The translations under genes and the position numbers were made by a program. From Moniliella sp. 'wahieum' (Eukaryota): a stretch of 64,000 nt of DNA. Below, in pieces: positions 1 through 64,000 of this stretch. Every line of letters starts with the position of its first letter. Within the stretch, counting starts at the first letter, position 1. The notes below the pieces were generated by a model. The model saw nothing but the letters and a program-made list of their open reading frames with translations, was not told the DNA's origin and did not search any database. Where the stretch lies: the NCBI GenBank assembly GCA_003971905.1, contig RSEE01000076.1, positions 124,001-188,000 of the forward strand, written 5' to 3'.

Positions 1-43
1 CTTGAAGACAGGGTGTTGGGGAGAGAAACTGGACTGCCGCTAA

Positions 44-1046
<1,003 letters not shown>

Positions 1047-1898
1047 AAAGTAACTAAGCCGGTTGTGAAAGGCTATTTTGGGGCTCCTCTTCTCATTCCC
1101 AATTGATGGCATGGTAAGACAAAGACAACAGCGCAAGCTGCTCTCAGATCCCACCATGGGTGTGATATACTAAGAGGATTGGGCGCATCTCAACACGCTA
1201 AAGAGGAAGGGGCATGTTAGTTGTCGTAGTCATCTCAGATAGATCCGCCATCCCTATTACTGTCCCAGCGGACTCATAGGATACGCTCAATGAACGTACT
1301 GAACGACGACTACTAGTACAGACGGCGGAAGAATGATGAAAAGCCCCACCACGCGCTCGCGCACACAAGTGGTGTTGGAGTGACTCGTAGCATCACATGT
1401 GACTTGCCAGCCTGAGAGCATTCTTTTACCTTCGCCAAAAGGTAGCCAGTGATTCTCAGATTTTGAACGTCTCGGCCTGTTTATGGTCATCATCTCGAAA
1501 TGGATCCATCATGCTCGATAGGGCACATTTTTCTCGAATCACAGCTACAACAATAGGATGGGATGGACTGCATCCTAAGGAAGGAAGAAAGATGGATCAC
1601 TTTCCAAGCATTCGTTTTCTTTTATGCTTCCGGCCTCATCCTACTACGCCATTGGATGCCAGCCTCGTGTCTTGTTTCTTGCTTCATTTGGATCGTCAAC
1701 GTCGTCAACTCTGTCAACAGGTAATACCTCAATGGTCCAACAAGCAGGAGGTGCGATGACACAGATGCATTGTATTCTCGTAGTAGGCACATATGCCTTC
1801 GTCTCCGTAGATATATATTATCAACACAGGATGTTGGAGGTAGATGAGGTCGATTAAGACCCGACCAAGACAGGGCCATGACAACGAGAGAGAGGAGT

Positions 1899-3897
1899 TT
1901 AGTACCCAAAGAGCTCTTCGTCCAATACAATCTCCTTGACCGACTTTTTCTGGCCGAGAAGGAGAGACAGATTCTCCCTCGCCGTCGCTGACGAGACAGC
2001 GTACGTAAAGGAAGCCGGGCCGCACGCCGACACGCTCACCGTCTGCAGCCCCATCTTCCTTTCACACAGCCCTTCACCAATCCGGCAGATCAGGACGCAT
2101 GGTGTGAAGGTTCCAGGCTGGTTGGGGCCCCAACCGGGTCCAGTCGACCTCCGTTTGCTCAGTAACAAACAGATCCAACTTGATCTCCACCCCATCTCCT
2201 CCAATGCGGCCACCCCCGTCGCCAACCCACTCCCCAGCCACGGAAGCAGATCCGTACTGCGCACAGCCCAGACCAGGTGCAGGCTACGAAGAGGAATCTT
2301 GCCATTGCGCCCCGCCTGTACTGCTTCCAACACGGTAGGCAGGATGCGGGTCATGCCCACCCGCCAGCCAAGAGGAGGGCAGGGGGTACTGCGCCACCCG
2401 TGCTGCTTCCCCATACGGACCATCAATCACCGCAGGCAAAACGATGGTTGAGGTGTGGGCTTCCATGCGATCTACCGGTAGATGCACCTTCGTATCAGAT
2501 TCAAACTCTTGCCCGTTTTCTTGTACGGGGGTGACGCAACGACCCCGGTTCGGCCAGACGACGGAGCAACCCCATCCGCTCTGCTACGTCGCCGTACCGT
2601 GAGGTTTGGAGGATGGCATCGTGGAGGAGCTTGGTCTGTCCATCGCGGACGCGAGCGACAAAGACCATCATGTTATCCCGTCCCCGCCCCGGGCAAGGGT
2701 GGTGATAGTAAAGGGGTGGGAGGTCAAGGGGTGCACGGGGGGAAGCGAACAAAGACGTGTTGCCCCGCCTGCCAAGAGAGGGGGGTTTGCACCGCAATTC
2801 GCAACACGCCTTCATCAGTCGCTTCCAGCGACGCGTCAAACGCACACCCAAACGTGCTCCCAATCATGATGCGAGACCACTTGAGCAGCGTGGAAAAGCC
2901 CCAGACGGCCACTGTGGCCCAGAGGTAGTCCCAGGAGTTGATGGAGTTGGCAGTGTGGATAAACATGAGGATCAAGATGCCAATCGTGCAGACAAGGTGC
3001 TGAAAGACAAAGAATTCGTAGTTTAGCCGTCGCACAAAAGACGCTTTTAACCATTGAAAACAAAGGGGATTTTGGGTCAGCGTCGCAAATTCCAGGCGCT
3101 GGAGTGAACCGGGGACGCGGACTTACTCGAAGTCAGCACCATCCACATCATGATGACGAGGCAAGCCACGCCAGAGGACCAAGTGGTATAGTCCGACGAG
3201 TAATCCTGCCTCAGGCCACCGGGAGCATCATCGTGCCCTGGCTGCCAAAGGAAGGGAATGGTGTGGACCCAGGAAAAGAACAGGACAATCCTGGCAAGCC
3301 ATTGGTGGTAGACCTGCCAATTTTCGTGCGACACGCCCAAGAGCCACGTGAAGGGGTTGACCTTGAGTGCCAGCCCAAAACCAGGGAAACATGGCGGTAG
3401 CCATCATTCCGCCTCGCACCGCAAGGGGGGGCGAGCCGACGAGACGGTTGCGCCAATAATAAGGGCGGGGACCGAAGCACATGCCCATCTCACCCACAAA
3501 GAAGGCGGCAATGAGCAGAATGGTAGCGAGGGAGGGCGAAGACCAAAGCGGCTCGGGGGAAGCGTTTGATAGGTTAGGCATCGCAGCGCAAGACCCGACC
3601 GCTGCCAGGGATGCGTAGGACGAAAGAGGCGTAGCGCTGCCCGCGCACGCCAGATCGGCGCACCCGCCGTAGCACGCCCATGGCCGCGGCGGCAAGAAAG
3701 ACCAATAAGCGTAGTCGTGTCTGCCTTCGGGGGTCAGTTCCCAGTCGGGGTTGCATGGGTGGGAGCAAGGTGCGTACCGCGAGCATATGGCCCTCGGCAT
3801 CCAGGACGGCATGCTCTTCGCCTTCTCGGCGGCGGTGGGCGTCCACGGGCCTGTCGGGGTGTCGTCGCCGCCATGGCGGGGGGGAGAGGAGAGACAT
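1899..3897 (-). CDS. Ferric/cupric reductase-like transmembrane protein (FRE/NOX family), split over several frames by indels
   Basis: Heme-ligating His helices YHQWLARI..WVHTIPF and RRLNYEFFVFQHLV; WQAGQHVFVRFP; FAD motif SHPFTIT (about 2701-2721); VIDGPYG; LHLVWAVR; SACGPASF; C-terminal ELFGY. The start ATG at 3897 is inferred. Confidence 0.9.
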
Positions 3898-5312
3898 GGC
3901 GGTGGATGGGAGGCAGGAGAAAGGGAGGGTTGTCCGCTGGGGGTATATTGCCCGGTGCACCGACACCCCCGTGCGTGACGGAGAGGAGGAGGCGGGGTGA
4001 GGCCTGAGGGGGGCGTGGACAGCACAGGGCACAGGGAGGAGGGAGAGAAGAAGCGGCTCGGAGGGTTCCGGCTCGGCGCGTTTTGGCCGGCAAACCGGAG
4101 CGTTTTGTGTCGCACGGGGGCAGTCTGTCTGTCTGCTGCACTTTTAGGCGAACCAGGCACGCGCCCACTCTTCGGCTGACGGGTTGGTCAGGCTTACAAG
4201 GGATTAATAAGGACGCCGTGCCCGCCTTGCGGAACCCGTGCTCGTCCGCCGCACTACCACGCAGCCAACGCACACTGACAGGGGCAGCAACGCCAGGCCA
4301 CGCCTGCAACGCCTCGCCTCGGTTGTCCACGAGGCTCTTGTTGTCTCCTTGAAAGGACGTGTACCTACCCGCCGAAGCATTCTTCCGGGGCTATTTTCGT
4401 ATGCTGCACCGTATATTTTCGAAGTATCACTCACAGCGTGAACACATGTGAACTCGGCCAGCATGAACATCCTAGGAACAAAAGCACATACCCACACACC
4501 AACTACTACTACAAGGGGATACTCGATAGTCGACAAGAGCTGACGAGATCCTGAGAACTGAGATGGGTCCGAGGGGCGCCAGCGGATCCTAATCTGCTGG
4601 CGGTTCCTCTGGTTTCCTAAACGGGTTTGGTGCCAACAAGCAACACCCGCCGGATGAGGAGGCCGGTTTAAGCGCAGCGCTTTGTCCCAGCCTTAAGCTC
4701 TGTCAATGATATGGTTACACTTGATGGCACACGGCTGATGTGTGGGTGTGAGCGTAGTAAAAAACCAATCTTCTCCCTCTTCACGGTGTCCTTTGCACGA
4801 GAATGATTTGCCCAGTGCCAGCAGGAGCGGGGCTCGTCCCAGTGGGACGGGGATGACAAGGACTTCTCCTTCGCGTTCAATACGTTCAGTCCCATGGGGG
4901 AAAGTGCTCCCAATGGCCTGTGTGGGAGACCTCTGCTTCTGGCCCAGCCAGGCATCGCTCTTCTTACTTAAGCCAAGCCTCACCACGTGATCGAAAGCAC
5001 TGCCTTCCACGTCACTCCTCTGTCCGCGGCAGCCACAAGCGACAACCCCCTCGAGAGGAGACCGGCCGGCGGAATCCCATTAGGTAATTCCGGCGCGCGG
5101 CCCAGTCGAACGAGAGAAAACAGAACGGGCACGAGGTGAGTATGCGACGCACACTGCCCCCCGACTGCACGGACATCACAAATACGCCGCAGCAGCAGGC
5201 TGGTGCCAGTAGGGTTCCGCTTCCTGCTCGACGAAGCCCACGCAGCGCATCTCCCCGTCGCATCTCCACACCAGCACCAGCACCAACACTCCTCCACCAC
5301 AACAACAGCAAG

Positions 5313-5445
5313 GTGAGTTCCTCCTACCCGGCCTCCCCCTCTATCTTCCGTCCCCCTCCCGCTTCTCCGCCCAGCGGATCGTGCTGGGTCGGTGTCCCCC
5401 CAAGACGTGCTCCCAGCAGCCGACTGACAGATTCGAAATGGACAG
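5313..5445 (+). other. Spliceosomal intron in the 5' UTR of RPS8, ending immediately before the ATG
   Basis: AG|GTGAGT donor at 5313, CTGAC branch site at 5424, acceptor CAG at 5443-5445 followed directly by ATG at 5446. Confidence 0.7.
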
Positions 5446-6062
5446 ATGGGTCTGACTCGGGCTTCGTGGTACAAGCGTTCGCACACGGGTGCGCGCGTGT
5501 GGTGCCTGCCAAAAAGCGTGCTCACCAGCTTGGCCGCCAGTCGGCCAACACGCGTATTGGCCCCAAGCGCATCCACCCCGTCCGCGTCCGTGGCGGGAAC
5601 ATCAAGCAGCGTGCGCTCCGCCTTGAGTCGGGCAACTTTGCTTGGGGTTCGGAGCACATCACCTCCAAGACCCGCATTCTCGGTGTCGTTTTCAACGCTT
5701 CGAACAACGAGTTGGTCCGCACCAAACACGCTGTCAAGAACGCCATCATTCAGGTTGACGCGACCCCCTTCCGTCAGGCCTACGAGAAGCACTACGGTGT
5801 GCCGGTGACGACCAAGAAGTCGTTCGCCAAGGAGGAGGAGCCCGTCAAGCAGTCCCGCAAGGTGCAAAAGAAGCTTGCGGAGCGCCAGCAGACCGCTGCC
5901 ATCTCGCCCATCCTTGAGCAGCAGTTTGGTGCCGGCCGCCTCTACGCTTGCATCTCGTCGCGCCCCGGTCAGTCGGGCCGCGCTGACGGCTACATTCTTG
6001 AGGGCGACGAGCTCGAGCACTACGTCCGTCGTCTTCGCTCGACCAAGAACAAGCACGCTTAA
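5446..6062 (+). CDS. RPS8: 40S ribosomal protein S8 (eS8); one apparent indel near 5500
   Basis: [16 protein letters not shown]...[48 protein letters not shown]...[24 protein letters not shown]. Confidence 0.97.
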
Positions 6063-9000
6063 AAAACCAGGGTGCGTGGCGTCCTAGGATACTCCTTTGC
6101 CTTGCTCTGCTCCCCGCCTTTTTCCTGTCACGGCGGCCATAGGCCTGCTTTTGTACCATCCCTTCCTCCTCTTCTCCCCTTGTACGTCGGTCCTTGGAGG
6201 GGGGCGGGACTCTCGACTCGACCCATCTGGGGTGCACTGGTCATGGTTGTCAACCAACCGTTAGCTTGATGTCAATCTATGCCCATCCATTCCAGCAGCT
6301 AGTTACTATGGGTAGCAGAAGGAAGTAGAGGGATGCGGATTTTATTTTCGAGAGTGAATGCATGGGAGAATGATCGAGAAAGGCTACCACGGGAGACTGC
6401 CAGTACGTGAGCCAGCTGAGAAGCTCACATGGCGCGTGGGGCAGAGGGCGGGAGAGCAAGGAGATCTCAGCAGATGCTCGCCTACTAAGATGTTCTTACC
6501 CAATAGAAAAAAGAATGGAGATACGGCAGCCTAGCAAAAACTGGAACAAAATAGCAAAATCGAGTATATTCATGTGGCGAAGGGGATTGACAGAAGCGGT
6601 TGACATAGGCCTAAAGGATTGTGATGGGCTTCAGCCAGCATACTATACCAGGCGCGATGGACGAGTTCATATGAAACCACAAGTGGCCATACACGATGTC
6701 CAATGGTTGTATGCAATTGATCCAAGTGATGAAGTGAAAGACCTCCAAATGAGAAATGAATTAGAAGGGTATTGGATACATGCATGGGGACTGAGGGGTT
6801 TGCGATTTGCTGTGAATTGTTTCAGGTATGGCTGTGGTTTGGCCAGCGCGTGGGGAAGAGAGCGAGGAAACATGAAGGAATTGAAGCTTATAGGAAGCTG
6901 CGATGGTAAAAACGACAAACCTTCTGGGATCCGATCCGATCTAACGCCCGAGATGTGCTGTTCACTGTTCTTAACAGAGTTCGCTCCCAAGCCCAACTTC
7001 GATATAGTAAAGCGGTCGTGCTATGTCTCGTGGACGGAGCGGCTGAGACGCCGTCGACTCTAGTACGTATCCGGGGTGAGTCGTCCCCTCTACTGTTAAT
7101 CGCTGTCCTGACCCACGTTTCGTCCCTGCTGGGGATGGATCACAGCTGGTCCTTTCGTTTGTTGTTTCCCGCCCCAGAAACGGTCACTGTAGTGGCGACT
7201 GCCCCCTCCAGTTCCATATTTATCTTCCATTCTCCCTCTACTGCGTAATTCTTCCCTTTAGTCTCCCTGAAAGCAACGGTTTGTCGTTTTCCACCACGAT
7301 CTGTTGACGTCTCGGTTCGCGAGAATCCTCGCACGATACAAGCAACTTCTGCTCTTCGTTACCTCTTCGACTACCTTACCATACAAAGCAGTTGCTTCTG
7401 TTTTACGCGAGGGACAGAGCTCGGTCACTGATTATCGAGCTTGAACGCTATTGGTGGGGTTCCGAAAGCTAGAGACGAGGTGTGCCTCTTAATTGATGCG
7501 TCGGTTCGCGTGGCAAGGTTGTGTATGCACCAGAACGAGCAAGACTAGCGTTCGTGTAGATGCAGAACCTTGAAGGATTAACTGGAAGGCGGACGCAGAC
7601 AAAGACAGGGTCGGACAGGTCCTGTCACAAACAACTCAATTCTTTTGTAGGATCGCGCGGGATCCGTACAGTGGAAAATGTAAGCTGGAGGGAGATCGAC
7701 GGCAATGGATGCCAGGCGCAGGGATTGGGAAGACCAAGAGGCGGCCGCTAAGCGTAAGCGGGTCGGCGGGACTGCTGGTGAGCTAGGGAGTAATGGGGTG
7801 TTGTCTGGTAGGTCAAGGATGGATTCGAAGGAGATGTTGCTGCAAAATGACCTATAGAGGAAGAACATACATAAGAAATGCTACATACAGACATGAACTT
7901 TAAGGGAGCAACATACAACGTAGAAAGAGGAAGGAATAAAGGCGAATGGATCACAATTAGTAAGGGGCACAGATCAAGCAGGGAAAGGATCCCAAGGAAC
8001 AGGAACAGCCAAATACGCAAAAAATCCAAAGTATTGTGCAGGTTCTCCGCCCTCAGCAAGAACGTAAAATGCATGAGGATAGTCTCTCACGACGAGAACG
8101 AGACGCCCACAGATCAGGAAATAGAGTCCGGATCCGGCAGCTCCAACTTAGTGCTCATTTGCCCTCAAGACCGAAGGCCAATTACCTGAAGTGGAAAAAT
8201 CAGTAGGGACTCAAGCTCACGCAGATCTCCTGAGGATAGAAGGAACTCGATCTTGGCCCGCCCAGAGCGAAGAAGAAGCATGTTCGGTTTAGGCCGTAAC
8301 GGATAGATGTGGGTTATTAGGCGAGCCATCTCAAGCTGAACCGTAACACTGATGGTCTGGCTCGCCACGATCGGACTGGGTTGGATTCCGGGGCGAGCTC
8401 TGGAATTGGGGTTATGGACACAACGGAGTGTATGGGAGTTGTTCATCGTTCAGACAAGCCATCACCTCTCCTTTACGTAAAACTGGGCTCTTGGCCACCA
8501 GCCGTTGCCGGTCACAGGCACCGTGCTCGATATCCTATACGGGGTGCTGGTACACCGACTTCTGTGTGATGTACACACTCCCGCGGGCATCGATCGGTGC
8601 GTCCCGTGCCCAACCACCTGGCAGTCATGAACTTGCGGGTATTGCGTTGTGGATATACAGTGGCAACTAGGAGATCAATGCGTATATGAATGGGGTTGAC
8701 GCCGTGCCGACTGACCCACTCAGATTCCACACTACGAAAGGGGGAAGAGGGGAGGGCACTTCGTTCATACTATTAATGCGCACAGATCATCCTCTCTTCT
8801 CGGGCTCCGTGGACTCTTTTCGTCAGCACCCCAAGGTGAAAGTGAAGAGCATACACATCCACATGTCCCCTATGATGGTCACCCATACTGGGTTCGTGAG
8901 TAACATCCGCCAAGTATTAGTTACTCTATTGTATTTCCTCTGTTGTATTCATCAGCTGTGCCTCTCTTAGTGCGGCAGTGGCAGTGTTTTCTCCTCTGGT

Positions 9001-9341
9001 ATACTATCAGCATTTGTGTTGAGACGTGCACAGACTTCTGACCTAGGCGGAAAGAGTTGATGCACCTGAGATGTGAGCTGTTTTCGCATCTGAGAACCCT
9101 CGCATGACTCTTTTTGCTGCTGTCTAGGATGGAGGGGGCCAATCCGAGGAGATGAAACTGAGAGAACAACTGTGATGAAGTTATAAAAGAGGGCAGCTGA
9201 CGTTCCACGCTTCTCCCTCCTATTGCTCCCTCTCTTTCGTCGACAAAACCAAGCCAACAACCCATCCACCACCCTATCTCGACTTAAACCCAACTCGAGC
9301 CACGAAAAGAGGACTTGTGCAAAACAATATATCCTCACCAA

Positions 9342-11158
9342 ATGATCCTTCTCCGTCTACCGTCTTGCATTGTCGCACAGATTCTTTCCAGCCCCCATGT
9401 GGAATTGAAAGATCTAACTGCACTAAGCAGGGCCAGCCAAGATCTCCACTGTTTGCTAGGTTCGGGAAGAAATGTGGATGAGCCAAAGAGCTGTTCCAAA
9501 GCCGCGAAAGATAATCGAGTGGCAAAAACAGAACACTCTTACTCCGATGATTCTCCTCCGTTGCCTCTTGAGATTGTCGCGCAGATCCTCTCTAGCCCCC
9601 TTGTGTCTGTCAAAGATTTAGCAACATTGAGCCAGGCCAGCCATTCTCTCAATCGTTTGCTCGACTCGGACGAGATTTGGAGCACACGCGCACACCAAAC
9701 TTTCGTTCCACCCGACACATCCCTGGAGGCAGTTCAAGAATCGTATTTTGGCGCTTATTTCCAAGGGGAGCAGGGTAACAACACTTAATCTGGATTCGCT
9801 GGATGTGCTGAGGACGCGGGATCTCCAAGTGGGCGAAGATGTTTGCGTTACTCGCAATACCTCTTCAGTTTTGCTCCGGAGGCAAAAGGTCAATTGTACC
9901 GGAGTGGTTCCAAGAAAGGGGTGTACACTGACCCAGTTCCTTTGCTTCAAGAGATGGCCTGCCTGCACTACACCAAGGCTGGGCTTGGGGGGGGGCTGCT
10001 GTGGTGTCCCCGGAAGCGAACCAGGAGGTGATCTGTTACGACCTGAAAAGTGGAAAACATCATCGTGCTTCATCCCTTTCTCAACGGGGGTAGAAGGGAG
10101 GGTGGCCACGTTTATCCATGATACCGGACGGGTGTACGTGACAACGGTGATGATTACTCTGGGGACTGGTGCATTGCGGGCACTTGACGTTGAGTATCGG
10201 AGCGCGATTCATTGTTTTTCGCGTAACGGAATCTGGCGATGGAAGGTGGAAGTCCCTTTGCTTGGGATTGATTTCCTACAGAAGAGGTTGACCACAGCCC
10301 CCTCCACCGGAAAAGACTGGAGGTATTTTTTCTTCAACGTCGTACGAGCCACCTGTTACAGCGTCGTGCAACGGCTGGGCTATGGCTAAGTGACAGTGAC
10401 GACAGCAGCGCGTACTGGCCGCCCGTTGGATTTGACACCATCCGGGAGAGGGGAGGAAGCACCCCCCTGGCTTATGTGAGGGAGGCCCTCAGTCTCTCCT
10501 CCCTACCTGAAACAATACTAGCCCACAAAAATATGCCTCAATCTGCGAAGTACACGGATCCGCTGGTTAGTATGGGCCTGGATAACAAGTACGGAGTTTT
10601 GGTGATTGCATATGCGGGGGGGCGAATTGTGCTGCTCAATCTGGACGACAGAAGCATGCGCTCGGTTTATGTCCATTGTTCTTTGACAGGAGATCAACTG
10701 CTCCTCGTTTATCTGTGGGTGATGATCGCGCTGTGTTGACCCTTGAAAGTCTCTGCATTGCTCAGGATTACTCGTTTGCGGGTGGTGCAACGTAGGTACG
10801 TGTCTACCCTTTGACGACCAGACGCTCGAACCTTCGAACTTTTGTGGTTGAGCAGGGGTACCTTTTCCTCCGTACCGTTGTACACGATCTTAAGGCGGAT
10901 GCATTGCCCATCGAGGATGCCAAGTGCACCTCGTCGGCAGTCTATTTGTTACAACGAGAGGGGGACGGCTTCCGGCTCCGAACCTACGACTTCGTTGCCA
11001 GCGCCAACTTACGGCTCAGCCCCTACCTCTGGGAGTGTACGCGGAGATGTACGAAAGCTAGTCGCAGAAGAGCTAAACATCTCCCGGATCCCATAAACAA
11101 TACGGTTGATGGTGGAACGTGGAACGTGGACACCGTTGTCGTCCCTTATGCCCTTTGA
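9342..11158 (+). CDS. F-box protein with two tandem F-box motifs and a fragmented, possibly beta-propeller-like C-terminus (gene or relic)
   Basis: LLRLPSCIVAQILSSPHVELKDLTALSRASQDLHCLL and LPLEIVAQILSSPLVSVKDLATLSQASHSLNRLLDSDEIW match the F-box consensus; TATAAAA near 9182; downstream ORF fragments 9748-11158 lie on the same strand. The 3' end is uncertain. Confidence 0.6.
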
Positions 11159-11828
11159 TGGCGAACTGGAGCGATATATTAGGCTATCAGCGGATCGAGA
11201 GATCTGCTGCTGGGGAAGGGTGCAGTGGGGATGATAGGCGTCGCTGCTGCTGCTTTATTTCTGCTCAACCGGTGGGTGGACATGGGTTCAAGGAACCGTG
11301 TGAGATGAAGTTAGTAGCATCTTCTCTATAGAAAACGTACTCGGGCATTGTTATAGTCATTGCAGTGACGCTACAGCGCGATTCGTTAGGTAACGGACAG
11401 TTTTATATTCTACCGCCACCACCTCCGACGGATCCTCCTGCCTTTCATGTCCCAGCGGCTCCATATCAAGTTGCCATCGACAAGTTGAGTGAGGATCACA
11501 CACACATTCCCACAGGATGTGGGTATGATCCTTGTTCTAGATCTTCCTTGCCCCCTTTGTGTCTCTTCCCCTCATCACGCGTCGTCTACCGTGTGATAGC
11601 TTCTCCTTCTCCTCTGGTATATAAGGCGCCATTCCATGCAGCCTGAATGAATACCTGTCGGCATCCGAAGCAATCTCCCTCTACATCGAGCGCCCGTGTG
11701 AGATCGAGGCGCGACAGCAGCGACGCGACGTGCACAGACACTACGGGCACACGCGGCGGAGGAGGCGGCGCCATTAAACGCATCGAGCGTCTCTTTCAGT
11801 ATCTGCAACTATGGAGGAAGACCCATTA

Positions 11829-11942
11829 CGATGACATGGGTTCGATTACCATTCGAGCCTCTCTTTTCCTCACTATTTTCCCTGGTCTGTGCCTTCTCAC
11901 ACAATGGCTATTTCCAAGCGGAGGCACTATACCGGCGAATAA
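11829..11942 (+). mobile_element. 5'-truncated copy of the tRNA-derived SINE-like repeat found at 32654
   Basis: CATGGGTTCGATT(A)CCATTCGAGCCTCTCTTTTCCTCA...TTTCCAAGCGGAGGCACTATACCGGC aligns with about 32693-32800. Confidence 0.7.
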
Positions 11943-12012
11943 TTCGATGACTGCGCAACGTGCCGAATAGTACCGATTCAAACCAAGATTTGGTTGATGC
12001 CGATGGCTTCTG

Positions 12013-12256
12013 TGCTAGAGGGTAGTGCTAGGGTTCACCTGCACTCTCTCCAATGGATCGGTGATGCTCGCTGGTTCGGGTGATTCGAACTTGCGTGGCC
12101 AACGCCACCCCTTGTCTGTTCCGACTTGCTTGCTTGACTCTTATCTTCTTCCCTTCAGCTTGCTTGAAGGACTTGTGGCTAACTGCCCTGCCTTCTTGCA
12201 CGCCTTGAAGCTTATCTCTCGTGCTGCCCATAGCGTTTCCCAGCTGCAGTCTAGCA
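12013..12256 (+). repeat. 5' LTR of Copia A (244 bp)
   Basis: TG...CA ends with a 6-bp terminal inverted repeat; near-identical to 23222-23561 except for a 95-bp block and one single-base indel. Confidence 0.95.
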
Positions 12257-12260
12257 GGTT

Positions 12261-14191
12261 ATGTCGCCCTTATCTTCTGCCTCTGCGCATTCTGCGCACC
12301 CGGTTTCCTCGCCTGATGACATTGTGGAAGCGTATGTTCGTCGTGGCGAGTTTAACCCCAACTCTCAAGACGGGATGGCTCCTGGCAAGACAGCGAAATG
12401 GCCGGCTTTTCGCATCAAGCACACGATTGGTGCTTGGTCTGGACTGAACACCATCCTGTGGGACGTTGACGTGGATGTCGCTGCCGATTTCATACAGGAC
12501 GTCATTCCTACCATTCGCCGCTGGGGTATCCCGGGGAAGGGCATAGCCTCCCCGGCCCCTGGTTCTGCAGTGGCCGACAAGGACTCTATTGTGGCTGATA
12601 TCATTACCGACTACAATAAGGGCCATGGTGGCGAAAACTTCTTGCTCACACCGACCGACTTCTATGTTGCCTACGTCTTTTATACCAAGTCTCATCGCTT
12701 CTCCACCTTTGAGGACTTGCAGAAGGCAATCTTTCGCCATCTCAAGGCAGTGCGTAATGCTTGGAAACTGTACGAGGACAATAAGGCTTCCAAACATCGT
12801 GTTGCTCAGAAGCGTCGTGCCATGCGCGACATGCTCCTCGACCCAGAGGACCCAGCTCCAACTACCGAATCTGACGATGAACTTCAGCTTCTGACCGCTC
12901 GAGTCAGTACTGAGTCAGTGCACCGTATCGACCTGTTGGGCACCCCGAAAGGTTCTGTTCCGACTGACAGTGGTATGGCTTTTGCTCATGACCCGTCGGC
13001 TGCTTTGCCGTCGGTGACCGTCCCTTCTGTGGAGCGTATCAGCGAGCGGGCCCCGTCTGCTCGCACGGTGACTATCGAGGAGCACCAAGTGGGTGGATGC
13101 ACGCGTCTAGTCCAGGGACACATGAATTTCGATGTTATGACATTGGCGAAGCGTATGACGCGTGCTTTTGCTTCCTCGCCTCTGACACCTCTGGTGCATG
13201 GTCCCGAGCAAAATGACCCGTTGGCTGTTCTTCGCTGGCTGCAGGGCCTCCGTACTCGTTTGGCCATCATTTATCACGACTTTGCTTCGATCTTGGCCGG
13301 AACAATGAGGTGCCGCCGGGGGTGCACTCTCAGATCGTTGCGCAACTGATGACGCTGGTGTCGCCTGCCCTCGCGTCCTACATTTCGCGCCTCGCGACCA
13401 CAACGTCTCCCGGGATTCTTGACTCGGTTCCGGACTTCTTGTCGTGCTTGTTCGCGGAAGTACGTCTTTCTACGCCCAGCGTCTCTGAACTACAGCTGTC
13501 GGTGCACCAGACGGAATGGGATCCCAATGCAGAACCGGCTTCTAAGGCCCTGACGCGCTGGCTCGATTCCATCCAACTTCTGACCCTCTTGGGGTACTCC
13601 ACCTGGGACCCTGCACGTGTGATGTCCAGTTTGGAAGCCCTTTTCCGGCGTGGTGATTCGTATCGGCCGCTGATTTTCGCGGGGCTACCTCCCGGACAGC
13701 GTGTGACCGTGGCACACGTCAATTCTGTCTTGGGGGACTTGCAGTCGTTGGCCCGGGCCAACTTCGTCATGGAATCTAACCGGATTGCGTCCATCTCGGT
13801 ACCTACGGTTGAATCTTTGGCTGTTGATGTCTCTACCCCTCCCGTTAATTCGGGGACCACGGGACTGCTTGGGAACGCAGACATGTCTATGGCAGCGCAG
13901 CTACGAGCGATGGGGGTTGCGGCTGTCTGCTGGAATTGCCGCCAGCCTGGACATATCGCTGCCAACTGCCCGGCGCCGCGTCAGGACAACCGCATTTCTA
14001 CCCGTGGTACGTCAGGATGGAATCGCACCCTCCCTGGGGCAGGACGGAACACGAATACCCACCGTGCGCCCCCACAGCAGCATGCTGTTGCGCGTGTGCT
14101 TCAAGCCTTGGCGCACGGCTTAACGGTAATGGACCTCTCCGTCTCAGAGGAGGATGGGCAGCCTGCCGCGGGGTTTGATGATATCGAATAG
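12261..14191 (+). CDS. Gag of Copia A (one frameshift near 13310-13349), ending in TAG
   Basis: The ATG lies within the PBS; CCHC zinc knuckle CWNCRQPGHIAANC near 13928-13970; TAG at 14189-14191. Confidence 0.8.
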
Positions 14192-14193
14192 GG

Positions 14194-17100
14194 GTGCGCG
14201 GGGGTGAGGCGCTCATTATCCTCGCAGAGGACTTGTTGAGCGCATTGTTTATCACTCGCCCAGGACGCGCGCCCCTTCTTTCCCCCCCTTCTTCTTCTAA
14301 CAACATCCCATCTCCACCTTGCTCCACACCTCGCTCGGCTGAATTTATCTTTGACAGCGGAGCCTCCCATCGCCTTGTCAATGATGCAAGCTTGGCGAAA
14401 AACTTCGTGCCTCCCTCCCGTCCCACCTCGGTAGTCACTGCAGGGGGGCAGAAACTGCCGGTCGCTGGGGTGAATGGCACCTTACGCCTCCTACAATATG
14501 ATCCATTGTCGGCCTCGCTACTACCACAGAATGTGAGCACTGAACGTCGTATTGACTAAGAAGCTTCTGCGACTGACTCGTCCAGAAGACTGGTGCGAGC
14601 TCGGAAGGAATGAAAGCTGACTCACGTGACTCAGGGTCCGCGCGGTCCTAGGACGGATGTCAACACCCCCGCTGACCGGAGGGCCCAGTCATGTGGACTG
14701 GATCCATCTCCTCGACGCGGAGTTGAGCAAGATGGCTTGTCAGGGCGGGACGGCCGAGAGGCTTGGTGAGGACGTCCGCTGGGTTCCTTTCGCCGGGGAT
14801 GTGTACAAGTATGGCCTCGCCCGAGTCCACGTGTTGCCGTACATTGTGGTACCGGATCTTCAGCTCTCGGAGCTTGCCGGTGCTGCCAAATTTGTGGGCG
14901 AGATCGACGACAGACTTATTGTCGCAATACCAATGAATGGGTGTACCCTCGCCGATGGCCCCAAGCTCGATCATGATGTTCTTGACATAGTTGGCGTCAA
15001 CCAGTCCATCATATCCTGCCGTATATTCGGCGGCGGCGGTACTGGTAACGCTCTTCGGCTGAAGAATGGATCGCCACGACACCGGCACACCGTACACCAT
15101 CAGTAGGCATCCAGATGTGGAGCGTGCCTGGATGGGATCTCCCGCCAAGTCGGAATCTGTATACAGCGCAATGGCCGGTGCATCTGATGTTGGGGTCAAC
15201 CTCAGGCCCTTTCCTCGAGTATGGTACAGGTAGCGAAGGAAGTCATCGACTGCTTGATGATGCTGCTGCGATGGGTCGGCAGCGGCTCTGCTGAGGGCCG
15301 TGATAGCGAAGAGGGAGTCAGGCCGGCCCATTCGTGCAGCCCACAGTCCCGATCCGATCTTCCCCTGATATGCCTTGCGCAAGGCTGGGAGGGATGGGGG
15401 TTCAGGGTCGGCACGGGGCGGTATCATCCGTACGGGATGTGGGAGAGTCCGGATCCACGGGGCTTTGATGTGGTGCTTTGCCACCACTTCCTCGATGAAC
15501 TTTGGTTGGCTCAGGTACAGCTCCCCACCGATCCGATCGTATTGGCATCCCAGGTGGTAGTGAAGGGGACCGTTACCACGAACATCAATGTGTGTGTTTA
15601 TCTCGGCCATAAACTCCTCGTACTTTTGGTGTGACTTGCATGCGAGGAGCAGATCGTCGGTGTGGACCGCCAGGAGGATCTGCTCACCCGGTGGTGCAGC
15701 GCGCACGAACAAGCAGGGCTCGGTCAAGCTTTGCGTGAAGCCGAGCTTGTCACGCAGCAGGTTCCGGATGTATCGTGCCCAGTTTGCTCCGCTCTGATGT
15801 AGCCCGTATAGACTCTTCTTGAGACGCCACACGCGACCACCCGCTTCGGGGAAGTAGGGGGGTGGGCGGATGTAGACTGCTTCTTCGAGGGGGGCGTTCA
15901 GGTACGCTGCATTGACGTCCGCCGAGAAGAGGCCAAACTTATACTTCTCGGCCAGCACGACGAGGGTCAGGATGGCAGGTGTGCGCACCGATGGTGCGAA
16001 CGTCTGGCCCCAAGTCTCGGCCGATTGTTGGTGTCCGCCCGCGACAAAGCGCGCGCGGTGGCGCAGGAACCGGCCCTCGGCGTCCGTCTTTGTGGTGATG
16101 CGCCATAGTCCTATGAGGATTTGTGCACCCGGTGGTGGGTACGTAGCCTCGTAGGTGCCGTATCGCGCGAGTGTGGCCACCTCGTCGGCCATAGCCTGCT
16201 TGACCATGGCAAAGGAGGGGTGAGTCTCGAGACCCTTGAGCGTCTTGGGAGCGAGGGGTACGCCATCCTTGGTGAGCTGAACCGTGTCCGGGTGGATGGG
16301 TGCGCTGAGAGCAGTCATGGCGGCGTATTCGGGAGGTTGAACTGTGTCGGCAAACGGGGGGGCGGATGTGTCAGGTAGGGGGCGGGCGATGCCGATCTCT
16401 GGTGCGGCGCAGTGGGGCGTGGCGGCTGCAGCACGAGCATGGTAGGTCGTGTCGGTGGGGTCGTCAGCGATTGGGAGTGTGTGCAGGTCGAGGGAGGTGC
16501 GGGTGGTGCGCTGGCGGAGGGGGGGGTAGCGGCGCGGAGGGGGGGTGGTGGTGGGAGCGGGTGTCTGGGGTGTGGCGGCGGTTCGGGGCATGGGTGCTGC
16601 CGCGGCTGGCGGAGTAGGGTTAGCGTCTTTTTCACTGTCGATTTTAATTTGAGGTGATTTGGAGATGTCGGGTGGGAAGTGGTCGGGGTGGAGATGGGGG
16701 TAGATGGCGTTGCCCCATTTGTACGGTTTCGACCAGCGGTAGGTGAAGGTACCCAGGGATGGTTGGTATGTGGCGAAGAGCCATCCCTTTGATCCGCGCT
16801 GATGGTGGTATCCTACCAGCATACCTTCCTCTGCCCGCGCGCTGAGCTTGTGCTCGCGGCGTGACTCGGGCAGATGGAGGTATGCAACGCGGCCAAAGGG
16901 TTGCATCGGTAACGAGTATGCGTGGCCTTTGTATCGCTCAAATCGCGATTTGTTGTCTTCCCCGGATGTTTTGAGTGGCATTTGGTTTTGGGTGAAGCAC
17001 GCAGCGTGGAGGCTGTGTTCCCACCAGTCCGACGTCGGAAGACCTGTACCCAAGAGCAACTGCCTTGCACGAGTCGTTATGGTTCGGATGGCACGCTCAG

Positions 17101-20100
17101 CCACACCGTTGCTAGCACTCTGCCCCGGGATTGTCCGTTCTGACGTGATGCCTTGCTCGTCCAGAAAAGGTTGCAGTGCGCTTGTCAATTCGGGGGCGTT
17201 GTCCGTGCGCAAAGTCCGCAGCAGTCTGTCCGGGCCGTAGCGTTGCTCCCGCAATATGAGGTTCCGCAGTTCCTTCGTTGCAGCGCCCTTTGTCGGGATC
17301 GCTGTGGTGAAGACGTACCGCGTGAAGTCATCAACGGCGACGAGGGCGTATCCGTGCCCCATGCCGGTTACCCGGGGGAGGTCTACTACGTCGACGTGGA
17401 GGACCTCGAAAGGTCTTTTGGATCGGAGGCGGTCCCGGCTCGGATGGGGCGATGCTGTCGCTAGTGCCACCGCGCATGTTGGGCAATCCCACTCTGAACG
17501 ACAGAGGGAGATATGCTTGGCTGTGACGCGGAGGCCTGCGGTTTCCGATCGTGTAAGCCAGGGGAGGAGGTCGATGGCTGCGTGGTTCCAGCGTTTGTGG
17601 GCTTTAGAGACGTGGTCCAGGGCCAGGGATGCTGCGAGGGAGTTTGGGGTTGAGGGTGGGTCGGCCGGTTTGATCGGTTTGGTCGCCATGGCCCGCAGGG
17701 GTGTGGGTGGCGTTCGCGGGTTGTGTAAGATCGTGAATTGATAGTCACTGCCGGTTACTTTTCGTAGGGTGGATCCTGGGTTACCAAGCCAGATACCCTT
17801 CTGGTGTGGGGCGAAGTATGATGCGATTCCGGTGTTCGACAGGTGTGCTACACTGACGAGATTTCGGCTGAAACGGGGCATGTATAGGCTGTTGGGGAGT
17901 TTTATCTCCATTTGGTGTCCTCCTAAGCATCGGATACGGATTGTGGCCGTGCCTCGTCCTTCCGCCTTTACATGTGTCCCGTTAGCAACCTCTATCTCGT
18001 CGTCGCAAGGGGTCATGGATGTGAAGACGGATTTGTCTTTCCAAATGGATGGGAATGCCCCACTGTCATATAATGCCCGGATGATTCGCATTTCGCCCCC
18101 GAGTTCCTAGTAGTCAGCTGTGCCCGCATCAACGTCAATCACTTCAGACTCGGGAGAGCTCGCTCTCTGAGCGACGTGAGCGTTGGCTCGGCCTGGGTTG
18201 CGCGGAGGGACAACAGGTTTATTAGACGTCGCGCTGCGCCAGGGTTGGTTGGTGCGGTCTTGCCCCTTGGTCTTTGTGTCCGCGAGGTTGTCGTCGCCGG
18301 CTTTGCCCCCGCTGGAGTTTTTTCCCCCGCTGGTGGGTCGTCCCCCGCTGTCGGGTCGAGTCCAAGGCGTTCCTCCGTTGACCGGCTTGCCTCCGTTTCT
18401 CTTCCTTTCTCCACCGGGATACGTGGCGGCTGGTATGTCCATCACGGCCTGCCGTAACTTGTCTAGACTCGAGCGCTCTTCACGCTGGCGAATGCTCATG
18501 TCGCGTAAGCCGAGTAGGATCCCAGTGCGTTCCTGCTCTTCCGTAAGTGGGATGCCCGCTCGCGTCAGGCTTGCACTGATCTCTTCCATGTAGTCGAGGT
18601 AGTCTCGACCCGATCGGTTTCCTTGGTCGGCCGAAAAGTAGCGAATGAGAGAGAGGCCCTCTGTTTGCGGTAGGCGTATATCCATACCGCTGACGCAGCA
18701 TGTTCAGCGTGTCCTGGGTGCATGATATTTCGTGGTGGGTGCGGATCGTCCGGAAGAGGGTTGACGGCATGGCTTCCCTAAGAAGGTTGTGCAAGCGTCT
18801 GTCGAGGTCCTCGGTGAAGTAGCGGGAGCTGCGACCATTCTGGACGACGTCGCTTGCGTGGGGGTGGGCATCTGTTATCGCGAAGAGAAATTCGTCTTCC
18901 CAAGCGCTGTAGGCGGACGGGTCTTTGTTCAGATCAGGCCACTTGATATTCTTGGTGGGAGACTCGCGTAGTGATCTGTAAAGGTCGTACTCGGGTCGCG
19001 AGGCTGCGCCTGTAGGTGCCCCCAAAGTTGCGTTGGGTTGAGTTTCCATTTGGTGGATGTTTTGCACCACAAAATTCGTAGCCCGTCGAACCCAGTTTGT
19101 CGTGATAGACGTAGGTTCGTCCTTCCATCCAAGCCACTCGGCTCTGTCGTGTATAGCTCTGTTGATCTTCTCTTTAACGACATCGATGTCGTTCGTCTTC
19201 TTGAACCACAGGTGCGCTTCGGCGCAAAGCATCATGAGTTCCTCGTTGTCGGTGCCAATCGGTGGCGGATCGCGACCGGTTGGTGTCCAGTAATCGCGCT
19301 TGTTCACCATTGTGGTGTCGCTGACCGAGAGATCGGTGTTAGCGTTGGCGCCCATGGTTGTGGGTGTAGTTTTGGCCAGCTCAGGGATGAGCAGATAAGG
19401 ATGTAACTCTGTCGGCCTCGCTACTACCACAGAATGTGAGCACTGAACGTCGTATTGGACTAAGAAGCTTCTGCGACTGACTCGTCCAGAAGACTGGTGC
19501 GAGCTCGGAAGGAATGAAAGCTGACTCACGTGACTCAGGGTCCGCGCGGTCCTAGGACGGATGTCAACATCCATCCCAGCGCAAGTGGGAGGCGCTTCAC
19601 TTCAATGGGGTTATGCTGGTACCTGACCTCATTACTAATCTCCTCAGTACCCAAGGAGTGGCAGCCACGGTGGGAGTACGCTATTTCGGGACCATGAGGT
19701 GGTGTTTTTCACCAAGAATGGCACTTCCCTCGGGGTTCCACTGAAGGGCACCTACCCCAGAGCGGAAATGGTAGTGTGCACGGATGACTGCCAGGTGGAC
19801 GGTGCAGTATTAGCGTTCCCTATTCTATCGGAGACTGAGGATGACTCTTTGAATGATCCTGATGACCAGTTGCGGGACAAACTCTTTCCTCGGCCTGTAG
19901 CTGAGACCCCAGCCCCCGACTTGACGCGCGCGTCAGCTTGGTTGTGGCACCTTCGGCTTGGCCATGCCGGCGCTGAGGCCGTGAAACACACGTCTACGGC
20001 CAGCAAAGGGGGATCTTGGCCGCCTTCGTTTCCTGAGTTTTCTTCCTGCGATGTTTGCCGTACTGCCAAGTCGCGAGCCCCGGCGGGGGAATGATTCTCG

Positions 20101-22963
20101 TCTCATCTTGGCCCGCCTCGACCTGGTGTCAGCCGATGTGGTGGGCCTTGGAATGAGCCAGATGCTTTGCAGCACAAGGTACCTTGGCACTACATTCTTG
20201 TCGTGGTGGACAATTACAGTGGCATGACCTGGGTCTGGCCGTTGAAGGACAAGGCCAGTGCTGCACCCTGCCTCATTCAGTGGGCTACCTTAATTCATCG
20301 CGAAACAGAAAAACATCCAAAAGAATTACGTGTGGACCAAGGCGAATTATGGACTAATGAGGTCAAGACATGGGCTGCTCGTTCAGGTTGCCTTTTGACA
20401 GCTTCTCCTACTCAAGAATCCACAGGGAACGCCGTCGCAGAGCGAATGAACCAAGAGATTGAGAAGTTGTCCCGTTGTCTCATGCACCACGCCCAGTTGC
20501 CGGGGCGGTTTTGGCCCTATGCTGCGACGCACGCCGGATACATTCACAACCGCCTCGCCAGCAAAGCGCATGCCTGGAAGACGCCGTATGAACTGTGGAC
20601 GGGCCAACCCCCCACTCTGTCTGCTCTGCGGGTGTTTGGTTGCACTGCTTGGGTTGTGCTGCATGGTGGGAATCGACGTGCCTGGACACAAGCTAGTGAA
20701 CTCAGCGGCAAATACCTCGCTCCACGTGCCGTTCGAGGGGTGTACCTGGGTTACAGTGACCTGCCGGGCCAAGTCAAAGGTCATCGTGTTTGGGTCGAGG
20801 TGTTGGACCGTATCGTGACAGTTACGATGTGCATTTTGCTGAGGGAGAGTCGGGTCGGCTGGAGGAGCAGCCGCGCCTCCAGGACGATTATGTACGTGAT
20901 ATTCCCCTTGATCCCCTTGCTCAACCCTATCCCACAGCAGTGGGTGGTGAAGATGGTATTGCTGGTGACATTCCCCCTCCTTTCCTCCGCGGCGTCCACC
21001 CACCCGGACCGCCGGGCCTTACCACCCCACCGTCCCCTACAAACACCCGGGAGGGAATCGCCCGCGCGGAGTTCCGGCGCATGCTCGACGTGACCAAGCG
21101 TGAGCGTGAAGCTGATCCACCAGCACTCGTTGACGAGCCCAGGAAGCGTGCTCGATCGGCTCTTGCTGTGGAGCTGGCAGTCGAACTTGATGCTGTGGAC
21201 CTGGCTCCTGTCCCAGGGGGGCTGCTTGCGCAGGTCACTCTTGGCCTTGCCCATCTTGCTGCCGGGATGTTGCATCGGTGGCCACCGGCGGAGCCTACGC
21301 GACCCAGGCCCTGCATGCAGTTGCCGTGGTGCAGGACACACTAGCGCTCACAGCACAGGGCGTGGTCTTTCGCGTACAAGAGGAGCGTAGCGCCGATGGC
21401 GAGCTGCTTGAACCCCTGTCGTTTCAAGAGGCATGCCAGCGACCAGACTGGCCCGTCTGGCATGCTGCCATGGTTAAGGAGGTGAACAAGATGCGGGAAC
21501 TCGCGGTTTTTGAGCTCGTGGATCGGCCTGCCAATGTTCCTGTTCTTCGGTGCCAGGGTGGTTTAAAGCGAAGCTGGATGACACTCGTCAGGTTACCAAG
21601 CACAAAGCCCGTCTCGTTGCCGATGGACGGACCCAGGTTCAAGGAGTGAACTTTGACGAGGTTTTTGCTCCCGTTGTCAGGAGTGAGACCATCCGGGTCT
21701 TGCTCTCTTGGCGTGTCGTTTTTGCCTGCATGTCCATCAAATGGATGTGGAGGCGGCATACTTACATGCGGCAGTTGACACTGAGGTTTACATGGCCATC
21801 CCGCCTGGCTTCAGGGGTCCTGACACGGAGGGCAAGTGCTGGAAGTTGCTCAAGGGTGTTTACGGCCTACGCCAGGGGGGCAAGCTTTTCCACGACCATC
21901 TGGATGGGTGTTCTTCCGTCTCGGCTACCACCGGTTGCAAGGGGAACCGTGTGTATATCTTCGCGGCCAGGGCAGTGCTTTGGTTCTGGTGGCCTGCTTT
22001 GTGGATGATACTGTTTGGGCCTGTGCCGACTTGACGCGCTTGCAAGAGGCCAAGCGCCAATTTGCCAAGCAATTGCCCGTGACTGATGGCGGCCCTGTCA
22101 GCTACTTGTTAGGGGTGAAGGTGGAGTATGATCAAGCAGCCCGTACCTGCTTCCTCAGCCAGCGGGGATACGTGGAGGGTGTGCTTGCGCATTATGGGGA
22201 AAAGCTAACCTCACCTCCCAGCCCTCGACCTGCTCGCCCGGCGCATCTACTACCTTTCTCGGGCCAGGCCAGTGATGCGGATCGTCGTCAGTGCGGGCTT
22301 ATTGGTCACCTTGGCTTCGCTGCCCTTAACACCCGCCCTGACATTGCTCAAGCTGTGTGGTGCGTGTGTGGTCGCTTCATGGCTAACCCGGGACAGATCA
22401 CTTCAATGCCGCGTTTCAGGTCCTACGCTTTCTTCGTCGCTCACCGGGAAAAGGTCTCCATTTCTCCTTTCACGCTGATGCGCCGTTGCTAAATGGGTTT
22501 AGCGATGCCGACTGGGCGGGGTGCCCGGCGAACCGGCGTTCGACCTCTGGGTATGTTTTCTTGTGGCTGGCAATTTGGTTTCTTGGTCGTCGCGGCAGCA
22601 ACTCATGGTCACACTCTCGAGCACCGAAGAGGAGTATGTTGCCCTGGCTCATGCGGCCAAGGAAGCAGTGTGGCTCAGGCTGTTGCTCCGGGAAATCTTA
22701 CCACATGAGGAGGTGGTGCCCACCATCTTCACTGACTCTCTCGGCGCCCGCAAGCTGGCCGAGGGCCACACCATTCACAAGCGCTCGAAGCACATCGATT
22801 TGCGGCACCACTTTCTGAGGGAACTCATTGCCGCCAACGTGCTCCTCTGGCGCAAGTGGCGGGGGTGCACAATCCGGCTGACATGTTCACCAAGACGATC
22901 TCGGGCCGCGCAGTCGACGCTAGGGCGGAGCAACTTGGTCTGCGTGGTGGCGGTGGCAGCTAA
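14194..22963 (+). CDS. Pol of Copia A, split by insertion of element B (coding parts about 14194-14506 and 19575-22963); several indels
   Basis: Protease EFIFDSGASHRL (about 14341); GAG-pre-integrase LWHLRLGH..CDVC; integrase DLVSADVVG/VVDNYS/RVDQGEL/AVAERMNQ; RT HKARLVADG..QGVNFDEVFAP, HQMDVEAAYL, CFVDD; RNase H DADWAG..RRSTSGY, LSSTEEEY, RSKHIDLRHHFLRE, NPADMFTK. Confidence 0.9.
14618..14633. promoter_or_regulatory. Composite TGACTCA-CACGTG-TGACTCA motif in the B-family LTR (also present in the copies at 19410-19569 and 27663-27821)
   Basis: TGACTCACGTGACTCA contains two AP-1/Gcn4 consensus sites overlapping a bHLH E-box; function is inferred only. Confidence 0.45.
14660..18091 (-). CDS. 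Pol polyprotein of Copia B (PR-INT-RT-RNase H), intact; the frame stays open up to the gag TAG at 18107-18109
   Basis: LYDSGA protease; HKRWNH..CPTC; LHVDV/VDDFTR/LRTDN/NGVAERAIR integrase; HRARFVAGG, SADVNAAYL, AVHTDD RT; YTDSDLAG..RSTSG, YCDNKS, NPADVLTKPL RNase H. The TGA stop lies inside the 3' LTR. Confidence 0.96.
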   Translation of the reverse strand: MRIIRALYDSGAFPSIWKDKSVFTSMTPCDDEIEVANGTHVKAEGRGTATIRIRCLGGHQMEIKLPNSLYMPRFSRNLVSVAHLSNTGIASYFAPHQKGIWLGNPGSTLRKVTGSDYQFTILHNPRTPPTPLRAMATKPIKPADPPSTPNSLAASLALDHVSKAHKRWNHAAIDLLPWLTRSETAGLRVTAKHISLCRSEWDCPTCAVALATASPHPSRDRLRSKRPFEVLHVDVVDLPRVTGMGHGYALVAVDDFTRYVFTTAIPTKGAATKELRNLILREQRYGPDRLLRTLRTDNAPELTSALQPFLDEQGITSERTIPGQSASNGVAERAIRTITTRARQLLLGTGLPTSDWWEHSLHAACFTQNQMPLKTSGEDNKSRFERYKGHAYSLPMQPFGRVAYLHLPESRREHKLSARAEEGMLVGYHHQRGSKGWLFATYQPSLGTFTYRWSKPYKWGNAIYPHLHPDHFPPDISKSPQIKIDSEKDANPTPPAAAAPMPRTAATPQTPAPTTTPPPRRYPPLRQRTTRTSLDLHTLPIADDPTDTTYHARAAAATPHCAAPEIGIARPLPDTSAPPFADTVQPPEYAAMTALSAPIHPDTVQLTKDGVPLAPKTLKGLETHPSFAMVKQAMADEVATLARYGTYEATYPPPGAQILIGLWRITTKTDAEGRFLRHRARFVAGGHQQSAETWGQTFAPSVRTPAILTLVVLAEKYKFGLFSADVNAAYLNAPLEEAVYIRPPPYFPEAGGRVWRLKKSLYGLHQSGANWARYIRNLLRDKLGFTQSLTEPCLFVRAAPPGEQILLAVHTDDLLLACKSHQKYEEFMAEINTHIDVRGNGPLHYHLGCQYDRIGGELYLSQPKFIEEVVAKHHIKAPWIRTLPHPVRMIPPRADPEPPSLPALRKAYQGKIGSGLWAARMGRPDSLFAITALSRAAADPSQQHHQAVDDFLRYLYHTRGKGLRLTPTSDAPAIALYTDSDLAGDPIQARSTSGCLLMVYGVPVSWRSILQPKSVTSTAAAEYTAGYDGLVDANYVKNIMIELGAIGEGTPIHWYCDNKSVVDLAHKFGSTGKLRELKIRYHNVRQHVDSGEAILVHIPGERNPADVLTKPLGRPALTSHLAQLRVEEMDPVHMTGPSGQRGC
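18107..19355 (-). CDS. Gag of Copia B (one frameshift near 18660), ending in TAG in frame with pol
   Basis: ATG at 19355, about 55 nt after the 5' LTR; copia-gag-like WPDLNKDPSAYSAWEDEF and LTRAGIPLTEEQERTGILLGL; no CCHC knuckle seen. Confidence 0.8.
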
Positions 22964-23221
22964 CCACGTTGGGCTCCGGAGCCCTTCTTTCTCTCAAGAC
23001 CGGTTTCTTTTCTTTCGTCTTGGTTTCTCATCTACACAAATTAAATCGCAGCGGGACTGGGTTTTTTTTTTTTTTCGCATCCACGATGCGTTTGTTTTAC
23101 CAGTTCCTGCTCACCAGAAAAAATACATGTTTGGTGCTCGCGGCCGTGAATCATTTCTCCCTTTCGTCTCGATGTTCTTTGGCCTCACCACCTTTGGCCT
23201 GGCGAGCTCACCGAGGGGGGC

Positions 23222-23561
23222 TGCTAGAGGGTAGTGCTAGGGTTCACCTGCACTCTCTCCAATGGATCGGTGATGCTCGCTGGTTCGGGTGATTCGAACC
23301 TTGCGTGGCCAACGCCACCCCTTGTCTGTTCCGACTTGCTTGCTTGACTCTTATCTTCTTCCCTTCAGCTTGCTTGAAGGACTTGTGGCTAACTGCCTGC
23401 CTTCTTGCACGCCTTGAAGGGCGCCTCTGCTTTCCCTGTTCTGTGTTGTCCTCCGCAATGGAGCTTGCTTGAAGGACTTGTGGCTAACTGCCCTGCCTTC
23501 TTGCACGCCTTGAAGCTTATCTCTCGTGCTGCCCATAGCGTTTCCCAGCTGCAGTCTAGCA
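23222..23561 (+). repeat. 3' LTR of Copia A (340 bp) with an internal direct repeat of about 54 bp
   Basis: Repeat copies at 23367-23419 and 23462-23515; the 5' LTR has a single copy. Confidence 0.95.
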
Positions 23562-23772
23562 TTCTGAAGGTAACATATCCTGTCAGGCAATTGTATGCAT
23601 GCGCGGTTAGCCTCGAGCAACAATTGAATCGCCAAATGCTTTGCGGAGGGGGGCGTACTGGGCGTTCTTTTGGCCCGGATATCAGCCAAGCAATGAGCTA
23701 TCAGATTCGGAGCACCGGGGGGTCCAGGGAATTGCATCATCGTGTTTTCCTGCCATTGAGGTAAGGCGAAAC

Positions 23773-24236
23773 TGTCATGGGGCGACGCGCAGCACAGCCA
23801 CCGGAAATATTCCGTTGGCGCCGCCGCTGCTTATCGTTCGCTCTTGGCTTCTAATCAGTTCGATCGCCGATGTTCCGCGCGTGCAGATCGGCGGGAGCCA
23901 TCAGCCGCGTGGTCTCCAACAGACCACAGTCAGGCCGCTTGCCTATTGTACGACTTGCGGGCCTTTGCCTGCCTATATAAAGACCCGCTCTGTACTAAGA
24001 ATGCATGGAGGCAAGCGACCAATCGTCTTGTCCTACGTCCACCCTCAGCGCCGCCTTCTCCAGGACTCAGCTTAGGAACGCTATCGCTAGGAAGGCAGAG
24101 GGGAGGACGCCTCTTGGGTACGAAGCTCGTGCTTCGGGCCTACGACTGGTCCCCTTGCCTGACGAGCCAGAGGGCAGGCTCCCTTTGTGCCCCCGTCGGG
24201 CGAGGTTGTCATCGCCCGGGAGGCCACACCGTTACA
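23773..24236 (+). mobile_element. Solo LTR of a third family (C, 464 bp)
   Basis: TGTCATGG...CCGTTACA ends; exact 5-bp TSD GAAAC at 23768-23772 and 24237-24241; internal TATATAAA near 23974; absent from the duplicated segment at about 31.9 kb. Confidence 0.85.
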
Positions 24237-27200
24237 GAAACCAGGGGTCAAGCAGTGTTGGATTCTTTCTTACGCAAAAGGATGTGGATAATGTTGCGGC
24301 TGCCAGTGGGTTGTGTCCATTTGCCTGTGTTGCGACACGTGCACGCCCTACTTTGAAAACGGGAGAATCTCTGCAAGACATCAATAGTGATGCCCTGGTA
24401 TCAAGATGGTCCCTCATCTGTTGTGTCTTGGCCCTTGCGTGCCCGGTGGATTCTTGATGTGCCTGTAGTGGATGGAACCCAAACGTAGCGGGGGGGATCT
24501 TTGGACAGCACACATTGATAGAGTAGGGTGTCACGGTTGGTGACGGGGGGCACCAATGGCTTCCGTTTTCCGGATCAATTTCGGGGTTCTGGCGATACCG
24601 CATACTGCTGGCAGATTTTGTTTGTTGGGGGAGAGATGGTGATGGTTGTCCCTGTAGGAGAGTCCTCAGCTACTAGGTGAACAGGTGTTCTGTCGGAAGT
24701 GGGCTTGAACTGATGAGAGCTGGAGTCCGGGTGGTCGATCGTGATGCGATCTCACTATAGTGGTGGTGGTGGTCTGAGCCAACCAGCCTAGAGAGGAACA
24801 TCAAGCAGTGAGTCGCCACCATGAGCTAAAAACGTTGCGTAACAAGGAAAGCAGAAGAGAGAAACAATGGGACTCCGAGGCCTGAGGAGACCTGAATGGA
24901 CTTGGCCCAAAGCACGAGCCACGCGGTGGCTCAACGTCTTGATCTGTCTTCTGAGCGTGGCTCTGTCTCGTGTCGAAAGTAGTTCAGCTTGGCTCGCCTT
25001 TAGATGCTCATCACTTTCGTCTTAATCCATATAGACTGAGACCACTTCATTTCGTGATTGTCCCCCTCAGCACATTTCAGTCTCCAGGCTCTCGCTTGGA
25101 TCATCCCTAATCCTCATTCCTCCTCGTCTCACTTTGAGTCCTCGTTCCATCCCGCATACTCTCCCATATATCAAACCACACAAAGCGGCTTTCCTTCTGC
25201 CGTCCCGCCCCTAGTCCAGTTCACACATATAACCCTCCGCGCGGTATTATTCCAGCTAGTGCACATCCAAATTAGTTCACCCATGGGCGCAGAATTACCG
25301 GACGCACATGTTCCAAGAAAAATACTTATTCGTTTCTTCGAATCGGACTGTCAAGCGGTTTGCCACTGCATTTTGCTGCGACAAAAAAGAACGTGATGAA
25401 TTACGACAATGCACAGGATTGATGGTAGCGATTGTAAACGTATCTAGGTGGAATGTTGTTTCATTAAACCACCTATCTATCCCACCACCTCGCAATTATC
25501 CACAACGTGGCCAAGGGAAACGGGGCGCAAGAGTTAGGTCCCAAAAGCTACTGTCAGAATGACCTTACCGTTTCACACAATTGGGTCTGAGCGGTCTTTC
25601 CAAAAGTCTATACAAACCGTTGCATTCAACTACGCAAATGCAATGTTGCACGAGGAAAACCAATAGATGAGGGAAATCTGTTTCCATAAACACCTCGTGA
25701 GTGAATCTACATGCTTTTTTACCACCCGCCAGGGTGTCGCTGCTCAAGTATCAGAAGGGTACTGTGAGTGTGTGCACACTGGACACGCTATCGGATACAC
25801 TCCATATGAGCTGCAAAGAAGACGCGCACAGTTGTTTTTAAGGAAATGTACACCAACAGGATCTGAATTGGTACGTTGGGAATGTTAGCAAAGCGTCATT
25901 AATTCCATTAACGATGCAGGGACTCAAAGGTATTGCAACTAAAGAAAGGATAACGGCCAGCACGATGCCTGATACCTTGTTGAGTAGTACAGTGGTTTCC
26001 TTTTCCCGGGCAATTTGGTCCAATAATTAGTGCGACAATTTTAACGGCGCCATTCAGCACACATGAAATCACATTGATGACGAAACGGCCAGTCCATCTA
26101 GTAAATGCATTAGGGACAAAAACAAGGAGGGTGGTGCCTGGTCAAGTTAGGTATCACCAAACCCAATTGCTCTGTAATTCTCAAGTAGTCACAGGTCCGA
26201 TTGTCCGAAAGCCTTATGCGTGCAAACTATTCAACATGGGGATGATCTACCAAAGAGTAGGTTACGACTGGAGAAGCCCTCACATCGCGTTTACAGCAAC
26301 ATTCAGGTTTTTGGCATGCCAGAATCCGTTGGATAACTTCGTGACCGATTAAAACATTCCGAATGAAACCGGTATTACGAATCTGCCTGCAATCGTTAGA
26401 CGGAAAGGCGTTTTTTGCTCAGAGAATATGAACGTGTAAATGTCCTCATACGCTGCCCGAGGCAAACAGTAAGTCGGATTATCTTAACACGCGCGGAGGA
26501 ATGAGAGTATGATTTTTTCCCTAATGGGGTCTATTATCATCGTGCTTTGATCCTACCATGACAATATAATCACCACACAGCTCATTTACAAGGAGTCACT
26601 GTGCCGTCCTCATATCCAAAGGTGTGATGCACGTCATTTGTACAGAAATCCAAGGACGCGCTCACACTCTGGTCCCCCACCACCACACTACGCAGTTCTA
26701 CATATCTCCGCCCTGAGAGCATTTCCAAATGATGTGCAGCTAACTGGAGATGGTGTCGTAAAGCCATAAGATTGAAGGGAGAAGAAGAAGAACAAAATGG
26801 TGCTGCAGTCCCATTGGGTGCATGATAGCACTACATGCCCCTCCGCGATATCAAGGCCGGGTCTGTGGTTAGGGATCACTGCATTCACATGAAGAGTATT
26901 TAAGGAATTGGTGTTCACCCGTCTGAATTCTGAAGGGAAGATATTAGTACCTAGATATGAGTTAAGTACGCACTTGTCAAAGGCATATCGCTCGCGACAT
27001 CGGCATTTGCCAATGGAGACATCGTGTTTCAAAAAAGGATATATACTTTTCCAAAGGAAGCAGCGACGTTAACGAGAGTCGAGTGCATTAATGCACGAGC
27101 CTTGTCTCTCTTGCTTGTCATATATTTGTCATTGACGTTGTAATTGGACATGTTCCCTGTAGATCATTGTGGGCAATTCGTTCAATGCAGCTTGCAAAGC

Positions 27201-27457
27201 TCCTTTTGGTCTGTCTGTATTTACCCTTCCCTAAATTACCTTTGGGCTTTGTTCTTTGGCGTAAGCGAGTATTCGTTGAGCTCCATGTCAATCTGGTTGT
27301 CTGATATGGCCTCGCATTTGGTAATCGTATTTCCCACCGCATGCTTTTCTCAATCTTGGTAGCTGGCACGGAGAATCTGGGGCGTATACTTTCCACCTTT
27401 CTGCGTTTTACTTCCAGCTCCTGATTGATGTTTGAAAGGGTTCTCTTCTTGGGACTG

Positions 27458-27614
27458 TGTTTAAATCCGTGCTAGGACCGGTTGAGTTTTATTCATGCGA
27501 GTTGTTTTTTCGTCTCTCAGAACTAGCTCCCTGTTCCTGACGATTCAGTGACAGAAGCGTCTTAGGTACGACGTTCAGTGTTTGTATCCAGAGGTAATAG
27601 TGAGCGTGGCGACC
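27458..27614 (+). mobile_element. Old, diverged LTR of the Copia B family
   Basis: TGTTTAAATCCGTGCTAGGACCG vs the LTR start TGTTGACATCCGTCCTAGGACCG; GACGATTCAGTGACAGAAGCGTCTTAGGTACGACGTTCAGTG vs GACGAGTCAGTCGCAGAAGCTTCTTAGTCCAATACGACGTTCAGTG. Confidence 0.75.
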
Positions 27615-27662
27615 TCATTTAGTCCCTAATTCCGTTTGTTTTCGCGCTTACTGATCAGGTTC

Positions 27663-27821
27663 TGTTGACATCCGTCCTAGGACCGCGCGGACCTGAGTCA
27701 CGTGAGTCAGCTTTCATTCCTTCCGAGCTCGCACCAGTCTTCTGGACGAGTCAGTCGCAGAAGCTTCTTAGTCCAATACGACGTTCAGTGCTCACATTCT
27801 GTGGTAGTAGCGAGGCCGACA
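27663..27821 (+). mobile_element. Solo LTR of Copia B
   Basis: Reverse complement of 19410-19569 with one indel; TSD GGTTC at 27658-27662 and 27822-27826. Confidence 0.95.
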
Positions 27822-30800
27822 GGTTCAATGAACGTGTGGAGTCACTTCTCCTGTTCAAAGGGAGAAAGCAGATCGGGTCCCTTGTCTGAGATCCATTCAT
27901 GACACTGCTTATATACTATGGCATGATCTCGTCTTGTGACTATTTGCTGTCACGCGCGACGTGATAGAGGGTGGGGTGTGCCTCACAATAGGATGCATCG
28001 AGACATGATCATCCGGAAACTTTTCAGCTTAGTTAGAAGAAAGTCATCTTATAATTTTCTTGAGGCGCATAATACATTCTCATTTGTTCGAATGCTAAAA
28101 GAACCGCTTTCCTGTATTGGTGGTGTGTAGTTCAAGATATTCGGGCTCGCCTCGTCGCCCCCATTTCCGGACAACTATTATCATGGCAGCAACATCTTGC
28201 TTATGGGTCTACGCCTCGAACGAGATCGTCACTACTCAATGCAATCGACATCAGTGCCCAGATCACTTCGCTATGTCTACACCTGAGTCCTATTGGCTGA
28301 AATCGACGGGCTTCCCCACAGAATCTTGTTGAATTGAAGTCAGGCATTTCAGTAGTCACCACGATCTCCTGCTGCTCCCAAAAAAAACTTACACATTAGA
28401 GATCCATGGTATCACGTTTATCAGGGTATAGCGGCCCTATCCCTGGCCTCAGGATTACCAAAAGCCCTCCACTGTGAGATTAATCTCATGGACCCTACTA
28501 TCATCAGCGGACCCCAGCGAAAGGGATTACCCAGGGGTGTTAGTGGTATAATCAATCCATGAGAGGGAGAAGACGACTCACAATGTTTTTTGTTGAACAT
28601 AATGGCCGTAGATCCTAGCGGATCTAGGAACCAGGAAAGGCTGCTTGACGCCTAGTCGAGATGGGTGCAAGGTGTGGCACGGCTGCGGTGCACTGTCTTG
28701 GGTGGCAGGAGCATGTCTGAAGCCTTCGGGCTGGCAGAGTGTGTGACAGAGGTCAAACACTGCCATGGCTGTATCTGAGCTGGGACTGGGGGCGGCGTGA
28801 CTGGAAGCGGGATCACACGCGGCTGAACTGAGCTGGGCTTCAATCGACATGGCATATGGGTAGAACACACGAACTGTGTTGACTCACTGAGGGACGGAGA
28901 AGTGAAAACGGGATCTGGAGACGAGGTCGGGAAGCGGAGGAGCAACTAATAAGAGAAGGAGTTGCCTGTAGGCTGGGTTGATCAAATTGGCGAGGAGGAA
29001 GTAGTCGTAGACGCCAATAAAGGGCTGTGGGGAAACCCACGAACCCTTGATAACAGATAAGGACTAATAGGGAAGCAATGCAATAGAGGAATAATGGGTA
29101 ACAGAGGAAGAGAGGGGATGCGCGGTTGCACGGTTGCCGGACGGGCGACCTAGAAAAAGCCTGGTATGGGAAAGGGCGACCATCGTCGCAAAGGAAGATA
29201 CTCTGATAATTGGGTGGCCACGTGGTGGCTACCAATTCACTTGGGCGAAAGCGGCTATTGTCGCATGAATACGTAGAACTGCCGCGCTTGCCAGCCACAA
29301 TCCGATTGAGTTGAATCTGGGAGCTCGTTCTACTGGAGAGCAGAGGGACATACAAGGGATTGTGGAGCAGTTGCACTCCTATAGCAGTACTAGGAAGACT
29401 GTTCCCGAGAGGTGAACACGGATCAGAAACAAATGGGCCAGCTGATCGCTATCGCCAACGGGGCCGAAAAGTGGGCAAGGGACAGAAAACATAAGCAGGC
29501 ACAAAGGCATATGTCGTCACCACTGATGGAACCGCAGAAGAGTCGATACCTCCGTTAGCTGCCGGATATATCTGTATTCACGGCTGCGGGGTGCGTCTGG
29601 GATGATCCCAGATTCCCGGCACTCTTCGTAGCTTTAGAGTCACATATGAGGGCTGCATTTTGCATACAATTGTCCCAATCGCTCTCTATAATAGATCGTT
29701 TACCTTACCCTTATGCATTTGCCCTAGGGGTATATCTGCAAAATTCGCATGCGTTCATTTCCCGATATCTGGTTGAATCCTATGAGTCCACATCACTCTC
29801 TATTCCCACGGTATAGGGGCCGCGACAAGTGGTTCCTATTCCAAGTGTTCCAAGTGGTTTTTTTCGTTCGATCAAATGCATTTTTTAGGTATATTTTGGG
29901 TGGGTTAGCGTATCCATTCTGACCTGCGGCCACATCAACTTTCGCCATCGCGGCCGTAAACGTTGCTTCAAACCTGATGCCCCTTCAGCAGCCAGGACCA
30001 CACATCCACCATCTTTCGTGTGGCCACCTTCTCCTCCAAAGCAATGGGTTAGGTTCGGGGCAAGTAATAACCAGTGTAAGCATAGAAACGTACCACCAAA
30101 TCGAAAATGCGACGACGCATGGTCGACCAAGTCGGCTTCAGGAACACCGTCAACAGAACTTGGACAAACTTTTTGTCGCATATGGGCCAGGAGGTGTCCC
30201 AGGTCAAAATTGACCCCTTCGAAACCTCGAGGGGAACAAGCCTGTTGCCGACGGAAAACCAAAACTCAAATCATTGTTGTTAATAGCCGATCCTGCTTCG
30301 GGGTGCAGACAAACCCATCCCACGCCCCTTTGTACCATTTCCGTCCGTGGCGATCCCTTCATACAAGAGAAAATGTCAGTACAGTACAAAGTAATCCTGG
30401 GGTGCGCAGCGAGGGCTGATGGTCCTGACCTTTTTGTGCTCCAGCAAGTGTTCGAAATACTGGGTGGGTTGGACATGGTAAAGCTTCTGGCCAGCGATTC
30501 CAGCTTCGCATTGTTTGACAAAAAAGAGCACCCGAAGAGTCTTGATCTGGCATAGATTTTCCTCGCTGAGTGATGCATGTTGCCCTTGTAACGAGGGGAT
30601 CGATGAAATGTGGATCCCATCCTCCGGCAAAAGGGCCAGATAAGAGGGGGAATGCCAGCAAAGTCCTGATTAACGAAACTCTCTTCGTCAGCGTCCATTG
30701 TGCGGGGGAACAAAAAAGTGTCAGCGTCAAGATCCAGCGCATCTTCATCATTGTTCGTCGTCGTCGTCTTCTGGTTCAATTGACCCCGCATAATCTCATC

Positions 30801-31536
30801 TCACGAACAAACACGGGAACCAGGGGGGGAGGAGGACTACGTAACTCTTCTCGGTTCGTACTCCTCTCTTCCCTCTCCGCCGTCGGAGTCGCCGTCGGAA
30901 TCGCTGTTGACCCCACTGTGCCACCAGATGGTTCCTCAGGGACGGTTCGTCACCTTCGAACTAAGCAGTCTCCACCACGGGCTCCGGCTCATGGTGATAC
31001 GTCGTGTGTTCCTCGGCCGGCGAGCGGCGTTGTCGGTACGAGATGCCTGGGACGTCTTGATGGTGCGGAAGGGAGAGAGGCATTGTAGAATGGCAGTACT
31101 GGCTCAACAGAAAGATGGTGGCGGGAAAGGTGGTGGGCGGGGGCATGGTTCGCGTAAAAGTGATCCGGCTGTTTGGTCGCTTCACCACCAGGGGTCGTAC
31201 AGGGATCGTGCTGAGATTTGCGGAGCGAGAATTGACCGTACCGTCTCAAATTGAGGCGGGGGCCGCTGTTTCAGCGATCATCCTGCATCACCCCAAAACA
31301 GAAGCATGGTGCGGGAGAGCATGCTGTGTGCTTGCGACGTGAGGCGGCTGAAGCCCGTGCGGGGCAGGGTCGCTCGCACGAAGCATGTTAAAAGTACGTT
31401 AAACGTTAACTGGTCACCGGTCACTGGTAGCCGTACGGTAACCTCAGCCTTCGGGCTGCGGCTGGGCGCTCGCTGAGCGCCCAGCCCTGCAAAATAAGAC
31501 CGGCATACTGCCTGGCATGGGAGAAATAGGTAAACG

Positions 31537-32160
31537 GACAGACAGTTCACGTTGAGCCATCGGGTGGCTCGTGCTTTGGCCAATGTCCCTTCGCTCCTCC
31601 TCAGGCCTGGGAGTTCTGTTGTTTTCTCTTCCTGTTTTCCTTGTTCCGTTGCTTAGCTTAGCCCTGGTGGCGAATCGCTGCTTGCTGTTCCTTTGTAGGT
31701 GTTGCTGATTGGCTTAGACCACCACCACCACCAGTGCGATTGCATCACCCTCAAAGACCATCCACACTCCAGGTCTCATCAGTTCAAGCCACTTCCGGAC
31801 AGAGACACCTGTTCACCTAGCTGAACTCTCCTACAGCGACACCATCACCATCTCCCCAAGAAACAAAATCTGCCAGCCGCATGCGATATCGCCAGAACCT
31901 TCCCTCAATATGGCAAGGAAACAAGAGGGTGCAATTCCTTCGCCCCCCAGGTGCGCCGAATCTGATCGCTCAATGCTTGGCTGATATCAGGATCAAAGAA
32001 CGCCTAGTACGCTCCCTCCGCAAAACATTTGGCGATTCAATGGTTGCTCGAGGCTAACCGCGCGTGCATTGTCTGACAGGATATGTTACCTTCAAGCCAT
32101 CGGCATCTACCAAATTTTGATTTAAATCGTACTATTCGGCATGTTGCGCATCTCAACCAT
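31537..32160 (+). repeat. Diverged inverted duplicate of the segment that hosts elements A and C (about 11950-12012, 23567-23766 and 24585-24950)
   Basis: For example GGATATGTTACCTTCAAGCCATCGGCATC is the reverse complement of the joined flanks of A; ATCAGTTCAAGCCACTTCC and CACCTGTTCACCTAG match about 24675-24715 reversed. Confidence 0.85.
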
Positions 32161-32653
32161 GTCCTGGTGGAGTACGCATTGAAAATCCCTCCAAAGGGCC
32201 AGAGTAACCTCAATTTGCGCCTGGGACAACAAGCGAACACAGCGCAGCGCGAAGCCTACATACTGGCCCAAGTGATAGCTCAACGCCGCCAGGCTGCTGT
32301 GGGTGCGGCTCCTTCAGCATACCGCCAGGAGGGCGCGAGACGGCGTAGCCCATTACGTGGACCATACGCCCGTCCCACGCATCTGTTTTGGACGCTACCA
32401 ACGAGGATGAAGAGTCTGAATAGTAATGCCGCATCAACTGTGAAGCAGGTGTATGAACCATCAGCGACGAAGACAAAACTCTTTCTGTTGGGTATATAGT
32501 CGAGCACTGGAGCACCAGTGGCATTGATATTTAGTAGCTAGCATGCAAGCCATAATAACAGTGGAGGAGATGATGTCTGCCTTGTTCGCCTTCTACCTTT
32601 TTGGTTTGTGCTTTCAGCGGAGGCTCTCTGATCCTACAGCTGCTCCTATCGCA

Positions 32654-32802
32654 GCTCGATGGCGTAGTGGTAACGCGTCACTGACCAATCGGCGATGCCA
32701 TGGGTTCGATTCCATTCGAGCCTCTCTTTTCCTCATTATTTCCCCGGGCTGTGCCTTCTCACTATGGATATTTCCAAGCGGAGGCACTATACCGGCAAAT
32801 AG
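32654..32802 (+). mobile_element. tRNA-derived SINE-like element (tRNA-like head 32654-32721 plus a body of about 80 bp)
   Basis: A-box TGGCGTAGTGG, B-box GGTTCGATTCC, acceptor-like stem GCTCGA/TCGAGC, aberrant anticodon arm around CCA; the 3' part is repeated at 11829-11942. Confidence 0.65.
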
Positions 32803-33346
32803 ATGAATGCTACGAGGAAAACAACGTGCTTTAAACCCGAAGAGCCAGAACATGGAAATTTCTATACAAAGTCCGCAGCCGTGAAAGTCCTCTGCTCATC
32901 CCTAGCTGCGCTTGGATCCAACTAACCCAAGCCCGAAACTACCGTGAGTCGTCCTTCGGTCTTCCAAGGGCGGGTTGCACTCCACAAACCTGGTGGATCC
33001 CCTGACGGGGCCCGCCCTGACAGGGCTCGTGGGGAGGCACTCTTGCCTCCCCGGTAAAGAAGGACGGATATAGTGACTGTGTGAGCTATACTATCAGCTA
33101 TACTAGTTAACCTTCCTCCGATCGAGACTGCATTTGTTTTCGTTGATCGATTGTTCCAAAGAGCATACTGCATCAAGGGCCATGATAATGCTTGTTTTGT
33201 TGCTCTCGCTGCTGGATCTGTCCAGTGATTACTATAACTAGTGAGTAATTGACTCGTGACGATCGCTCGTGACGGGGTATGCCTTTGGCAGATGGTGGCA
33301 TTTTCGTTTGAGAGAAGGGCAGGGTCACAAGAGCCACTCAGTTTCA

Positions 33347-34736
33347 ATGTTCACGCGTGCCGGCCCACAGCCCCCCCCCCCCCACCTTATTGACGCGTTG
33401 CGCCCTGGCGATTATGTCATGGGTGAGGCTCTGCCAAAACACTGGCCTCGTGGCCGAGATGGGCGACTGCGGAGCTCGACGCAGCCCCCCCATCAAAGGC
33501 ACTCCGGCGACCAATACACCCCGCCCCACCACACCGGCATCCTGCCCTGGCCACAGCCATGGGTCTCTTCCACTCCGGCGCTCCCAAACGTTCTACACAT
33601 TCGCCTCCTGCTCCTCAGCAAGATGCACACCCCCCCGGCCTATTGTGTGGGCGACCCTGCCGCGGCGGTAGCCCCCTCTCCCTTCACCAAGGGCAGTTGG
33701 TCGAGGAGCCATCGTCGGGCCCCCTGTCGCCGGCAGGCCGGAACGGCCTGGCGAGCGGGATGGACTTCATTCATCTTCCCCCCCGTTGGACCGTCCCTAT
33801 TCTAACGCCTTCAGCGCTGCCACCCCCTCTTTGGTCTCGTCTCCAACAGGATACACACCTCAAGCCCCGGACACATCTCTCCCTCCGGTCCTGCCTCGCC
33901 CACAAGTCAATGGAGTGATCCCCGGCATCCCCCTGTTCCCCTACAGCAGCAACATAACACACCTGATTTACCACGCCCTGTAGGTGGGGTTTCAGGCAGA
34001 GCCACACGATCGATGCGGCAGCGAATACGGGCGGCAAGTACACAGAAGACCCATTGGATTTGCTCAAAGCGTTTGATACGGTCCTGATTGTTGATGACAG
34101 TGGCTCTATGCAGCTGCAGGACAAGAGGGGGGGTTGACGCGGTGGCAGGAAGCCAAAGATGCCCTAGCGGGTCTTGTGGCTTTGGTCAAGGACAAGGACC
34201 CTGACGGAGTGGATGTCCATTTTCTCAATGTCCCCCAGCACCTGCTCTCTTGTACTGATCCTGCGCGGTACGTGCACTGTTGATTCCATCTCCCCTGAAG
34301 GTGCGACTCCGACAGGGGCTAAGATCGAGGAGTTGATCATGGAATACCTGGATACGATTGAGTTGGTCAAGCAAAGCAAGGCGATTGGCAAGCCATTGCC
34401 GGAAGGATTGGTGGAGCCCCGCAAACGTAATTACCTTGTTCTTACCGATGTGTGCGGCGACCGACGAGGTTGAGGATGTGATTATTTCGATTGCCCGCCG
34501 TTTGGATCAGAACCATTTCCCTATTTCTCAGGTAGGTTTCTCTTTTATCCAAGTGGGGAACGATCCGGAGGCAACCGAATTTCTCCAAGAACTGGATGAT
34601 ACCATCTCTTCGTCCCAAGGGGTGAGGGATATCGTCGATACTACACCCTATAGGGATGGCCCTTTCGTACGACTTGATCGTCAAGGCCCTGCTTGGCGGG
34701 GTCAACCGTCGTTTTGACGGCGAACAAATTGAATGA
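33347..34736 (+). CDS. Fungal vWA-domain protein with a Pro-rich N-terminus (probable intron ending at 33983; indels)
   Basis: EDPLDLLKAFDTVLIVDDSGSM (MIDAS motif), DPDGVDVHFLN, GATPTGAKIEEL, NYLVLTD, FIQVGNDPEATEFLQELDD, RDIVDTTPY, ALLGGVNRRFD. Confidence 0.85.
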
Positions 34737-34859
34737 GCTTTCTCTCCTCTCCGTGCACTCATTCTCGCTTAGGTGCTGCTTGAACAGTGATTGGGATCAA
34801 CATGAATTGCGGAAATCTATTGCTGCCTCGTCTAACGCTTCTTCCAGGAAGGCTTGAGG

Positions 34860-35263
34860 TCACCCTGGATCGTACTCTCCATAACTCCAGTCCGTACGCG
34901 GGGGCGGGTCGCGGTCCCTGAGGAGCGAGAGAAGGGGAAGGAAGGAGAGGGCAGAGTCAGCGCGCAGGTACGCAGTCAAAACAAGAAAATAAAAGCACGT
35001 ACCACTTGGTGCCGTTCGGCGGTTGGAGGGATGTAAGGCGCCGGGTGTGGATCCTCTTGAGCTCCTCCTCGGCCTGGGCCAGAACATGAGCCAATGCACG
35101 TGGGTTGAGCACGTTGCGGTTGGCTTCGAAGCGGGCCCGAATGTCCAGCACGTCATAGCGCCAATTGAGCATGCTCCACCGAGGTCAAAAGCTTCTTGCA
35201 GTAACGCTTGTACAGCAGCTGCACGTACGCCTTGTGCGCCGCGCTGTACGCCGTTGTGGACAT
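34860..35263 (-). CDS. NDUFB9: NADH:ubiquinone oxidoreductase subunit B22/NDUFB9 (LYR family), with one intron and indels
   Basis: MSTTAYSAAHKAYVQLLYKRY...WRYDVLDIRARFEANRNVLNPRALAHVLAQAEEEL...PNGTKW | DRDPPP. Confidence 0.85.
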
Positions 35264-37551
35264 GGCGGGCCGGTGGTGGAGATGCGTTCGTGCGGAGAGG
35301 CGGCGAGCCGAGCAGCGGCCGCAGGCTGACAAATGGCCATTCCGCCCCGCTGGCACGTTTCCGCCCGGGGTATGCGTTATTGTTCGTGTTCCTCCACCCG
35401 CCACCGCCGTCGACGCTGGCCTCGGCCGCGCTGGCCCCGGCGCCGCTCCCCACACGGCTCCTAGCCCCGCGGCGGGCGCAGACCAAGAGAACCAGGGCTT
35501 GCTTGTTGAGCTGCGTCCAGAGGAGGCTGCCGGACGACGGCACAGATACCGGCCCTACATGCGTCATTTATTTATGCCTTTCTCCTCCACGTGCGATTCC
35601 TTGTCGCAGGCTGTGTGCCTGTTGTTGTCGATCAATCGATGTAGCTGCAGCTGCAGGGAGAATCGTGTTGGGAGCCACTCGACCACCCGACGTGGTGTAG
35701 CCTGCTGATCTGGGAGATGCCAACGGATCCCTCCTTCCAGATAGAAGACGGCTCTGAGCTTGCCCCTGAGCCTGTTGGCCTGAGCCTGAATCTGGGCTTT
35801 TCAACGAACGACGAAGCAATGACAACGTTATGGGGGTGCCCGGGACAGGCCGCGGCCCGTGACCTGCGTGAACAAGGGCAGCGCAGTAGTGTCTACCGGC
35901 CCGTGCGTGGGTGAGGTCATAGACTGTGGCACGCTTCCACCACCGCTCTTGCATGTCGTCATCTAAAAACAGAACGCGTGGTCCTATTGAGCTTCCGCGG
36001 GGGTCTCCCAAGGACGAAAGGAAGACCGCTTTCCGCTGTGGCATATTTCCCCAAACATACAAGCGCTGCTTGTGGCCAGTCCAAGCAACTTCGGCTCCCC
36101 AGCTGCCTTGCGTGCCTCCCACATTTGTTTGTTTGAGCGGAAATGGCGGCGGAGGGCGACGAACGCAGACAGCTGCAGAGGCTGCGTGGGGAGATGCGAT
36201 CTACCATAAGGTGACGGGAGGAAGATGATTGCGACCATTAAATCCATTCGACGGGGATGGGATGAGCTGGTAACTGGTAAGCGTGGCAAAAAGCTAGCGC
36301 GGCGCATCGGCCGCAGTGACTAGTGAGGCTGAGCCGCACGGTCCGCCCTTGTCCGGTCCGCCCCGCTTCCCGCCGGATCCGACGCGTTGTGTCACGTGTG
36401 TCACATGTGACATCGTCTCATCCATTCGCCTAGGCCCCCGGCAAAATTCACCCCGCACTTCTCCCACACCCAATGTATAGCGCATCCGTCCCCCGCTCGT
36501 TCATGTATTCCACTTAAGTGTTTTTCAGGCATGACCCTCCGACACTAACATTACACTTCTCCACCGGAGGGAGTGTGCTTCTCATCCTTGCACATCAAGG
36601 TTCCCAAACATCCTGGCTTGGACTCGATTTTGGACTCTGTTGGCGCTACTGCAGTGGGAGACGGAAAATCAGACCTGAGCCCGACAGATTGGGAACAGAT
36701 CGACGGATTAAACCGTTTGTGGGGCTTGCCTGATGAAGAGAATGGTTGGTTGAGTCGTTCGCTTTCCACCAGGGCGTGCCTGCATCGACTAATAACAACT
36801 GCATCTGTTCACATGCTCAAGCGATGGGGTGCACAGTAGGTTCAAATAACGGACAGGTCGTGGTGATGGGCCCCGCGCTCCACCAATTATCGTCCGATCG
36901 CAGCATTGGTAGCGGCGTCGTGCACTATTACAAGCAGGGCTTCCAGGGAGGTAAGGCGCTTCAGGACTGGGTCCAGATTGAGGCTGTGCCGCCTCCAAAC
37001 ATCAGGTGTTAGGTCAAAACAGCGGATGGCCGATGTTGATGGTGTCGGCGCTCCACCATTTCTGGACGGATCTGGATCTGCGAGCGGCGCATCGCAGCCC
37101 AGAATCAAGGCTTTCCGAGGGTTTGATTCCGGCACCCTTTTTCACGGCCAAATGCCGTCACATCCTAGCATCGCGCCTCATGTGCTCTGCTGAGAGGCTG
37201 CCCCAACCTCAAGTAACTGATAACTAGAAGCACTAATAAGATTCTAGAGTCGCCATCGGCAACAATCTGAGAGACACAGAGAAAACACCCATTCCATGGT
37301 CGAAAAAGAAGAGAGGAAAACAAAAGGGTGCCGTATCCAGTATGTATTGTATCTGTATCGTGCTATGCTGTAATTGTATGTGTTCAACTGGACCATACAC
37401 GAATAATTGGAGGAGCCTAGTTCATGACACCTATACACATATATCATGATACACCTCACATTCACTCTTCATTCCTTATTCTCTTAATTTACAGTGTTGT
37501 CAATCCATCTCAAGACAGCGCGCAACGCGTGAAAGAGTCGCGCGGTCATTG

Positions 37552-40150
37552 TCAAAGAAACTGAGCATGCACGCATCGCACTATGTCCCGAAGAGACCAA
37601 TCCAAGACGAACAATGGCCTCCTCCAACTTGACCGAAGAGAGCGGTGGAAGGGGGTACAACGAGTATGTCGTCCATCCAAAAGGGAGGGTGAATAATCAT
37701 CCGTGTCAACCCAACCAAACGCATGGCACATCGGCACCACCTTTCGCATCAATGCACCGTGGGCATTGACCAGGTGATACACAAGACCTCCCACGTTGTT
37801 GAAAGGTCTTGGGCAAGGATGCCAGCCCCTACTGCTGCGTCGTCTTCTTCCTCTTGACCGAGAGAGGGAAGCTTTCACGGGTCGTAACTGTCAGCAGCTT
37901 GGTTGCGATAAGTCTTGTTCTCAAAGGGAAGGGAAAGAACGCCCCCGGTACCCAAAGGAAGGTACGTGTCCCGACTGGCTCTCGTTCCAAATTCAGATGT
38001 CTTTCCATATTGGCCCATTGAGCCCTACCCCGCCGCACGACTCATTAGCCGATTCAGCTCCAGCAAGACCAAAGTCAGAGGGGTTGGGCGTGTTTCATAC
38101 CCCGTGGCCTGCTGAGTGAGAGGACAAGGGAACTTGAATTTAGTCTGGGCAGCGCTCTGGCTATGGGTACGGCAGTCCTGTTCCCGTTTGACAAAGGCCT
38201 CAAGATCAGCACGCCTCATTCCCAAATAGTCCCACTCTCGGCGTGGTTCTTGGCCAGAGGTGCCCGAGCCGTCTCGTAGAGTCGCGGAGCGGTGCGCAGT
38301 GGTGAATTGGCTGGAGCCCTTTTCTTTGGGGAAAAAGTATTGAAGGAACTTGCACTCGAGTCCTCTGGTGGACTCTTGGTATCGTTCTGCAAACACAGAT
38401 CGTTAGCCAACACGGCGTGGCCATGGGCTCCAATCCCCGCAATTTGGATGTGGTAGAGCAAGCTGGACAGGCGGGGTAGGCTGCCGTGCACCCCGGTATG
38501 GAGCAGCAGTACAAGCCAGCCATCACAGTCTCCTTGAACTGTGCCTCAAACGGAGAGAGATGAGGGCCATCTGAGGTAACCCTCTCCGGCTCTTTAAACT
38601 CCGAATGATGATTGGTGCCGCTGCTACTGCCCGACGCACGAGCTGAATCGCCGTCTGCCATTGAAGAAGTGACGCTACGCTCCCTCTTGCGTTGAGCATA
38701 GAGAGCATTGGAGATCTCAGGATGGGCGCGGGCAATATGGTGGGTGAGCGCAGCTCCGCTAAGGTACGTTGCCACTCGGTTGGAACTTGCTTCTTCCCCA
38801 TCGCCGTCATCGGACGCAGCGGTAACTGGGCCAAGGAACGGGGCGATCGCCTTCGATGGCCGGGTGTGTGGTAAAATACGAGCCAATGTACGGGTCTCCA
38901 CCTCGTTAGGCTTGATAATCCGAGTCCAGGTGAGTTTACAAGCGGGCACACCACAGGCATAGGGCCGTACAAGTAAATCCCCAGGAACTGCGTGTTTGTA
39001 AGAAGACACGTCCCGTTTCCGCTGTTTGCGGGGACGGGGCTGCGCTGGCTCACGTATCTTCCATTTCACAACCTCTTTCATCCGTCTGTTGGCGAGACGC
39101 TGGCCCCCAGGTGGGCCTGCGCGTGGAGAGGAGGAGGAGGAGGATGAAGAGGGAGGAGGAGGAGGTAGCCTTTCGGGAGCGGAAGCAACAGAAGCAGTAC
39201 TTTCTTCCCTACTATGCCGCTTTCAATCGTGGCGTTCCTTGTTACTGTTGGTTCAGACATGCTCGCCACTCCCACACTTTTTCGGGAGGATGGCCCAGGA
39301 TGGGCGTAAGTGTCATCGGAATGGTTTTGTCCGCCGACCAACACCTCCCCTTCCCGATAGGGGGGAGATTCATGGAATGGAACGGCGGTGGCGCTTGTAC
39401 TGGCCCCCAAAGCTGACGCGTGTGGCCTACTAGTTCCTCACGCCCCGTGTGCTGGGTGGCGGTTGGACCAGCGCCGCTGTCCGCGAAAACCATGCCCGTG
39501 GGCAAACAAGTGGGCAATGACTGAGCGAACGAATGCCTTGCCTCTCGAGGATATAGCCACGATGGAAATGAGGAACTGGGCCCGATACTAATGTTGACAG
39601 GCGACGACGTTTTACCACAGGCTGCTGAATTGTGTTGTACTCAGCAGACATAGCATGGTCACCCTGTCCACCGTCTGGACTCGAAAAATGGTGTATTGCA
39701 GCTGTGCCCCGGTGTGGGCTCATCATTGGCGATCGCCTTGGTGTAATGGTCAGCCCCAAAGGCGAGGTTGAAGGAAGGCAATTGAGGAGGACGTTGAGAA
39801 AGTGTTGGACGCTCGTGACGAATCCGGCCGCCCCCCCAGTCAGGGGTTCGGAAGATGGGAATCTCTTCGTTGGCATTCCGGCGTTGACTGAGTCCCCCCA
39901 GTTCAGCGTGAGGCTTCGGATAGAGAGGACGATGCGCGCTCATATTGGGGTTTGGAAGATTCCTGTCCTCCCGAGGGCCTGACCAAGTAGCAGATGTATA
40001 TCTTGTCCAGGGATGACTCGATGCGTTGGACTCTGCCCAAAATTCTGTTGGATGAGGAGGAAAGGCCCCCTGAAACGAATGCCGGGGGTTGCGTTCATAC
40101 CTTGGGTCTACACCCTCCTTTCTTGAGGAGGTGGCACCTGCTGCTCCCAT
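37552..40150 (-). CDS. C2H2 zinc-finger protein with interrupted fingers; start uncertain, several indels
   Basis: RPYACGVPAC...YLSGAALTHHIARAH; LYCCSIPGCTAAYP(R)LSSLLYH; KFPCP...CPRPFNNVGGLVYHLVNAH; basic NLS-like RPRKQRKR and VKRRRL. Confidence 0.65.
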
Positions 40151-42966
40151 GCGTGACTAGAAAAACCCTGGAGTCCTTATCTTGCAGCTCCTCTGGTCGA
40201 CGCTCTTGGAAGACTGTTGGTAGTAATCGCTTCTCTCCTCTGTTTCTCTCGGCGCCTCAGAGAAGGATGCGTCAAGGAGACGCTCCATAGTCATCCTATG
40301 CTCTTAAATATCTGTCGCCTGGAGTGGGAAGCAGGAGTAAATATGTTGTGGTCAGTTAAGTCGTCGAGAGCCTCAACACGAGCGATGGGGCAGATACAAA
40401 CCAAGATGAATGAGCGCAATGGGAATGCAGTGGTTTTGTAGCGACGGAGTGAGAGGTGTGGTGTTTGGAGGGGTGGTATGGGAGGTGTGGTGTGGAAGGT
40501 GCGGCGGGAGGTGCGATAGGAGTGAGGTTCGCTGTGTCCGGCACACCGATGGTAACATCCACCCCTGTATCGACGAGCAAACCCAACCAGGGGGACCTTT
40601 AAAACTTTATCCTGCGAGGAGGTGATGGTGTCTACCAGAAAAAGTAGTCGCTTATCAACAACGAGTTGCGGAGGGTTTTTATGGAAATGATTAATCTCGC
40701 TTAATGCACCTGCAGAGCTTGATGACCATCGTTGATGGCCTGCCATTTGCTTGAGCAAACGGGCACAGTGTAGTTCGCTTTGGGTACTGTCGCGGCGGCC
40801 AAATTAACCCGCACAGAGCGTATAACAGCGCAACTCAGAGCTATATTGTTACGATGGCGAGGGTACGGTCATAACTTGTGGTCTCTGTGTCCTTCTGTTG
40901 AGTGTTGATTTATACAGTAGAGATGGTTTCGGCGTACATGTGAACCCCAAGGGATTGTGCCAGTAATCATTAACCACGGGAGGATAGTAATGAAGCAGTG
41001 GCGGGGTGCTACAACGAGCGATATGATACTTGCGAGACAGCACGAGTTATGTTCGAAGGAGAAAAAGAAAGCGAAAAACTGCGAAAAAGGTCCTCCCGCT
41101 TATACTTTCTACTTCCGAATCCATATCATTGACAGAGCTTAATTCTACTATATATATATACTAACTTCTGTATATGACTTTCCAGTATGGCTCTGCGGGC
41201 CGCACATGCGTTGATGACGTTGATGGAAGCTTAGAGAAAGTGCGTTGCTGCCGCATGATCGCTTCGCGAGTCAGAATATAGGATGTATAGCAAAATGGTC
41301 TATGGTCCACCAGATGTTGCTTGTGATTTGACGGCATAGTCGGCAATTATGGGGTCAAAAAGTGCTGCTCAAACGGACATATGCGTCTGACGCATTTTTT
41401 GTCCATCAATCAATTATCTGGCAGTCTGTGCGCGGGCCAACCTATCTGTCAAGCCCCTACCGTGTCAAACCAAAAAAGGCAAGTCACTAGTCAACAAACT
41501 AGGGTCATCCACACATGTCACCAAAGGAAATGTTCTTGAGCTTTGGGCCTTAGAGAGAAATGGTTTCCCCCGCGGCAGGGACTGGTGAAAAACACACATT
41601 AACTCTTTCATCACTCCGAAGGGTCTTCCTGAGTGCCACCTGATTCAATTTTCTGCACGGTGCTTGCATGACAATGACATGTGACAGTACAGAAGGCCAC
41701 ACAACGACCTGCTAGAGTAGTACGACTTGGGGGCACTATGGACGGCGCGTCATCGATGGTCGGAGTTCGGCCTCACGGCGTATAAGAAGGTAGGGTAGAC
41801 GGCAGCTCCCCAAAAGTCATTCTAGTAATGCTCGTAGCAGGTCCACAACCATATAAAAGAGCATTACCCGTGATCCACACGGAGAAGCCTATAAGTACCA
41901 CTTATCCTCTCACACGGCCATGGTTACAGGTCACATCCCTTAATTCGATCTTCCATACCAGCACAGCTGTGTGTGGAATAAACATGGATGACTAGTATAC
42001 ATCATGCACATGCCCTTCAACTGCAGCGACTTCCAATGCGTATATGGAATCCTTGTACACAAAGAGGTTTTTATGGTGGGGTAACCAGGAAGCGCTATAA
42101 GTGCTAAGCGTTAAGCCCGGCATACAAGTCCCACAATGTAGGGTCCTATTACTATTAGCTTTACCATATAATCCGTGGTAGCAGTTGGCATTAAAACGTT
42201 TTGGTCGTGACCGAGACCTAGTATATATTCACCTCATGCATTACGTGTGGTCAACGTTCGACGTACGTATGGTCCTGTTGGTCATCACATCATATATTGC
42301 TCATTAATAAGAGGTACGGGTGTATATAGTACTTAGTAGAAATGAGCCATTTCGGAGTATATGAGAGCTATAGAGCGCGGAGTCTTCTGGACAACTTACT
42401 GTCGCTGACATGTGACAAGTCTTCACGCTTCACGCTTCACACGTCACGACCCTTGTCGGTTGTCTCGCCGAAGATGTGTGAGCCGGTCCTGTAGGACAGG
42501 ACGTGGATTGGAATCCCGCACTCCCGTCGCTATGTTGGGCGGTAATGAACACAGGAGAGGTGGACCACAACAACCACAAACATCACAACAGGGTGGTAGT
42601 GTGACTATAGTGAGGCGGGGGGGCATGAAAGTTTTTTTACCAATTATATATACGCTCACGCCATGCATACCAAAAAGTTGAGATCAATATTCTTAGGAGT
42701 ATGACAGAGAAAAAAGGGGTAAAGCTTGGAGAATTGCGCGGAAGTATACACAGGGCATGTGGGCCTCACCTTCCCTTACGAGCTTGGTAAGAAAAGATGA
42801 TCTCTATCTACATTCTCTTGATGATTTCTGGGGTGACTAGTGACTCCATATCATATGGTAAACATTCATTCAACAGTAATGATGTGAAAACCCGAGAATG
42901 CACACACATGACAAAACCCGAAACTCAAAACTACTAATACAAACCCCTCTCTCTATCCCTGCCCTG

Positions 42967-45347
42967 CTAGAGTCGTCCTTGAGCAGCACGAGCCAATGCG
43001 CGCTCCATGCGCTCCCATGTCCGTACCCCACTCGGATCGTCAGGTCCCCAAGGCAAGTCCGACAGAAACGGGCAAACCGATCGCGCACTTCGACGAGGGA
43101 AGAAAAAAGAATAGTATGAACAACGGCCCACTCTGTCTCACCGTCTGTCCCAATCCCGCCCAAAGAAGAAGGAGAAAGAAAGATAGGGCGTCGTGGCCTC
43201 TACTGTCGCTGTTAACGCGACCACGACAGCAGGTACATCTCGCTGCACCCTCCCATACGGGTCTTCCTCCGTTGAATGCACGGTTAGAGCACAGAGTATC
43301 TGAGCGGCCCAAGCAGCCGTGGCGACCGAACCAGAGTTGGCTGACGGATCCACGAGCCCCACCAGGGCCCGATCCAGCACCACTTCCGAAGGTCGAAGAG
43401 CTGCCTCCAGCCATTCTACCGCTTTGTCCTTGACGTAGTAGTACGCCTGTTGGAGCCAGAATGGGGAGAAAGGAAGGATGAAGGCTTTAACCAACGTGTC
43501 TAGGTACCGCAGGTACAATCCCACCAGCTCAGCCGAGCGCGCCGCCACGCGATGAGTGACAGCCAGATCTATCTGGATATGCGGCGTAGTGGTGGCTTCG
43601 AACGGCAGGGGAGTCACCGCAGGGTTCACGGGCAGGGTGGGAACAGGAGGAGTGGTAAGAAGGGTTGTCGCGCGGTAGCTGTCTCCGTCGCCAGACGTGC
43701 CCATACCGAGGTGGGAAATCCTGGACGGGGCGGGAGGTGATGCTGGAGGGGTTGCTGTGTTGGCTATGTTGCAACTGGGCCGGACCGGCCAAGGGATGCC
43801 GGGAAGAGGTATGAAGGAGCGGAAACGGTGCTCAAAAGCGTGAGTTGATGCAGACACCCTTTTAATCCCGTCTTCCAGGCTGAAGCACCTGCCAGGGGGA
43901 AATCGTTGTAGATTGCACTGCGAACGGCGGCTCTGGTACCTACAGCGGAAGCTAGGGAGGCGAATGCAAAAGGAGCATATTCTTTCTTAGCGATTGTAAG
44001 GTGGGTTTGAGGGCTGGGCCGTGCGGGGCATCGACAGCCGGCATCGGATAGCAAGCGTACACCGACCAGGCAACGCGGCAACGCACCAAGAGATGGCCAA
44101 GGCGAGGGTGAAGAAGCAAAAGCGTCAAGTCAGGCCAAGGTACGCTAACGCCTAAAAAGGGGGAAAGTACGCGCCCCACCAGATAGGAAGGCGGATTGAG
44201 GGAACGAAGGAGGGGCCCAAAAGGGTAAAGACACTGGCCCAGAGGGATGATGGAGAAGCCGGTAGCAGGCGAGGTAGCCTACCGAGACAGTCCCCGTGGT
44301 CACCACCGTCGCAGGGAGGACATCCCGAAGAGAGTAGTCCAGGTTGCAGGGCTATACCAGCTCTGCAGCGTGTCTTGGCCCGACGAAAGCAAGGGCCTGG
44401 ATGCAAACGAAGGAAAGAAGGCGTGCCGCAGCAACTGGGGCAAGGGAGGCGGAGCCGCTGCAGCGTACACACGCAACGTAGGGGGCGTGAAAAGCCAGGA
44501 CCCAGATGCGGATAGCGGAGCAAGGGGAAGAGATGGAGGGTATGGGGGGGCTGCTGCTGTTGTGGCTGGGGGAGCGGGACAGATACCACGCTTGGAATGC
44601 AGGGATCAAGTCTTGTACGAGGGAACACGTGACGGCAACAGCGAGAGAGGAGGCGAAGGCAACAATCACGAGTTCGTTGGGTCGCTTGTCCAGAGCCTGG
44701 ATTGCTGGTACCGGCCAAGGCTGAACCAGCGCCGGTCGGGGCGGGGCCTCAGTGGGAGCGGCGGCTGGAGAGGCGGGCAAGCGGAAGGCCCAGGGGGAGG
44801 AGGATGTGAGGGCGGCGCAGGTCACGTTGGCGTGCGGGGCCGGGAGGGAAGGGGTGAGGTAAGCGAGGGCACCGAGGAGGGGCAGTGTGAATGCCAGGGA
44901 AAAGAGAGCATGCAGCGCAGCCGAGCTCCAGGTGGCTGGGTGGCCCAGAGTACCGAGCAGGGCAGCGAGGGGGCTGTGTGGGTGGGCGTGGAGACGGCGG
45001 AAGAGGTTGGCCAGGGCTGCGCTGGGCGGACGGAGAGGAAGGTTGGCCTTGGCGGCCCTCCTGGCCACAAAGAGCAGAGGAACGACGCCCACGAGCGTCG
45101 AGGCAAGCGAGGCGGACAGCCAGGCGGCGATCACTCGCGCCCAGCCGATGACACAGGCGCCGTTCGGCGCAGCACAGCCAGCGGGGACGGGTGCGGTGAC
45201 ATGGGTGCCGGCGCAGAGCACAAGCGCCGCCGCGGCGGTGGTGGCCGCTAACACATACGCATATACGCACTGCATGCGCACAACCTGCATGCGCCGCACC
45301 GCGTCCGAGAAGGCGTGCGCGCCCATGTTGGCCGCGTCCAGCGCCAT
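42967..45347 (-). CDS. NDC1: Nucleoporin Ndc1 (several indels; 3' end approximate)
   Basis: N-terminal multi-TM region, FAFASL..RAAVRSAIYND..SAW, and the conserved WAAQILCALTVHSTEEDPYGRVQRDVP. Confidence 0.8.
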
Positions 45348-45588
45348 TTGCCTTGCTCTGTGCTCGACGCAGGAGGGAGAAGGCAGGGTCAGTTAAATTA
45401 GCCCCACCCCGCCTCAAGTATTCTCCTGTTGTTCAATGTTCAACTGCGCGTTCATCAGCGCTGCTTACGTCAGTTGTACCGATCATCCGCGGGTCTGCGC
45501 TCTGCCCATCGTCCGGCGCTCGCAGTCCGCGCCCGGCATCGCCGTCACCCCCACCATCCCCACCACCCCACGCGTAGACCCTACCAGC

Positions 45589-46672
45589 ATGGACGCGCTC
45601 AGTTCGGGCTCCAGCGACTATGTCGCCAACAACTGGATCCTCTGCTACCTCGCCCTCAAGGGCAACGAGTACTTCTGCGAGGTCGACATTGACTACATCC
45701 TCGACCGCTTCAACCTGACTGGTCTCAACGCCGACGTGCAGAACTACCCGCAGGCCCTCGACCTGATCACCGATGCGATGGAGTACGACTACCCCAACAG
45801 TCTCGACCACATCGAAAGCCAAGGCCGGCTTCTGTATGGGCTGGTGCACGCCCGCTACATCCTCACCACCCGTGGTCTGGCCAAGATGGTAGAGAAGTAC
45901 AAGCGCGCCGACTTTGGTCGCTGCCCGCGCGTGCTGTGCTTTGGGCAGCAGCTTTTGCCTGTGGGTTTGTCGGACCACCCGTTCCAGAAGGCGGTCAAGC
46001 TCTACTGCCCACGCTGCGAGGACATTTATTCCCCCAAGTCTTCCCGCCACGGCACGATTGATGGCGCTTTCTTTGGCACCACTTTCCCGCATATGCTTGT
46101 ACGTGGTATCGCACCTGCTGCGTTGCTCTTCCTCCCTCCCTTTCGGTGTTCGCAGAGACTAACCGGATGTGTACACGTGTTTTCCCCTTCAGCTGATGGT
46201 GTACTCGCATCTCATTCCCCCCAAACAACCGGGCGGACCTGCGCCCTTCCTCGTGTCCAACGGCGGTGGTACGGCGGTGTCGGCGGCGGCCGCGACGGCG
46301 GCCGGCAAAGATGGAAGTAGCACCAATGGCAACGGGGACAAGGACAAGGACAAGGAAGCGGATAAGAGCAAAGAGGATGCGACGGGTGATACGGTACCTG
46401 TGCAGGCGTCAACCGCTGCGCTGGTCAAGATTGAGCGGTACAAGCCTCGGATCTTTGGCTTCCCCGTACACGAGACAGCAGTGCTGCAACGCTGGCAGGA
46501 CTCGGCGCGGGACAAGCTGCTGCAGCGGCTCGAGAAGGGCGACCGTGCTTTCGCGGCGGCTGCGGGGCGGGCCGGGGGGCGAAGCAGGAGGAGGGGGGAA
46601 TGCGCCTGCGGGTGCGACGGCACCCCAGTAGAGGAGAGGAATGCACTGGGTTTGGAGAGGGGCGTGTGGTGA
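45589..46672 (+). CDS. CKB1: Casein kinase II regulatory beta subunit; intron 46099-46192
   Basis: [73 protein letters not shown] | LMVY...[10 protein letters not shown]. Confidence 0.95.
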
Positions 46673-47057
46673 GGGGCGAGGTGCTGCTGGCTGCTAGAAA
46701 TTTACATAGCAGGTGAGGTGGATGGATGCCTTGCCGAGGGTATGGGGCGGCGGGGGTGTGATTGATGGGCAAATGTGCGCTGAAGAATAGAGCAGCGTGA
46801 CAAATTGGAGATGGGAGATATGAGCCAGATGGAGGATCCCCCACGTGGAGCAGGCATGCGGGCAGTGTTGCGTCGGCCGCACGCGGGTGGGGCTCAGGTT
46901 CTCGGGCGTTGCAGGTGAATTCGCCAGGCTGCCCGGCCCGAAGCTCATTGGGCAGAAGGCGCTGCAGTGGCCATGCGCGTCGGCCGTAGCCCCACCGCCA
47001 ACACAGCCGCCAACACAGCCCACATCGGGCCACCACGCTCTCCCTCGTGCCCGTCCT

Positions 47058-47174
47058 AGCTCCAGCTCCAGCTCCAGCTCCAGCTCCAGCTCCAGCTCCA
47101 GCTCCAGCTCCAGCTCCAGCTCCAGCTCCAGCTCCAGCTCCAGCTCCAGCTCCAGCTCCAGCTCCAGCTCCAGC
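47058..47174. repeat. Hexanucleotide microsatellite (AGCTCC)n, about 19 copies
   Basis: Perfect tandem array visible in the sequence. Confidence 0.95.
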
Positions 47175-48321
47175 CAAGTCCAAGCCCACCCCCCCGTAGT
47201 TCTCCCCTTCCTCTACACATACCTCCCCATATTTTTCCTCTGTGTACTCCTCCGCGTACCCCCCTCCCCCCCGACACTGCGCCGCCCCACCCACAACTGC
47301 TTCTTCCCGTCCGGATCGCTCGTACCCCCCGACACTGGAAAAGGCACTAGGTACTGAGTACTGATGGCAAATGGGTTGCCCTACATCAGAGGAGCCCCCC
47401 CCCCTCATCAGTTCATGCAGGAAGGGTGCTAGCTTGGGCAGCGAGAGGAAGGGGCGGCAAGTGGTCGAACGACGATGGCGAGGCCGCGCTCCCTTTGCTG
47501 CGTTCGAATGTTCCACTGCACGCTCAGCGCTCACCAGTCAAACCGGGGGCGAGCCACATCGGTCTAAAAGTACAACTAAGGGGCAGCCGGCCTGAGGCTG
47601 GGGCCTGACTACTCTAATAAGAAACCAACCCCCATGGATGCCGACTGGTATATGCCCGCCTGTCTTCATCTTACCTCTTCTGCTAGACCCTCTCGATTGG
47701 CCAAGCGCATGCGCCGTCGGTGTTTTCTGGCTTGAATTAGCTTACTAGTACAATTTATAGGTACCGGTAGCGCACTGGGAGAAGATCATACTAAGTAGAG
47801 TGGGGAGACAGAGTGGCGTCAAGCTACTACTATAGAAGCGGATCGGGGGCTGCTGGTCAGTATGTCCATATGTGTCTCTCTACCGGAGGGAGGTACTCCT
47901 GCACTCATAAATCACGTAGAGGACAACACGGTTGCGTGGGCTGGCCCATCCAGATATGGGGCTGAGGGCATGATTGCGCCACGAGAAGCATCAACAATGC
48001 CAGATGCCACTAGCAGTGCCACTAAAAATAAGCGTTTGGAAAGCTGGTTGGGGCCAGAAGACGCCAATCTCTCACCATCGTCTTTGCATAGTACTTTTGC
48101 CCACCGATGAGGGATGATCGATGAGGGCGATAGTGCTGGCAGGGCAACAGGTGAAGCAAGCGGAGCAGCGCGAAGCGAAAACACCCCTGGAGTCACTGCT
48201 CGGTCAGCGGCGGAGAATCGAAGGTACTAGCTGCAAACTACATGTTACTCGTAGTATGGATACGTCCCACCACCTACCACCCACGCATTCCCTCTTGAGC
48301 ATCCTCCATCCCCATCGTGCA

Positions 48322-51236
48322 ATGCCCCACTTCCCTCGCTGGCGCCGCCGCTGCGCCGCCCGCCCACGCGCCCCCACCCTCATCTTGCCCTCGCTCGCCG
48401 AGCTTCCACGTGTGTCTTCCTCCCTCCATCACAACCCGTGGTGGAAAGACGCCTATATCTCGCCAGAGCCGCTGACGTTTTCCTTGACTTGCCCGATCAT
48501 GCGGCGTTCAGCCACCTCTCTCCTGCTCCCTCAGCTCGCCAAACGGTTCACCCTCCTCCGCATGGACGACGCCCCTCTCGATCTGCCTCCCTCCCCCCCT
48601 GCAACGCCTGCCGCCTCCTCGGTCCGCGGTCTGGACCAACTCGCCTTGCAACTCGCTGCTGTGCGCCACCCCCAGTATCCATCACCTCTATGTGTGCCTA
48701 TACCGGTCTCTGTCGCCACATCCACCAAAGCAACCGTGCCTGTGATGTCCTCCTTGCCTGATCCGCCTTTTGAAAAGGTGCTCTCCCCCGCCAATGCTGT
48801 CACCGACGAAGACACCCCTTCCTGCGGTCATTTCTAACCGTAAGCGGGCTCGGCAACTAGCAGCTGCCCAGCTGGTAGGAGAGAAGACCGAAAAGACCCC
48901 ATCGACCTCAGAATTGGTCTTAGGGGTTGGCCAGTCCCTCCCCATCTCCTCGCCCCTAAAAGAAGACAATGAGGTCCAACGCCCTGTTGGTCGTGCCCCG
49001 GAGGCCGAGGACGAACCAACCTGCGCCTCACCACAACCCATCGCTCTGAGGACACTAAAATGGAGACATCCCCCGTTTCTACCCCCGGATCCATCTCTGC
49101 TCTCATCAGCACTCCGGGAAACGCAGCTCCCGAAGCCGAGGCGCTTTTGGCACCTCTCCCAACGATGACCAACGATTCCGCTGCAGATGGCGCCACCTCC
49201 CCTACCCCGGGCCTTGCACCCTGTTCCACCTCATCGTCCTTCCTTCGGAGGGCGAAGAGTGTCCTTCCTCGTTCATCTGCCCAGCGCAAAGGTACTAATG
49301 AAGGAGGTATGGCCCAGCCGGCCACACAGTCCGACGGGCTTCTACGGCGGAGCTGCACCAGCGCTAGTGGCCGCTCCCCCCTATCTTTTTGGCGTGGGCG
49401 GGGCACGGTTTCCCGTTCACAAGAACAGCGTACGAAACCCCAATCCACAACAGAGAAGCCGCTGCCACCTGTATCCCTATGGCAGAAGGGTGGTAAAGTA
49501 AATCAATTCCTCTCCCGTTATGGCAGCCTGCATCGGCATCGATCCGCTCGCACGCCCCCTAATGCCCCTGCTGTGGACAAATCCAGCGGTACGGCCTCTA
49601 CCCCGATCAAGGAGAAGGAACGCGTCTCGCTTGTTGCAAACCAACACCCAACTTACTTAACTCCTCAACCATCAGCATCAATGAAGAAGGACATACTCGG
49701 ACTCACATTAGCCACCCTAATACGGAGGGAACTACTGCCGTGCCCGTTAAAGAAGACAACTCTACCTCACCCTCTTCAAGAGAAAAACAAGGCTGTTCCC
49801 TCCCCTGTCCATCAGGGCCAGTGGACCCCTTACTGGCTGGTAACCATCCCATCTACGTCCCCCAAAGCCTCTCCGCCCAAATTGAGGCAATCAAAAGCGA
49901 GACGGAGACGGAGATAAATGCGAAAAGGGAGATGGAGACAACAACAAATACCGAAACAGATGAGAAGGAGACGGAAATGGAAGGCAATACCACCGATTTC
50001 CCCCTAACGGTTCCCTTGCGTCTACCTGACGAGGCTGGTCGGGTGCAAAGACTGTCTGGTGCGCCATCAAGTCGGGTGGTCCGTCGAACGCTGATCTTCC
50101 GGGATGAGGGAGAGGATAGGCGCAACTCAATTCTCTCTATCCTATCACGCCGCTATCTCACACGCCAAGCAACACGGAGCCATGTGGGGGATGTACCGTG
50201 CGAAGTGCGAGAATTGGTACCGCGTGCATCGCGCGCAAATAGTACTCTCACGTTTGGATCTACAACCGACCCACGGATGACGGTGGGTTCGTTCCTCGAA
50301 GCACAGATCGTTTTTCCATTGATAGCTCCTGGTCCAGCGGGACTGCCGCTACAAGGGGCGGTGGCGGGAAGAGAACGGGTTTTGACCTCCACCACAACGC
50401 GATACACTCAATCTTCATTTGGCGGGAGCGTTCGCCGCTCTGACCCTCCCCTACACCTACCCGGAATGGGCCAACACATTGAGATCACCGAGCATGAGGA
50501 TGGCCATGTGGTCTGGAATGTTCTGCAAGAACTTCAACCGTTGGAAGGAAACGGAACTCTTCATCGCTTTCCTAGTAGTTCTGGTGTTTCTGGGGTGGGA
50601 AGCAACGGCGACGACGACGGAAACCAATCAAGACGCCAGACAAGCCGTTCGGACCGATGGAGCTACTATGGCCTTCGTGACTCTGCCCCGTTTGCCACGC
50701 AGCCAGAATTGGATGCTGAAGCAGAAGAGGCCGAGGGAGATCAAGAGGAAAATCACAGTGTCCCAAACAAGGCTTGGCGTACCTTACTTGGCTCTTCTCC
50801 ATTGCTGCCCCTTTCCCCGCCCCCGCTTGGGAGTGCAACCCCATCAAAACAAGCTCAGAAAGCCAACATTATGTACACCCTCCCACTTAGTGCTTCAGAG
50901 GCAGATTGGCTTCCATTGGCCAGCTCAGAAGCAGTACAGCGCCACCACACGACCTCTGCTGTTGCCCCCAAGCTTGATCAGCATGATCCCGTCTTTCAAT
51001 CTTCCATCCAGAACCTTGCATGTGAATCAGAAGAACCTCCCACACATGTGATCTGGACAACCGACGAAGATGTAGCGGCGATGCTCGAATCTCTCTCTCG
51101 TGGGACCGACTCGGCCAAGGTGGAAATCAAGTTTCATACCCCCCTCCCGGTCTTGCCTGTTGGTCGGAAGGCTCAATCGGACGGGGTTGAGGAAGAACCT
51201 TATTACCACAGTTCCTCTCTTCCTTCCCCACATTAA
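48322..51236 (+). CDS. Hypothetical Pro/Ser-rich, probably disordered protein (joined from four ORFs across indels)
   Basis: Successive same-strand ORFs 48121-48837, 48770-49168, 49060-49917 and 49740-51236 with protein-like composition; no recognisable domain. Confidence 0.5.
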
Positions 51237-52107
51237 GACAATGAAACGCTTACCGTCGTTTTAGATATAAAGCGTAACGACTCTTCCAACAAAAAAGTTC
51301 CTGCCGTCACATCCAGCCGTTTCCGTGATTCTATCTTCTGCCCTTCTTTGCCTGATGTTGTTCTCGCAGCACATGGCTCCTATACACTCCCACTTACCCT
51401 TTCACTTATCTCTTTTCTCGCTCGGATTAATTGGGGGCCCCCTCTCATCTCACCGTCCTCTTAGCTCACACACAGTTCCTTTGGTTTCTCATATTCGAGA
51501 GAATCATTTTTTGGTCCCACGTTTTTGTTCACGAGTTCACGTTCGAATTCTTACTCATTGGTTCACCTTGGAATTGATCACCCGCGGTAAAGAGTGAGTA
51601 TTCATCTCGCGGTGGGACGGGTGCCGGTGGATGGCTAATGGTGAATGATGGGACCCAACAACAGCGTAGCATCTGCCGTTCCAGGTGCTATCTCCCTCGT
51701 CGCCCGCCAGCGCATCAGCCGGATCTAACGTAACTAGCGTAACTAACCAGATTGGTCACGTGGTTAATAACCAACCATCGATCGATCATCACGCATCACG
51801 GACCAACAGATGCAATCATGCTGCCACTGACACTGGCGCCACGCCGCCCTCCGCGGGCATGGCCTGCGCCTGCCTGTGCATGTTGCGTCCCGCACGGCCG
51901 CGCTGTCCCTCGCCCCCGCTACTTGCCAGCGGCCAGGAGCGGGCCGTGGCTGGGTGTGATGGGGATGTGACGTCGGCGACTCCGTCAGCCGCATCCGATA
52001 TTCGGCCCCCGTGCGAGTGAGTTGGGGAGCGACCGCAGAGGGTCGCTGGCCCGTCTGACAACCACCATCTCCTCCCCGTGGCCGCACCCCCGCTGCCCTC
52101 GCTGGCC

Positions 52108-53089
52108 ATGCCCGCCTCTGCTTCTGCCTCCCCCGCACCCAACGGGCTCCTTGCCCCCCCGCCCGCTGATGCACCCGTAATGGAGAAGACCCCGTCCGGC
52201 ACGACGATTGTGCCCACTCCGCATGAGAATGTGTACCTCTTTGTGCCCAACCTGATTGGGTATGCGCGCGTCGTGCTCGCCCTGGGCAGCCTGGTGTTTA
52301 TGGGCAACCATCCCAAGTACTGCACTGTCCTATACTGCATCTCCTGTCTTCTTGACGCGTTCGATGGCATGGCCGCCCGCGCACTCAACCAGTCCACCAA
52401 GTTTGGGGCTGTGCTCGACATGATCACCGACCGGTACGCACTCCCCTCTCCCTATGCACCCACATGCTGACATTGGTAGCCTAGGTGCACGACGTCGTGC
52501 CTGCTGTGTTTCCTAACGGCCGAGTACCCCGATTACAAGATCCTGTTCCAGCTGTTGATTGCGCTCGATTTCAGCAGCCACTACATTCACATGTACGCCT
52601 CCATTTCCGCTGGCTCGTCGTCGCACAAGTCCGTGTCGAAGGAGACGAGTGTATTGATGTGGTACTACTACCACAACCGCAACGTCCTCTTTTTCGTCTG
52701 TGCCGCCAACGAGCTCTTCTTTGTCGCACTCTACCTGATCAAGTTTTACACCACCCCGCTCGGGTTGCAGGCAAGCTACGTGTTGGCCCCCGCCTTCTTT
52801 TCGCTCGAGGCTTCCTCTTTGTGGGTATCCGAGGCGGTGCTGGGTACTCACGGGGCATGGGCACAGTGCCTCATCCACGGCATTACCTACCTCACCTGGC
52901 CCAGCTTCTGGCGGGATCACATTGCCCATTTGCGCATTTAAGCAGGTGATCAACGTGATTCAGATGAACAAGGCAGCGTCCATGTTGGCTCACGCGGATG
53001 TTGTAGCCCGGTACGAAGCCCGCGTTCGTACTTCGGCTGCCCCAATCGAAGCAACAGCAAGCATGGCAGAAAAGGCAGGAAAGGCATGA
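52108..53089 (+). CDS. PIS1: CDP-diacylglycerol--inositol 3-phosphatidyltransferase; intron 52434-52484; 3' end approximate
   Basis: ENVYLFVPNLIGYARV, SCLLDAFDGMAARALNQSTKFGAVLDMITDR | CTTSCLL, LDFSSHYIHMY, SSSHKSV, LFFVCAANELFF. Confidence 0.95.
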
Positions 53090-53431
53090 ACTTCCTTTCT
53101 TCTCTTCTATTCTCTTCTCCTCTCCTCTCCTCTCCTTTCCTCCCCCTCCCCCTCCCGCTCTCCCTTTGGTCTGTTGCCGCACATCACTGTGCGTGTTTGC
53201 TTGTCTATTTGATGTACCCTCAGTATTCCTTGCATTGCATCCCAAGGGCTAAACGCTAACTCGCAGACCCCAGTCATAATTACTTAACGTTTGCATGTGA
53301 CCTTGGCATGCCCTAGAATTATTGAAGGCTAAGGGGTCGCACACGACATAAAGCCAACTGAAGCTTGAAGATAGTGCATTGCCACCTGTGGAAACTACTC
53401 CTGGAACCACCTGTGAGATTTCGATAACCAA

Positions 53432-53519
53432 TCCTCGATGGTCCAACGGCTATGATGTGACGCTCTCACAGCTCCGGCTGAGTACCGTCAAGACCCGGGT
53501 TCGACTCCCGGTCGGGGAA
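53432..53519 (+). tRNA. tRNA-Glu(CTC) with a 16-nt intron (53469-53484)
   Basis: Acceptor TCCTCGA/TCGGGGA, D-arm TGGTCCAACGG, anticodon stem TGACG/CGTCA around CT-CTC-A, T-arm CCGGGTTCGACTCCCGG, downstream T-runs. Confidence 0.93.
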
Positions 53520-53687
53520 CTTTTGCCCATTTCATTTTTGGCTGGGAGATCAGGCGGAATTGGGGCCGTCCTGCTGTTCCGCTGCCTGGCTGATTTTTCT
53601 CCTTGGAGCAGCCTGGGCCGGCGTCCATCTCCAAGTGGACCAACCGATCCACACTCTTTGTCCGCTCTCTTCGCCTGACTGGCCGCG

Positions 53688-54551
53688 ATGAAGGTGGTGT
53701 CTGCATGCACGGCCTTCTATCCGACTACGAAGTATTGTCGGTCCTGCGTGACTTGCAGCAACAGCAGATCCGCGCCTTTCATCGTGCCCAGGGCAAGGAA
53801 GACACCGACCTGTCGACCGGGCCCACTGAGCTGGACCCAGAGGAGGAAGAAGCCTATTTGCGCACCATCCCTTCCAACCTCAAGGATGTGCAGCTCGAGG
53901 TACGTTGTGCTTCCGATCCCTCTCTTGTCACCCTGTCCTAAAAAAACAAAAGTTGACTGAAGGATGGATTGTGGGGATGCGGATTAGTCGATGAGCATGC
54001 TTTCCGAGACGTTCCGTGGCAGCGCACCAGACCGAGGCAGCCGTCGAAGCATTTCTCCAGGAATTGACTCTGGCGGGCTTTCGTGGTCCACACGGGCCAC
54101 GAGGCAGACGTCAAGCCATTCTGTCCAAAATGGAGCAACTCCAGATCCTTAATCTCGTACCGACTAAGACGGTGGAACTGTACACGGTACGTGTGGGACG
54201 TGGCAGAAACATGTGTATTTGGTTGCAACCACTAACCTGGTTCTTTGTCCTGTGTCTGCGCCTGGTACTGTACAGATCGTTGACGAGCTCGAGACGCGAT
54301 TGGAGACCGAAGACGTGGATGCGTTACTTGACATTGTACAGAGGACGTTACCTTTGCCCCAACCGTTTGCCGAACTTGCCACGGAAGGAGGGGAGGCCGT
54401 CGAGGTGCCTGCTGAGGAAGGGGAAGAAGACGGGGCCGAAGGCGAGTACGAAGAGGAGGATGAAGCGATGGATGAAGCCAACGATTTCGTCGTTGAAGGC
54501 CGGGCTGATGCGGAGGATGCGGTGGGCGACGAAGCCCCGGACGACGATTGA
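53688..54551 (+). CDS. RPC17: RNA polymerase III subunit RPC17/RPC9 (Rpb4/CGRP-RCP family); introns about 53900-53987 and 54187-54275
   Basis: MKVV..FLSDYEVLSVL, LSKMEQLQILNLVPTKTVELYT | IVDELETRL..VDALLDIV, acidic tail. Confidence 0.8.
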
Positions 54552-55070
54552 GGTATGATTGAGCCGCAGACGCTTCCCCCTCCACCAAGCTCAAGCAACA
54601 GGGTTTTTTTTTGTCCCTCTTGCTCCCACGCATCACGTTCCTTCTTGTCCCTTTCTAAGCCGTCCTCATCTTTAACCCCCGCCATCCAGAGTCGCGTCTC
54701 TGGTTCTATACCTATTGTCTCGCTTGTCAAATGCATGACGTGCGCAGCAACGTCGGTCGAACCGTTGTATTACCGGTTATTGGATGTTGGAACGCAGGAA
54801 TGATTAATGATGAAAAGCACCTCAACGAAGTCGAGGCAGCCATCTATGTAGAGTATCTAGAATGAATGGCCAATAGGTATAGGGAAACGGTGACAAATTG
54901 TATCGTGACGATCAAGGGGTATGGCAAACCTTGGTCGGGTGGGAGGAAGGGAGTGTGGTGAACGCGATGACCGTTACCGATTGGGTGGATGAGTACAACG
55001 AAAGGGGAGGAAGGTGAACACAAAAACAGCATGAGCAGAAACTAGTAACAGGTGACACTTGAGTGCAAGT

Positions 55071-56333
55071 TCAAGCAACGCCTGCTTTGGCTGCAATGGC
55101 AGCCTTTTCTTCCGACTCGCGCTCTTGGCGCAAGCGGTCCATCTTCTCCTTGACGCGGAAGACGATTTGGTCATTGACAGGGGTGGGGACGTGGTACTGC
55201 TTGCCCCAAGAGGAAATGGTACCGTTGATCAAGTCAATCTCGGATGAGCCTCGACGAGAAAGAACGTCCTGGAGCATGCTGGCAGTGTTCTTGGCGTTGA
55301 TCCGGACCAATTGTTCGACGTAGCCCAACATGCGCTGTGGGACAGGCCGGCCGGTACTTCGCTCCCCTTGTACGTTGCGCTCCAGCGCGTCTGAAGCACA
55401 GAGACACATTCTGCCACAATGGCCAACGACAACTCATGCAGCATGGGATCGTCAATGATTTGACCATTGAGCACCTCGTACAGTGCGCCAATCGGGTTGA
55501 CACACGAGTTGACCACCAACTTTTGCAGCACGCGCACTTCAAATTCGGGGAAGGGTTCGACGATGCACCGTGCATCCGAGGGTGGGGCCAAAATGGGCGA
55601 GGCAAGCAGTTGCATCAAGTTGGACATACTGCTGGTGCCAACGGGGGCCACATGCGACTCATCAGCCATGTGAGTGAGCATGGTTTGTTCCCATTGCGGG
55701 CCGAAGCGTGCCTCGGGGGGAACAGCGAAATGGAAAGTGTTCTTGCCCACATGGCAGACGTGCAGAGGCTCACGACGGGCCGTTCCATGGGAGTTGGAGT
55801 TGAGCAAGAAGTACGGCTGAGCAATCGGCTGAACGTCCGGCAAGGGGGAAGCAGCCGTGTGGGAAGGCTTGCCCTCGGGGAAAAATGCGCAAGGAAGTTC
55901 TCCGAGTGGCCTACGCCATTTTGAAGGAAGAGAACCGTGGAGGGACCTTTGGGGTCGCCCTGGCGCCGCATCCGTGGCAACAGAGACGTCACAACCGGGA
56001 TCGTAGGTCGCTCTTGAGCGCAACAATGAGAACGTCGATGGGATTGGCAGCAGGGTGGGGGTTGCCGCTTGGGTTGCCCGGTAGCTCATACAAGAACCCG
56101 GGTTCACGCTCTTGCGTTCCGTCGGGTTGTTCCAGGGTAATAGCCACCGTCCCATCGGCCGAAAGGGCAGCCGCAGGCGGCTGCCGGTTGATGTGGAGGG
56201 TAACGGTGGTCTGTTGGAAGCAGGCGCCATTGCCGTCACGGTAGGTCTTGTCTGCCTCGACGCGAAGCGCCCGCTTAAGGTAGAAGGCCATCAGGCCACC
56301 AACAGAGCCAACTCCGACGATGTGGATGTTCAT
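55071..56333 (-). CDS. PAN5: 2-dehydropantoate 2-reductase (ApbA/PanE/Pan5 family), with indels
   Basis: MNIHIVGVGSVGGL Rossmann motif, DVLIVALKS, VLFLQNGVG, KLVVNSCVNP, NTASMLQDV..SEIDLING, VPTPVN. Confidence 0.85.
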
Positions 56334-57886
56334 ACTGAAGCGACGGAGAGCGGTTGGTCTGAGAAGAGACGGTGAGATCGGGTGGTGGATTTGTGGGAGG
56401 GAAGGGAGCATGGATGCCTCCCTCTCCCCTTCCGTTTTTATAGCCATAGTTGCGAGTCACTTGGAATGGGGGGGCTTGTGTGGTTTTTTCGTGTCTTGCT
56501 GCTCAATGTGGATGATCGATCAGGTGGAGCGTTGCCGGCGGCAGTGTCATGTGCCCCCCGTAAGCCCCGTCTGGTCGTTCCCGGCGGGCCATCGAGGTGG
56601 AAGAAATCAATAGATAACGTGCCAAGGCCGGCGGAGGAGACTGGTGCAGACCGAGGTGCGGCTGGCCGCGGGTAGTGGTGGGCCAGGCCAGAAGCGGACG
56701 TCCCCTCGGCTACTGGCGGGACACATGATTCCTCCCGGCACGGGGGCAGCCACGTAAAATTTCACATGAAATCAAAACTAATCCGGCCCTCGGAGGCCTG
56801 GTTTGAGGGTGGCTTCAACGTCTTCAACTGAGGCTGCTTGGCTGCTTATTGCCGGCAATTCTCGGAGGACACGTAGGCGAAAACAAGCACGGCTGGGCAC
56901 TGGCCGAACCGTCGAGCGCAACCGGGGAACACCCTCATCGACCTCATCGGCCTCACCGGCCTCATCCTCATCGACCTCATCCTCGCTCAGTGGATCTCGG
57001 TCTTGACGCTTGAAGCGTGACTTGGGAGGGCAAGATACATTAAGCATGGCAGGCCGAACCGGCCTTATGTGCAAGTGCGATACAGTGCCGGCTTGGCCTG
57101 AGGAAGATTGAATACGCGGTGTGCCGTCGTCGGCAGGTGACTGAATAAAGGGAGACCTGAGGCTGGGTAGCAAGGGAGAAGCTTGTCGTCCGCTTTCTCT
57201 GTTCCTGACCAGTGGGTTGCTCGTTGCCGATTATCGATTATGCGAGGATCTCCGGTGAAAATGGCTGCAGACGAGGGATTCTTCGTTGCGTACAGGCCTC
57301 CCATATACTGCTAATCTATCTAGGTTGTACTGGTTGCTACACTGGTTTCCTGCTGAAATCCGCCGTGCATTGGCTCCTTCTTGCGACGGTCGCTTGCACA
57401 TAATAGATTTGCAGTATATTCCTCAACTCAGGTTATATGCCGGGATGTATTGTAAGCTGCCTTCCTGTTATTGGTCGATTGTGGGCACTCCGGCGTCTTT
57501 TGTCGATGTATCCTGTGGGAGTAATACAATTCTCTCTGTTTGGTGAACGATGGCAATGCTACAGGGATATGTAGGGGACGGTTCAGCACTGGCTCCCTGA
57601 GCTGTTGATCGCTCTAGACCACCGTGATATATGGAGAGGATGCGGATCATAGGTGAGAGAACCATAACTATGGATGAAGAGCATATGCGTAGAATATTCG
57701 TTGGATCCAAACTTATCAAGAGGCGAGAGAGGTGTTTTGGGGAATGGGTCCATCAGGATGTATGCCCTGCCCACCAGGGGAGGAGCATCTTTGAAGAGAA
57801 GGAGAGCAAATGATGAAAATCATGCAGAGTATATGATAGCAGATGGAAGGATAGTAACAGATTGTGTTGGTACAAGGACGTCAAAG

Positions 57887-59778
57887 CTAAGGACTGGTTA
57901 TCACCGTCCCAGCAGCCAGCTTTTCCGGCTGACTCTCGGCTTCCTTCTCTTCAAGATCCTCCCCAGGGCTAACAGCTTGCTTGGAGCGAGCCCGGATCTG
58001 GGGGCCCCATTTGAACAAAACGTAAGGAATCACGGTCAAGGCAACCGCATAAGGGAAAGAATGAGACCCGCGTATTGGCTCCCCACATTGTGGAAGAAGT
58101 AGCTGGCGTACAGCGGAGAGGTGGCACCCAAGGTGTTCCGCATCAAACCCGTTCCGGCGATAGCACTTGAACGTTGGGGCCGTAGCAATCGGCCAAGAAT
58201 GAGTAGCAGCTCTCAAAGATCCAGAGATGCCGAAGGCAATAAGAAAAAGGCCAACGATCGGACCTAAGAGAGGCGGGGGTTAGTTCACACGACCCAGAAA
58301 CGCCAAAAAACGGACGCAGAACAAAAAACGTACCAATCCAGTGGACAAAGGAGTATTGGGTGAAACTGTAGATGAATAGGCCGATTGGGAGAGCAGGCCC
58401 CAAACATGCAGCCATAGAGGCGAGCCTCTGGGGGTGCCTTGCCATCAGTTTGCGCACTCACTTGATTGTACTTCCTGATCTGAAGGAAGTTCAACAAGTA
58501 GGCAGCCGTGCAGCCTAGAGCGAGACCAATGTAAGGAAGGCCGCTGACACCCTCATTCCAGCCCTTGAGTCAGTGTAAGTGATGCTAATGACCGAGAGGA
58601 ACATGAATGTCAAGAACCAAGAGAAAGCGATCCAGAGGCCGAAGAAAAAGACAACACCCTCTGTGCACAACATGTACACGGCCTTAACCGAGGAAGAGTA
58701 CAGCATCGACTTGAGGTCAGGCGCAACAAGTTTGCCAGCCGTCATGTAGTCTTGGTTCTTGGTGGCCTTCCGGATAACTTTTAAACGCTTTGAAAGCACA
58801 GCTTCGCCACGGGTCTCTTTGAAAAAGATAGCGACACAAGCGAGTAGCGGGATGTTGGACAAGCCCTGGATACCTTCGACCCAACGCCAGCCAATTTTCA
58901 TGTCGATAAATCCACAATAGATGGGGGCCGCCACGGTACCTAAGAAAAAGAGTTAGTTAGTACAGACCTCATTCAAACGGAAACGAAATACAACCCAGAA
59001 TTGCGACCCAAGCAAAGTGGCCATAGGGATGGCGCGGTCAGCAGGGTGATAAATGTCGTCAAAAGTACCACCAACCAGAATGGTGCCGACACAACCAAAC
59101 AAGCCGAGGAAGGCACGAAGAATGATTTCTCCCCAAATGTCCTTGCATAGGGCGAGACCGATAAAGAGGAGAGAAAAGCACAGGTAGGCGCCCACGTAAA
59201 CCACCTGGCGGCCAGCAAGCTCACAGAAGGGGGCGAGGAACATGGGCGAGATGGCACAGACAAAGTTGAACGAAAAGAGGCCAAGCTGAGCCACTTCGGT
59301 GGTCGTGCTCAGATCCTCCACCATCCTGGGAATACCACTACTGTACGCAGTGGTTGCCAGACCTTGGTTGGCAGAGGTCAGTACACTGCATTCAGTAGAA
59401 GGGAGCAGCGTACCAATGAACAAGGTCATACCGCAAAGCATGGCCACTGACAAGGCTTTGCGGATGGGACTCCAGTTGTAAGGATCCTCGGGGTCGTCAT
59501 TGGCAAATCGATGACGGTGTAGTGTTTTCATTGTGGTGGGTGGGGATGGTGACCGTCAACGGCAGATCGGGTTCGATGGTCACAGTGCGCTCCTTGATAT
59601 CAGGATCAATATCATGGGCGTACTTGCCACCGACGATGTAGGCCCGTTCCTCTAGGAAGGCGGCTTGGTCAAAGGAGTGGGTGGATGCGCTACCCGAGGA
59701 TGGTTGTTCCCTGGTATCAGCATCCTTGGTAGCCGTCACAGTAGAATGATCTGGCTGTTTGCGAACGTTGAGTTTCAT
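57887..59778 (-). CDS. MFS transporter, DHA1 drug:H+ antiporter-like, with introns and indels
   Basis: DDPEDPYNWS, PMFLAPFCELAGRQVVY, GTILVGGTFDDIY, GWRWVEGIQG, FKETRG, APPEARL, VHWIG, FLADCYG, IPYVLFKWGPQIRARSK. Confidence 0.92.
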
Positions 59779-61562
59779 CGTAAAGGCACAAGCTGGCGAC
59801 ACAAAGGTCGATGGTTGGTTTTGGGGAGCTGAATGAGGGGATATGCTAGAGGTTTAGAAGAGATGTGCGTCTTGGCTGTGCTTTTTTAACGAATTGGCGA
59901 ACAGCCTAGCCACCTGGCCCTTGCTACTTCTTCCCCGTCACATCGCGCCAGGCTGATACTTGTGAGGGGTGTGCACATACATAGCGAAGGTTGGGCTTCC
60001 AGTCATACCCGCCCAAATACCTACTCCACCATCGTTCTGTGCCTCCCCGTGATGCCCTCCCTAGTTGAGGGTCCGATCCTTACGGCGTTACATCAATCAT
60101 TCGACATCAGGCCGGAGCCTCAGGCCTCAGGTGAGGCCTCAATCAAACCAAAACATGGCGGTGGCCCCCTGGTGGGCCCCCGGGGGCATGCAGTGTCGGG
60201 TGTATCGTTTCATCCATGTCGGCTGTGGCACCACACGCCCACATCAGTCCACACCCCATACGTCATGGAGAAGTCATGGTCTGAATTTAAGACGTACTTT
60301 CAACCAACGCTAGGTCCATGCATCAAGCTCCAATTCTTCCAGCTGAACATCTGTTGGGGAACTGGGAAAGTTTGTCTCTATACGCGGCGACTGGGCGCCC
60401 TCTAGTGCGGATTTACGTTATTGACTGTCGGGCCGGATTCTGAAGTGACTGTACCTACGAGTGATACACATCGGAACTGAGTCGGAGTACTCATCCATCA
60501 CCCGAAACCTTCATGCTTCATGCTTCAAGCTTCACTGTGCACTGGCCTGGCTTGATGAGTTTTTGTAGAGTGTCAGCCAGGGGTTGGTCTCGGCTATACA
60601 CGATACACAGGCACACAGTTAGAACGATTGGAGCCACAAGCTGGTGAGGAGAGTCTGCCGGGCTGATGGGCCGCCTCCGACAGCAGGCAAGAAGAGTGTG
60701 GTGACCGAGACGACAAAAAAGTTCGATGCGATGGTCAGCGCGGAGCGCGTAGCTCTCAGCATCTCAGCATCTCAGCACTAGCATCCTCAGCTTTTACATC
60801 AATCCCTGCGCTCTTCCGCTCTTCTCTTCTCTTCTCTGGCATTTCAGCTCTTAGAATCTTAGATCTTAGCTCTTTCCAGATCCCCGTCACATGTCACAGT
60901 TGGGGCTAAGGCGAGGGAGACCAGAATCGGACTAGGCCAAGGCGTGTAGCAATCGTTCGTGGGGAAGAAGCAAGAACAGAGGACATGGTGCGAAGTGGAA
61001 GGAACAGGGAAGGAGCGAGACGCTCGAGACGAAGAAATTGGAAATGGGAGCGAGATCAGCCAAACTATGACACTTCCCAGTCTTGTTGTAAAAGCCCTGT
61101 GGCCCACTCGCCTTCTATAATCTTTGGTGATCGTCGGCGACCTGTGCCAGCCTTACAGGTCACAGGTCCTCCTCAGGCCTCAGGCCGCGCCCCAAGCTTA
61201 GATTCAGGCCTCATGCCCTACTCCGCACTTCCTATCCGATGTCACATGTCACGTCACATGTCACATGTCACATGCGATGTTACATGTCACACATCGGACG
61301 GACAACTATGTAGCTGCTTTGGGGGAAAGCCCGGATAGGTCACCACTATATTTGCTTAGTGTCTTAAAGGCGCAAGATTGTCGATGCAGGCGAACGTAGA
61401 CGGGAGACCGTCGACGGCCAACGCACTGAGAAGTATTACAGCGGAGAGAAGAGAGGTCGATAGGGGTGGATGATGCCGATGGGCCTGAGGGATGGTCGAT
61501 GGAGGAAGAAGACGCATGACACATCCCGTGGTAATCAAATTTAAGGGTAAATTGGTTTTCAG

Positions 61563-62742
61563 TGTTGGGGCGATGCCCCAATCACCCCATCCTGCGTGAT
61601 ATTGATAGTCATCACCCCTCTTATCCGCCCGGAAGCTTCCTCAACTCCGCGGTACCCTCGTCTATATAAGGCCCTACCCTTCTCATAGCCTCTGTACCTC
61701 TCCTCAGAACCGCATCCTCCATTCCACTCCTCCTTCAGCAGGTTATGAAGCCCACTTGCGTGGGGGCGGCGGCTCGCTGCTAGCTGCCCCCACCCGCCCG
61801 CTGGGCCGCCCTGAGCCGCAGCACCCGCTGTGCCGCCACCGAGCCGCAGCATTTCCCCATCAACGCTTTCACTCAACCCACCCTCCAGGAGCTGGTCGCT
61901 CCTCCCCTGCGGCAAGACGTGCCTGGCCTCAAGACTCGCTAGCGATACAAGACCGCCGCGAGGCACAAGTCCTTCACACGAGGCACCGGCTCGGTCCCGA
62001 CGCAGACCGCTAAGCCCTCGACCACGAGGCACAAGCCCTTCCAACGTCTTCCTCACCTCGAGCTTGCTGCCGCCAGCCGTCAGCGCCTTGCCCTCCCGCG
62101 ACCCAGCTACCATCTCTCATCAAGGAAAAGGGGGTCGACCGTTTTTATCTACCAGCACCGACGTTTCGTCGGGCTGCAATTGGTTCAACAATTTATGGCC
62201 TTGCCCCTTGCCAAGAATCGCCCCTATATGCGCCCCCCTACCGACACCCGCCCACATGGTGGGGCTGTCTGCGCGTATGGGGGAGCTGGCCGCCGCATGG
62301 GGGGCTGCCCAACATTGCGTCTATTTTTACCAAGGCCATTTTCCCAACCACCCCCCTCGTCGGCGGGCCCATGGTCCAGGCGGAAGAGCAATGGTATATG
62401 GCCTTTCCCTTTCAACTGGCTTACGCACCGTCATGCTGCCGCCTTCTCGCTCCAGCGCATACAGGCCAACGTCGCCTTTGGGCCAGCAACGCTCGGTGCA
62501 CGCCTCGCAAACACAGCCGCCATCTCACGCTCTTCCCACCGCCCGCCCGAGGTCCCCCCCTGAGGAGGGGGGAGGCAGTCAAGAAGATGTTTCCCATCTC
62601 GACGACTTTCATTCTGCGCACCACGCCTCTTCTCCACACGAGGCTGGTGGGGCTGTTCGACCGCGGCACCTCTGCCGTGCCCGTTCTTCATCGCCTCGTC
62701 CGCATCCGGTCGTGGTGGGGCTGTTGGGGCGATGCCCCAATA
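61563..62742 (+). mobile_element. Non-autonomous Copia-type LTR element D (TRIM-like) with a collapsed 3' LTR
   Basis: 178-bp 5' LTR TGTTGGGG...TTCAGCA (61563-61740) containing TATATAA; PBS GGTTATGAAGCCC; purine-rich tract GTGGTGGGG; 3' LTR remnant 62722-62742; TSD TTCAG at 61558-61562 and 62743-62747. Confidence 0.75.
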
Positions 62743-64000
62743 TTCAGCACGTCGACCTTACGCTAACGTTTAACGTAGTACCTTGTGGCAAGCTTCCAGC
62801 TTTTAGCGTTTAACGTTTAACGTTTAACGTAACCTGCAACGGGTCACATGCGACGTCATAGAGTCACGCGTCATTGATTTTCACCCAGTCATCGATCATC
62901 GATCATCGATCATCCGCGCCCGCCTGCCTCAGCGCCTTAGCGACAGCGCTGAGGCTCATCGATCATCGTGCATCGAAGGGGATCAGATCGATCAGCGCGC
63001 TCAGCCTGAGCGCTGCTCAGCCGCTCAGCCGCTCAGCCTTCAACGTTCATCCGTTCATCCTCTCATTCGCTCAACGCATTCGGTCTGGGATCCGAGTAGT
63101 GATCGATGATCCAGTGTTACATGTTAGGGACTCTATACTCAGTACATGTCAATCCGACCGAGGACAGGCCGAGGGCGGCGTGTCCCAACTGGCTGCCTCT
63201 GTGCGATTACAAAAAAGATGACTGTTATTTTCCCGCCGAGCCCGTTGGAGGTGCTTGCAGGTGCGGCGAGGTGCGAGGTGCGAGCTCCAGATTAGCGCCT
63301 CTAATTTTATGCGCGTCCAGCACGCCCAGCTTCTAGGTAACCAGTGTCGCGCGTAGCATGATGCATGTGACCTGTGACATGTGACATATGCATGTGACGC
63401 GTGATGCGCGTGACGCGCCCCGCGTGAAGTGTGCATCGATTAATGCCCTGTGGAATTATATCAATCGATCGTCAGTGACATTCTCGCAGCCCACCTCCAC
63501 TCTTTTTGGCTTGCAAAACATTCCTGCGATCCCAGAGATTGAATATCCGGGCGTTCCAGGACATCCCGCCAACGCTCAACACGTGCAACGTGCAACGTTC
63601 AAAACAGTGAACTATGGCTAACGACAGCCATAATATCTCGCCGCTGTCATTGAACCCCCGCCACTGCGAATCCTCCATTGCGGTGGTATACATTACAGAG
63701 AAGATGCTTACTTAGTACCTACGCCTTGGCTCAAGGGGGTACGGTGGTGCAGTACAAGAATGGTAAGGCCGGTAAGGCTCACATGTCACATGTATAATCC
63801 CACGGTCGAAACCCATCACAAGAAACAACGTTCACAATCATTCCGTTCAACCACAGCACCTGCAATGGCTAACCACTACATCCGACACTCCTTGCGCGCC
63901 AACAGGGATGCAGAATGAGACTCACTGGATCGCGAAGGCGTTAAACGTTAATCCCGTGGTCGCTTGGTTAACTTGTTACCTCTTTTCCACGCGAATTTAT

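Follow-up and report, generated by a model that had tools for sequence, protein, structure and literature searches.

Retroelements need Gag in excess. In Tca2, a Ty1/copia element of Candida albicans with a gag-UGA-pol layout, the mechanism by which the stop is bypassed is left unresolved in the parts of the reports available to us (PMC2194720, PMC7175516, PMC4139406); its 300-nt junction gave no readthrough in S. cerevisiae, according to the portion consulted (PMC2194720), so that a layout of this kind is not in itself proof of mechanism. The layout of VdLTRE5, from Verticillium dahliae, is termed very rare in the text consulted (PMC3441728), and the mobility of Tj1 requires its stop, as stated in the sections available (10.1101/2022.12.06.519325, PMC4600332). 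UAG followed by G constitutes the Type III readthrough context of MuLV, the luteoviruses and the tombusviruses (excerpts of PMC3159437 and PMC8310308), whilst the Sirevirus gag/pol junction is described, in that part of the literature at hand, as an unsolved recoding puzzle. The first-pass annotation of the DNA considered here had named MuLV and Tca2 as known cases; the layout is known more widely, from VdLTRE5, Tj1 and Tosmo, as far as the accessible text of those sources goes.

The element examined here, element B, occupies 19569-14507 on the minus strand of the window (the whole 64,000-nucleotide stretch of DNA analysed), where it is inserted within another Copia, element A. Reading inwards from its ends, we see a 5-bp target-site duplication, ATGGA (left copy 19570..19574, right copy 14502-14506); a 160-bp 5' LTR bounded by TG...CA (19410..19569) and a 159-bp 3' LTR (14507..14665) that differs from it by the one indel already recorded in the first-pass annotation; a putative primer-binding site, GAGTTACATCC (19399..19409); and a purine-rich tract ahead of the 3' LTR (14666..14673). 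With the protease-integrase-RT order of its pol, the TG...CA termini, duplication and purine tract identify B as a Ty1/copia retrotransposon, and it is a young one. Its gag runs from ATG to TAG (18107..19355), has 415 codons in most copies and gives no Pfam match. In the copy found here, a one-base frameshift near 18651 leaves only the last 198 codons in frame with the TAG; the frameshift is private to this copy, being missing from 26/26 other loci compared. It may have been introduced in assembly, for stray single-base indels turn up in every copy; this scatter points to an error-prone long-read assembly.

At the gag/pol border (18060..18160) the minus strand reads GCT GAC TAC TAG GAA CTC GGG GGC GAA ATG CGA ATC ATC CGG GCA TTA TAT GAC AGT GGG, with the in-frame TAG at 18107..18109 and, immediately 3' of it, GAACTCGGG (18098..18106), the candidate readthrough signal. 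The pol frame (14660..18106) is open for 1148 codons after the TAG, or 1143 counted from an in-frame ATG 15 nt past the stop (18089..18091; codon 6, present in family B only), and has the protease DSG at codon 14 (18059-18067); re-reading thus confirms the letters quoted in the first-pass annotation, the TAG in frame with a 1143-aa pol and the position of the DSG. The frame covers protease, integrase, an SH3-like domain and RT, with RNase H expected at its end; Pfam assigns Pol_BBD to residues 13-93, rve to 230-329, SH3_retrovirus to 401-443 and RVT_2 to 657-881, which is the Copia order.

The stop is inherited. A pattern search of the 69.5 Mb genome, with the stop position left free, found TAG at 57/57 family-B junctions; a private nonsense mutation is therefore rejected, and none of these junctions has the sense codon that the first-pass annotation had named as evidence against recoding. 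At least 26 near-identical full-length B loci were recovered by DNA search (26 scored of 164 candidates), from which it follows that RNA carrying this stop has been copied repeatedly, and 39 of the 40 scored junction matches are identical across 301 nt. A variant of B that is 97% identical (52 differences in 1720 nt) keeps both the TAG and its 3' context, with CTGAC changed to CCGAC.

Searches of the same genome with pol and with the protease family revealed further Copia families, here numbered from F2 to F9. An in-frame TAG-G precedes the protease in eight families in all (B, F9, F3, F2, F4, F5, F7 and A), at a distance of 13-25 codons from the DSG in F2, F3, F4, F5, F7 and F9 and of 55 codons in element A. 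The gag TAG of A, the host of the B insertion, lies at 14189..14191 on the plus strand (TAG-GGG); it is present in 7/7 copies, the link between the frames being directly visible in one of the seven. In F6 and F8, each represented by a single noisy copy, the upstream frame ends TAG-GAT and indels hide the link to pol; these probably add two further families with an in-frame TAG-G. All ten have G immediately after the stop, and the stop is TAG in every stop-bearing family, never the UGA of the Tca2/VdLTRE5 type.

In RT, F2 and F3 are ~70-75% identical to B, F4 and F5 ~55-58%, and F7 and F8 ~33-35%. In trees built from single open stretches only—F6, F9 and L150 being too broken or too short to place—B to F8 form one clade apart from the fused elements of other organisms (FastTree support 0.93 for RT, 0.94 for integrase), with one unrelated metagenomic protein falling within this clade in the integrase tree. 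Element A, placed on integrase only, lies outside it with weak support, and seems to be a separate Copia lineage.

Conservation continues beyond the stop itself. The codons GAA CTC G(G/C)G follow the TAG in B, F9, F3, F2 and F7, GAC (A/G)GC GCG in F4 and F5, and GGG TGC GCG in A; on the 5' side of the stop, no sequence common across families was found. At the 279 residues shared by the pol of B, F2 and F7, the same codon is kept at 41 (2/34 for Leu, 5/13 for Glu), a codon identity low enough to indicate that it is bases, and not residues alone, that are conserved after the stop. The TAG junction is a real, selected feature. As regards the conservation of TAG-G and the downstream bases, which the first-pass annotation had proposed to look for, we find TAG-G in eight families and G(G/C)G in five of them; close homologues in other species were not found in the searches described next.

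A search with the B gag gave no matches among 3920 candidates. With pol (top 8000 candidates scored), we found two relatives, of F2 and F4, followed by fused elements at 22-32% identity, named Ustilago matches standing at ~27%; close relatives of B were added neither by a profile search of 1.84 billion proteins nor by viral contigs. A public gag that is 94% identical to that of F2 ends at the same residue, in a protein record where the stop codon itself is not visible. The junction could be parsed in 45 of 80 metagenome loci, the remaining 35 being set aside; only one of the 45, L169 (a distant Copia at 27% identity, on a separate branch), has a comparable junction, an in-frame TAG-GAACTCGG with a 3' stem of 12-14 bp (L169:87-150, z -2.4). 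L169 consists of one short contig, on which another stop occurs further along, and its TAG could for this reason be decay.

Forms that lack the stop occur naturally. Amongst the F4 junctions 6/9 read TAG and 3/9 TCG; six further loci carry an 81-82 nt deletion across the stop, flanked by short stretches of similar sequence, and AGG is found in two diverged loci. Where they could be aligned, the deletion and TCG forms also lack ~240-270 nt from the beginning of gag, a part in which the AGG forms give a poor alignment, for which reason the stop-less F4 forms may depend on Gag from stop-bearing copies. In a relative of F7 both stop and hairpin are deleted. The F4 and F7 forms show that loss of the stop is possible, and that the frame is preserved when a sense codon takes its place. 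Around ten more protease matches show the same long open frame as the stop-less F4 derivatives, which may therefore outnumber the stop-bearing copies. One unrelated Copia in the genome is fused.

The primer-binding sites follow a pattern of their own: GAG(T/C)TACAA follows the LTR in F2-F5, giving GAG(T/C)TACA(A) overall for B and F2-F5, and GGTT(AT)G is found in F7 and A. By analogy only, the site of B would fit a half-molecule primer from the anticodon arm of tRNA-Tyr(GUA); half-tRNA-iMet priming is the model for such a primer. A host tRNA-Tyr gene matching the site was not found amongst the candidates covered (63 of ~2133 scored, 16 typed). About 40 tRNA-like matches share one common score, and the two that were typed are tRNA-Ala(AGC); this dispersed, multicopy tRNA-Ala is possibly part of a repeat. 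Elsewhere in the window, positions 45590-46500 of the plus strand hold what we take to be a casein kinase II beta-like host gene, with an intron at ~46100-46193 (GTACGT ... GACTAAC ... CAG). This gene and the Ustilago matches at ~27% suggest that the host is a basidiomycete-like fungus.

Turning to RNA structure, the 9-bp stem CTCCCGAGT/ACTCGGGGG, which the first-pass annotation had proposed to enclose the stop (5' arm 18148..18156, partner 18096-18104), can form and sits in the minimum-energy fold of B, but it is matched by ~9% of 300 shuffles (region z +1.36) and is neither significant nor conserved. A stem enclosing the stop is strong only in F3, which has one of its own (0/300 shuffles), and borderline in F6 (3%); the same shuffle test found none in F9, F2, F4, F5, F7, F8, A or L169. 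From the geometry of the ribosome, moreover, the 3' arm of the enclosing stem (+3 to +11) would be inside it when the stop is decoded. A simple scan for H-type pseudoknots found none in B, and so no MuLV-like arrangement of an 8-nt spacer and a compact 3' pseudoknot. Of the first-pass proposal that B makes Gag-Pol by recoding its UAG, the stem as signal is not supported; what does hold is that the stop has been inherited and kept, with UAG recoding the likeliest way to Gag-Pol.

Downstream of the stop, the 3' region of B has a z of +0.54, and its local helix is matched by 17/35 control positions, as compared with 3-12 of 35 in the other families of the genome; a local 3' helix opening at +4 to +9 is found in F3, F4, F5, F6, F7, F9 and L169, those of F4, F5, F6 and F7 being hairpins of 9-10 bp that open at +5 to +9 and stand modestly above controls. 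No position common across families was found as a long-range partner for bases +1 to +14. By eye, a 6-bp CUCGGG/UYCGRG helix can be drawn in B, F9 and F3; it is too weak, and too near the stop, to rely on. In element A, a very stable nested hairpin follows the TAG-G (14189-14280, plus strand; z -5.1). The same stretch is predicted to refold into a candidate MuLV-like pseudoknot, whose first stem has 7 bp and whose second has 7 Watson-Crick pairs, with a loop of 1 nt (2/30 shuffles as good).

Splicing is one rival explanation. Were the AG of the TAG an acceptor, an intron at the 3' end of gag would remove the stop, or splicing from a donor in the LTR would yield, as in foamy viruses, a pol mRNA on which translation begins at the ATG at 18091. 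TAG/G does fit a YAG/G acceptor in all families, and this much of the splicing alternative raised in the first-pass annotation stands; the branch-like CTGAC, 8 nt ahead of the TAG in B and F2, fares less well, since it is CCGAC in the 97%-identical copy that keeps the TAG, and is absent from F3, F4, F5 and F8. The LTRs of B (19524..19529) and F2 each contain a perfect GTGAGT, and such a donor together with the ATG of B could give a pol-only RNA that leaves no genomic copies; the ATG that this form requires is missing from seven families, F2 included. Plant Sirevirus-like loci offer a possible precedent, in that 17 hand-picked from the 45 parsed have a U-rich TAG/G or CAG/G 10-14 codons before the DSG (in two the CAG is followed by A), sites which, judged from their sequence, look like splice acceptors and lie at nearly the same distance from the DSG as the stop of B. 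In those loci, however, the U content is 30-60%, against 10-35% in the 20 nt before the TAG here; F6 is purine-rich at this point, and F7 has CAG directly before its TAG. No strong GT donor, in any phase, was found in the 1245 nt of the B gag, and in-phase donors of the other families are at unrelated distances or missing. In the single host intron that was read, GTACGT and GACTAAC are followed by ~30 nt up to the CAG, the natural stop-less deletions end elsewhere than at TAG/G, and splicing leaves the conserved bases at +2 to +9 unexplained. We regard it as disfavoured, and unlikely to account for the junction.

Nor do we give much credence to Pol being made apart from Gag, whether by reinitiation, internal entry or an internal promoter, with a start at the ATG 15 nt past the stop or at a non-AUG codon. 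The ATG of B is in frame, has a purine at -3 and stands eight codons ahead of the DSG, and a minor junction promoter was found in Tca2, according to the part of the report consulted (PMC2194720). Yet F9, the nearest family, has CTA at the position of the ATG, and no ATG falls between TAG and DSG in F9, F2, F3, F4, F5, F7 or A; with B alone amongst the eight families having one, reinitiation at the downstream ATG, as the first-pass annotation had offered it, is rejected as a general mechanism. Separate initiation needs no shared frame at all, and the frames stay identical across eight families. It would be similarly surprising if B were a non-autonomous family that owes its TAG to a nonsense mutation and its mobility to a helper lacking the stop, or if the host read TAG as sense. 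Stop-less forms do occur in F4 and F7, but amongst B junctions there are none (0/57), and throughout the clade, whose members share 33-75% of RT residues with B, the same stop is kept and pol remains open. No TAG interrupts the three full pol frames (3443 codons, 114 of them Gln), which makes a general reassignment of the code unlikely; an amber-suppressor gene may yet exist, since the tRNA survey, in which neither it nor tRNA-Tyr was found, scored 63 of ~2133 candidates and typed 16.

We put the probability of programmed UAG readthrough in B at roughly 70%, on the strength of the sequence comparisons. Most ribosomes would end translation at the UAG, giving a Gag of 415 residues; in a minority, a near-cognate tRNA would insert an amino acid at the UAG and translation would continue in frame to give Gag-Pol, partial readthrough thereby yielding Gag in excess over Gag-Pol. 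The signal would most likely be the nucleotides that directly follow the UAG (UAG-G, in B GAACUCGGG), assisted in some families by a 3' helix, with no strong structure in B. The common frame, the inheritance of the stop and the conservation of both stop and 3' context are established by the sequences; readthrough, its level, the tRNA and the role of the context as signal are all things that we infer from them.

A broader proposal is offered tentatively, as one that we hold possible but would not bet on: amber readthrough of the retroviral kind may be in independent use in two or more Copia lineages of one fungus, with L169 perhaps a third case elsewhere, UAG-GAACUCG being an undescribed, pseudoknot-free signal in B and element A having converged on a MuLV-like pseudoknot. 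If true, this would make the families a naturally occurring set of UAG-G cassettes, some structured and some not, with stop-less derivatives among them. Readthrough at these junctions, if it holds, would bring Copia retrotransposons into the range of UAG-G readthrough, alongside retroviruses and plant viruses, and add a readthrough context. The comparative evidence for the stop comprises eight to ten families, a base-level 3' context, the presence or absence of 3' structure and natural stop-less forms. For annotation there is a practical consequence: such elements will be split, or miscalled as dead.

How, then, does the junction compare with those already described? Tca2 resembles B in having gag and pol in one frame, a single stop and then a purine-rich stretch; it differs in its UGA, in its predicted pseudoknot and in being one ascomycete family, where here we see a clade. 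VdLTRE5 is, like B, a fungal Copia with 159-bp LTRs, an in-frame stop and no CARYYA (PMC3441728), but its stop is UGA, it has two copies, and the text consulted for it reports no conserved context (PMC3441728). Tj1, Tosmo1-3 and Tcry1 of the fission yeasts form a group of fungal LTR elements, related to one another, in which the stop and 8 nt of context are conserved (10.1101/2022.12.06.519325, PMC4600332); these are Ty3/gypsy elements, not Copia, and have a Type II UGA-CU in place of UAG-G. In the Sireviruses, plant Copia elements, gag mostly ends at a stop of its own in another frame, the junction is U-rich and TAG and CAG interchange, whereas in B gag is open into the TAG, the junction is not U-rich and the element lies outside the Sirevirus clade.

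The context of B, GAACUC, is neither Type I (UAG-CARYYA) nor Type II (UGA-CU). It matches that of Moloney MuLV, which has a UAG followed by G at its gag-protease border, in one frame (PMC3159437, PMC8310308); MuLV needs its 8-nt spacer and compact pseudoknot, according to the portions consulted, and none was found in B by the H-type scan, so that we do not class B as a Type III member despite its matching context, whilst the candidate fold of element A has a similar geometry. In the literature searched, with most subscription papers and supplements falling outside it, a Copia clade with UAG-G did not turn up. Though rare, the layout itself is already in print; what is new here is the amber codon, a context conserved at base level across a clade, and a second lineage with a candidate MuLV-like fold.
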